A DNA stretch of 63,718 nucleotides, filler included, from Olpidium bornovanus S191 (Eukaryota; Fungi; Olpidiomycota), in the NCBI GenBank assembly GCA_017911155.1. It is 29 parts of 29 records of this genome, joined end to end, with 100 filler letters (N's around TTAATTAATTAA, not from the genome) between each part and the next. Parts side by side here need not be neighbours in the genome. Positions count along the whole stretch, not along the records: positions 18,990 to 21,446 come from JAEFCI010012163.1; 28 more parts are not named here. The stretch is one strand, 5' to 3'. A program made the position numbers and the translations under genes. Shown here one piece after another: positions 1 to 63,718 of the stretch (positions are counted from its first letter, which is position 1; each line of letters opens with the position of its first letter). The notes beneath the pieces were generated by a model that had not been told where the DNA came from, did no database searches, and saw nothing but the letters and a program-made list of their open reading frames with translations.

Positions 1-2314
1 CGCAGGACGACGGCGAGGGTGCCGTCCTCATTTTCCTCCCTGGTCAGCTCGCGCCGTTTGATGCATCGTTTTTGAGACGTATTTTTTGATTGGCCGCCTT
101 TTGTCTTTTGCAGGCGTCATGGAGATAAAACGCTGCGTGGATCAGATCCGGTCGCTGGGCAAACGCTTCGAAGTGTGGCCGTTGCATAGCGGGTTGACCA
201 GCCAGGAGCAGTCCAAGGTGTTTCGCGCGCCGGTTCAGGGGCACCGGAAGGTGGTGGTCTCGACCAACGTTGCGGAGACCTCCATCACCATGTATGTCGT
301 TGCATCGCTCTTCCGAGTCACTTGTCCGTATCATTTGCCCAGCAGGTCGAGTGAATGTAATGTTATGGAATACGTTTTGCAGCGACGGTATTGTTCACGT
401 CATCGACTCCGGTCGCGTCAAGCAACTCCAGTACGAGGTTACTAACCACATGCTCCGCCTCGAAGAGACTTGGGCGTCGCGTAAGTTTTATCTTTTCGTC
501 GCCTGGTTTTGTTTTACTCTCACCTCGACTTCTCGCTGCATGAGGTAACATCGCTGCATCGCGTCCTACCACTCGACGTGGCTTAATCGGCCTTAAGGCG
601 CCTCCTGCAAGCAGCGCCAAGGTCGCGCGGGACGCACGCGACCAGGCGTCTGCTACAAGTTGTACACCCGCCGCATGGAGGAGCGCGTTTTGCCCGCGAA
701 GACGCCCCCGGAAATCCTGCGGACCCCGCTCGAGCAGCTGTGCCTACAAGTCAAGGCAATGGGTCACAACGACGTCAAGGCTTTCCTGTCCCAGGCCATT
801 GATCCGCCGTCGACGGAAGCCATGGACACCGCGATCGGGATCCTGCGCGCTTTTGGAGCCATGGATCCGGAGACCGGGAAGCTGACGGCGATGGGACGAC
901 ATATGGTGCGATCGCGCTCTCGCTCAGTTTTCGATTGTGAAGTTGAGCTTCTCTTGCCCGTAGGAGATTAACGCGCGTGCTTTTCCGCGGCCCGCTAGGC
1001 AGCTATTCCGGCGGACATTCGGATCTCGAAGATGCTTATCTACGGCTCTGTCTTCCACTGTCTGCGACCGATGCTCACCATCGCCGCGTGCTTGTCGTCC
1101 AGGTCTCCATTCATGTCTCCGATGGAGAAACGGGAGGAGGCCAAGGCGTGCGTATTCTGCGGGTTGTCGGATTGGCACTGCGAGATTTCGGCTTCTGTTG
1201 ACGAGGTGGAGTGTTCGTAGGGCACGAGACAAGTTTGCGACTGGAAAGAGCGACCTTTTGACTGCTGCGGCTGCTTACGATGCTTGGGATCGGATACGGA
1301 AAACTGTCTCTCGGAGCGAACTTAGGCAATTCTGCGAATCGGTAGGGCAGCTGGTGCAACTTATGTGTGGCCCGTCTCTGCTTATGAGGCGGATGGGTTA
1401 TCGGTAATGATGGCAGAGGCTGCTGGGGTTCTCCCAGAATTTCCTCTCCACGCAAACCCTCTTCGAGATCTACGACCTTCGCAGGCAGTACTTGGACCTT
1501 CTTCGAGATTTGGGGTTTGCCCCCTGGAAGAGCCAAGGCCAGGCGAAAGACGATGAAGACCGTTTGAACGCCAACGCGGCCAATCTGAAGCTGGTCAAAG
1601 CTGCGATATGCGCAGGGCTCTACCCCAACGTTGCGCGCATTCAGCATCCGAAGACTACCTACGAGCAGAGCCTTCACGGCTCGATCGCCGTCGACCCCGA
1701 AGCGCGGCAGATCAAGTTTTTCACCAAGGAAGACGGTGAGGGGCCGCCTTTCTGCCGGCATCACTGAGGTGTACTCGAGTAGGGCAAACGCGTGACAAAC
1801 TTGCTCACTAGGTGGGAACTGTATTACTGTGGCATTTCAGGCAGGATCTTCCTTCACCCGTCGACCGTGGGGTTTTCGATCAACAAGTACGAGGAGTCGT
1901 TCCTTGTGTACTTCTCGAAGATCGCGACTTCCAAGGTCTTCCTTCGGGACGCCACGCCGGTCGGCGCCTACCCTCTCCTTCTTTTCGGAGGAAGGCTGAC
2001 CGTCGATCACCACGCCCGTGGTATTTGGATTGACGGCAAGGTCGCTCTGCGAGCGTGGGCGCGGATTGCCGGTGCGTCTTGGGCCCCACTGAGGGCGGTT
2101 TTCGGATTTAGTCCTCTCCCGCCCGCAAGGGGGATGACTCTTGTACTTACTCCTCGGTTGTCCGAACTTTGCAGTTCTCGTGAATCAACTCCGCAAAGCG
2201 CTAGACAGACTTTTAGACGCCAAGGTCGAAGACCCCACGTACGACGTGTCGTCGAGCCCGGTCATCGAAACAATGGTTCGCCTCATCGCGACGGACGGAG
2301 GGGTCAACGGATAA
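1..2314 (+). CDS. DEAH-box RNA helicase, DHX57/DHX36/DHX29 subfamily (5'-truncated, about 9 exons)
   Basis: Spliced translation gives GAVLIFLPG, PLHSGL, RKVVVSTNVAETSIT, VIDSGRVK, QRQGRAGRTRPGVCYKLY, the HA2 segment PPEILRTPLEQLCLQVK and the OB-fold segment IFLHPS...YPLLLFGG. GT..AG introns separate the motifs; stop TAA at 2312-2314. Confidence 0.93.
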
Positions 2315-3257
2315 AGTCTCGAAGATCCTGACCTGTCGAAATGATGGGACTCTATACCACATTTTTCACGGTTGATATATTTGGCGCGGGAGGTCATTTA
2401 ACTTCTTGGCGACGGAGGACTCGGCTGCTGAGCCCCGCGCGTTTCCGCGATTCAGTTGAGGGCTCTCTGCGTTGCGTTGGTCTGACGGTACCCTACTCGC
2501 CTTTTAAGATATTTCCTCCTGGAGGAGGACCCGCTCCAACCTCTTCCCGCTTCGGTTTCCGGGAATTCCCTCGCCTACGCGCTTTTTTCGATTTTCACTG
2601 GCTTGCTCACCGCGGCTCGAAGCGGAAAGAAGGAAGTGACCGAAGAGACGCACGAAATTGTCGTATGAGGTGGATTACATCGCCAGACAAACGGATGATC
2701 ATACACTCAATTCTGGTCGCGCCCACGCCAAAACTCCAAAAAAGATTTTCGGGACAGGTTCCCGCTGCACAGTAATTTCCCGCGTACTGTATCTTGAAGA
2801 GCGGCGTCAGATAGGTTGTTGTCGTCAGTACCCCGTTTTCGCCGACAGGCAGCAGCGGCCGGCACCCCGCTGGATCGCCCGTCCTGTCCGGATTGCCGAG
2901 GTCTGACCGTTGACGGTGGGGCCAGTAAGGCAGCTGGAGGACTAGCGCAGGCGCCCCGAAATGAAAACGAGGCGACCAGGAATGACGGCCCGGGTACGCC
3001 GTCAGCCGGGCGGCTGAGCAAACTGAGGACGGCCGCTACTTTCCCGAAGAGTACAAAACCTACAGAGTGCGACGCTGGTGCCGCGCCATCCAAGCCGCTC
3101 CGTGTGGCACCTGTTGGCCGCTGCCTCAAGGACTGGCGCACACGCCAACCCGAACGCGGGATCCGCCCATTTTCTCGAGAACGACCCGCTCTTGCGTCCT
3201 ACACGTTTGGTGACTCACGATGTGCCCCGGCCTGCGACGGGCCGGGGTTGCCGCGAT

Positions 3258-3318
3258 ATGTATATAGATATATATATACATATATGTGTATATATATGTA
3301 TATATATATATATATAAA
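3258..3318. repeat. Interrupted (TA)n microsatellite
   Basis: Run of tatata with occasional g/c interruptions. Confidence 0.85.
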
Positions 3319-3944
3319 TACACAGCCAAACCCCCCAGATATCTCGCCAATATATTTGGTAGTCACCAACGCGACATCACCGGAAGATATCGCACGACAG
3401 CCAATGCAAACTCCTGCCCGCATGACGTCGATAAAACGATGTTGCGTGATGTCAAGGGCACAAAGTCACGCGACGAGGAGGATACGATGTCGCGCAACAT
3501 CGAGGATACAATGTCGCGTGAGGCCATCCCTGGCATTTGTACCGACATGGTCGTGCACACATCGGGTTGGCCTCGCCTCCAGGTTGTGTTTTTGCTCTGC
3601 TGCCATAGCTTGGCCGATGTTGCGGGAATTGCGTCGTGAGAAATTGCACGCAGCACCGGGTACTTTTTGTGTCAAGCATGTTGAAAACACCGTGTGTGTG
3701 ACATCTTATTCATGTATTTACAGTCTCTGTTTACATATTTTTTTTATCCCCCGATGTCATGAACATTGGCAGCGCAATATCACCCTCCCACCATGCCACG
3801 TCACCCCTTGGTCTCAATTCCAACATGTATTTTCTTTCTAATCTATACCTACTTATCAGAGTGCTTGTCGCTCATCCCATCAGCAACGACGTAGCACACC
3901 ATTCTATCTGACCATTCGTTAACAAATGCGGCTGCATCCCAACA

Positions 3945-4044
3945 NNNNNNNNNNNNNNNNNNNNNNNNNNNNNNNNNNNNNNNNNNNNTTAATTAATTAA
4001 NNNNNNNNNNNNNNNNNNNNNNNNNNNNNNNNNNNNNNNNNNNN
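3945..4044. other. Artificial contig-joining spacer (N44-TTAATTAATTAA-N44), first of 28
   Basis: Identical 100-bp spacer with stops in all six frames. Starts at 3945, 5779, 7178, 10487, 12013, 13483, 14774, 15893, 18890, 21447, 25358, 26834, 28809, 30645, 33001, 34434, 35965, 37813, 39569, 43570, 45037, 47890, 51269, 55545, 56707, 58171, 61110 and 62433. Confidence 0.99.
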
Positions 4045-5499
4045 GCAGAGTTACACGGCGGGCGCGAGCTTTTCGTCCCCTTACTTTGTCATAGATCGCC
4101 GAGCGGGCGAAATCGACCAGGTTCTTCTTTTCCTTCGCCTGCGATTCACGCTCCTTCTGCAGCGCGGCGTACTCCTCGATCCTGCGGTTTTCCTCCCGCG
4201 TCTTCTCCTGCTCCCTCTCGTTCCATTCCCTGCGCTGCCGCATGAAATCCTCAATGAACTGCCTCGCCTCGCGCTGCTTTTCGAGGCGGCAGGTGGGCTC
4301 GCGCTCGTCCTCCTCGCGGATGCGCCGGACGATCTCGTCCACCATGGCCTTCTCGCGGAAGAACCGCTCGTACTCGATCTGCTTCCGCCTCTCGCGCTCG
4401 TCCAGCTGCTCGTGCAGGTCCGCCTTGTACCGCAGCTGGTGCTCGCCGCGCTCCTGATTCCGCTGCCTTTCGAGACGCTCGGCCTCCGCGATTTGCTTGC
4501 TCAACTGACTCGTCAGCTCCAGCTCGTCAGCCTGCGCTCAGGTGATTGAGGGGGTGGGGAAGAAGGGGTCGAAATCGGCTTTTGGAGTCAGATCAACGGA
4601 AAAAGGCAGAGATAACAAGCCCGAAAATCATTCGTCGTCGTGCCGAGGCCGTGCAAACAGTAAACCAAAAAGAGGAAAAACGACGTCTCCGGAAATTCGG
4701 CGGCCGTCGGGGGGTTTTTTTGCCTACCCTTTGTCGCTCACGCTCGGCCAGTTTCTTATTTATTTGCATCGCCCTCTCTTTGCTGGCGTATGCGTCGTTC
4801 AATTTCTTTTCGAGCTCGTGCAGCTCGTGACTGCCCTCGCAGATCGCTTGATGGAGCCGCTCTTCGCGTTCGCGGGCCGATCGAAACTCCTTTTCTTTCT
4901 TGACCATCTCGGCGTCGAGCTGCAGCTTGTGCATGTGTTGCTGGCGCTCTCGCTCACGCTTAACAAGCGCCCCCCGCGCGTGTGCGCGCAATTCCGGATC
5001 CGCCGTTTCCCCCGAGAATCGTTAAAGCCGCGAAAACGCGGGGGAAACCTGCCCGTTTCTCAAAGAAACAAAAAAAAACCTCTCTCGGGGACTGCCGGAC
5101 CAATTTTTTTTATCCTTTTTTTTCTCTTTCCTTTTGGCCGGATCTTCGAGCGTCCGCCCCTCACCTCCATGTCAGCACGGAATTTCCGCTGCTCGTCGAG
5201 TTCTGCCTGGATTTCCCTCGCCCTCCGCATGTTTTCCACGCGGGCGTCGCTCGCCATGTTGTTTCTGAAGTTGCGGTCCGCCGCCACCGTGTTCGACAAG
5301 CGCTGCTTCTCGAACTCCTGCCTGCGCGCGATCCTCTCCCGGTGGTCCAGCTGCGCGCGTCGCACCGTCGCCTGCCCGGCAGTCGAAAACGGGCCCGTTT
5401 TTTTTTTTTTTTTTTTTTTTTTTTTGGAATCATCGTGCGTGTGAGCGTCGTCCTCGGCGAGCGCAGGGCTCGGTACGCAACTCCAACGTTCGCGGACAT
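4045..5499 (-). CDS. MNS1: Meiosis-specific nuclear structural protein 1 (axonemal coiled-coil microtubule inner protein), 3'-truncated, spliced
   Basis: Exons encode SHELHELEKKLNDAYASKERAMQI and EQLDERERRKQIEYERFFREKAMVDEIVRRIREED, matching MNS1/TPH-domain sequence. The start codon is uncertain. Confidence 0.82.
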
Positions 5500-5878
5500 T
5501 TACCATGTCTGCCGATTTTTGCGTCAGCAGCCGGCGAACTACTTTTGGTTTTTGCGGTATCGCTTTCCTGCTGCGTGCGGGTCGATCGGGAAAGGCGCCC
5601 GGGATTCTCTGCAAACTCTTTTTCCTGGCCTTTGCCCTGGTCCAGCGAGAGAAGGCGGCATGCGACGGTTCGTTCTCTCTGGCAGCTGGCGGCAGATGGT
5701 GCGCGAGCGAGCTAGACGGGTCGACGGGCTAGTCGGAGATCCGGTTTCCAAGGCTACCGGGCTGTGGTAAATCCCAACNNNNNNNNNNNNNNNNNNNNNN
5801 NNNNNNNNNNNNNNNNNNNNNNTTAATTAATTAANNNNNNNNNNNNNNNNNNNNNNNNNNNNNNNNNNNNNNNNNNNN

Positions 5879-6885
5879 CGAGAAGCAGTACGCGGACGCG
5901 ACGTTCCTGCTGGACGGGATCCGGGCGGGGGTGGAGAACCTCGTGGAGAAGATCAACGCGGCGGCGCAGGAGCAGGCGGACATAATTCGACAGGGCATGG
6001 ACCTCCCGCCGGCGGCGGAGGAACCGTTCATAAGCCTCGGGACGCAGTTCGACGCGGAGCAGGAGGCGACCGGCGCGGCGGCGGGGCCGGCGGGGGCGGC
6101 GGGGGCCGGGGGCCCCGGCGGCGGGCCGGCTGTGGCGGCGGGGACGATCACGAACGTCAACCTGCTGCACTGCCTGTCGGTGATCGAGCGGAAGACCAAC
6201 GAACTCCTGATCGCCAACTTCGCCACGGCGCTGCCCAAGCGGATCGGCGCCGGCGGCGCCGAGGAGAAGGACCAGGCGGGCGGGGGCGGAGGCGGGGGCG
6301 GGGGCGGCGGGGTCGGCGGCGTGGCCGGCGCCGGCGCGCCGGCGCTGCCGTCGGCCGGGTCCGTCGTCGGCCTCGGCCTCGGCGGCGCGCAGCAGCAGGC
6401 CAGCATCGGCGGCCTCCTCGGCCAGGGCCCGCTGCCCCCCGTGGGCGCCATATCCATCGTCCCGCCCAGCACGGGCGACGAGCACGACACCGACGAGGGC
6501 TTCACCGAGGAGGACGAGCGCCCGCTGAGCAGGGAGGAGCTGACCCAGAAGACCCTGCGCGGGGTGCGTCCGGCGAACCGCGGGCGCCCCTGCCGCGCCC
6601 GTGGACGTTCTGGTCCCCAGACTTCCGTCCCTCCCTGGGCCGCCTCGCGTTTCCTTTTTTTGTTTTTGTTTTTGTTTTTGTTTTTGTTTTGCGAGATTTC
6701 CGCACAGAAAAAAAATTTTTTCCCTGCGCCGCCCTCTCCCGCCCCCTCTTCCCCCCCCTCTCTGTTCGTTTCGCCCCCGTTTCCCCCCCCCCCTTAACCC
6801 CCCAACCCCGCAGCTGTCGCGGAGGACCGGGCAAATGTCGTCGCCCGCAAAGACGGCGAAGGCGAAGCGCCGCGACCGGTTCTGA
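5879..6885 (+). CDS. ODAD1: Outer dynein arm docking complex subunit DC2 (ODAD1/CCDC114/CCDC63 family), C-terminal part
   Basis: FLLDGIRAGVENLVEKI, ITNVNLLHCLSVIERKTNELL and DEDERPLSREEL-type motifs match the DC2 C-terminus. Intron 6564-6813; last exon ends at TGA 6885. Confidence 0.72.
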
Positions 6886-8808
6886 CGAGAGACTTTGTTT
6901 ACATTTTTTTTTTCAGTTTTTTTTATATGAAGTTCGGCGGAAGAAGCACCCGCGCACACATTCTTTCGCACATCCGCACGCTCGCCCGCCCCCCACTCGC
7001 TCAACTCGCCTTCGCACACACAAAAACCGCTTTTTCCCCCGCCACCCCCCCTCCACCATGCCGGCAAGGGGCCCCCCCTCCCCGCCTCTCGTCGAACTCG
7101 TTTTAATATCGCCGTTCCGGCTCCTGCGGTTGATGATCACTCCGCCGCCCCTCCTCCCCACAGCCCACCCCCCAAACNNNNNNNNNNNNNNNNNNNNNNN
7201 NNNNNNNNNNNNNNNNNNNNNTTAATTAATTAANNNNNNNNNNNNNNNNNNNNNNNNNNNNNNNNNNNNNNNNNNNNCATGAAGTTCGGCTGTGGGCGTC
7301 TCACCCCTGGCGTACAAGGTGCACGGGGTGACAGAGAGTACCAGCTCTCTGAACGTCGTGCGAGTGGGTGGTGGAATTCTGGATTCCAGCGTCACACACC
7401 GGACAGCAGGTAGGTTGATGCAAAAAAGGAATGAGACTTTATAAACAGCAACAAAGGCACTTCCGGTTGACTTCCAATCTAAGGTCCACGTCATTCTGAC
7501 CCAAAATCGAGCATGTCAGTCTTAATTCCTTTCCAGTGCCGTTTTTAGTTTCGTCGGACTGCTGACCGTTTTGACCATTCTTTTGACCAGATTTCAGTTT
7601 CAAAGTTTCGTTGACTAAATCATTTGTATATATAATCATGCTTTGGATCCAAAACATAAATGCCTTGAAGGCATTTTTCCCTCTGATTTGACTTTTCTTT
7701 AAGAAATGTGCAATAACCATCCTGTCTTTGAGACAATAATAAATCACAATTTGTCGTGGCTCTCCGGGAGTTCGAACTTGCTTTGGTCTATCGATGTCAC
7801 TTTTAGTTCGTTCCATTACACCGATCCTTTCGGTGTCTAACAGGCTCTTTTGAAGAGTGCCCTGCTGAACTTCGCATTGACGCATGACATGCACAAAGCT
7901 TTGTTTATTCTAAGTTCATATTTTGCTTGAGTCCGTGCACAATTTGATCCTTAGCCACGTGATGCAATGTTGTCCACGCCAGGTGCCCTAGTCGCTGATG
8001 CTATAGGGCCATTGTTCCTTTCAAGTCGTGGATGGTGGCCCCAAGCGTGAATTCATTCATGTTTCATAGTATATGGAGTCCCTGGGTTTTTGGCCATGGC
8101 CACTGTCTTCCTGTCCCTAGGCACTGGTCCCTGATCTCGTCCGAGAATTATTGAGTACCCGTCCACAATGTTCACCCCAGGCTAGTTCCCACGTGTTCGT
8201 AGAATAAAAAACCGTGACGTCCGCATCCCGACCTCTGCTGTCATGGTGGCAACAAAAAAGGGACGGGAAAGGGGACAGGCAGAGGAAAGCGAGGGAGGGG
8301 GGAAGGGGCGTTTCTTTCCTTTGCAGAAAGTGCCACGACCGCGGAACGAAGGCAGGAGGTGGGGAACGGCGTGTGTCGCGCGACCGCCCATGTGCCGCGG
8401 TGCCGAGGCCGTTCCCTGCTCCGACCCGGGTAGGCCGGCCTTGGGCCAATACGTGTTCCCAATCTTCCCGCCCGGCGCACGGCGAGTGGGCGTTGAGAGT
8501 TTCGCCAAGAAGCAGCGCCCTCGTTCGCACTCCCGGTTCGCCCCCTCTCCTCTTTGGGCCCCTCCCCTGCTGCCACTTGCACGCCCTCCCCCAGACGAAC
8601 TCCGACACGGATGCCCGCTCCTGCGAACACCGGCGATTCCACGACACGGACGCGACGGACGGGGGGCGCAAGGGGAAACTCGTGAGCTGGTAAGTTCCCT
8701 CCCCTCGCCGGCCGCATTCGTTTCCTCCGCTCTGGTTCCCGGTTCCCCCGTCCGCCCGCCCATCCCTTACCGCTCCGACGACGCTGACAGTAACGCGGAA
8801 GCGCCGGG

Positions 8809-10332
8809 ATGAAGGAAGTAGGCGACACGGAATGTCAGTCGACGGGGGATGAGGGGTCAATTGAGGAGGCAGAAGAGCAGAAGGAGGGCGGCGGGTCTTT
8901 AGAAGAGGGAGAGAACGCCGGAAAAGAAGTGAAAAACGGAGAAGAAAGCGAGGAAGAAGGAGAGAACGACGGCGACGACAGCGCGTCGCGAGAAGCCTCT
9001 ACGGAGGTCTTCAGTGACGAACATGCTGAGGCCCTGGAAGGAGAAGGAGGCAAGGAAAAAGGAGAGGGTGACGACAACGGCGGCGCGTCGCGAGAAGACT
9101 TTACGGGGGCCTTCAGTGACGGAAAATTTGAAGCCCAGGAAGCTTCCTCTTTGGCAGGAGAAGCGGACAATGACGACGAGAGGCCGGAGACGGTCTCGAC
9201 GACGTTCCCCAGGGAAGCGGCAGTTTTTTTGCGCGAGAGGGAGCGGGAGCAGAATCTGAAGTACGTCTCTGGCCCTGAAGCGCCATCTAGCTCCCGCCCG
9301 TTTCAGCTGTGCCCCGTATTGCCGCAGGTTCCCGGTTCAGCAAGGAGCCCTCTAACCTCGTCTCCTGCCTTATGCAGAGACGCAGCAGAGCAAAACCAAC
9401 GCAGGCGAGAATTCGACGCAAAGATGAAGCAGCAGCACGACGAGAAGGTTGCGTGTCTCTCTGATGGGCATCCTGCCTTGTCGACCGTCCCAACTGCTGC
9501 CGGCATGTGCGGTGGCCGGCCTAATTCCGAGGGCGGAAGTGTGGCCGTTGGTGCAGATAGCAGTCTTCTCGCCCTCCTGTTGGAGTTCACGTCCCTTCAA
9601 GCAAAGCGCGTTGAGCACTACAGGCACCTCGAGGAGTACGTCAACGTTAAGAAGGCGATAAGTTTCTCTGCAACGTGCCTCGCCTTTTTGAATAGACTGA
9701 TTTAACGGCTGACGGCAATTCGAGTTGCCTCCGACCGCTCATTTGCTCTGGCATGCCTTTTTCAGAGGGTTCTCAGCCCACCTGCTCGGAGCTTCGGGCC
9801 TCGCGGATTACAACGTGGCAGTAGCCCAAACCACCCGAAATTTTGTGAACGTCAGCAACAACATCAGGCGCATCGAGTCTGATCTGCGAAATCGTCAACC
9901 CGAAGGCTGGGTTTTTGCTGGACTAATCCGGGATTTGCAAGAGCTGGAGAAGCAGAAGCTGCAGGTGGGTGGAGTGCAGTTGCCTGTGCCATCGCTTTAT
10001 TCCTTATCCGCAAGCCCGACGGAACACTCGATGATAAGTGGCCTAGCAGTTAATATCAGCTTCATTGTCCTGGTGCTCGCGTAGGCAACTGCTCAGTTCC
10101 AGGTTTACGCTAAGGAGTCCGTGCACGGGAAATTGGACTACGAGGAGAAAGTTGCTGAATCACGGCTACGGTTAGTCGGGTTCATCAGCTCTTGCGTTTC
10201 CTAGGTATAGCCTTGTGACGCAAAAGCCTTAATAATCATTCCTGCTCGCGTGTAACATTCAGCATCATAGAGATCGTCGACGATATCAACGAAAAGCTGT
10301 CAGAGATTCACTGTGAAATGGCGTCATTCTGA
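8809..10332 (+). CDS. REX1BD: REX1-B domain protein (REX1BD/C19orf60-like) with long acidic N-terminal extension, 4 exons
   Basis: Spliced product LLLEFTSLQAKRVEHYRHLEEGFSAHL...TRNFVNVSNNIRRIE...LIRDLQELEKQKLQATAQFQV...IVDDINEKLSEIHCEM follows the REX1-B pattern. The true start is uncertain. Confidence 0.7.
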
Positions 10333-10586
10333 GCCGCTGACATTAGGCGGAATTTTTGCTCGTTGCTCACGGACTCACCGAAGCCTGGAGGCGGCACTTC
10401 AAGACGCGCTCCTCGCACGTGCCACGACGGACACGTCGCTGAAATCTGCTTTGTGGCGTCCGTATGAAAGGTTGGTTCCTGCCATGNNNNNNNNNNNNNN
10501 NNNNNNNNNNNNNNNNNNNNNNNNNNNNNNTTAATTAATTAANNNNNNNNNNNNNNNNNNNNNNNNNNNNNNNNNNNNNNNNNNNN

Positions 10587-11880
10587 CATGCCGATGGCTT
10601 CCGTCGTCGAGTCGCTGCTCTCGCCGATCATCGTGGTAACGGCGAGCGAAATGGCGGTGGACTGGCTGAAGCACGCGTTCATCACCAAGTTCAACGGCAT
10701 TAGACCCACCGCGTACGGGCGCTTTGTGGACGTGCTTTGCAGCGACCTCGTGAGAGCCGGCACCAAAGCCAAGGCCAAGGCGCCGAAAGAGCACGGCAGG
10801 AAAGAGGAAGCCGACGGGAAGGCCGAAGAGCCGACGCAGGACGGGAACGTGAGAAAGCGGTCGACGTCGGTGGCACGAAGCGACCTGAGGATATCCTCGG
10901 GGGGTGATCCTTTCGTCGTGGCGTCCGCATCCGACGGCGCCGCAAGGCGGCCCGAAAGCAACCCTGCGTGGATGCAAGACGGAATTCCGGGCTTAGGGGC
11001 ACAAGGGGAGATCGACGCCGGCCAGAAACGCCCCCACGCCCCGGAGGCGGAGAGGCGGGGGGTTTTTGACGAGAAGACCTTCGACGGCGGCGGATTCAGG
11101 GCCGTCGGCGACGTCGCGAACGACACGCGGTACACGCTTGTCGATCAGTCACGTGTGGTCGCGAGGAGGATAGGATTTGCGGCCATGCCCTTGGCTTGTC
11201 TGGTAGGTCACGCATTCGGCGGCTACAACATGTTTCCCGGTGACATGTACGGTTTACGTTTTCGCGCATTTCTTTTTTTCGAAAAAATTGACGGGAAGCT
11301 GGGTCGCCTCCCGCCGACCAGGTCGTCCGGATGTTGGCCCAGACCCTCCGGATGCTCGACACGTTCGGCGAGGACGGCGGCGATAGCGGCGACGACGGCG
11401 TGCTCGGAGTCCTGTCTTGGTCTTCGTCCGCGCGAGCGCCCGCCCCCGAGAGCAACGGTACCGCGGCGGGCGCGCAGGCCGAGCCGGTGGCGCTCTCGTC
11501 CGTTCTGATGGCGGGCGCGATATACGAGCCCGTGGCTTCCATCCTGCAGAACGTCACGGCCGCGGCCTCGGAATACATCCCGCTGCAAGTCCGCGAGGTC
11601 TGGGAGGTCTACCGCGCCTTCGCGTGGAACCACGCCCTCGCCGCGATCACGCAGGTGCGGCTGGGCGTTGTGGAGCCGGCGGCGCGGCTGGTGGCCGGGA
11701 GCGAGAGCGCCCGGCTGGCCGTCGAGAAAGGCGGAGAGCACGTGCAGTCGCTCATGCGTTGGGCGTCCAGGGACGTGCTGGGCGGCTGCGGCGGCTTCTG
11801 CTCTCTCGGGAGCTGGACGCAGGCGAGGATGGCCGCCGTCGGATTTCTGGTGCTGATCGGCCTTGCGGCTTTCGTCTGGT
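10587..11880 (+). CDS. TAPT1: Emp65/TAPT1 (DUF747) ER membrane protein, internal fragment
   Basis: SEMAVDWLKHAFITKFNGIRP and DQSRVVARRIGFAAMPLACL are hallmark TAPT1/Emp65 motifs. Confidence 0.9.
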
Positions 11881-11894
11881 GAGCCTTTCCTTTT

Positions 11895-11931
<37 letters not shown>

Positions 11932-12199
11932 CTTTCTTTCCCCTTTTTTCTCCCTTTCCCTCCTCCCTTCCCGGCCCCTTTCTCTCTCTCCCGCGGACGC
12001 GCGCAAGAGAAANNNNNNNNNNNNNNNNNNNNNNNNNNNNNNNNNNNNNNNNNNNNTTAATTAATTAANNNNNNNNNNNNNNNNNNNNNNNNNNNNNNNN
12101 NNNNNNNNNNNNAAAAAAGGAAAAAAAAAAAAAACAAAAAAAACTCGCGTCTCCGTTCCAATATCCTGCTCCTGGAAAAAAGAAATTTCCACGAAGTAC

Positions 12200-13244
12200 C
12201 TCGTTGGTGTATGCGTCCAGGGCCCATCATATCCGCTGCGGTGCACGTGACACCGGCCAACGGTGTGCGCGCCGCTGGCAAAATCACAGAATCGACCAAC
12301 GGACGTTCGGCGAAAACCGCGTCAGACACCCGCCGCAGACCGCCCAAACGCGTAAACACGGCGCGAAGAAAAGAGAAGGCCGGGGTCACCAAGAAAAAAA
12401 AAAGCCCCTCCTCACATCAGCGCCACCATCTCCCTGTCCGTAAAGCCCATTCGGCGGAAAACCTCTCGGACGTGCACCTCGCCAAGCGACGCGTCGGGGA
12501 GACGGCCGTTGGGCGGGCACGCCGTCTCGTCGTTCTTGTCCATGCGACCGGGTTTCCAGGGAACGACGGGCCCGCCCATGGCGTCGATGGCGACGACACC
12601 GGCGAGGGTCCAGAGGTCCGCATAAGAAATCTGAACCAATCAGGCAGGATCAGCAGTGGACAGTCCGCCCCTCACCTCGGGGCGGCTTTGCGAGACCAAG
12701 GCAGGAAGCTGGTTAACTAACCCACGGGTGCTTTTCCTTCACAGGCAAAAGGAAATCCCGCGCTTGCTCCAGCCCGGCGTTCGCCGGGTCTCTGGCCTCC
12801 ATGTTGAACCGCATGGTGGCTCCGTCCGAGCCGCCGGTTCCCGTGGACTTGTCATAGGTGCCTGCCGGAGGGAGAGGTCACCTCAGGCTAGGGCCCCTGC
12901 AGCCGGCGCCCTTGGGAGAGTCGAAAGGCGGGTGGCGGGAGGAGGGACGGGAGGAGGGGTGGGAGTGGGCGGGCAAGGCACGGGGGCGTGCCGCTCACCC
13001 GAGGCGTGCCACGCGAGACGGACAAGGACCGGTGCAATGCTGCCGTCTACGCTGATCCGTCGCGGGCAGCATCCAACGCCCAGGAGGCGGTTTGAGCGCG
13101 TGACGCCGAGGGAGAGACTCTTTGTCCTTCGCACACGCGCGCCGGCCGGCCGGGACGCCGCCTCTCACCGTCGTATTTTGGGTTCTCCAGTATGGACCTG
13201 ATGTCCCTCCTGACGGCGTCGAAGTCGCGGGCCGCGGACGGCAT
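12200..13244 (-). CDS. Class I heme peroxidase (cytochrome c peroxidase/Ccp2-like, no mitochondrial leader), 3'-truncated, 5 exons
   Basis: Spliced: [15 protein letters not shown]...[35 protein letters not shown]...NAGLEQAR...[15 protein letters not shown]...PPNGRLPDA...[23 protein letters not shown]...SGYDGPWT. Distal RxxWH and proximal His are present. Confidence 0.95.
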
Positions 13245-13393
13245 CGTAGCGGGCGCTGCTGGCGGCGGTGTAAGCTTCTTCGGCGCTTCTCTTTTGTTCC
13301 TGATTCTCCTTTCTTGAGCGAGTGAAAGAGAGAACAAGCGCCTTCTCGGCGCGGGAGCACTGCGTCCCCAATTCCCCCCCCCCCCCCCCAAGG

Positions 13394-13482
<89 letters not shown>

Positions 13483-14195
13483 NNNNNNNNNNNNNNNNNN
13501 NNNNNNNNNNNNNNNNNNNNNNNNNNTTAATTAATTAANNNNNNNNNNNNNNNNNNNNNNNNNNNNNNNNNNNNNNNNNNNNACGCAACTCCACCCTCCC
13601 TTCCCCCTCCCTTTCGAATCGCTCCGCGCTCTTTTTTTCGTGAGTCGACGTCCCGCCTCGAAAGGCCGTCGTCGTGCGGAACCGCGACAGAGCTGTAACA
13701 TGTACAGAGAGATGGGCAGCGGGTTGGAGTGAAATGGGAAAATCTGGCAGGGACGGAAGGAAAACGGAGACCTTTCCCACCCTTACTCCCCCGCTCTCTC
13801 TCACTCTCAGAAAAAAATCCGGCGAGCAGCCGTTTGCGTACAGGGACCACAAAAAAAAAGAAAGGTATATCTACCAGAAAAAGAAAACGAAAAAAAAAAA
13901 AAAAAAAAACAAAAAAAACAGAGCAGCCAAGAGCAGGATTAAGCGAGGAAAGAAAAAAAAGAAAAAAAAAAAAAAAGCAGACCGCGTGGAGCGAAATGCC
14001 CGCCGACTCTTTTTTCATACCGCCACCCAAAACAAAAGCGACGCTTATTGAAGTTATAATGAAGAACGAAATGAGGAGGGGGGTGTGGAGGAGCAAAACG
14101 ACAGCAAAGCCAAAAAAAAAATCCGGATCCTCTGATTTCTTCTTTCCCAGTCGCCTTCCGTCTTCTCTTTCCCGCGGTTCACAGATTGCGGAGCT

Positions 14196-14773
14196 TTAGA
14201 CGGCGACGTTGATGCTGATGCTTCGCGCAACAGATTCGAACAGCCTCTCGATGTCGGGGGCGCACCGCGTGAACGAGTGGGCCCAGAAGTTGTATCGCGG
14301 GTTCTTGACTAGCTCGACAAACGATATCAGGAGCCCCCACGGATGTGGTCGGTTTACGATCAACCTCTCCAAGAGCACCCTGCGATGCGTGGCAAACGGG
14401 GAACCGGGCAGGCTCGTCAGCGGACATTACGCCGGGCACCCGTCGACGCCGAAACCACAAGCAGATTTAATTTTTTTTTTTTTACACGCACCTCGTGATC
14501 TGCTCCTGGATAATTTCCTGGTTTGCCTCTGCGAACAGGCACAACAGGACACAGCTGTAGTAATGGGTGTGACTGTTGGGGTACCTCAGCTGGTTGGCGA
14601 TTGCGCTGAAGAAGTAATACCGTCCTGCGTGGGGGTTTTTTGGGTTGTGGATATCATGATAGTTGGGCTCGATGCTTGCCCGTTTGACTACAAGGTAATG
14701 CGCAAACCAGCCGTACGCGGACTCCGAAAATAGAGACTTCATCTCCTGAACCTTGGAGTCGAGGTTATCGGGA
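14196..14773 (-). CDS. NOT1: CCR4-NOT scaffold NOT1 fragments (central MIF4G segment joined to the C-terminal NOT1 domain)
   Basis: [18 protein letters not shown] (central domain); [22 protein letters not shown]...IQEQITR and [23 protein letters not shown] (C-terminus); stop at 14196. Confidence 0.92.
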
Positions 14774-14873
14774 NNNNNNNNNNNNNNNNNNNNNNNNNNN
14801 NNNNNNNNNNNNNNNNNTTAATTAATTAANNNNNNNNNNNNNNNNNNNNNNNNNNNNNNNNNNNNNNNNNNNN

Positions 14874-15361
14874 AACGGTACGGCCTGCTCCTCGACCACC
14901 CGCACTTCCACGGGCGCGGGTTCGGTTGGGAGCGGTACTCGGGCAGGATCGTCTTCGAGAGGAGCATACCAGGCAACCACTTCACGGTCATGAGACCGGA
15001 GAACGTGCGGGTGTGGGGGCGGGAGCTCCGGCGCGTAGTGAGCTCGTACGGGTCCTCAGCGGCCCGGCGGGGATCCTCCCCCGTCCGCTGCTCCGGGCCC
15101 TCCTCGTCCACCACCACCGCCACCACCACCTCGACCTCCTTCCCCTCCTATTCCGCGCGGCCGCCGCCGCTCCGGGAGGAGGAGAAAGCGGCGAGGAGGG
15201 ACGGCAGGCGGGGGCCGTGGTGGTGGTCGGGGCGGCGGCGGTGGAGGTTCTGGGGAGGGATGACGGCGCAGAAGTCGACGCTGCAGGGGGCCAGCCGGCT
15301 GGCGCTGTGCGCTGCGGCGGGGGCGTGCGTGGGGGCGGCGGTGGCGACGACGTTCGGCTGA
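14874..15361 (+). CDS. C-terminus of an alpha/beta-hydrolase thioesterase domain (PKS/NRPS type), 5'-truncated
   Basis: GFGWERYSGRIVFERSIPGNHFTVMRPENVRVWGRELRRVV matches the thioesterase pattern GW..../PG.HF.M...V with the catalytic His. A low-complexity tail follows. Confidence 0.55.
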
Positions 15362-16392
15362 TCCGAGCCGTCTTCGGTCTTTCTCAGTCTCACACACACT
15401 CTCTCTCTTTCAGTCATTCCGTGTTCTCTCTGGCTCTCTCTCTTTGCTCTACTTCTCTCCCTTCTTTCCCTCTCGCCCTCTCTCTGCTCTCTCTCTGCTC
15501 TCTCTCTGCTCTCTCTCTCTCTCTCTCGTGGGCTCTCCCGGCAGTTAATGCGCTTGGCAAAACGCAATAACACCCAGCGATTATAATATAACAGTACGAT
15601 AATGAAAACGCAAAAATGTGCAAGTCCAGAGCGGCGGTGCGACGAGTTGAATCTACTTTTTTTTTTTTTTGTTTTTCTTTTTCCTTGCTTTCCGGACGGA
15701 CGGCGAATGCCCGGCCGTCGTCTTCTCTCCTCCGGCTCCTCTTGTCGGTCTTTTGCGCGTGCGAACTGCGGCATTGCGCGCGCGGCGGGCCGAGAGAGAA
15801 AAAGGAAAGAAAAAAAAGATTACACGGAACGGAAAAGGGAAAAAGATTTCGAAAAAAAAAGAGAACAAGGGAAAAAAAAAATTTGCTCCATGNNNNNNNN
15901 NNNNNNNNNNNNNNNNNNNNNNNNNNNNNNNNNNNNTTAATTAATTAANNNNNNNNNNNNNNNNNNNNNNNNNNNNNNNNNNNNNNNNNNNNCATGACTG
16001 TGTCGCAGTGCATACGCGTTGGCTGGAAGAGGGGGACATCGCGAGGCGGCGCTGCACGGCAAACGAGCACGGACACAGGCTTTTAGCTCCAGATCGTACC
16101 GACGCGGACGTTGTCCTTTGTCAGAGTGGCGATCTCTTTTTTTTTCTCTCTTTTTTTGCCCCCCTTTTGGCGGGGTGTTTCCCCGCAGGGGGAGGAGAGA
16201 GCGAAAACGAGGACGCTTACTGTTGACGACGACGGATGGGGACAGAAGAGGACAGAAGAGGACAGCGAGCGAACCACGCCTGTGGCCGGCGCGAACGCCA
16301 CGACGACGGCGGCGGCGACGACGGCGAGCGGCGTCTGCGCGCGAGTTGAAGGAGGGGCAGCCGGCGGGGGCCCGTTGCGAGCAGCGGGGGCG

Positions 16393-16428
<36 letters not shown>

Positions 16429-16603
16429 AGGGGAGGCAAAGAGGAAGTGCGCGCGCTCGCGCCTCCAGTGCCAGGTCCCGCCCCGGAGCGAAGCTTTCGC
16501 GCGAATCTCGAGCCTGCCCGGGCGCCCAGCTAGTTTAGCTTGCGACCGCCGGGTCTCGCCCCAGTTTTGCTTTTCTTGCGAAACGCTGTTCTCCGACCAG
16601 ACA

Positions 16604-18746
16604 ATGCCGCTCGACTGCCCGGACGATCCGTTCCTCGCGGCGGCCTCCTCGAGCAACTTTGGCACCTCGTCGCACCCCCTCGGCGGCATACACCAGCCGC
16701 AACCAACGGGCGTCGCGGACCTCGGCCATGCGTTGCAGGGGATGGGAAGCGGCGTGCTGGCGGCAAAGGCGGATATCGCCCCTGCGCTGAAGTTCGTCCT
16801 CGGCTTGGCCACGTCGCTGTTCTCAAGCGCGCTCTACGCCGCGGGCCTGAACCTCATTCAGCGGGACGCTGTCAACAACGCGCAGCGGGCGCCGCGTTTG
16901 CGGAGGTCTGCCTGGCAAAGGCCGTGGTGGATACTGGGCATGGCCATGTTTGTCGGAAGCCAAATCGTTGGCCAGACCATTGTGATATGTGAGTGCGGAC
17001 GTTTTCGTGAAGTCGCCGCGTGGGTCCACGCTCCGTCGGCCGCCGGGCTATCAGGCCGTTCACGCGTCCCCACGGCTCGTTTTGCGGCGGCGCGTTCCGG
17101 CGGATTCAAATTGGCGGCACGGGCTGACCGGCTCCTGTTGCTACCGTTTTCGCCGTTCGCGCTGCCAGACATCCTACCGCCCCTCTTTGTTGCGCCCCTG
17201 GGAGCCATGACGCTCATCTTCAACTTTCTCATTGCGCGATTCCTCGTCGGGACGCGTATAACGCGGAAGGACACGCTCGGGACCGTGATTGTCATCTGCT
17301 CGGTGGTGTGCATCGTACTCCTCGCCAATCTCAAGGACGACGACCGTGATATCGGCACCCCCACGCTCTGCTACCTTCAGCACCTGTACAGCCGACCAAT
17401 TTTTGTGTTTTACTTTCTTATCGTCGACAGCGTCACCGTCTTCTCTCTGTTCGTCGCCTTCCACTCCAAACGAACCCTCAGCAATGAACTTCGGCACCGT
17501 AATTCCAGAATATGGAAGGGGATCAACCGGAGGCGCATGAGCAAGGGTGTTGGGGTCTGCTTTGCTTCCGTTGGCGGTCTTCTGGCCAGTCAGACTCTGT
17601 TGCTGGGCAAGAGCGGGTGAGTCGGACGATAGCGCCGGGCACAATCGAATTGGCTCTGGGCTGTACGCTTTCTGTGGCAAGGACTATTTGTTTCCCCCCC
17701 CTTGGCCAAGCCTTTTTGCCTCGTTCATTATGTGCGCGCCCTCCTTTCTACGGTCGGCTCACATTCCGATTTTCTCAACCAGCGTCTTGATTTTGCTTAA
17801 TACCGCGAATGGTGACAACCAGTTTACCCAAGGGACGCTTCTGCCCCATGCCATAGTCTTCTTCCTTGGTGTGACGGCCGTCCTGCAGGTCGTGTGCCTG
17901 AACAACGCGCTCCAATTCGTGGACTCGGTCGTTGTGGTACCCATCTTCTACGGCTTCTACACCGCGCTCGGACTCGTGAACACAATGGTCTACTTAGACG
18001 AGTTCGATCAGTACAGGCTATGGGTCCTACTGCTCCTTGTTGTCGGTATGCTGCTTTTATGCTATGGTGTGAGGCTCCTTAGCATGAAGAAACCCCCGGC
18101 GCCGCCCGCGCTGCCGAGCGACGTTTCTGACACCGCGTCGAGCGCGGCTACCGTCGTCGACGACGGCGACGTCGTGTTCGCGGAAGGCCAGGACGTGGTG
18201 GCTTTCGATTTCGTCACGCCCGACGACGTGGGCGGCGTCATTGAAGATGAAGACGAATGGGACGCCGCCCGTTCGCAAGAGCCTCCGGGCACCCCGCGCG
18301 CGGCGCGGGCGGGCGACCGGGGGCCGCCGGCGACGGCGGGCTCGTGCGCCGCCGCCCACGGCTCCGGCACCGACGGGCCGGGATGCGGCGACCGGCAGCA
18401 CGGCGGGGCCGTTTTCGCGCGCGTGCCCGAAGGAAAGGGGGCGCCGCGCGCGGACGACGGCCCGCACCCGTCGGCCATCGCCCTCACCGCCGTCCCGCAG
18501 TGCGCGCCGGCGGAGTCCGACGTCGCGGACGCCGACGACGGGGAAGCCAACAACGTCTCCGTGCCGTTTCTGGCCAGGCCGCAGACCGCACCCCACGCAG
18601 GGACAGGGGCGGCAACTCGACCCGCTTCCACAGGGCCGCAGCAATACGGATCGGCGCCCGGCGCGGAGAGAGGCAAGGTGTACGGACCGGTTCCGGCCGC
18701 AGCCGGAAAGGACATGTCGGTGCGGAGCACAGAGGAAATCCTGTAG
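16604..18746 (+). CDS. NIPA-type magnesium transporter family (DUF803) membrane protein, 3 exons
   Basis: GLNLIQR, WQRPWWILGMAMF, LPPLFVAPLGAMTLIFNFLIARFLVG, VGGLLASQTLLLGKS and LNNALQFVDSVVVVPIFYGFYT are family motifs with many TM helices. Confidence 0.88.
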
Positions 18747-18989
18747 ACGAAGTGGGAGGTGGATTTTGTGCGCGCGCGCGTGTGCGTGTGTTTGTTTCTC
18801 ATCTGTATTTTGAAGGGGGTTTTCCCGTTCGAGCATAATCTTTTTTGATACCGCTCGTTATTCTCCTCCGCTTTGTGCATAATTCCCCCNNNNNNNNNNN
18901 NNNNNNNNNNNNNNNNNNNNNNNNNNNNNNNNNTTAATTAATTAANNNNNNNNNNNNNNNNNNNNNNNNNNNNNNNNNNNNNNNNNNNN

Positions 18990-19805
18990 CCCGGTGGGAC
19001 GTCCAACTCGAATCCATGGGAGCCGATGACCCGCATGATGGTGTACTTGGCGTGGAGCCAATCAAATTTTTTGGAGGGTTGATCTGTGTAACCAGGTGTA
19101 AACCAGACCCGATCACTGACTTGGAACCGTGGGGAATGCTGGCGCGCACGGTTGGCGTGCTCCTCCTGGTGCTGCTGAGCGGAGCCAATCAAACTTTTTG
19201 GAGGGTTGATCTGTGTAACCAGGTGTAAACCAGACCCGATCACTGACTTGGAACCGTGGGGAATGCTGGCGTGCACGGTTGGCGTGCTCCTCCTGGTGCT
19301 GCTGAGCCACAATCTCCTGGTTGGCGTGCTCTGTCGCACCGTCCGTTTCTGGGTGATAAGCTGTGGACAGTCGTCGGTGAATGCCGGTGAGCTCGCATAC
19401 GTGCTTCCACAAGGCATTTACCCATCGGCTCCCACGGTCACTGGTTATAGCCAGACCCCACGGGCCATGGTGGCAGACATAGGTCTGGAAAAAGCACGCG
19501 GCACATCTCGCGGCGACAGGTCATTGGTTGCGTCATACATTGCTCTTTTCCCTAGGCAGTCTCTGATGACCTGACTGCTGCCGTCGGAGTCGGGAAGGTG
19601 GGTGACGAAGTCGATGGAGATCTCCTGCCAGAGGCGCTCCGGGATCGGTAAGGGTTTCAGCAGGGCCATCTTTCTATTGCGCCAGATGGTCGCGTTACCG
19701 CAGACGTCGCAGTTGCGGACAAATTGCCGAACTTGTTGGGATTGGCCAGGCCAAAAGAGCTGGCGGGCGATCAAAGCGAAGGTGTTGTCGCGCCTTTCCC
19801 CCCTT
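18990..19805 (-). mobile_element. Degenerate Ty3/gypsy retrotransposon integrase fragment with internal deletion and tandem duplication
   Basis: FWPGQSQQVRQFVRNCDVC (zinc-binding region), LKPLPIPERLWQEISIDFVTHLP, LSTAYHPETDGATE and FQVSDRVW; frameshifts and stops throughout. Confidence 0.92.
19055..19307. repeat. Tandem duplication of about 127 bp within the integrase remnant
   Basis: Two near-identical copies of ggagccaatcaaa...ctggtgctgctgagc. Confidence 0.9.
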
Positions 19806-20489
19806 TTTCTGTAGAGAATTCACTACAAATATATGGGTTCAGCTAGACGGACGCGGCCTTCGCGCGGCGCTCTCGCCGATGGATGGCCCCTCGCTCTTCT
19901 CCTCCGGTGCCGCTCGCCCAACGGATGGTGCGGCGATGCTATTCCTACCGGTGCCTACGGACAGCGCGGGCGCTCTGACGGGGAGGGTTTCGCGTTTCTA
20001 GCAACGCTCGCGGGAAGGGCAGCCCGTTGGGCTCATAACCTGTTGACTATTATTGTGTAGGAGAGTGCGAGCAAAAGTAAAGTAACGGGTGCGTGCGCCG
20101 GACAGAGGTCACGTGATCTGCGGCTACGGCTATGGCTACGGCGCCACTCAACATCTGATCCGTAGCGCAAAAGAACGACATAAACTAAGACTGCGCAGCG
20201 TTCGGGCGCGCATCGCAACCTTTGTCGAGCGCAGCGTCGGCTGGTTCTCGTCTCGTGTGCCCGCGGCGCGCACACCGCCTCGCTTCAAAGCGCCTTTCTG
20301 TGCGGCGGCTGTGCAGAACTGTCCCATTTCTCGTCCGTCATCGACGCGTCGCGCGGTCGATCGCGTTTTCGCGAGAATAATTTGACGTCCCTGCTCTCTA
20401 AGGCATCACGCAGCGTCCCTTGCGGTTCTGCTCCGCGTTCCCTTGTCCCTTTCCTGTCATTCCCTTTGATTGTGGCCTCGCATCGATCG

Positions 20490-20935
20490 GCCCCGACACC
20501 GGCGCTCGTCATCATCGATGGCGGTAGCCGAGAACAGAGAGATGGAAGTGGTGACGTTATCCTCGTAGTGAGCGGAGCAGGCGCCACCGTGCAAGACGAG
20601 CATTGGGCTGGGTGCCCTTGAGCGTCATCGAGCTGGGTTTTCTTGACAATCATTTCGGTGCGTCCTACTCCCGAACGCGGGAGTCGTCGACAGGCGTGTC
20701 TGTCTCGAACACGGACCGGTCGTCCGAGAGAGCTTTCTTGGCGTACACGGAACGAAGGGGCGCCGGAGAGGATGGTTTTTCGGCTTTTTGGCGAGTTGCC
20801 GACAAACATTGTTGACGGCACGATCTCGCTATAGACGCGGGTCTAGCGGACGCGCCGGGCGATGCGTTGCGCGTACTCCGCCTCGAAGTCCAAGACCAAA
20901 GCTGCGCCGGTCGCGCCGAAGGACGGCGTGGACAC
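20490..20935 (-). pseudogene. guaA: Decayed actinobacterial-type GMP synthase (glutamine amidotransferase domain) fragment
   Basis: From GTG at 20935: [30 protein letters not shown], then across frameshifts LAKKPK, ILSGAPS, SVYAKKALSDDRSVFETDTPV, VDDSRVRE, GRTEMIVKK and HGGACSAHYEDNVTTSISLFSATAIDDDERR. These segments are collinear with the GuaA N-terminal domain. Confidence 0.85.
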
Positions 20936-21861
20936 AGGGGGCCGTTACGTTTTCCGTTTTCCTTTTTCCGTTAGGTGATCCCTTTTTCTTGCCGTGCCCC
21001 GCTCGGAGACGCGGCGATCAAACCTGCCACGCACTCGATGCGACTCTACATCCCCGGACGGCGTGTGCGTCATTCACGGTGCGACTTGGCCTGAAAGTGG
21101 GCTGGGGATAGGGCGCAACGTGGCAGCGAAACGGCGCCAGTTTGAAGCAGTGCGCGGCGGCAGTGTGCTTCGCGGACGGTTCGCGCGTGACCTCGTTGCC
21201 AAGGGGCGGCGACGTGGGACTGTGCGGCGCGCGGTTGATAGGGGGCTTCCATAGCAACGGGGACTGCATCCCTGTCCCCGACGCCCTGCCGTTGCTCGTG
21301 CGATTGACGACTCGCTTTGTAACGGCGTAAAACGGAAATCCTTTCATGTGAGAAGGGAACCAAAAAGGAGAGACTTGTCCAACGGCTTCACTCATTTGAT
21401 TTGCTTTTTCGAGTGGCCGTGACAGTGAGGCACCCCCTCGCTTCCCNNNNNNNNNNNNNNNNNNNNNNNNNNNNNNNNNNNNNNNNNNNNTTAATTAATT
21501 AANNNNNNNNNNNNNNNNNNNNNNNNNNNNNNNNNNNNNNNNNNNNCATGTTGCCCGTCCCCCACCACTGCAAGCGCCGTCGCGGCCGTAGCACCAGCTA
21601 TTGCTCCACCAGCTAAAGCCATACTGCACGGCCGACGCGTTCAGATACTGCAATGGAACAACACCCTCGACTGCGGAGGGGGTTGGGGTAGGATCAGCTG
21701 GAGTTTGAAGTTCCAGTCAAAGCTGGCCCTCTCCTGCGCACGCACCGAACTTCAACGTCTTACCGAGCTCCTCAGGAATGTTGCGTCAACCGTCAAACCA
21801 GAGACGCCTGGAACAATCGCAAAGCGCGCCCGTTCGTTCGCTTTTGTAGGCTCTCAGGTCA

Positions 21862-22170
21862 TTGCAGAGTTTTTATGCCCGCACACACGCGCTTGATCAG
21901 GCCCAACTGCTACATGCCCGCGTCAACGCGCTGGTGCAGTCTCCGACTGATTCAATGCAGGCGCACGTTGCCAAGGGCCAGGCCTTAATGAACGAGTATA
22001 TCGCCGATCAAGAACTCGACCTGGACGGCCGTCACGACCGCCGACGGAACGATCAATGGACGTGCAAGACGCTCACCCGGCTTTTTTTTGGAGTCTCAAC
22101 ACCGACATTCCACAATATGCGCCAAAATTGCGTGCGCACATGGACGCGGTTGAAGGAGCGCATTTTCCGT
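21862..22170 (+). CDS. Possible RecQ4-like helicase C-terminal segment
   Basis: QALMNEYIADQE...WTCKTLTRLFFGVSTPTF resembles the RECQL4 C-terminal motif AVARIFHGIGSPCY. The similarity is weak and judged by eye. Confidence 0.35.
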
Positions 22171-22189
22171 TGTGCGATCTATGTTAGAC

Positions 22190-22640
22190 CATACTATGAC
22201 ATATCAGCCACGTTTGCCGCTAACTACCAACCCCATCAGCATGCCACCACCAAGTTCTCTCCCGTCGAACCTCTTTATAGTCGGACGGCTCGTACCCTAC
22301 TTTCCATCGATAAACCGGTCGATTGCTGAGTTCATCAAAAGCCGTGATGAATTTAACGTCCAAACAAACTGACACGAGCTCATGACTGCATCTGAGCTAT
22401 TCTCCATGACGCGCATGAGGCGTATAGGATTATCGCGACTCCCATCAGTCGCTGCAGGCTGAGACAGCTCCTTTTGTCCTCGGTGACAAGGTCATGCTGC
22501 ACTCACCGCGGTTAGGGAACTCCAATGAACCCCGCTCTTCCGCCGAAAAACTCCGCTTAAACGGCCCTTTTACGGCCGTCGAAATTTTGGAGTTAACGGA
22601 TGTCTTTACTATCCGTGATGTTAAAAAAGGATCCGGTTTA
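22190..22640 (+). mobile_element. Degenerate Ty3/gypsy integrase C-terminal remnant
   Basis: HATTKFSPVEPLYSRTAR (compare HSTTGFSPFELLYGR) and FVLGDKVML...KLRLNGPFTAVEIL (GPF/GPY module); stops and frameshifts. Confidence 0.75.
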
Positions 22641-23354
22641 TTGCTGTGCAAGCAACGAATGATGTGGCTTTTGAGCGCCCTTCAGGATTTTTGCACTGCG
22701 CAACACCATCCTCCCTCTCCGCCGTCGCGCGCTCGCCGGGCTTTCCCTTTTCTGGAAACACAGCAAAACCTTGCATCCGCCTTCGTTCTCGGGCGTTTAC
22801 GCGGGACATTAAAGAGATTCCCTCCCGAAGATTTTGCGCTGTTTACAAATCATAGCAATAGCGGACCGGCCGCCGACACCCGCCGGCGTCCGCGTGACGG
22901 CCGCGCGGCGACTCTTTGCGCCGGCGTTCCCGTCGGTCGGGAGTTTGGACAGCAGAGTCCGACGATCGGCGATGGCCCCGCGCCGCGAGACGCGATCTGC
23001 CCATTCCCTTGTCCAAGACACTGCATGTATTCTTCGCGCGTCCTCGAGATGGAAAGAAGTCCGGAAGCAGATTCGTCGGCCAAAAGCCGTTTCAACGGTT
23101 TATCAACGGCAGATGGCGCCTTCCCCCCCTTCCCCCCCAAGTCCTCCCGGTGGTTCACAACCACTCGAGCAAGAACGCCGAGGAACGTGCCGTCGACACC
23201 GGGGTTTCCACCTCCCCCCACCCCCCCTTCCCCCCACCGTTCCCAATATCTTCATAAAGATCCCGTCGGCAACACCAACTCGAGAGGACCTCCCGCCAAT
23301 TTAGGATAGTTCAAACAGACGAATAACGAAGACCCAAACCCCGGGCTAATTGCT

Positions 23355-23391
<37 letters not shown>

Positions 23392-23644
23392 ACAAAAGCG
23401 CGCTTCACAAAATGCTGGCTTTCCTTACAATTTTTTTTTGTTTTCGCAAAGTAAAACCGAGGAAGAAGACCTTAGGTCCCTCGCACTCGCGCGCGCATGG
23501 GAGGCGGGCGGGCGGGAGAGGTGGGAGGGGTTGTGGGGGGATGAATTTGGATAATTGCAATAGTGTACATGCCGTGAGGATGCAGATTTTACTGTGATCG
23601 GCGGCGGAAAAAAAAGGCGTCGACCGGCCGGCCACCTTTCTTCC

Positions 23645-24601
23645 TCACGCCTCCAAGACCCATTTCCTGAGCGAATCGGGTATTTTTGCTAAGAGGTTCT
23701 TGGGCACGCTTCTCCGAGAGAAGCGGGCCACGGATGTCTCGATTTTGGACTGGCAGGTGGGGGATAAAAAAATGGCGGGAAGGGAAACGGGTAGGTTAAA
23801 CTCGGGAAATTCAGCCTTCGTTTTTGTTTTTTTTTTTTTTTTTTTTGGTTGCAACGCAAATGTCCCCCCACTTTCTTCCCCCTGCGCGCCACCCCATCCC
23901 CGCGACGGGGGCTTTCGACGAAAAAAAGGGAGAAAAGCGGCCTTTTGTTTAACCCTACAATGTCAGGACACGCGACGTCCGCCGTCTTTTCCATGCTGGG
24001 CACGACCCCGAAGGTGGATAGCGGGACGATGTAGAACTTGACCGCGTAATTCACGGGCATCCGGTTGCCGTTGACGCCGCAGTTCGCCGCGAAGTACTTG
24101 GCGATGACGAAGTCCTTGTCGTTCGTCGGGTTGTAGGCCACGGTCAGCGGGAACTGGACTTCGGTGGTCGACTGCTTGGGGATGGCCACGTTGTTGAGCG
24201 CGCCGGATGCCACCGGCGTCTGCGACCCGGGGATGTATCCCTGGTGTGTGCGCGTGTGTTCGCGAGTGTGATCGCGTGCGCGGTCGGAGCGCCGGGGAGG
24301 AAGGAGGGCGGCGGGGGGGGGGGGGGGATTCAGCCGCGAAACAAAGAGGAAAAAAGAAAAATCGCGCCGTGTCCGCAAAAGAAAAAAAAAACGTACCGTT
24401 CCTTCGATCTATAAGGCGACGTGCGGGGGAGTGCAGCAGCGCCCCGGGCGGGTTAAGGGGTGTTGAGGGAGAGAGCGCAAATAAGGGTTATGGCTCGGAA
24501 TTTCTTTTTTGCCAGGCGCGGTGAGAACAACGAGGCTCCGCGCTGGTGCGGGAAGAGGGTGGACGCGGTCGGAGGGTGAGGAGCCAAACATTCGAAAAAA
24601 C

Positions 24602-24634
<33 letters not shown>

Positions 24635-25037
24635 TAGAACGGTGGAGGAGCAAAAAAAAAATGTAGAGCGAGAGAGCTAGAGAGAGAGAGGAAGAGAGAG
24701 AGAGAGAGAAAGAGAGAGAGAGGGAGAGGGGGAGGGAGAGAGAAGAGCCGCGCGCCGCCGGCTTTATTTTTACCTTCGTGAAGGTCAGGCCGAGCGGGTT
24801 CGGGTTCTGCACCTGGAAGCGGAGCAGGGACGTGGCGCGCAGCTCCAGGCCGTCGACGGAGCCGCCGCCGCTGCCGGGCACGACGCCGAGGAAGTCGACC
24901 TGGGGCGGCTTCGCGACGAGGTAAATCACGATCGCGGTGATCCCGACGAGGAGGACGAAGAGGCAGAGGGCGAGGCCGCACAGGCGGCAGGCGGTGCAGC
25001 GCCGCGGTGACTTGTCGGCGAAACTCTTCTTTGTCAT
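23645..25037 (-). CDS. LEA_2/WHy-domain single-pass membrane protein, 4 exons including a 12-nt micro-exon
   Basis: TM helix, then KPPQVDF, FQVQNPNPLGLTFTK / IEGT (24397-24408) / GYIPG...NNVAIPKQSTTEVQFPLTVAY...NCG...CPDI. All splice sites are canonical; stop at 23645. Confidence 0.82.
24668..24742. repeat. (GA)n-rich microsatellite in an intron
   Basis: Repeated gagaga runs. Confidence 0.8.
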
Positions 25038-25281
25038 TTTTCTTTCTTATATATATATATATATTTCCCTTTCTTGCAGGGGTTTGGGACTGCGCTCCCT
25101 CTGCTTCTCTCTCTGCTGCTCTCGCTCTCTCGTTCTCTCGTTCTCTGGCTTTTCCGCGCGGTGCGGGGGTGGGGAGGAGGAGGAGAAGGGCGCGCGCGGC
25201 CGGGAGCGTCGGGCTGCGGGGTCGACCCTCTTCTCTCTTGCGTTGATTTCTTTTTTTTTCCTTTTTTTTTTTTTTTTTTTG

Positions 25282-25321
<40 letters not shown>

Positions 25322-25457
25322 GAGAAAAAAAAAAAAAAAGGGGGGGGGGGGCCGGGGNNNNNNNNNNNNNNNNNNNNNNNNNNNNNNNNNNNNNNNNNNN
25401 NTTAATTAATTAANNNNNNNNNNNNNNNNNNNNNNNNNNNNNNNNNNNNNNNNNNNN

Positions 25458-25965
25458 CATGACGCCGCAGGACCAAAGGCCGGCGCTACACACTACAACA
25501 TTCTGACCGGTACGTCGCAAAGCCTGCTTCTCGCGCCTTTCTCGAGGCGGCAATGACCGGAGGGGGTGTGGGGGAAAAGGAAGGCGCCCGAATCCCGTGC
25601 GGCTCTCAATTTTGCGAAATCGAGCTGCTCGCTCTTTCCGAAGGAGCAACGGTGGGGAGGGGAGGGGGGAGGAGGAGGACACGGGAGAGAGCAAACCGAC
25701 TCACCCCCCTATCCCGCGGACAAAATCTGCCGTTTTTTTGATGGACGCATAAAAAAAACACGGGGTCGTTTGCGCTTCACCCCTCCCCCCCCCCCTTTGC
25801 CGTGCAGGCCAAGCGACGCGGGAAAGCGAGCTGCGGCCGGCGAACCGCGTGTCGTACGAGAAGCTTCGCCAGGTGCGGGAAGCCCAGAACGGACCATACG
25901 ACATTATCTCGAACAGGTGCAGTCCGGCGAAAGTCGTCGCCTTGGACGCCCAGACGGGACATTGA
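25458..25965 (+). CDS. Hypothetical protein C-terminus (2 exons) with two Y[ND]I[LI][TS] motifs
   Basis: Exon 25458-25509 splices in frame (GTACGT..TGCAG) to 25808-25965, giving ...THYNILTGQATRESELRPANRVSYEKLRQVREAQNGPYDIISN... Confidence 0.4.
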
Positions 25966-26709
25966 AGAAGGACCGGCGATAGAATACCACAATCCAGGAC
26001 AATAGTGTCGGGAGGTTTTTTTATTTTTTTTTTCTGCACTTTCCTTTCATCTCCTCGCCCAATCACGGAAGTCGGAGTTCTCCCCTCCCCGCTTTCCCTC
26101 ATCTTTCCCGTATCTTTTTTTCCGGGGCTCCCGTCCCTCCCGCTTGCTTTCCCTTAATTACCCTCGGCAACGCTGAATTGATCGCAGCACACCAACCCGC
26201 GCCGTGCATACTTCTTGTCTTAAAATTTTTGTTTAACCCCTCCCCCTCCCACCCCGGTTCTCCGAATGGCGCAGGACCGCAGAACTTTTCACGGCACGGC
26301 GATTGTAGTCGCGACCGGGGCGTTGACGACAGCAGGCGCAAATCCCCGGCCCGCTGCGCCTGCGGCGGTTCCGATAGGGAACGCACGTGCACGAGGCGGG
26401 ATCTTGCGATGTGGTCGGGCGGCGCACGGGAACGGGGAGGCGGGAGAGCAACGGAGGTGCTGCCCGCCTGGTGACGATGATGGAAAATTTCCGCAGACGC
26501 CCCCGGGGCGGCCCGCGCTGGGAACACCCTCCCCCCGCGCCGCCGGCCCGCCGCCTTCCCCGGGCCGACGCGGAACCGAACGCGCGCCGCCGCCAGGACC
26601 GAGAGACGCCCGCGACCGGACCTGGCCGCCTTCCCCCCCGGCCCCCCCCTCCCCAGGCACTCCTGGCTCGCGCTTCGGTCCCCCGATAACGCGCGGGCGC
26701 GGCTGCGCA

Positions 26710-26833
26710 ATGGACGAGGAGGTCGTGCCGCACGTGCTGTCCGTGTGCTCGGCCCTGGGCGGGTTCGAGGAGGAGGCGGAGCATCCGCAACCGTCGCCGC
26801 CGGTCGCGGACGGGGAAGGAGGATCCCCGGCCG
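26710..26833 (+). CDS. TOF1: Tof1/Swi1/Timeless replication fork protection protein, N-terminal fragment
   Basis: MDEEVVPHVLSVCSALGGFEE matches the conserved fungal Tof1 N-terminal SxxSALGG motif; truncated by a spacer. Confidence 0.7.
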
Positions 26834-26994
26834 NNNNNNNNNNNNNNNNNNNNNNNNNNNNNNNNNNNNNNNNNNNNTTAATTAATTAANNNNNNNNNNN
26901 NNNNNNNNNNNNNNNNNNNNNNNNNNNNNNNNNCAAGGGGCAGATGCGCACGGTGTAGCTGCGCCTCCCCCTTTATTCCATTCAACCCCTTTAT

Positions 26995-27529
26995 TCCTTA
27001 CACCGGCCACACCAGCCAAACCGGCCACACTGGCCACACTGGCTAAACCGGCCACACCGCCTGCCGTGTGTCCGTCAACGCACTCTTGTGTGTGCGTGCC
27101 CGTATCTTCACAATATCTGTACCCCTGCGACACACCCCTCCGTACGCCTGCAACACCCCCCCTCCGTACACATGCAACACCCCCCCCCTTCCGCACGTCT
27201 GCAACACTAACCCCTTTCCGGAATGGAAAGTTGTGAGGAGGAGTTGTGCCGGAAAATCGTGACGGGAAAGATATTGGTGAGGAGTTGGGACGGAAAACGT
27301 GTGGCGGGAAAAGGTACGCTGAGAAGTTGTGACGCAGAAGCGTGTCGGGAAACGTGCTGGAAAAAATGCATCGGGAAAAATGTGTGAGGAAAGTGTGTCA
27401 GGAAAATTGTGTCAGGAATGCACCGGGTGCCTCTAAAAGTGCGGGTGTTCGAACGTGGTGGTGAGGCGGAACTCCTGTACACCGGGTGTCTCTAAAAGTA
27501 CGGGTGTTCGAACGTGGTGGTGAGGCGGA
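26995..27529. repeat. Cluster of short tandem repeats (9-bp CCGGCCACA, about 24-bp, about 20-bp, and a 50-bp direct repeat)
   Basis: ccggccaca units at about 27002-27057; tgcaacac-cc-ctccgtac units at about 27125-27205; ggaaa-gtgtg units at about 27240-27420; caccgggtg(c/t)ctctaaaagt(g/a)cgggtgttcgaacgtggtggtgaggcgga at 27421 and 27480. Confidence 0.8.
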
Positions 27530-27854
27530 TGACGAACAGGAGACGACCGTGCCGGCGCGCCCGGCCGGGCGAACGCGTGTGCAGCGGCACGTCCGCGCGA
27601 CCCCTGCCACGAAGTCGAGAAAGGGAGGGCGTCTGCAGGTCTCCAGCTGGAGACGGATGAGTCTCGGCGATGTTGTGAAGCGAGAAGCTCAAGGGGACTG
27701 GGCGTATGGGGGAAGAGTAGCGGAATTCCAAATCTGCTACAGAGGGAACCAAAGTTGCAGTATTAGAATTCCAAGACGACGCCAAAGAGTGGGACGACGG
27801 ACTGGCCTGGCAGCGAGGCTGCGGGAGGAGAGGGGTACGCGTTGGGGTTGGGGT

Positions 27855-28808
27855 CGCGTAGTCGTAGTAGTAGTTATCAAGCGGAAGGGAGGAATGCTCT
27901 AATGTTTTCGACAACGAGGCGCGCGCTGTTTGGGACAAACCATCGATCGTCCGGTAAAGGTCGCAATCAACCGCCGGTGACTTAAAAACCGAGCTTTGAG
28001 TAATAAAAACTGAGACACAGCCGCGCTGGCAGGCAGCAGCATACGTACAAATCACCGTCCTCCGGATTTTAGCAGCCCGCACAGGGTGCCGCAGTGCCTT
28101 CTCGAGCGCGTAAGAAGCAATTTTTCCTGCCTCCACCAGCCGCACGATATCCGCGTCCGTGAGCGCCTTTGGGCCCTCAGGGTCTGCGGACAAAGCCGCT
28201 ACCATGCTCGTCAGACCTCTGGTCTCGAAAGGCCTCGACCGTCAGCCTACCGATATCTGCCGGTCGGATTGGAAGCGCATGACATGATTTGCCGGTCGGA
28301 GTTTGGGAGTCGCATTTTCTTTTCGTTCAGAATAGCAGTTACATATGCAGTAATGTTCGCTTTTCTGAAAGAACGGCGAAAACGACTCCAGCTTTTAGAT
28401 TACTTCCAGTTTTAACGTGACGGCGGCAATGAAAAATGTGAATAGTAGGATGCTGTCAAAGAAGAGAATAAGGGCAGCCAAGATACAAAACTCTTTCAAG
28501 GCGGGGAAGCCTGTAAAAACAGCAATGACGTCGCACACAAAGGGAACGCGCACGCCGTGAAGATTGATTCGAACAGACCGGCGGACAGGACATCCAACAC
28601 TCTGCCAGTTCACAAATTGGCCTGTACCCCAAAGAGCCGCATTGTCACACCTGCATAACCCACCGGACAGAGCGCCGCACAGAAGCACGCTTATCTCCAC
28701 CGCATAGTCCCGGCCGAGCTTGCTGGTGACAGATTCGACGGCGCAAAGGACCCGCCTGCGACTGGAAAGCGCGACAGACTGGGATCCGGCATTCCAGTCC
28801 TCGGCATG
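27855..28808 (-). CDS. HMG1: HMG-CoA reductase fragments (sterol-sensing domain plus start of the catalytic region)
   Basis: DYAVEISVLLCGALSG, LKEFCILAALILFFDSILLFTFFIAAVTLKLE (SSD); GPKALTDADIVRLVEAGKIASYALEKAL and SSLPLDNYYYDY (catalytic N-domain). Confidence 0.88.
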
Positions 28809-29154
28809 NNNNNNNNNNNNNNNNNNNNNNNNNNNNNNNNNNNNNNNNNNNNTTAATTAATTAANNNNNNNNNNNNNNNNNNNNNNNNNNNNNNNNNNNN
28901 NNNNNNNNAAAGCAGGCCTGGAATTTGTATCCGTCTCAAAATTTTGCCCATTCTTCCCACTTTCGGGAATATATAATTGGTTATATTTATAAAGGTCGCG
29001 CGCCCTTTCTAAAAGCAGTGAGATCATGGGGGAAAAATAAATAAAAAATGTCTGCTACCACATCTGTATCAGGGTTTTCATTTGAGCACGGGCGGTTTGG
29101 GCGAACGGCGGATTGGGATGCCTTCGGAAAAAGAGCAAAAAGGCATTGTATCCA

Positions 29155-29400
29155 AAGACTTTGGAACCTTTGCTCGGTTTCTTCATCGGCATAGACTGTG
29201 GCGATACAGCGGTTTCTTCATCGGCATAGACTGTGGCGATACAGCGGTTTCTTCATCGGCATAGACTGTGGCGATACAGCGACACAAGACTTTGGAACCT
29301 TTGCTCGGTTTCTTCATCGGCATAGACTGCGGCGATACAGCGACACAAGAATATTACCTTTGCTCGGTTTCTTCATCGGCATAGACTGTGGCGATAGCGA
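29155..29400. repeat. Tandem array of a 35-bp unit (5 copies) with related 24-26 bp inserts
   Basis: ggtttcttcatcggcatagactg(t/c)ggcgatacagc at 29176, 29211, 29246, 29307 and about 29366 (last copy partial). Confidence 0.92.
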
Positions 29401-29620
29401 CGCAAGAATATCTTTTCGTTTTACAAACAATTTTTTTTCTTTTCGGTCACGGCTTGACTGACTGAGAATCGCTTTTGTGTATCCTTGCAAGTGGCGGAAA
29501 GTGGTTGCCGAGTTCGACATCTCGGAATCTAACGTGGTCTGGGACTGGGTGGGTGAGCGCTATGTGTCGCCTGTGGCCCGCAATTGATCTGTTACGAGCC
29601 GATGTGGGAGGGTCTCTGTG

Positions 29621-29692
29621 GCGCGCTCATGTGCTCCGCACGTAATGCGTAAAACAGCGCGCTCATGTGCTCCGCACGTAATGCGTAAAACA
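29621..29692. repeat. Perfect 36-bp tandem duplication
   Basis: gcgcgctcatgtgctccgcacgtaatgcgtaaaaca x2. Confidence 0.95.
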
Positions 29693-32229
29693 GGAACTAC
29701 GCGTCGTAATTCCAATACTACCGGTAACCCATACTTCCAACGGCATACTCTCGTAAACCGTTTTAAGTTACGAGCCCAAGCGAGTAAAACAACGGAAATT
29801 TCTGCTTCGAGCAGCCCTCGTGGCCAAGGACGACGCCGGAAGAGCCAGGCTCTATTCGCGAATTTACACCCTCGCTGGTGCGGCGCTTGCCCATCGTAAT
29901 TTAACGCCTCGGCGCGCACCACTGTGCACGTTTTCTCTTGTGCAAGTGCGTACGCACCGTCGGTGAGGTCAGGGCCTCTCTCAAAGCCTGCTTCCGCGAC
30001 AGTTGAGCACAGCAGGCCCCTCAGCGCGCTGCCGCGATGCGGCAGCAAACCTCGGCAGCTGCTGGTGCCGAGTTCTGCACGTCCCCTTGAGCCCGCTCTG
30101 CGCTGCCCGGTGCTTTGCACGCGCGTGCGCGGGCGCGTGGGGGAAAGGAAGAGCGGGCGGCGGGCGCGGGCGGAAATGCGGGCCGCTTTTTTCTTTCTGC
30201 GTTTTCGGGCCGCAATTTGCAAACTCTGCGGCCCCCCTCGCCCTTACTTACACCCCCTCCCACCCGGGGGAAAAAAAAAAAAAAAAAAAAAAAAACCCCC
30301 GCGCGCCCCTCCCACCCCCCCGCCACGCCCTTCCCTTTCCCCCCCGAACCGGTTAAAGCAACCCTCCATGGTGAGGAACCCATGCGGACCTTCCCCGTCC
30401 CTCAACCCCCCCCCCATCCCATCCGTCCGGGCGTCCCTTCCTGCCGAACGCTGGCGGCGGACGCCTCTGCCTTCCGCTGCCGACGTCCCCGTTTGCCCGG
30501 CGGCTGCCGCGCGCGCGGTTTCACGGGCGCTCGGCCGGCCCCCGACGAGTTGCTAGGTCGCCAGATGTCAATCGGGCAATGGCGGCTGTTGCCGCTGCAC
30601 AGCGAGCCAGGCACGACTGTCACGCTCTGAACGCTGTGTCGACTNNNNNNNNNNNNNNNNNNNNNNNNNNNNNNNNNNNNNNNNNNNNTTAATTAATTAA
30701 NNNNNNNNNNNNNNNNNNNNNNNNNNNNNNNNNNNNNNNNNNNNGGGGGGGCAATTTTTTTTCTCCGACAACTCGCGCAAAGGAAGTTGGGAGCGGAACC
30801 GCGATCGCGTCCGCGGCGGGGAACGAAGATCGGGCTACGGTCGGTGACGGGGGACGGCCGCGCGAGCAGCGGGAGGGGTGGGGACGGAGCGGGCGAGCGG
30901 CGGCGGCGGCGGCTTTGCGGGGAGGGGCAGGAAGGCAGGAGGGAACCCTGCCGCACCAAAACCGACTCGGCAAAAAGCCAAAGCAGTTATCAAGACCACG
31001 TGAAACACCGTGACAGCCTGACACACGCTGACTGTCACGGGAGGGCGGCTGTTGTGGGGAAAAGTGCAGCGGCGCGGAGAGAGAGACAGAAGCAAGGGTC
31101 TGATTGCGAAACTCTAAAAACCTGTCACTCCAACTCCAAAACGCCGACTTTGAAATCCACTCCTCGTCCTTCTCCCGGCACGTGACCCCTAAGACGCGTC
31201 CGCATCTCTTCCTTGGTTCTTTTCTTCCCACCCACGCTCGAGCCGAAGCTTCTGTACGTACTCCGTCTGAACGAAAAAAAAAAAAAAAAAAGTCCCTCAC
31301 CGAACGCGTAAGGAAGAAGCAGGCGTTAAGAGAAAGAGAAGAGTTCGAGGCCCGCGAGTAAAACGGCCCTGCGCCCGCCTGCAGAGCTGCTGTGCCTTGC
31401 CCCTCCCAACGGCGCGGGTGCAGACGCGCCGCAGTGGGAAGCCAAGCGCGCGCGAGCCCCGCGAGAACGCGCGCGGGGGCGCGGGCGTGGCCTACGCGCA
31501 GCAGGCGAGGCCGGGCGTGTGGTCTTGGTAGCGGGGCCTACGCGGGACGCGGCGTGGCGCGCGTCAGAGCACACATAGGGCCTGACACTTTGGCCCCCGG
31601 CTCACGAGAATATCCCGAAGGGGAAAATTCTCCGATCCGGGACCCCCACCAACATTGGCACTCTGGGGAACGCACACATTTGGCGTTTTCACTACGCACA
31701 CGAAGTCTACGAAAGACGGCTGTGGATTTTTGGGGGTAGCGCAGCAGCCGGCGGCTGCTTTGTCTTGGCGCGAGGATGACGTCACCGTGATTTGGCTTGG
31801 CAGGGAAAGGGGTTTGACGGCGCAGCCGCGACAGTTGCACCTCTTAAGCCCCTGAGCCCCTTGTCCCTCCACTCCCCCGGGCTTTCCCGAATGACAGGGT
31901 TGACCTCTTAGCCCCTGAGCCCCTTTTCCCGCCGCTCCCGCTCTCTCCTGGATCACTTTGGTGCTTGATTTGGTTCCTTGTTCTGTTGTCATATGCTCGC
32001 CGTGACTCGGCAAAAACCGAACGGAACCAAACACGCCATCGCCCTCCTGCCATCCTCTGTCTACGTTCACCGGAAAGGATTTCCAAGTGTTCCTGACACC
32101 AATGCATTGTCTTAAGGCCCCGTACCATTGACGAAGGCCGCCTCTGCTAAATGCACCAACTCTGCTAAACTTTACTCTTTTCTTTCTCCATTGCAGCAGT
32201 TCGGGTCCGCCGCGAAGTCGGCTTACTCC

Positions 32230-32700
32230 TTCATTGTAGTATGGTAGAAATCCATTTTATAAATGGTTCATTCAATTTGATCGGTTATGCAGGTACGACT
32301 AACATTATTACGCGCAAATGCCGCATCTTTAGTTGGTACAGTGTTTCGCCGTATTAATTTATTATTTAGTTTTTAATTGTTTTCCATTAAATAATATTTT
32401 ATTATACTGGGAAATAATAGTGTAACTATTACCACAGGTATTTTTATTATAATTTTAATTTGAATTTAGGTAAACATTTACATATTAATCTTGATATTAT
32501 TTGTATTTACTATATATTATATTATCTATAATATACATCGTATACTATTATATATATTATATACTATTATTATATTATATATTATATATATATACGATTA
32601 TATATATACGATATATTATATACATTGATATGTATTGCATATACTTTTTATATTATTAGATAGATTATAAATACTCTTGACATATTATAATTAATACTAC
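32230..32700. other. AT-rich low-complexity island with TATAT(A/T)-type repeats
   Basis: Visibly very AT-rich against a GC-rich background, with no ORF. Confidence 0.85.
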
Positions 32701-32934
32701 CCGACGGTGATGACGTCCTCTGTGACCGCCAAGCTAGGGCCGTTTCCGCTCGTTTCGGCACCGTTGACCCTGGGAGCCAAAGCAATTTCTTTTTTTTTTT
32801 GGAAATTCGCGTCCTGCGCTCGGACCGCGTGATTTCTCTAGACCAGAGAGCCACGAACAGCCGCCGCCTTCCCGAACGCTTCGGGGTGGACAAGGCCAAA
32901 TCGTGCCATCGCTTTAATGGGGCCCAACACGTGC

Positions 32935-32973
<39 letters not shown>

Positions 32974-33736
32974 ACCCCACCACCCCCCCCCCCCCACCCC
33001 NNNNNNNNNNNNNNNNNNNNNNNNNNNNNNNNNNNNNNNNNNNNTTAATTAATTAANNNNNNNNNNNNNNNNNNNNNNNNNNNNNNNNNNNNNNNNNNNN
33101 GCATGACGAGAGGCTTCCCGTCGGCGTCCGCAATGTATAAACAATGGAGACGTGACCGCATCTAGAGCTGTCTTGGCGATATGACGTCAATGTCGGTCCT
33201 TTTTTTGAGACGAATTGATACGAAGGCAGATTTTGAAGGCATATGGCGAGGGCAGATTTTTAAGGCAGATTCCGAACGTTCAACGAAGGTTCAAAGATTT
33301 AAGAGGTTTGGAAGGCAGATTATCTGTCGTGAGGCAGGAAAGCCTTCACACATAGAGGCGAGAGGCGATCCTTGCGGACGTAGTCACCGAGGAGAAGCGT
33401 GACAGCTGGTCAAAGATGGTCACTCGGCAGCCTTGTTCACGAGTGGTCCAAGTGTTCGGATCATTTTCAACGGAATCCCCTAGCGCATCAAGTTCCAAAC
33501 GTTTTTCGGATTGTCGCCTGGCCCCAGGCGCAATGCTGTACGCAGATTGCGCGCGTTGGTACAGAAAAGGGGGGAAACCGATGGGGCGTATATCTGTTGC
33601 ATCTTTTCTTTTTAAGATGCTTTTTGGAGTTCCGCTCGTTGTATTGTCTCGGGATGAGAAAAAGAAGAAGCAGAGGAGCCACGTGGCCGGGTTATTTTTG
33701 CCTTTCTCGCTTGTATCAGGACGGACTGGGTTAACT

Positions 33737-33767
<31 letters not shown>

Positions 33768-34789
33768 AATAAGCAACGACGAATAAGGTAAAGCAAAAGT
33801 TCGTGGAAAAGGCTAGAAGTAGGACATCTAAGATGAAAGGCCAAGCGTCGTCTAAGCGACCCTTTAAGCGAACAAGGGGTTTTTTTTTGTGAGGTGGGGG
33901 GGATATGAAGGGTTTGGTTGGTGGAAGAGGGACGGAGACGATAGATGTATGGCTCCCGGCCTCCCCAAGCTGTCTGTCGATCCCATAGCTCGCGCAACTC
34001 CACATTCACAGGTAAAACCAAACACAACGAACTTTTGCCTTAGCAGTCGACGCAGCCATCTGCGGGCAGCGCCGCCGCGTTGCACGACCAGCGGCCGCCT
34101 TGCAAGTTCCTCGCTGAAGGAAACTCTGGATGTCTAAGGTCCCGGTTGTCACGGTTGAGGTTGAGCTACATTTTATCTTACCGGTTATAAAAGGAGGCGG
34201 CACGCGGGAAACAAAATTACATTAACCAAAAAAAAAAAAAAAAAAAACTCACAATGACATGGTACAAAAAAAAAAAAAAAAAAAAGGCCAACACAAAGGC
34301 GCGGGCAGGGGTGGAGGAGGGGAGGGAGGGGAAGAGGGGCCGGTGAGAGGGGGGAAAAGTGCGATAAAACATCGCATGATCTACGCTTTTACGTGGAGGC
34401 CGGAAAGAATTCGCGTATAAACAAACAACGGGANNNNNNNNNNNNNNNNNNNNNNNNNNNNNNNNNNNNNNNNNNNNTTAATTAATTAANNNNNNNNNNN
34501 NNNNNNNNNNNNNNNNNNNNNNNNNNNNNNNNNAGGCGAGCTCTTTCTCCCCGCACCCAAGGTCGCGCAGCCGACCGTCGGCCGGGGCACGACGCCGGCG
34601 CGGAGGGCGGAATCACGAGTCCTCGCCACGCAATATCCCCAGGCGACGACGTCGACGGGAAGCGCGCGCGGGGACCCCGGGGGAGAAAGGGCTGTTTTAT
34701 TATGTGCCGTCCCGCGCCGTGGACGACGAAAGCGCCGCGGTCTCTGGGCGCGGGGCCGCTTCGTACCTCTCGAGGGCCGCGTTGACCAT

Positions 34790-34792
<3 letters not shown>

Positions 34793-34846
<54 letters not shown>
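34793..34846. repeat. (CT)n microsatellite
   Basis: Perfect ctctct run. Confidence 0.95.
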
Positions 34847-34850
<4 letters not shown>

Positions 34851-35904
34851 TCGGCCCCCACGGCCGCCGGGCCGCTACGTGATCCGTCTCCGGGCGTGGC
34901 AGCAGTTTTTCCCTTCGCGCGTGTTGTGCCAATTTATCTGTCCAAGGGCACATGCCGCGCTGCGTGGGGCGTCCCCTCTCTTGCCCCAGACTCTGAACAG
35001 AGGCTGACGCATCAACACCGCACTCTACCCGGGCCACCTCCGCGGAGAACCTTCCCCCCCCCACCGCCGGCAGAAATTTCCTCCGTCAACTCCGCTTCCC
35101 ACCGCGTCCCGTTCCCCCCCGCCGTCTGCGTCCTCTCCGCCTTTTGTATCATCCGCCTTCCGGTTCCTGGAAGGAGCTGCGACGTGTGTATGTTTCTCCC
35201 CCCCCCCACCCCACGTGGGCCTGCCCCGGGTCTCCCGCCCCTCGGAACAACCGGCGCAAAACGCCAGCGGGCCGAGCCGAGCGCGAACGAAAGAACGGTG
35301 GTGTCTGCGTTTTTTCTGCCAGGTGGGGGGGGGGGAAAGGAGGGGAGAATCTGTCCTGCGGACCGCGTTACTCGGCCGGGGCCCGTCCTTCCGGCTTTGG
35401 TCTCCGGGGAGTCTCTCCGCAAACAAATTCTGTCTTACACTAACGGCTTCTCCAAAAATCGTCGACGACCAAGTGTGGGGGCAGGGGAGGGAGGGCGGCG
35501 GGGGGGAGCCACTTGTTTCCGCCCGGCACGTTGAGGGGGGGCTCTCTTGCGCCTTGCCACGCCGCTAATATCATACGACAGCAGCCGAGACGGCGCGGTT
35601 CCGGCTGGCAGCGTCCGTGATGTCCCACGTCACACATGTGTATCCCGAGTCCTATATGATGCAACCAGCCTAGACTCAACGTTGTGATATCGATTTCGGG
35701 GGCAGCTGCGTACTGCAGACTCGAACAGTGACCGCGGAGAGGCGCAAGTTATCGTGGCCAGGCTGATCGTGGCGATCAACGTTTGACGACATCGTCCTCA
35801 GGGGTCCGGATACTCATGGCACGCGTGGAGAAAGATCTTGCTCACAGACGACGCCGGTCACACTCGCCGGAGATAGATTTTGAACTTTCCATAAAGGAAT
35901 CGAC

Positions 35905-35964
35905 TATACGTAAACCCTCCGGAGGTCAGCGGCGCTGGTAATCGCCTGGCACTGAGGGCACACT
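35905..35964 (-). CDS. Possible RING-finger C-terminal exon (RFWD3-like)
   Basis: Minus strand reads VCPQCQAITSAADLRRVY followed by GTATAG; the CPxC...DLRRVY pattern is typical of a RING end. The segment is very short. Confidence 0.4.
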
Positions 35965-36064
35965 NNNNNNNNNNNNNNNNNNNNNNNNNNNNNNNNNNNN
36001 NNNNNNNNTTAATTAATTAANNNNNNNNNNNNNNNNNNNNNNNNNNNNNNNNNNNNNNNNNNNN

Positions 36065-37812
36065 AGAGGTGCCGAAGAATGTGCAGCATAACAACGCCCA
36101 GAACGCGATCTTGTTCGAGGCAATCAGCTTAGCGATACATCTGGATCCGGAATCCCCTCTTGTGAACGAGGCAGCCGTACTCATGGGACGCTTCATTGCC
36201 TCAAAGGAAACTAATATCCGCTACCTAGCACTTGACGCGATGGCGCATCTCGCAGCTTTTTGCGAATCCCTGGAGCCGATCAAAAAACACCAGGAGACTA
36301 TTATCCAATCTCTACGGGACAGGGACATCAGCGTGAGGAGGAGAGGTCTTGATCTACTTTACAGCATGTGCGACGTTACCAACGCGAAGGAGATAGTGGC
36401 AGAACTCCTGCGGTATTTATCCTCCGCCGACTACGAAATTCGAGAAGAGATGGTGCTGAAGATCGCGATACTGGCGGAGAAATTCGCGACGGAGAACTCG
36501 TGGTATGTCGATACGATTTTGCAGCTTATCACGACGGCAGGCGACCACGTCGGCGACGAGGTGTGGTACCGCGTCACGCAAATCGTGGCCAACAACGAAG
36601 ATCTGCAGGAGTACGCTGCTCGGATGGTGCTCAACGTGCTGCGCAATCCCGGCGTGCACGAGACGGCAGTGAAGACTGCCGGCTATATCCTCGGGGAGTT
36701 CGGGCACCTCATCGCCAACCAGCCGGGCAGCTCGCCCATCGAGCAATTCACGCTCCTGCAATCCAGGTTCTCGATGTGCCGCCTCCCCACCCGGGCGTTG
36801 CTGCTCACAACGTACATCAAGTTCGCGAATCTCTTCCCGGAGATTAAGCACCACGTGCTGGCCGTGTTCGACCAGTACCAGCATGTGCTGGACGTGGAAC
36901 TTCAGCAGCGGGCGTGCGAGTATGCTGCCATCGCGCGCATGCCGACGGACGACGTGCTGCAGACACTTTGCGAGGAGATGCCGCCGTTCCCGGAGAGGGA
37001 GTCAGCGCTTCTTTCGAAGATCGAAAAGAGGAGCCAGGCCACGGAGGACAAGCGCACGTGGAACGTCGGCGGCAAGGACGCCAACAGAGCCGCCCGCCAT
37101 GACGGTCGGCAGCAGGCGATGAAAGCGGCTTCCGCCGCGTCATCGGCCGGGGCTCCCGCGCAGCCTTCGCCGTCGATTGGAACCTCCCCGACCGTGGCCG
37201 CGAAGATCGTCGAGCAGGACCTCCTTGGCCTCATCGACTTTGGCTGTCCGTCGTCCTCGCCTGCCGTCCAATCGCAGCCGCCTCCGTCGTCGTCGGAAGC
37301 CGCCGGGCTTTTGGCGCTGGGCGATGCCAGATTTGGTGCGCCAATTCCCGGCTCGGAAAAGTGGTACGACAAGCTGGTGTACACGACGGAAGGTGTGCTT
37401 TTCGAGGACGACGTGCTGCAGGTCGGCCTCAAGTCGGAGTATCATCACAACCTGGGCCGCCTGGCGCTCTATTTCGGGAACAAGACGCAGTCGCCTTTGC
37501 ACAACTTCGGCGTCGCCGTGCAGAGCACTCCGGAGGTCACCCTGAACGCGCCCGCGGCCGTGGCCTCGACGATCTCGCCCGTCACGCAGATCCAGCAGCT
37601 GCTCAACATCGAATGCTCGCGGCAGTTTTCGGCGCCCGTGCTCGTGCGCGTCGGTTTCACTTCCGTCGGCGGGCCCCGGAGTTTCGTGCTGCGCGTCCCC
37701 GTCACATTGAACAAGTTCTTCGAGCCCATTGTGCTCCCGGGACATGAGTTTTTCGGCCGCTGGAAACAGATCGGCGGTCCGCCCAAGGAGAGCCAGGTCA
37801 TCTTCACGGCCA
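36065..37812 (+). CDS. APL3: AP-2 adaptor complex alpha subunit, internal single-exon fragment
   Basis: VQHNNAQNAILFEAISL, KETNIRYLALDAM, DRDISVRRRGLDLLYSMCD, DYEIREEMVLKIAILAEKFA and ear-domain GVLFEDDVLQVGLKSEY. Confidence 0.97.
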
Positions 37813-38039
37813 NNNNNNNNNNNNNNNNNNNNNNNNNNNNNNNNNNNNNNNNNNNNTTAATTAATTAANNNNNNNNNNNNNNNNNNNNNNNNNNNNNNNN
37901 NNNNNNNNNNNNCATGACAGGAACCGCGTATAAAGAGCGAAGTTTAAGCGGCCATATCCTCCGCAGCGGAGATGATTTTTCCACGAGTGGGAGGAAGCCG
38001 AATCTAGTATTTATACTTTTGGATTTTCGTGGTCCCTTT

Positions 38040-39000
38040 GGCGCGGCAGCGGTGAATATGCAACGACTGCACATATGCAATGTATGCAAGGTAACCAATG
38101 TACGCGACATGCGCAACGCGTTCCACACATCGTGCAACATACGCACCATAAGCATTGGTGTAAACGACACGGGCAAGTGATGCAACAACCTTCGCAAAAT
38201 ACGCGGCGATGTTCCGCGTGTGCAATGTGCGCAGCTAAACGCACCGTAGGCAACGTACGCAGTGTGCGCAACTTTTGCAACGTCGGCCAGATTTGCAACT
38301 TAAAAAACATACGCAATTTGCTTGAAAATCAGTTTTGGACGGCGATCTACGCATGATGTCCGCGGGACGACGCGAACTTCGGCGTCCGCAACGTACGCGA
38401 ACCATGCAAAGTACGCAACTGGCAAGGTATTGATTTCTGGCGCGCGGAACCACAAATTCATAAAGCTGTCGGCTTGCCCGTTAGTTTACATTGCAATGAC
38501 GGATAGCCTTGAACGCAATGCACGCATAATGCACGCTTGAAGCACGCGGCGGGCGTCCGCACCACTTGCAAAAGCAAGCAGCGCGCTTGCAAGGCGGCAA
38601 TGACGTCCGCCATGCACGCAGCGTGCGCGATGCTTGCAATCTTCCCAACGACGTCCCGCAACGTACGCAAGCGTATGCGATGCTTGCAATGTTCCCGGCG
38701 ATGTAGGCAACCGATGTGCGCGACGACGTGCGAGCGGTGTCCGCAGCGAACTCATCGTTTGCACCGGTTGCAATCCAACGTTGCGCGCCACGTATGCAGC
38801 TTGCTCAATCCTTGCAATATACGCAACGATGTGCGCAACATGTGCAACTGCGTACGCAGTGCACGCGATGTAAGCTCTGTGAATTTTGCGACTCCGTTAA
38901 TCTGTGAATCCCGCGAATCTGCAAACCGGCAAATACCAAGAATCTGCAAAAATGCGAATCTCCCTAATCTCCAAACGTTGCGAATCAGCGAATTCCTGAG
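38040..39000. repeat. Diverged 9-bp-period minisatellite (consensus approximately GCAAYGTRC)
   Basis: For example gcaccgtag gcaacgtac gcagtgtgc gcaactttt gcaacgtcg; period 9 persists for about 1 kb and shifts to gcgaatct units at the end. Confidence 0.75.
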
Positions 39001-39460
39001 TCGAGTGTGTGTGCGTGGGGGTGAGGAAGACGGCGGTGAACGCAGCTCATCAGCTCGTTCTCGGGACGCGCCGCCCACACCCCCCCTTCCCCTCCCTCCC
39101 CCCTCCCCCGCTCGCCCCACCTCCTCCCCCATGAACAGGGTCCCCGTGTTCCCCCCTCCCGTTCCTTATATCCCGGCCGCTAGCACCCCCCCTCCTGGAC
39201 CGGCGCCCTCCCCGCTCTTCCACCCAAGTAAGCAAAGCGGAAGTGCGGCGTGGTGGGAGCCAGGGTGGGGAGAGGGTGCGGGAGCGGCAGTGGAAGGCGC
39301 GGGGGGAGGGCAAGGGAGGGGGAAGAGGGGGCGAGGACGGTGGGTGGTGGGTGGGGGGAACGCTTGATCAAAAATCAGCGCGTTTTTGGGACGCGTCGCC
39401 CACCTCCCGCAGCAACCCCCTTCCTACTCGCCCATCCCGCCTTCCCCCCCCTCCCCCCCC

Positions 39461-39555
<95 letters not shown>

Positions 39556-39954
39556 CCCCCCCCCCCCCNNNNNNNNNNNNNNNNNNNNNNNNNNNNNNNN
39601 NNNNNNNNNNNNTTAATTAATTAANNNNNNNNNNNNNNNNNNNNNNNNNNNNNNNNNNNNNNNNNNNNCGCCAGCGAACCTGCCAGCGACGCGCATTTTG
39701 AATTGATAACGCGACTAAAATGTATGGTGACGGCGGAGAGCGCGGTGCGCTGCCGTTGGAGCGACGAAAACAATCACAGAGACGCATGGGACGTCGAAAG
39801 TCCCCGCTTCCCCCCCCCCCCGCCTCGGTCTGCGTGACCAGGTGGCGCTGGAGGACTTGGCGCCAGCCTGACCGGCGAGTACGGAAAATCACACATTTCT
39901 CCAGCCGGCCACAAAGTTCCTAAACAAGCCTGGGCCAGCATCTGCCATGGTCGT

Positions 39955-40140
39955 CATGGATTCCTGGCGGGGGAATGGTGGCCTCCCGGCCCGCGAAAAG
40001 GTCGTGATTCCGTGCGGCCAGAAAAGTCTACGAAGCTGCCCTTAACGAGCGAACAGTACGGGAAATTCATGAATTTCTCGGACTATCCGCAATTATACTT
40101 CAGGAGGCTCCTCAGACAGTATCCGCGGTTCATTCCTGAA
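39955..40140 (+). mobile_element. Highly degenerate Ty3/gypsy reverse transcriptase fragment
   Basis: TVREIHEFLGLS followed across a frameshift by YFRR...RFIP resembles EVRSFLGLANYYRRFIP. Confidence 0.4.
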
Positions 40141-41396
40141 AAATACATTAATAACAATAACACTAATGACAATAACAATGCCAACGGCACGAAGCAACGC
40201 AACAAAAGGGACAGGAAGAGAACATAATGGCAGCCGCCGGACAGGAAAAAGAAAATAACAATGGCTGCGGGGAGCCGGCGCAGACAAGAAATAAGTTTTA
40301 TGTAAACTGCCGTATAATCTAAGCCCGGCTGTATTGTATGACGACGAACGTCGTTTTCCAGACTTGCAGACCTGGAATCGGCCTTCGCCCCTCAGCGAGC
40401 ACGCAAGCAAGCGAACCCGTTCGCCTATTAGATCCTCTCGCCAGTGCTTGTTGCTCATCGCTCCACCTCCATATTGTCCTGTGCTTACAACGCAAAATTT
40501 TACCTGACACGCGTTTGTCCTTTCCACACGCCGTCCGGACACACACGCCGCGGCAAGCGGGACGCATCGGGTTTTCCAGAGGTCGTGCGCGCTCTGCGAG
40601 GAAGGGAGCGGATTGTGTGCGGGGCGATGGGGAATCAACAGGATTTCGAAATCGGGAGAGGCGCACAGCTGGGCGGCGAGTCCCGTGGACTGCTCACTCC
40701 GCTTGACTCCAGCACGATTCCGCCGGCGCTTTTGGCCTTGCGCCAGTCTTCCCTCTTGCATCCAAGTTGCGCCTGCCGCGAAGACTGAAGAGACGAACAT
40801 TCGGGGGCGCGCGCTCGCAGGGAGGCCTGTCGTCGCCTTGTGCGTTGCTCGGGGTGGTCTGTGCCCGTTTCGGTTTCCGCTGCGTCGGGCTTCCCGCCCG
40901 CTCCCGGGCTCTTGGCGACCGAAAACAACCATTTCAAACTTTTAACAAAAGACCGTTATTGCGCGGCACGGGGTGGTCGCAGGCCAAGCGCGCCGCTGCC
41001 TGCTCTTTCTCGCTCTGCTCCCTCCTCCTCCTCCCTAGCTAGCGCTTTCGACGTGTCGCAGTAGCCACGGCTCTTCCCCGGTCACCTTCGCGTGCATAGA
41101 AGGGAGAGAGGTCCAGATGGATCTCAAAGGCCGCCCCGCCTCCTCCCCGGGCTCCGACGCCGAATTCCGACGCTGCTGGCCTTTGTTTGCGACCCAGTTT
41201 GTCTGCCAGCCTTTTCATCTGTCCGGTATGTGTTTTAGGACCGCCTGGTCGTGCTCGGATCTGGCAACTACGACCACCGGCCGGCCAATGCGCCGCCCGC
41301 CTCTGGATACCCCTCGGAAACACCTCGGAAGACAAGGATTGCAGCACTCCGTTTTCGACTCGGTCGGTTGCGGGAACGGGCGGCGAAAACGTGAAC

Positions 41397-42770
41397 ATGT
41401 ACTATGTCGCGGTCCTTTTCCCGGTGGTTGCCGCGGCCAAGGGGGAAGGTTGGAGCGAGATTCTTGCGCCGAGCCGATGTCCTCTGCCGAATCACGACCC
41501 GACCGTGATCGCGATTTCGGTGGTTTTGCTTCTGGGCATGATTGCCAGCTTCCTGCCGCAGGTGAGAGGGATGAGCGTGTGTATGTATGTGCGGAGATGA
41601 GGAAGGAGGGAGGATGGCGTGGGGTGGGGCAGGGACCAGAAGTGGTTCGCGGTCGTGTTAGAGGAGGCTCCTTTTTCTGACAGTCAACCCTGCATCGCGG
41701 AGGTACGCTCGTAGCACTACAAGATATTCTGCACCAAAAGCGCCAAGGGGCTCTCGCCGAATTACCTGCTATTGGGCACTGTAATGAGGACCTGCGGATT
41801 GCTGAACATTGTGCTGTTGCAATGGAACTTGTTCGGATGCTGTCGCACGGTATTCACGGGGAAAGACTGCGCTGAAAGCATGCTTGGCGTGGCCCAGCTC
41901 CTCGGGCAGGCGGTCATGTTCTTGGGCATGTGAGTATTTTGCATCCATGCCACGGGCGATGATGCTTCTTCACGAGAGGTGAACCTTCACCAACGTTTGC
42001 CCCATTCCAGCGTCTTTCTTTATTCCATGTATTGCCCGGAGAACAAAAAGCAGGCGTTGGCGGACCAAGGCCCGGCGCAAAACAATCTGCCGCTGTCGGA
42101 TGAATGCAAAGCGTCCGGGGTCCACATCTACGCGCTGGTGATTTACCTAGCTGTCTGGCCATTCCTGAACGTGGTTTTGATATTGAACTACGGGTCCGCC
42201 AGCAAGCTGGTCGCGACGTTAGCGTCAGTTAACGGGGTGACGTCCATGGTGCTGGGCTGTGCGCAGTATGTGCCGCAGCTGTGCACGACGTGGAGAGAAA
42301 AAGTACGTTTGAGGAATCGCCGGGCGCGCGAGAAATGGGGGCAGGACGGGTGCGCCTGGTCTATGTGACGGAAGGGGGTGCAGAATAGGGTCCAACCCCG
42401 CAAGCCGGGTGCAAAATTTATGCGTCGCCGCGGAGGAAGAGGCTGATTTTTGTTTCCCGCGCGACCTGGGCGTGTGCGACAGGAAGTGGGGGCCCTTTCG
42501 CTACCGATGATGATGCTGCAAGCCCCCGGTGGTTTCCTGCTCGCGTACACCATTGCGGGAAGGCCGGGAACGAACTGGACCAGCTGGATCACCTACGTCG
42601 CCACCGGGATCCTTCAGGGAGCGCTTCTGCTGATGTGCGTCGTCTGGCGCTACCGCAACCGTTCCACGCCGTTGAGGTCGCCCGAAGACCCCAACCCCGA
42701 CGATTCGGAGCTGGGCGCGGTCCTTTCGGACCTCCAGACGCGGCGCCGAACAATTCATCCTCAGGACTGA
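41397..42770 (+). CDS. PQ-loop repeat membrane protein, 4 exons
   Basis: Signal-like N-terminus; MIASFLPQ/HYKIF and CAQYVPQLCTTW PQ motifs; GALSLPMMMLQAPGG and NWTSWITYVATG; stop at 42770. Confidence 0.92.
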
Positions 42771-42829
42771 CGGGGGTATGGAAGCAGGGAAAGGGCGGGG
42801 GGGCGTGCTGTTTTGCGTGGCGGTAACCC

Positions 42830-43020
42830 GGATCTGCCCCACTTTTCCGCAATTGAAGCACCTTATTGTATCCCCTTTCTTCTTTCGACTTGGTCTTGGC
42901 ATCAACATCTGTGGTTACAGCTAGCAGCTCCCTGGGTTCCTTAGGTTTTTGTGCCATGCTGTTTAGGCGAAAGTCACCTTTTGCAGATTCTTTATGCCCC
43001 CTCGGGTTTAGAGTGTGCAC
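42830..43020 (-). mobile_element. Retrotransposon gag zinc-knuckle remnant
   Basis: KKKGDTIRCFNCGKVGQIR is a degenerate CCHC knuckle (His changed to Gln); upstream frames are broken. Confidence 0.6.
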
Positions 43021-43824
43021 GAGGTTCGTGATTCATGCTTTTCATTTAGCGGACTGGCCAGTATGAAACTTCACGGGGCAGAGTCATCTGGCACGTGGAG
43101 CCGGAAGTTTTATTTACGGTGCGTTATATATTGCATGTACTTTTCCAAATCGCTCTTGTTTTCTATCTGTTTTTCTTTTTCCTGAGCTCTCACTATTCCT
43201 TTTCCATAAATGCCCTTCAGATTAAACAGCTTTATCTCAACTCCCAAATAGCAAACGAATAAGAGCCAAAGCCTTTTGTTCCACTAAAATATGACTGGGG
43301 TCGGAAAAAAAAAAAAAGAAAAAAAGAATAGCGCACGACGGCAGTCCTTAGACCAACATGACTAATGATACTCTTTTTCCAAATAAGCATCAGAGGTAAC
43401 CCTGGCAGCTCTCGCCAAGGTGTAGCAAATAATGAAGGGAAACATCGTCATGGAAGGAAGGAAGGGGGAGGGCAATGCATAGCGTGTTTTGCGCCTTGCG
43501 TACTCTACACGACGTACAATGCGCCATTTCCTACCACCCCTCCGGTGTCGCAGGCGCGCAGCGCCGATANNNNNNNNNNNNNNNNNNNNNNNNNNNNNNN
43601 NNNNNNNNNNNNNTTAATTAATTAANNNNNNNNNNNNNNNNNNNNNNNNNNNNNNNNNNNNNNNNNNNNCAGGCAGTGGTGCGTTGGTGATCTAGGCTTA
43701 TATCGTTTCGGCAATTTCCGACCGGTCGTTTGTGAAGGGAGAGGATGTTGCCTGGAACACTTTTCAGCCCGGGCTTCTGAAGTTGGCTACCTCGCCCCAT
43801 GGACCTTCAGAGTTGTAGGAAGCT

Positions 43825-44522
43825 TCAGGACTGCGTCTGGAATCTGTCGTCGTCGTCGTCAAAGTCGTCGTCGAAGTCGTCACCGAAGCCTGTAGAGAGG
43901 GAGAAGAAAAAAAAAAAAAAAAAAAAAGGGAATTGCGCAAGACGGTTCGGTAGCCTCGTCACCCGCGATCTCGTCGCGAAAACCCCGCTTCACGCCACGT
44001 CCCGGCCCACGAAACGCCACGCCCGCGCCGTTCGCCTGGGTCGCCTGCTTCGCGGGGCCACTTTTTTCGGCGCATGCGCGCGCGCGCGCTCAAGGCCGTT
44101 TCTCGCCGGGTTCCGGGTGTCCCTTCTTGCGCACCTTTCACGAAATCTTGGTCCACCAGGCAGAAGCCGTCGCCTCTGCCGACCTGTTCTCCGCTATCTA
44201 TGCTGCGGTCGTCGCCACCGCCCCCTCTGACGCCTCCTCCTCCGCCCGCGTCGTCCCTCGGCCACCTCCTCGGAGGGCTGGCCACCACGTCGCGGAGGTC
44301 GACGTAGAGGCCTTCCGGCGGGAAAACCAGGGCGGCGCTCCCGCCGCCCCGGCTGCTCACGACGCGCACGCCCGCGCTGGCGTCCGCCCCCGCGGCGGAA
44401 GGGCGGGAGAACATGGTGCCGCCGGCGCCGCCTCCCCGACAAACAGGCCCTTCTCCGTCTGCTGCCGCCGCCGCGGGCGCGGACGGGCTGCGCGGGGCGC
44501 CGCTGCTGCTGGCGTCGCTCAT
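43825..44522 (-). CDS. COPS9: CSNAP/COPS9 (MYEOV2)-like small acidic protein, 2 exons
   Basis: Exon 44522-44135 plus exon 43889-43825 give ...FPPEGLYVDLRD...VDQDFVKGFGDDFDDDFDDDDRFQTQS*, echoing COPS9 FPEGAGPYVDLDE...VHADFFNDFEDLFDDDD. Confidence 0.55.
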
Positions 44523-44757
44523 GTGGGTTTTTCGGCTGCGAGCGGTTTGTTCGTCTCCAGAGGTGGCTGAGGATGATCTACGGCGCGGTTTGACGGTGAC
44601 GGCGGGGACGAACCGGGGGGGGGGGGGAGAAATTGCATGCAGCAGCAGAATGCGCGAAACTGCCCGGGGCCGGTCGGTTGGGTTACTTCCGTGCGGCTGC
44701 TGCATTCACAAATTTCGCACCCTTAAAAGACTGCATTCTCTCGCCCCCCCCCTTCCC

Positions 44758-44788
<31 letters not shown>

Positions 44789-46152
44789 ACCTTAGCCCGG
44801 CCCCCCTGTCCCGCGGGCCCCCCCTTCCTATTTTCCCCCCTTCCCCCCCTTCCCCCCCCCCCTTCCCCGCCCTTCCCAAAAAAAGACGCCGGCGCCCTCT
44901 TTCTTCCCCATTCACAAAAAAAAATAACGCCGGCGACCGCAAAAAAAAAACCGCGATCAGATGCCTGTCGTGATCGCTCACGGACAGCTCGGCTCCTGTC
45001 CGCTTTTGTGTGAAAATGCCGTTTCGTGCTCTCCCGNNNNNNNNNNNNNNNNNNNNNNNNNNNNNNNNNNNNNNNNNNNNTTAATTAATTAANNNNNNNN
45101 NNNNNNNNNNNNNNNNNNNNNNNNNNNNNNNNNNNNAGAATGAGATTCGACTGCTCGGGCTCGAGTGCCGCGCGCGCGCAGGTACAGGCGCGAGCGCGTC
45201 CTGCCGTATATACCACACACCTCAAGTTGAGGCACGTGCCATCCCATATATACCATGCTTACCGGCGGAAGAGCTGAAGGGACTGCAGACCGACGGCGAC
45301 CTTTTTTTCCGAGCAAGCGTCAGCTATCGCGCCCGAACGCAGGCTGTACGCAACAAGCGTTTTCCTGTACCAATCCGATCGCAGGTCGGTCTAGCCAGGT
45401 GATATATACTTTTTTTTTTTTGCGGCCGCAGCGAAGGAGGTGGGGGATGGGCTCCTTCCGTCCTGTCGGAGCAGAGGGCATGACGCGATTGCGTGCAACG
45501 TGCGCACTTCGTACAGCGGCCCGATGCCCTCGCTCCCGGTGACTCCATCGGGGAGCCGACAGGAATTACGAAGGGCACCTGGCGTCCCTGGAGATCATTC
45601 GATTCGCAGTTCCTTGCGAGGAGGAAGGAGGGCGTTCGTTCGCGGCCGCGGGTGTCTTTCCTGGGACGGGCGCGAAGGAAAGCGATTATATTTCCCGAGA
45701 AAGAAAGCGGCGCGTACGCAGAATTTTTACAGAAGTTTGTTAATCGAATGCACGACCGCCCCCATGCCCGTTGGCAAAACCGAAGAAGTACTTGGGAACA
45801 GAAAATCTGCGTTACCAAAAATACACCGGTACTTTCCCCTAACAAACGGAAGGAAAAATAACGATGTCCGTGAGCATGGGGTGGAGAGAGAGGGGAGGAA
45901 GGATGCCGCCGGGCACCGATCCCCACGACGTTTACTTCAAGCGCGCTGGGAAGGGAGGCGGAAGACCGAAGCAGAACACGTCAAGAAGCGCATTTTTTTT
46001 TTTCGACGAAGGTGGGCGGTGGGTGGATGTGGGACGTTGGGGAATAAAGAAAGGTAGGGAAAGGGGAGGCTTGACTGGCCGTGCATCGCGTGCGCCGGGA
46101 CAGCGTCTCGCCATCGCCCGCTTCCCCTACAAGTTTGCTAGGGAGGCCACAC

Positions 46153-46159
46153 TATAAAA
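46153..46159 (+). promoter_or_regulatory. Putative TATA box upstream of ferritin
   Basis: TATAAAA about 270 nt upstream of the ferritin ATG. Confidence 0.35.
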
Positions 46160-46424
46160 AGGCTAGAACCAGACCAATGGAGTTCCCGCATCCAAACTTG
46201 TGCGCTCTCCGTTCTACGTCTCCATCGCCCCGTCAGCCGTTCGTTGCGTTGCGACAAGGAAAGGGCCTCAGGCCCCGAAGCCCGCGCGTTTCCGAGTCGA
46301 CGCAGCCGCAAAAAAAAAAAACAAAAAAAAGGAAAAGAAAAAGAAAAATCGCTTCTTCCCCACACGCACGCACGCACGCACGAATCCCGCACAACAAGCA
46401 ACGGAAATAACAGGAAAAAATACC

Positions 46425-47740
46425 ATGTCGCTCGCAAGGCAGAACTTCTCGACGTCTTCGGAGGACGCCCTCAACTTTCAGATCAGGTGAGCGCGACGGG
46501 GCGAGGTATCTCTCCCGCCGCCCCCACCCCGCGGCGAGGCGGCGTCGGGGGAGCCTTGGGGAGGATGGGGGAGGAGGAGAGGGCGCGCAGAGCATCCGCT
46601 GAAACTCAGAGAGAAAATAAAAAAGTGAGGAAAAAACGGAAAATAGGAACGAAGGCCGTCGCGTTGTGCTGCTGCGCTGTTCCCCGTCTCGGCGCCGGGG
46701 AAGGGGAGGGGAGTGGGGGAAAGAGGGCCTGCCGGAGCGGCTTCATTATGCCGCGCCTCGCCTTTTGCCCCTTCTCGTGAGGACCCTCGCCGCGCGAAAG
46801 CCGCGCCTGCTCGCGGGAACCACGGGGGTGTGGAGCTGTGCCGGCGCCTCCTTCCCCGATTCGCGTCCTTCTCGGCGTTGCTTCGCCCCACGCCCGCCGC
46901 CGGGGCGAAAAACAAAAAAAGGCTCTCGACGGGTGGCGGCGTCACGGCTTGTTTGGTCAGCGCGGGGCGTGCGGGGGAGGCCCGATCGCGATCGTTCGTC
47001 GTGCAGGGGCGCGATACCACCGGCGCTTCTTAGCCGGTATTTAAATCCCCCCCACCCACCTTTCCCCGACCTCGAACTCCCGCGCGCGTTCCGATTCAGC
47101 GCGGAGCTTCAGGCGTCCCACACGTACCTCGCTCTGTCCGCGTACTTCGCGCGTGACAACGTTGCGCTCCCCGGTACGTGCAAAGGTTTCCCATCTCCCG
47201 TTCCCCACACCCCCTCCCCTTCTGTCGTTTATGCGTTGCGCATGCGCGCGTGGACTAAACAAAAAAAAAACCCCCCGACCGAAACCGGTCTCGCCCTCGG
47301 TAGGTCTCGCGGCGTACTTTGTGAAGGCATCCGATGAGGTCAGGAACGTTTTCGAAAAATTTCGTCGCGTTGAAATGACAACTTTGCGCCGTCGCTTCCC
47401 GTCACTCTCCGTCCGGTTTGCCTGTTACCTCTTATCTTTTTCTTTTCTTTTTCGGGCGCCGCCTAATTCTGCCTGCCCCGTCCCTCGATCCGCCGCCCGT
47501 ACTTCCAGGAGCGCGAGCACGCGCGTCAGATGATCGACTACCTGAACCAGCGCGGCGGCCAGGTCCGCCTCCAGGCGTTAGAAGCGCCCGACGTATGTGC
47601 GGCGTAGACGTTCGGTGTGAGGCTTGCGGAGTCCCAACAACTTCGGTCTCACCGTTTGGCTCCCATCCGACTCTTGTTTTATTAGTGTGAATGGTCCTCT
47701 GCGACGAATGCGGTGGAGTACGTCCTCAACCTCGAGAAGG
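46425..47740 (+). CDS. Ferritin (H-type ferroxidase centre), 5 exons seen, 3'-truncated
   Basis: Spliced: MSLARQNFSTSSEDALNFQI / AELQASHTYLALSAYFARDNVALPG / LAAYFVKASDE / EREHARQMIDYLNQRGGQV / ...VLNLEK. Confidence 0.95.
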
Positions 47741-48295
47741 GTGCGTGCTTTTCTCCGCGGGGGGGGGGGGGGGGGGGGGGGCCGGGGGTTTTTTTTTTTT
47801 TTTTTTTTTGAGTTTTGGCGGCGGTAGAGCCGAAGCGCGGCGGAGGCGAGCCGAAGCGCAGGGGCGCGGCGACGGCGGAAGGCGGAGCCNNNNNNNNNNN
47901 NNNNNNNNNNNNNNNNNNNNNNNNNNNNNNNNNTTAATTAATTAANNNNNNNNNNNNNNNNNNNNNNNNNNNNNNNNNNNNNNNNNNNNGCCATGGATCG
48001 CGGGATCGGCGAAAAAGCCGAAATGCGTTTTCTGCCGGGAAGTAAACGCCAAATTCCGGCAGAGTGAGTTCCCTGCAGGGGAACACCCCCGTCGCGCTCC
48101 CTGCAGTGACCCACGACGAGATGCGGCGGCGACTCATCGATTTGCATCCTCGGCTACAAGGAAGCGCGATGGATGAACGAGCCCCGCTGACGTATTCTGA
48201 AACAAAATCCGCGCGAGCGCGACACTCGCTCTGTAATTAAATGGCATTCTGTATTTAAATACACAATAATTTTATAAATATGGATCCAGTAATAA

Positions 48296-48742
48296 TTAGC
48301 CCTGTTTGACACATCTGGGAGGAGGCTCGTCCGGGAACTCGCCATAGAAAGCCGCCAACTCCTCCAAAAGGCTCGGATCTAAAGCCTCGATGCACGTTAG
48401 AAACGCGCATGCGAGCTCAGACGACACCGCGCAGTTCGCGCGGCCCGACAAGACATCCGGTTCGCGGGGAACGGCAGAGACGTGGGGTGGAAAGCGCACA
48501 GGTCGCCCCGGCTCCACCCTGCGACACGGTTTGGCCCGGCACGGCCACCCAGTCCCCGGGACGAGATTCTCTCGCCCGCACCTTGGAGAATTAGAAACTG
48601 CGTGTAGGCGTGGGCGCGACACGCCTGGTACGATGCCCCCGACGCCGCGTCGAATTCGGCGATCTCGCCCGCAGCGGACACGTACGGGCAGGACGCGGGG
48701 GAACGACGTGGGGAACAACGAAGCAAAGATTGTTGGGAACAC
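48296..48742 (-). CDS. Hypothetical protein fragment
   Basis: The ORF end ELACAFLTCIEALDPSLLEELAAFYGEF looks helical and protein-like; no family recognised. Confidence 0.25.
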   Translation of the reverse strand: MFPTIFASLFPTSFPRVLPVRVRCGRDRRIRRGVGGIVPGVSRPRLHAVSNSPRCGRENLVPGTGWPCRAKPCRRVEPGRPVRFPPHVSAVPREPDVLSGRANCAVSSELACAFLTCIEALDPSLLEELAAFYGEFPDEPPPRCVKQG

Positions 48743-48994
48743 TTTCTACGCGTAAACCATACAACGCCATGCAGGTGATGACATTGCGGTCGTATGCGAC
48801 TTGCAAGACTAGGCCCCCTCCACCCCGAAGTGACCCAGCCAGCGATGGTTTTCAGTTTTCACGATGCACGTGTTTTATAGCACAATGCGGAAGTGGAAAG
48901 TGCAAAAAAAAGTTCTTTACAAGAACATTGCGGAAAATCGCGCTACCGACAACGGATTTTTCTCTGCGGGCTCCATGCCTTGTGGAAAAACGGG

Positions 48995-50042
48995 TTAAGG
49001 TTCGCAAGACACCCACTTCGCCTCAAGGACCTCCCGATCACACCTGAGCAGGTCGCCCGTGTCGACTCCCACGAAAGCGTACTTGTCGCTGAGCGTAAAC
49101 CCCTCGTAGTCGGTGCCGTCGGTCTTGTATGTGGCCAGGCCCGCGTACTGGATTGATCCACTGCCCTCCTGGGCCAGGACTCCGTCCAGAAAAGGCTTGG
49201 CGTCAACGCTGGCTAGTATTTGCTCGGAGTCGAATAGGAAATAGAGCTTCCCGTCACAATAGTTCATGTCGGACAAGTCGTACGTCCCGACCGGGGCCTT
49301 GAACTCCGCCAGCTGGCGGATGGTCGTGCTCTTGCCGGAGTTGATGTTGACGTCGTACACGAACACCTTGGCACCCTCGTCCTGCGACCCGCAGAGAAAA
49401 TAGCCTACCCCGTTCGGTGCTTCTGCATCCGGAACAAACGTCAGGGATTCCATGCCGGTGGATTCGCTCGCGGGAAAACCCTTCGGAATCTGATTTTTTT
49501 TTTTGGCGCGTTTTTGAGCCAGCAAAGCCCCGGCAAAAGAATAAGCAAATTCTGGCGAGCCCCGCGGATAAGGGATGGATGGGGGGGGGGCCCGTTTCCG
49601 AGATTTTTCGTTTTTTTTTTTGCGCAAAATTTTGAACCTTGAACGTCCTCTCTTTCTTCTTGGTTTTGGTGTTGATTTCCAAAATCACTGGGCGCATGGA
49701 GTTGCTCGCATCAGACTCGACTCCGACGTAAACGTAACCCTTCCTTGAGGGCACCGCGGTGACCGACTCGACGTCGGCGCCGTCGAGATCGTACTGGTCC
49801 AGGTATTTGCCGTTCTCGTCAACGGCGTACAGCGTGCCCTCGTCGTGAACAACGTAAAGACGGTCGTCGAACCAGACTAGACCGGACGGTTCGCAATCGT
49901 TTGGCAATCCTTTCTTAAAGATTGATTGCCACTTTGGTGCTCCTTTTTTCCTTCGGCTCCAGCCGGTGGCCACGGCAAAAATCAGGATCAGGACGACCAG
50001 GGACGACAGGGAGCGCCGGGTTGATACGCGACAAAGAGACAT
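48995..50042 (-). CDS. Secreted or membrane-anchored SdiA-regulated (YjiK-like) beta-propeller protein, 2 exons
   Basis: Exon 50042-49638 and exon 49489-48995 join in phase 0. Hydrophobic N-terminus; EPSGLVW...LYVVHDEG, GADVESVT, VYVGVE, GMESLTFVPD, YDLSDM and YEGFTL are repeated blade motifs. Confidence 0.75.
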
Positions 50043-51008
50043 TTTTCGAAAAGACTACCCGGACAAGGCACAGTTGTAAAGCTCGATTTCTTGCTGGATA
50101 TGGTGTTGGCGGTGAAATCTCTGCAGAATTCGAGATGCGGGCTTGGCCAGGGGAATTGGGGGGGTGTGCAATTTTTTTTTTGAAACGGCCAAATCGGCCG
50201 CAGTCGTCCGAGGCGTCGTTTTCTTAACCCTCGGAAGCTCCCTTCCTTTGTTTGTCTCAGGCCGGGAAGTGGCAGATTATCCTCTCCCCACTGGTTTTCC
50301 ACACAGCCAACGCGTGCGTTTCCTTTGTTTCGGTTGAGGTCCGACTGCGGTGGAACGGGGACTGACCTCCGGGAGACGCCCCGAGACGTCCTTGTGGTGC
50401 TGCCGACTCGCTTATCCTCCAGGCTCGCACGTGACAACGCATAACACGTCCAATGGGCGGCGAGCAAAGGGGACGAGCAAAGCGGCCGATACAAAAAGGC
50501 TTCGTCGTCTCTTTGGGTTGGGCGATCTGAGGGGCCGGGGGGGGAAGGCATCATAACCAAAACAGGGGAGGCCGAGGCACCTACGCAACGCAGAGCACGA
50601 CGCAAGCCAGCGATGAGTTTAAGAACAACGTCCCATTGCATCCGTGTGTCAATTCGCGCCACTTAAACCACGCCTTGATGATAATGCAGATGGCATAGCC
50701 GAATCAAAGGGATGCGATTGGAGTGTCGGAAACGGGAGGTTTCCAGCACGCTCAACTGGCAGGATTTGCCAACAAGATTATTTTAGAAGGATTCACTGCA
50801 AGATACACTGCAGCCGAGGGCTCTGCCAAGGGATCGCAGGGCAGGGCTCATTCGGCGCCCGGCGGCTGCCGCAAGCTCACCGGGGCGGCGTGGGCGACTT
50901 TCATAATCAACGCGGCTCTTCCGACAGGTTTTTTGGAGCGGGAGGACGGCGGACGGACGGGGGGGAAAACGGGGTGGGGAAGGGGAGCGGCGGTTGGAGG
51001 GGAAGGGG

Positions 51009-51052
<44 letters not shown>

Positions 51053-51368
51053 GGGGGGGGGGGGGTGGGGGGGGGGGGGGGGGGGGGCCCCCCCCCCCCC
51101 CCGGGGGGGGGGGGGGGGGGGGGTGCGTCAACAGGTGAATTCGCGCTTAACCATCACCAAAGCAGAACAACGGAAACCGCTTCCCGTGCTCAGCTCCTCC
51201 CTCCCACCCCCCCCCCCCCCTCCCCCCAAGCCCCCCCCCCCCCCCCCTTTCCCCTTTTCCCCCCCCCCNNNNNNNNNNNNNNNNNNNNNNNNNNNNNNNN
51301 NNNNNNNNNNNNTTAATTAATTAANNNNNNNNNNNNNNNNNNNNNNNNNNNNNNNNNNNNNNNNNNNN

Positions 51369-52736
51369 CATGATCTCGTACGCCATTGCACTTGGATTTG
51401 GGCCACCCAATAGCTCCACGGCTGTGTTAATCAGCTTAGCACGCAGCTTTCAGGGGCGCGGGTTAGCAAAACTAAAAGAAAACAAGACCAAAACATCAAA
51501 TAACCGTAATGCCCTCACATCACTCTTTTGCGATGCTTCTACAGCAGCCAACTTTTTCATCAAAAACGCCAGGAATTTTGACTGAACTTCCACAAGCTCC
51601 GAACCTTCCGAAAGCGCCATGATGTGTTCGTACGACTCGGCTAGCTGATCCAAGATGTACACACACATCGGCGAGTGAGCGCAGACGCACACGATACCTC
51701 TCCCTCCATATTGCAGGCGTCAATGGGTTTGCGCACCTTTGACCTCGCATACACCTCATTTTCCACCTTGGCTTTAAGAACTGCAAGCGGATCTGCTCCT
51801 AGCCGCTTGCGGCGTGTTTCCACTTCCCTCCGAATAGTATCGAGGTCCTCCTGGTTTTGAAATTCTGCGATCTTTCGCCAAGCCGCGAGCTCGTCCAGAA
51901 CGCCTTGTACTGAGCGTAACACGCCATAGAAAGGAGACCCGGACGTGAACGCCATCCACACTTCCACCCACTTGTAAATGAGAAAGGCCGCCGCGTCAGA
52001 CGTGCCCATTTGCCAAAAATAACGCAACGGTAATCACGAGCGACATCATACTTGATCCGGCGCCTTCGTGCGGTGGAACAGATCGGCTAATTTATTGGTA
52101 ACATCGTAAAGCTTGCGACCGTCTTTGCTGTTCGGCCTCATGCAGTCAATTCGGCGCGTCGATTTTTCTTCAACTGAATGTTTATTTCCTTTGGCGTTTC
52201 CTTACGAAGCAAGATATAATGTTTGCAGCTTCCGGTACACTTCCTCGAGTTTGTCATCCGACTTCTGCTCTTCAAACAAGTTTGCAAGGCCCTGTAGGAG
52301 TAAGGACGCCGTCAGGAAGGAGGTAGTGAATAACAGGCGACCCAAGGCGTTACACGAGGAGTTCCAGCAATGCCGGAAATGACTTCCCTCACCTGCCAGG
52401 CAAGAGGCTGGTCGCCGTTAAAGGAAATGGCAGTTCTGTATGCTTCCTCGCTTTCCTGTAACTGGCTGAGCCTTTGCGCTGCCCGCCCGACGAACACATG
52501 GCTGTGGCGTTGTGGGCCGGGGGCCATTTCGATGAAAAAGATCGAATCAGAGAACGTCGCGCCAAAGGCTTTGAACCCCTGGCTCTCCGGCACTTGGTGC
52601 TGAACGAAAAGGCGTACGCATTGTAGTTTCCGGGGTCCAGGTCGAGGACACTTTCGGCTTCGGTTTTCGCCCTCGCCCAATCCCTCGCGGCTATGGCATC
52701 CTTCGCCGCTTTCAACCGCGCCTTCGCCGCCGCCAT
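51369..52736 (-). CDS. SKI3: Superkiller complex TPR protein Ski3/TTC37, N-terminal part
   Basis: MAAAKARLKAAKDAI...DPGNYNA / VFVGRA...EEAYRTAI...QPLAWQ / GLANLFE and IRREVETRRKRLGA match fungal Ski3. Confidence 0.9.
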
Positions 52737-52982
52737 GTTGTCGCGCCCCGCCGGCTGCGCGCGCGCGCCTGACGGACCCGGCTGATGCTGCGGGTGCCGG
52801 CGTCTTTCGGACTCCGCGTTGCTTTTCCCTCTGCCAGGCTTCGAGCGCGCGGATCCGCTTTGTTGCGCGAGTCGAGAGAAAACTGTCGTCGGGGGCTACG
52901 GGCCCAGCGAGATTCCAAAGTGCGCCCGTGAGGGAAGGGAAAGGGAGCGTGTCGTTCCCTCTGCCACCTCAACCGCACCTCC

Positions 52983-53020
<38 letters not shown>

Positions 53021-53699
53021 CATTCTGTTTTCCCCTACGCGCTTGAAATCGTAAGGCGACGCCGCACGGCGGACCCAAACCGTCAACCGTCGCCTGGCTG
53101 CGTCGAATGCAATGGGCCTCGTACACTCGCAGAAAAGGGCAGTCGGTGTGTTGTCGTAGTCAGCGAAAAGGATGAATGTTCCTACGGACCCCCGAATCAG
53201 CAACATGACCGGAACAACAAGACCAGGAATGCTTCCCAGCACCAGAAAAAAAAAAAGCGTTTCGATGGAAAGAGGGACTTTCCCCGCAGCAGATCCCGAC
53301 CACTGCCCACTGCCATGGCGTTCGCATCCCGTCAAATCTCTTCTCTTACTACCTTCCCTGCTCCTGATGTGCCTCTGCTGTTTCAAGCTGAGCGCCAACT
53401 GCTGGAGCTCTCGGGCTCACCGTTTCCTACATCGATGTGGATCTGTCGGCGTGTCTGCGGAACCTGGCGTCTATGCGCTGTGGGCCCCGCGAGAGAGCGC
53501 GAGAGATTTAGCCGAATCAGAAAGCGCAGAGACCAACGCGGCATCACGTTCCCCGCTGGTGGCAGAGGGCACGGCGGCGCATATGTCGTCCGCGAAACGC
53601 GTACATTAAGGCACACTGCTCTGAAGCTGGTGGCAATTCTCGGGCGGAACGCTCGGAAGAAACCCGCCGCCGGGGGAAAAAGGCGGTGGACCGCGTCAC

Positions 53700-54660
53700 T
53701 GCCAGAAAAAAGCCCGCAATCATCATTATAATCTACGTGGACCACCTGAAAATTGCGGGCGCGGACACTGCAATGATCGCGCGCGTGTGGAAAGCGCTTA
53801 ACGCGGAATCTAACACTGAGTGGTCTCACGCGTCCTTCTCCCTTTGCATCAGGATCCAGCAACTACCCGAACAGTGACATTTCTCTCGACCTTGGCGCAT
53901 TTTTGTCTGGAGAAGGCCAATCCAAAGTCGACGCCGTTGAAACCGGATTTGCGCCTTACTGCTCGTGCAGAGAACGCGCCGGCTGCAGGCAAGACCCTCT
54001 ATTAGCCAAATCGTCGATTATTTCCTGTACCTTGCAGGATGTACCTGGCAGTACATCTCCTTTGCTGTCTCGCGCCTGCGCCGAACAGCGCGGACCCCTT
54101 GACGGCACACATGGCGCATGTCAAAAGGATTCAGTGATATTTTTGTGGAACCAGCACTTACAGTCTACGTTTTGCCTCAAGTCTCCTGGTAGCTCGACAC
54201 ACGTCTTAACTGATCACGACCAGCAAGAGCTCGAAGGCTTTGTCGACGCAGATTGGGCGGGAGACGCAGAAGATTGCAAAGCCAAACTTGCTTTGTCAAC
54301 GTTCTCACCTGCTCGGCGATTCTATCGCGGTCAATCAAGCAGAGGAGCTTGCTCTCAACAGGCGGAGTACGCTGCCCTCTCTGAGATCGCGCACGCCATA
54401 AATTTGGCTTTTTCGTCTTCTGCAAGAAGTTGGGTTCATTGGTGCCGAAATCGTGCTCAAATCTCACGGACAAAAACCGGCACAGAACAAGTTGCAAACG
54501 GGACAGAAGGCTCGGCCCGAACGAAGCATATTGACGTCTGCCGATGCTTCGCCCGTCAGGATGTGAAAGACGGGCGAGGTCCGAGTCGATTGCGTGCCGT
54601 CTGAGACGGAATACGGCAGGCGCACTGACTAAAGGCTTTTTCAAGGATCATTTCGTCACC
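53700..54660 (+). mobile_element. Degenerate Ty1/copia reverse transcriptase-RNase H remnant
   Basis: IIIYVDH (YVDD), KSTPL, LYLAGCTWQYISFAVSRL, LEGFVDADWAGD, AEYAALSE and ARTKHIDV; many frameshifts. Confidence 0.88.
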
Positions 54661-55438
54661 TGCTGCAGAAAATGGAAGGTTCTCCCGGCCGATCTTGCTA
54701 CAAGCGGAGATCTGAAAGACGTCGCAGCACGGAACTTCCTGAAAAGTCATCTTTTCTTTCTCCCTTGATCCTATCGTCCCCGCATATTTCCAATCTCTTT
54801 ACTATGTAGATCCGGTCAGTCCGAGAGGGCGACTTGGAGTGCGGACTGCTCCACGTCACTTTCCCGTAGAAACGTAACCAATACACAACGCAACCCGGGA
54901 GACGAAAGAGGAACACCCCGTCCCAAGTTTGAACCCCCCCCCCACTTTCCCGTCTCTCCTAGGACGTGGTCCGATCCAGCGTCCCTGCTGGCCGGCCGTT
55001 TCGCGTTGGCGGGAGGGGGTCCTCGGACTGTCCTCCGGGCGCTCGAAACCCCGAAGGCCTGGCCTGTCGTCCGGAACAGCGAGCGGGGCTCCTCGCAACC
55101 GGCACCCCCGCCCGGCCCCCGGCGAGAGGGAGTGGGGAAGGGAGGAGGATGGGGAGAGGGGAGAGAAGGCACGTTTCCCGGAAGAAAGCGGGAGGGGGAT
55201 TAGGGAGCAGGCGAGGAAGGGGCCCCCGCACGGCCCACGACATTTGGCCGGCGCTTTCCGCGCGCAGCTGCTCTCGGCTCGAGGCGGGCTGCGTATTCGT
55301 GTTGGCTGCTGGGAGCGCGGACGCCCCGGACACTCAACTCCCGCTTCTTTGGATCTGCTCGCCAACAGGCGCGCGCTCCGCACCCGTCGGCCGACACCGG
55401 CTCCGGGCGGGCCGCGGCCGGCGTCGCTTTCTTTTTTT

Positions 55439-55481
<43 letters not shown>

Positions 55482-55482
55482 C

Positions 55483-55534
<52 letters not shown>

Positions 55535-55644
55535 TTCTCCCCCANNNNNNNNNNNNNNNNNNNNNNNNNNNNNNNNNNNNNNNNNNNNTTAATTAATTAA
55601 NNNNNNNNNNNNNNNNNNNNNNNNNNNNNNNNNNNNNNNNNNNN

Positions 55645-55950
<306 letters not shown>

Positions 55951-56072
55951 AGTTTTGGAGCGCGGACTCCACGTGGCGTTCTGAACCGTTCGATGCGGCT
56001 TTACGAGTCGCGATAACATCAAAATGCTTCTCCTGGGGGGGAGGAGCCGGCGCAGCCCGGCTCCGCCCTCCA

Positions 56073-56460
56073 ACGGCGCAGAAAAGCAGACATATTTTAT
56101 ATATTTTTATTTCCAAAATGAAGCGCCAACGAGGGATTTTTTCTTAACGCGATCGTAAGTCCAAAATTCTGGCGTGCGACGTCGCGAAGGGGGTTCCGTG
56201 GCGCAGAAAAGCAAACTTTCTTATCTTTTTCTCTTCTCCTTTCCTCTGTTTTTCACAATGAAGGACCAACGAAGGATATTTTTTAAATTGATCGGTAGTC
56301 CAAAACTCTGGCGGGCAACGTACGCGGACCCCACGGCGCAGAAACGCAAACGATTCTTATCTTTTTTTTCTTCTCCTTCTCTTTGTTTTTCACAATGAAA
56401 TGGCCAGCGGAGGCTTTTATTTTAACTCGATCGTAAGTCTTTGTTCTGGCGGTCGCGAAG
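56073..56460. repeat. Three diverged tandem copies of a 125-135 bp unit
   Basis: Each copy has ggcgcagaaa..gca ... aatgaa ... gatcg(t/g)(a/t)agtc ... tctggcg; copies start near 56073, 56198 and 56333. Confidence 0.8.
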
Positions 56461-57971
56461 GGGGAGTGGGCGGGGAGACGGGAGGGGGAAACTGGACGGA
56501 CGGGCGGCGTCGCAATCTGGGGCGGGCGGGCGCGGGGGGAACCCACCTCTGTTGTAACTTCCCCGGTCCCCGTCCATAGCGCCTAGTCGCCGTTCCCCCC
56601 ATCCAAATAACTGATTCCCTTGTCTATGGCTATCCATTCCAGATATTTGCCTTGCCATACTTTGATTCCCCGTCCATTCCGTATACTTTTGACTCCCCGT
56701 CCATGGNNNNNNNNNNNNNNNNNNNNNNNNNNNNNNNNNNNNNNNNNNNNTTAATTAATTAANNNNNNNNNNNNNNNNNNNNNNNNNNNNNNNNNNNNNN
56801 NNNNNNCATGCCGAGCGCCCGGGTTCGAAGTTTCCGCAACTTTTCAGAGTGGAAGTCCAAATTCGCGGATGGGTTTCCAACGTGCAGGAGTGCCAGCGAG
56901 GTGTTGCTAGGGTAGATGTTTCGCTTCCCTCCTTTACGCGTTGCAAACCGCACAACAGGCCCCCCACCCCGCCCCCTCACTCATCCGAAAAAAGGAAAAC
57001 TCCCTGCTTACGCTGCCCCGAAACCATCTCACGGCGCAGGAACCCCGCGAAGCGAAGGCAGAGATGACGTCGAGCGAGAGAATGCGGCCAAGCTTTTGGT
57101 TCTATTTTGGTTCTTAATACGAAAGGTGAGTGAAGGAGGGAAGAGAAGGGGGTTCGGTACCTCTACCTGGGGGAGTCACGTGACACTCAGTCGCTTCGTA
57201 CTACAACGAGCCCTCTTGGATCGTGTGTGACAAGGCGGGCAAGGGAAAAAGACGGATAGAAAAACTCGAGACATTAAAAGGTGGAGTGACTAATAAGCGC
57301 GTAAGAAGTAGAAAAAGAAAATGTAACAAATTCAAGCAATTATGTTTTTTGGGCGGCCGCTAAAAGAATGGAGGGGGAGGTGGCAGAAAGTGGCATTGTG
57401 CTGGGGAGAAACCGGCCGGCCAGCTGCCACTTCCCCCATAGGGTGCTCTAAGCCAGGTAGAATTCAGCAGGTGGACTAATGATTATGTCCAGAGAGTTCT
57501 GATATCGCTGTCCCTAGTTTAAATTTTTTTCCCCCCCCCCCAAAAAAAAAACGAAAAGCGAGCTGCAAAATTCCCAAGTTTCCAAGAAAATGGTACTCAC
57601 ATACCACTCAATGTATACATATATATACTTATATACGTTCAGCGCACCCTTACAACTACTTTACGAAACGAATTCGCAAGCACACCACTTTCCCAAATTT
57701 AAGCGGTTATGAACCCAAAGACGCCGCGCGACCCGTGTTGCTGCCGACGTCTCACCGCACAGACGTCTCACGGCCAACGTCAGAACCCGACCGAAGCAGC
57801 AGAAAGGAGCGCTGAGCCTCCAAAGGCGCTCTCCCGCACGGCGTGCGCGAGAAACCCGCAGCCAGCACTTGGAATACTAATTTTTTTATTGCAAATGTAC
57901 CTAAATCCAGAAGCAAAGTGGGGCTATAAAAATAATAACGTATGTCACACTAGACTTCAAAACTCGTGAAA

Positions 57972-58170
57972 TGTATGGTATTCGTGAAAGCAATTGCGCG
58001 CATTTTTTCCTGTCACGAGGCATAGAGGTACATCGCAGCGCTAGCACTTCCATGATGTTGATGCCTTTGCTGTAAACTGCTCGTCTCTCAGTTGGTTTGC
58101 CTTGTAGTGACAAAGAATGCAGCTTAAGCGTGAGGTACCCTCGTAAATCAATGGGAGATGGGAGCCGGGA
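57972..58170 (-). mobile_element. piggyBac-type transposase C-terminal cysteine-rich domain, pseudogenised
   Basis: HLPLIYEGTSRLSCILCHY...STSWKC*RCDVPLCLVTGKNARNCFHEYH shows the H-P...CxxC...CxxCxVxLC...CFxxYH pattern with one in-frame stop. Confidence 0.72.
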
Positions 58171-58270
58171 NNNNNNNNNNNNNNNNNNNNNNNNNNNNNN
58201 NNNNNNNNNNNNNNTTAATTAATTAANNNNNNNNNNNNNNNNNNNNNNNNNNNNNNNNNNNNNNNNNNNN

Positions 58271-58635
58271 ATGGTAGTACTGCGGTCCCAGACCTCACCA
58301 GTCTCAGCATAAAAAACAGAGGCTTCGGCATTGTACTTAGCAGAGTGGGCAGTTCCAGGAATTGCAGGAGGCTCTTCAGTGGTACGAACCGCGCTAGGCT
58401 CCGGCTCCGGTCTAGCAGCAGGGGGGATAATCTGTGGCGTAGTCAGAGACGCCTCCTCCTGAGCCGGTTGGTGCCTCGCTGCCGCGGCAGTGTGCACCGC
58501 AGCCGCGGCTGCTGCATTCGCCGCCATCTCCGCTCGAGTCCTACGCTTTCGAGGTTGGAGATCTGGGCCGCGGACTCGCTTTGCCGCAGCGATTGGTGTA
58601 GCGGTTGGGCTGGAATGGACAGCGCTGGCGGGCAT
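58271..58635 (-). CDS. Hypothetical protein N-terminus with a basic RGPDLQPRKRRTR motif
   Basis: ORF runs into a spacer; possibly transposon-derived. Confidence 0.3.
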
Positions 58636-60045
58636 AAGTGGGCTTGTCGGGGCCGCTGGTTATGGTATCGGTTTGATCAACTGGTGCTGATAACGTGTTA
58701 CGGAAAAAGGGGGGGGGGTCTCTCTCTTTCGTCTTCCTTTCTCTCTTGTTGGTTGTTGCGCCCGTTTATTGTGTTTGTGTTGTGTGTAGGGAGACGGAGA
58801 GACAGACCGACGGGGAGAAGGAAGGAAGGCTGTCTATGTAAGGCTTGAACATTCAGGGGTTCTGGAAACACGTTACGGCTTGTATACCAACATCTCTCCG
58901 TTTCTATTCCGTTGTTTGCGTTTGACGGCAGGAGGAAGAGCTCCAGGGGGAGCTCCCCTCCCGGTCTTGGAATCTTTGATCACGTGACCCATAGAGCGCA
59001 TCATACGGTTCACAACAGTTATATTAAAGATGGATGGCAGATGGCTGAGGCTTAGTCTGGGACCAAGGCAGAAGACGGCCAGGGAAGGGCAGATAAGCAC
59101 AGCCAGCAACCGTCTTTCCCTCGCCCGCCTTCTGCTCCATAGAGGAACAGGAACCAAAGCCTGTTGATTAAGTCAATCAGGGCCTTCGACACGATGTTGT
59201 CCATGACAAACTGCAAGTGGTTGTCCAGGAGGAATATTAGAGGGCCCCAGCCAAGGGAAATGCGTTTTTCATAAAAGTGAAGCCATTTAGGGTGACGTCG
59301 ATGTTGCCCTTAAAGTTCGCATACCTGATGGAAGCCATCTTTCGATGATATAAAGGTTGTTACGCTGGCGCTGCCCCGAAGCAGATGGCAGGCGACGGAG
59401 GCAGAGGGCAAAAGATGGATGGCAGATGGCTGAAGCTGAGGCAGAGCTCAAAGGACGGCCAGAGAGGGAAGGTTTGGCAAAGCCAGCAATACCGGAAGCG
59501 ACGCCCGTGCAGGCGACATCCAGACCCGGCCTGCAGAACCGTCCAGCGGACTTCGAACTGCAGTCCAAAAATGATTAACTCACCCCGGCCGTTTCAGCTC
59601 GATGCTTTGAAGTCATATTCGACGAGACATTAGGCTTTTGGGTTAGAGACTGGTTTCTGACGCCTTTGCGACCGTGACAACCGCGAGAACGGGCACTCCG
59701 CACGCTCCCTGGGCCAGAGGAACCTGCCGAGGGAGGGTAGTTTCGTTGGGCGGCCTGGAAGGGACATTTGAAGCGGACACGCGGCCTTCGACACGCGGTG
59801 GTACCTCGCGGCCTTTCCCGGACCACGGCTCGCAACTCTTCGTAAACCAGCCCATGGGTAAATATATTACCATATTACACGTTATCAGTATCTGCTAAAA
59901 TAATTTTTGCTGTAAATAGGTATTGCTCAAATATAAGAAACTAAATGTCTCAGCTGCCCGTCTGCTTCTGCCGAATTCTGTCATTTGCGCTGTATTGCTC
60001 AACACCGGGTTCTCTTTTTTCCTCGTCGAGGTTTATGTTGCTCCT

Positions 60046-60086
<41 letters not shown>

Positions 60087-60590
60087 AAGCGTCGTCAAAC
60101 GCCTCCACGTGGCCGGCTCTGGCAGAACCGGCAGAGTTTGACATGTTTGTCCTGCGTGCAGTCACGAAGAACCGTACGCAAACTATCTGTGTATATATAT
60201 GTACATATACCTTCATAAATTCCGCCTTTCACACGGTTGTTGACCATCACACGCACCCGTGTACTTTAAGTTTTGTGAACGAAGAAAGAGAAATAGTTGA
60301 TTGTTGCCGTCCGGCGAAACGCGGCAAAAAAAGTTATGTCTATATATGTATATACGTAAGTATATCCGCACACAACCTTGTAGCCAATTCTAAGTTTTCG
60401 GGGGATAGTATTTAGTTATTAGGAGGAGGAAGGGCTTTTGACCCACTCTATGACCCAGGCGGCTGAATATCTGAGTCGGGGCGAGGGTGTGGAGAGAAGA
60501 AGAGATGCAGAAAGGCGGCGGGCGGGAAGCGGAGCTTGTTTCCGCCAAAAGCCCGGGAAATATCATGAACGGGACCTTTTTCAGAATGAA

Positions 60591-61052
60591 TCACGGGTCG
60601 GTGGTTTCGTCGGGTTCTTTGAACGCGCAGACGCGGGCCTTGACCTCGTTGTACGTGGCCGAGCCCAGCTCGCCCGGGCAGTAGTCGCGGACCGCTTTCT
60701 CGAGCGCGCCGACGCAGCCTTCGTCGAACGACACGTCGCAAAGATCCAGGCGTGCCACTCTCGCGATGGGAAGGCCTTTGCGTGAGGTCCGGGGGGGAGG
60801 TTCGAGGGAAAGTGAGAAACGCGCGCGAAACTCACCACTGCGAGACGGAACTCGCAACCCGAAATCGCGTTCCTCCCGAAGTCCGGTCTCCGCTCTCTGC
60901 TTCCCCTTTCCCCCCCCGCCCTCTGGCAAACACTCACTGCAAAGAAGATAGGCCGCCTCTGACCCTATCTGCCGTCCATCGTCCCGGCACCTGATACTGC
61001 ATTTCTTCTGGAACGCGTCGACGGCTTCGCGGAACCCCTCGTACACGCCCAA
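60591..61052 (-). CDS. Hypothetical protein, terminal exons
   Basis: Exon 61052-60991 (LGVYEGFREAVDAFQKKCSI) and last exon 60775-60591 (LPIARVARLDLCDVSFDEGCVGALEKAVRDY...); polypyrimidine acceptors. Confidence 0.55.
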   Translation of the reverse strand: MGVYEGFREAVDAFQKKCSIRCRDDGRQIGSEAAYLLCSECLPEGGGGKGKQRAETGLREERDFGLRVPSRSGEFRARFSLSLEPPPRTSRKGLPIARVARLDLCDVSFDEGCVGALEKAVRDYCPGELGSATYNEVKARVCAFKEPDETTDP

Positions 61053-61306
61053 CTGGCGGCAGTATAGAGAAGGAGACAGGTCGACAGTGGTCTTTCCGAT
61101 CGCGGCATGNNNNNNNNNNNNNNNNNNNNNNNNNNNNNNNNNNNNNNNNNNNNTTAATTAATTAANNNNNNNNNNNNNNNNNNNNNNNNNNNNNNNNNNN
61201 NNNNNNNNNGCCGCCGCCGCCGCCGCCGCCGCAACCAAAAGGCGCACGCCAACTCGGCGCGGACGCGAGACCTGCCAAGAACCCTCCCGGCGTAACGAGA
61301 AACCCG

Positions 61307-61688
61307 ATGTGCTGCGACAACGGCGGCATGTTCCTGTTCTTCCTGTGCGGCACGCGCCCGTGGGTCAAGGAGCTGTCCACGAAGGGGGCAAAAGGCGCCA
61401 AGTTTCGCCTAAATTGCCCCGTCTGGTAAGGGAAAAAAAGAAAAAAAAACTAAAATAATAATCATGCTTTTCGCTTGCCGTGCGACCTGGGTCGAAAAAG
61501 GGTTCTCCGCGAGCTCGGCGGCTGACTTTGTCGACTTTTGGGCAAGCAAATCGGTGTCCACTGTTCGACACGTCCGGATCGACGAGGTCGCCCATTTGTT
61601 TTTTGTGCCGCTCCCTTTTCTCCGAGTCAGAAAAGGCTTTGAAACTTGGCAGTGCAGAAAATGCGGCTGGCAAGGGTGGGCACAGTGA
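61307..61688 (+). CDS. Small zinc-ribbon protein (zinc_ribbon_15-like), 2 exons, apparently complete
   Basis: Exon 61307-61425 plus 61547-61688 (GTAAGG donor, CTGAC branch site) give ...LFFLCG...CPVCKSV...AHLFFVPLPF...WQCRKCGW; two CxxC pairs. Confidence 0.78.
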
Positions 61689-63635
61689 ACACGGGCGGCG
61701 GCCGCGGCCTGCGGACGTTGCATAACGAGCTCGGGCGTCTTCAGCGCAAGAAAAAAAAAACAAAAAAGAACGCTGGTGTCAAATCACCCTTCTACGTTTC
61801 TTTTTTGGAAAAACGAGCACGCCTGCGCCGGCTGTTGCCGAAGGACCGGCCGCGACGTTTTCAGAAAAGGGACGAGCATCCCACGCAAACGTTAACTATC
61901 AGCGGCGCGGGCGGGCACGGGTCGACGTCACCGCCGGCAGCTTATAAGGCGCGCGACAGCGGTGCTCTCAAATATTTTTCTCCCTTTACAAAACCCTTGC
62001 GACAGGAAACTTAGCTCTTGCAGTACACCACGAAGCACACTTTCCGCGCAGACTATCACCGCAGACGGGAAATAAATAACCAAATGTCGACGCCGCCTGC
62101 GCGCTCGGCACGCGGCGGTAGCCTTATTCTCATTTTTCTTGTCTTTGCCCATTGCCGACCAACGCGGTTTCTGAGTGATCTGGAGACGGCGCCGGTAGCG
62201 GACGGCCAGGTATGGCAAAATGGCCATACCGATGGCGAAAGCCCGTGCGCGCTGTGACAGCAGTTTTAAAAGACAGTTTTGCGGCGCGACGTGGGTCTAC
62301 CGGTTTATAGTCATGCAAAATACAACAGAAAGTGATGAAAATAAACGTAAACGACGGTCAATTGATTATACTTGATTGCAATGAATTGCAAACACGCTAT
62401 ATTGATTTTAATTCAAATTTTAATTTATCAACNNNNNNNNNNNNNNNNNNNNNNNNNNNNNNNNNNNNNNNNNNNNTTAATTAATTAANNNNNNNNNNNN
62501 NNNNNNNNNNNNNNNNNNNNNNNNNNNNNNNNATCATGATGGGTCTGACACCGGTGTGACGCGCGGGAATAAATGTCGGGTGACAAGCTCGGCGTGATAA
62601 CGGGCGGTTTTAGCATTGGGGACGGTGGTAAAATCAACGTTATTGGATAAGTGAAGTGGAGAATGAAAAAAAAAACGTCTAGTTCTTTCCGGGACGGACG
62701 GGGACAGATGGATCGCGGGACGATGTCAGGCCCGATTTGGTGCAGCTGATGAGAAGGCCGGCGGGACGGCAGAGGACGGCGGCCGTACGCAGCTCAGTGA
62801 AGGGCTGGCGGAGTGTGGGCGAACGGAGGATGCGGCGGGCGAGCCCAGGGGCTGATTATGAGGGCTCCGGGCGACAATGCGTCCGGCATTGGACGCCGAC
62901 GGCGCCCGGCTGTGCGGAAAGGCCGCGGCGGCAGAAAACGGAGCCCGTCAGGGTTTCCGTTGGCTACCGTCAGAGTCGCGTTTGGTTTCACGACCTGTTT
63001 AGTTTACTGGTTTCTCGCCCCGGGTTGGGCGCCCAGGTGGTTTTGCTTATTCGGAAAACTTCTGGTGCAGCACAATCCGCAACAAAGATACCGAAACTAA
63101 ACTCAGCGCTAACGGGCTTTGTATGATGCGGGTGCTGCTCCCCCTCCCCGGACGAAGAGGAGCATCACCAAGTGGATCCCTCCCCGCGGGCACCGGACGA
63201 AGATGGATATTACGCAGATTTCCTCCCCGTGAGCAACCGACGCTCCACCAGAGGAGCCCCCCTCCCACACTTTTGGAGCCCCGGGCCGGTTTGCCGTTAA
63301 GAAGATGTCGCGTTTTCGGACCGACCGTGAGTCCAAAACCTTTCCGAGTTACGGTCCGCGCGATGAGGAGTGTTGGATAAAAAGGGGGAGAGCGGGTTTC
63401 ACGTGGAATCAACGGGCAGACGCGCGCGCAGGAACTACTTTCTCTAGTAAACTCCCTGGCATCTTCGCTAGGAAGCAATGTACAAAAACAGACAAAAGGT
63501 AGATAGTGCCAAACGATGACCTCCACACGGAGCTTCGAAATAAAAACCGCCTTCAACTCTGCTCCCCATCTCGTCTTGGCTGCTGCATTCGCGCCTTCCT
63601 CTCCTAGGGTTCGGCTGCGGTGCTCGCGAGCCGCG

Positions 63636-63702
<67 letters not shown>

Positions 63703-63718
63703 CAACCCACCCCCCCAC

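Follow-up and report, generated by a model that had tools for sequence, protein, structure and literature searches.

A decayed Streptomycetaceae-like guaA 5′ fragment in non-coding DNA linked to a eukaryote-type retroelement remnant

Non-functional bacterial insertions are known from nuclear genomes, for example the Wolbachia-derived insertions of insects and nematodes, and NUMTs and NUPTs are nuclear fossils of organelle origin. Most surveys of bacterium-to-eukaryote transfer have taken in intact, annotation-visible genes only, so the rate at which foreign DNA arrives and dies cannot be measured by them. Here we describe a decayed fragment of a bacterial housekeeping gene that allows such an event to be approached from its remains.

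The window is a 63,718-nt stretch joined from 29 records of the Olpidium bornovanus S191 assembly (GCA_017911155.1). The analyzed piece, positions 18990–21446 (2.4 kb), comes from JAEFCI010012163.1, and the copy of the fossil that it carries is called the window copy. It was compared with contigs from three data sets: a run of organism A (X1, covering 20271–20738), a run of another organism, organism B (X2, covering 20154–20797 and 20832–21381 at ∼95% identity), and a soil metagenome (X3, covering 20195–21436 at ∼93% identity). We read the locus, with a probability of roughly three in four, as an old, non-functional, vertically inherited 5′ fragment of a Streptomycetaceae-like guaA gene lying in non-coding DNA of a soil eukaryote. 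No earlier account of this guaA fossil was found in the literature.

Homology, extent and lesions of the guaA relic

Three-frame translation of the minus strand of 20300–21000 gave GuaA-like peptide stretches that switch frames. The first runs from the GTG at 20935 for 30 residues up to a stop and then for 12 residues more, and its best PDB matches were GMP synthases; those downstream include ..SVYAKKALSDDRSVFETDTPVDDSRVRE.., ..GRTEMIV.. and ..HGGACSAHYEDNVTTSISLFSATAIDDDERR. When the GuaA of Streptomyces sp. L001 was searched against the piece by tblastn, a 54.7-bit HSP was obtained in one frame and a second, colinear HSP in another. With 97 Streptomycetaceae guaA genes in blastn, matches of 216 nt (72% identity) and 164 nt (78%) were obtained, spanning 20689–20898. 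The maxima reached in 300 dinucleotide-preserving shuffles of 20440–20960 were 23.9 bits for protein and 30 bits for DNA, vs. 55.1 and 127 bits for the real sequence. A frameshift-aware protein-to-DNA alignment placed GuaA residues 3–164 (numbering starts two codons before LVVDFG) on 20899→20490, with 75 identities in 138 positions (54%). Similarity to the GuaA N-terminal domain was thus found by tblastn, blastn and the frameshift-aware alignment. Searched one by one, the in-frame pieces of the fossil proved too short to give a Pfam match.

At the 5′ end, an ungapped 73-nt blastn match (20943→20871, 68% identity) extends the homology to a few bases of the leader. Beyond ∼20949 and below ∼20490 there was no similarity to guaA, to the ATP-pyrophosphatase domain or to guaA neighbours, and GuaA residues past ∼165 had no match anywhere in 18990–21446. 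The ATP-pyrophosphatase and dimerisation domains, which follow the amidotransferase domain in the full enzyme, are therefore missing. Because the guaA similarity ends at ∼20490, the relic, 460 bases long, corresponds to roughly the first (5′) third of the gene. The preliminary description had placed a guaA relic with a GTG start on the minus strand at 20490–20935, and these coordinates agree with the alignments.

The fossil has no uninterrupted reading frame. Five frameshifts, one in-frame TAG and an 18-codon gap were needed in the frameshift-aware alignment, and no intron-like interruption was needed to align the fossil with GuaA. The several frameshifts, the lack of an intron and the one or two premature stops described earlier are thus borne out: the TAG at 20845–20843 is in frame, and a second one (20668–20666) appears only if the sequence is read without a shift there. 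At site 20845 the X2 contig and the covering X3 reads, which include soil-bacterial guaA fragments, have C, giving GAG. The 18-codon deletion took with it the catalytic Cys of the Cys-His-Glu triad. In donor guaA this 54-nt gap is flanked by two GTC triplets at a spacing of exactly 54 nt (with CGGTC repeats at these triplets in 11 of the 97 donor genes), so the earlier remark that the Cys was apparently removed through gtc microhomology holds. The features of the piece are collected in Table 1.

Table 1. Coordinates of features in the analyzed piece (positions along the window; –, minus strand;., no strand assigned)
Feature	Position	Strand	Remarks
guaA fossil	20490..20949	–	∼14 nt upstream, GTG start, 12-codon N-terminal extension, glutamine amidotransferase domain to ∼residue 164
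Retained GTG start codon	20933..20935	–	12 codons to the LV(V/L)DF motif, as in Streptomyces sp. L001
In-frame TAG replacing donor GAG (Glu)	20843..20845	–	window copy only
Frameshifted stretch	20778..20796	–	between 4-nt and 2-nt deletions, net –2 codons; both common to X2
One-base insertion (frameshift)	20749..20753, near 20752	–	common to X2
Junction of 54-nt (18-codon) in-frame deletion	20689..20700	–	catalytic Cys motif lost; common to X1 and X2
One-base loss in or next to a Tyr codon (donor TAC, here TA-/TAG)	20659..20668	–	at 20667/20666
Most decayed part (..HG.ACSA.. to ..DDDERR)	20490..20640	–	several small indels; guaA homology stops near 20490
Ty3/gypsy (chromovirus-type) integrase remnant	18990..19795	–	H2C2 zinc finger and start of rve core
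Left flank	19796..20489	.	no recognisable gene; common to relatives' contigs only from 20154/20195 on
Right flank	20950..21446	.	non-coding look; common to relatives, 93–95% identity, many indels

A pyrimidine-rich 14-nt tandem repeat (TTACGTTTTCCGTT / TTCCTTTTTCCGTT) lies on the plus strand at 20945–20972, directly upstream of the leader. It coincides with the 5′ limit of donor homology.

Donor group

Donor loci were fetched with a degenerate DNA pattern for a 10-residue motif of the fossil peptide, in a scan of bacterial and archaeal genomes, one for each species, that yielded at least 120 loci. Among the matches listed, 120 of 120 were guaA of Streptomycetaceae or of actinomycete MAGs, and the genera represented among them were Streptomyces, Kitasatospora, Streptacidiphilus and Streptantibioticus, besides the MAGs; this donor sample is biased toward the motif, because the fetching motif is itself present in the fossil. 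The 97 Streptomycetaceae genes used in blastn also served to polarise substitutions (see below).

A protein panel was drawn from 1.84 billion cluster representatives, searched with a Streptomyces amidotransferase-domain query, and comprised 150 diverse GuaA sequences that are 47–87% identical to the query. These representatives carry no taxon names, and the groups compared are halves of the tree. Panel and tree took in no eukaryotic or fungal GMP synthase; fungal Gua1, from which the preliminary description had distinguished the relic, presumably differs at these motifs.

For comparison with the panel, the fossil peptide was written with an X at each break. All 26 Streptomycetaceae sequences were 52–58% identical to it. 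The 49 further sequences in the actinobacterial half of the tree reached no more than 47%, and the remaining 73 panel sequences no more than 41%. All 26 Streptomycetaceae exceeded all 122 others, also when the motif columns were left out; without these ten columns the means were 51% for Streptomycetaceae vs. 38 and 33%. The best match belonged to Streptomycetaceae in 1000 of 1000 column bootstraps. In the careful maximum likelihood tree (75 rows), the fossil grouped with the 12 Streptomycetaceae (support 90/91). The branch of the fossil is very long (0.95–1.18 changes per column).

Constraining the fossil to the non-actinobacterial half lowered lnL by 22.8 in the careful tree and was not rejected by the AU test (p = 0.19). 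On the quick tree the AU test gave p = 0.55; this value carries no information, since the tree from the constrained search scored better than that from the free search. Streptomycetaceae thus appear to be the closest relatives by every measure, with other placements left formally admissible by the AU test. The earlier assignment to a Streptomyces-type guaA accordingly stands as regards the motif, the bootstraps and the tree, and falls short of formal rejection of a non-actinobacterial placement.

The flanks were also compared with 120 Streptomycetaceae guaA loci by tblastx and blastn. The comparison gave scattered matches of low score, of the kind common with high-G+C sequence, and no synteny was found.

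Related copies, decay and flanking DNA

The X2 and X3 contigs carry the fossil together with its flanks (20154–21446, 93–95% identity). For X2, length differences relative to the window copy were listed in full. Inside the fossil they amount to two single bases, behind 20659 and behind 20712, so the large deletion and the other indels are shared and older than the split; X2 shows no length difference in the frameshifted stretch 20778–20796. The extra base behind 20659 is present in both X1 and X2. The same lesions are thus found in independent data sets and in related organisms. Since relatives carry them, the fossil is not a live contaminant, as had been argued from its ruined state.

The window copy and X2 differ at ∼5% of sites, whether fossil or flank is compared. 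When 24 substitutions between them were polarised against the 97 donor genes, the donor state was held by the window copy in 10 and by X2 in 10, and 4 were ambiguous. This split fits the symmetry expected of two lineages that decay independently from a more guaA-like ancestor. Relative to the donors, the fossil differs at 29% of 293 donor-invariant sites. Identity to the donor is 71, 76 and 59% at codon positions 1, 2 and 3, and the substitutions comprise 44 transitions and 41 transversions; neither measure shows coding constraint. The even divergence, the 10:10 split and the heavy change at all codon positions are those of neutrally evolving DNA. G+C content is 60% in the fossil vs. 70% in the donors. 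From ∼0.32–0.37 substitutions per site to the donor, vs. ∼0.027 per lineage between organisms A and B, we infer an age for the insertion that would be about tenfold that of the divergence between organism B and the window's organism.

Repeat-induced point mutation (RIP), a process of fungi, was considered as a source of the changes and rejected. The tally of C>T and G>A changes proposed in the preliminary description was carried out and gave 17 of each in 85 changes, with no strong excess; because there are just 17 of each, no RIP signature is present.

X1 is identical to the window copy over 377 nt and then differs by six substitutions and two single-base insertions within 82 bp (20648–20729). 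At all eight of these differences X1 has the organism B state, and four of the six substitutions are also the donor state, so that the window copy holds a cluster of derived changes in this interval. A second allele or a paralogue may account for the cluster, as may a conversion tract or an error in the local assembly.

Twelve short X3 contigs match only 20815–20877, the best-conserved core of guaA, at 85–87% identity. They are probably guaA of living soil bacteria rather than of the host's relatives. No metagenome contig matched a 24-mer of the fossil exactly, and none of ten ORFs of the piece had an exact counterpart in a protein collection. A search with a 185-aa frame-2 ORF found no related loci in genome contigs or metagenome contigs, because most of this ORF is out-of-frame junk.

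The piece has a G+C content of ∼58–62%, and its longest ORF is 178 aa. Pfam gave nothing above noise on the flank ORFs, and searches of the piece with Rfam (E ≤ 0.1) and ARAGORN (tRNA) returned no match. A search for transposon-like flanking repeats found short repeats at chance level only, including a 16-nt, 81% inverted pair at 20471/21035.

At the left end of the piece, a Ty3/gypsy integrase remnant is identified by its H2C2 zinc finger and the beginning of an rve core. It is frameshifted, is cut by the left edge of the piece and is without the RT/RNase H expected upstream. Integrase_H2C2 scored 26.1 bits (Pfam cut-off 25.5), homologues of the remnant carry PF17921 and PF00665, and the nearest Atlas clusters are 100% Eukaryota. 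In a relative's contig the order protease-RT-RNaseH-integrase-chromodomain is that of a chromovirus-type Ty3/gypsy element.

Within the remnant, a 127-nt unit is present in 2.0 tandem copies (19054–19307); the copies are 98% identical, so the duplication is recent relative to the decay of the element. The remnant stops abruptly at an A+T-rich stretch with GAATTC (19796–19830), where RT/RNase H would be expected. This stretch may mark where the element was truncated, or it may be an assembly joint.

The interval 19150–20150 is covered by no independent contig, and the joint between retroelement and fossil rests on one short assembled piece. The similarity of X2 and X3 to the window ends at 20154 and 20195, respectively; the junction is therefore putative and may be lineage-specific. 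The gypsy remnant reported earlier on the same contig is thus confirmed as a eukaryotic, chromovirus-type integrase, and the contigs of relatives do not cover its junction with the fossil. It is only by linkage to this remnant, on the same piece, that the host may be called eukaryotic, and the linkage is silent on whether it is fungal.

The right edge of the piece (21352–21446) is identical in the window, in two organism A runs and in one organism B contig, and it differs in a second organism B contig. X1 depth is 58 on this segment and 5 on the fossil. The segment is a candidate for a conserved, repeated or expressed element.

Origin of the relic and comparison with known systems

The favored reading may be set out as follows. 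DNA of a soil Streptomycetaceae-like actinobacterium would long ago have been integrated into a soil eukaryote's nuclear genome, probably by end-joining at a break. The insert would have comprised the last few bases before guaA and about the first 530 bases of the gene, the rest having never been present or having been soon lost. Without function after insertion, it would have decayed at the neutral rate, through substitutions (∼29% of donor-invariant sites), the microhomology-bounded 54-nt deletion, small indels and, as a recent change, the stop. Vertical inheritance would account for relatives that carry the same fossil, the same flanks and most of the same lesions.

Other readings were weighed against this one. 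The relic might be the truncated dead copy of a whole Streptomyces-type guaA that the host lineage once used, or still uses, in which case it would not be the dead-on-arrival transfer of the preliminary description. The bacterial start codon and upstream bases have been kept, the data do not separate the arrival of a whole gene from that of a fragment, and the higher identity at codon positions 1 and 2 than at position 3 could reflect past purifying selection. However, low third-position identity is equally expected if the true donor differed from the donor consensus at synonymous sites, only the 5′ third is present, and no remainder lies within 1.5 kb downstream; we regard a formerly used gene as improbable. 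Much the same low probability is given to an assembly chimera, in which fossil and flanks would come from another organism, such as a bacterium with a decaying genome, and would have been misjoined to the retrotransposon remnant. The unbridged interval, the departure of the relatives' contigs from the window left of 20154/20195 and the shortness of the piece (2.4 kb) are all compatible with a misjoin. But more than 1.6 kb around the fossil is without a recognisable gene or long ORF, unlike bacterial DNA, and ∼29% divergence from any donor together with many indels is a state rarely kept in bacterial genomes. Moreover, the same locus occurs in runs labelled with two different organisms, and X2 depth, ∼240 on the retroelement vs. 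∼25 on the fossil, is what a repeat and a single-copy locus would show within one genome.

Very improbable, finally, is a donor outside Streptomycetaceae whose GuaA shares the conserved N-terminal motifs by chance. The non-significant AU test, the very long branch of the fossil and the fetching of the donor sample with a fossil-derived motif leave some room for it. Against it stand the rank of the 26 Streptomycetaceae above all 122 others, which does not depend on the motif columns, the DNA identity of 72–78%, and an N-terminal extension of equal length with the same GTG start. An inserted and decayed Streptomycetaceae-like fragment remains our preferred account of the locus.

Two extensions of the inserted-fragment reading are more tentative. 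It is doubtful, though somewhat less improbable than the rivals above, that a steady trickle of soil-actinobacterial DNA enters the nuclear genome of this eukaryote lineage and is kept for very long in intergenic DNA. If it does, a frameshift-tolerant intergenic screen would yield a datable record of many insertions. As a weaker variant, the fragment may now lie within a host transcript, if run X1 is RNA.

As for wider meaning, the fossil offers a rare calibration point for the raw uptake rate of foreign DNA, and it shows that a long time after insertion such relics can still be identified and polarised against the donor. There is also a practical warning: when a eukaryotic assembly yields a bacterial-looking match, contamination should not be assumed automatically.

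Compared with GuaA of Streptomycetaceae, the relic is colinear from the GTG start to ∼residue 164, with 52–58% identity in protein and 72–78% in the best-kept part of the DNA. In contrast to that enzyme, it is without the Cys, its frame is broken by a stop and at least five shifts, and it does not amount to a gene. NUMTs and NUPTs resemble it as short, promoterless foreign coding pieces, probably end-joined and then decaying. Its source, however, is an unrelated bacterium with no organelle homology, and its insertion must therefore be far rarer than that of NUMTs and NUPTs. With Wolbachia-type insertions the relic shares the nature of a bacterial housekeeping-gene fragment in eukaryote-type non-coding DNA, neutral decay and vertical inheritance. 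The putative donor is a free-living soil actinobacterium, whereas Wolbachia is a germline endosymbiont, and the fossil is tiny (∼460 bp) and apparently old (∼29% from the donor vs. ∼5% between host lineages). Non-functional bacterial insertions being already known, the novelty here is a datable insert from a free-living actinobacterium.
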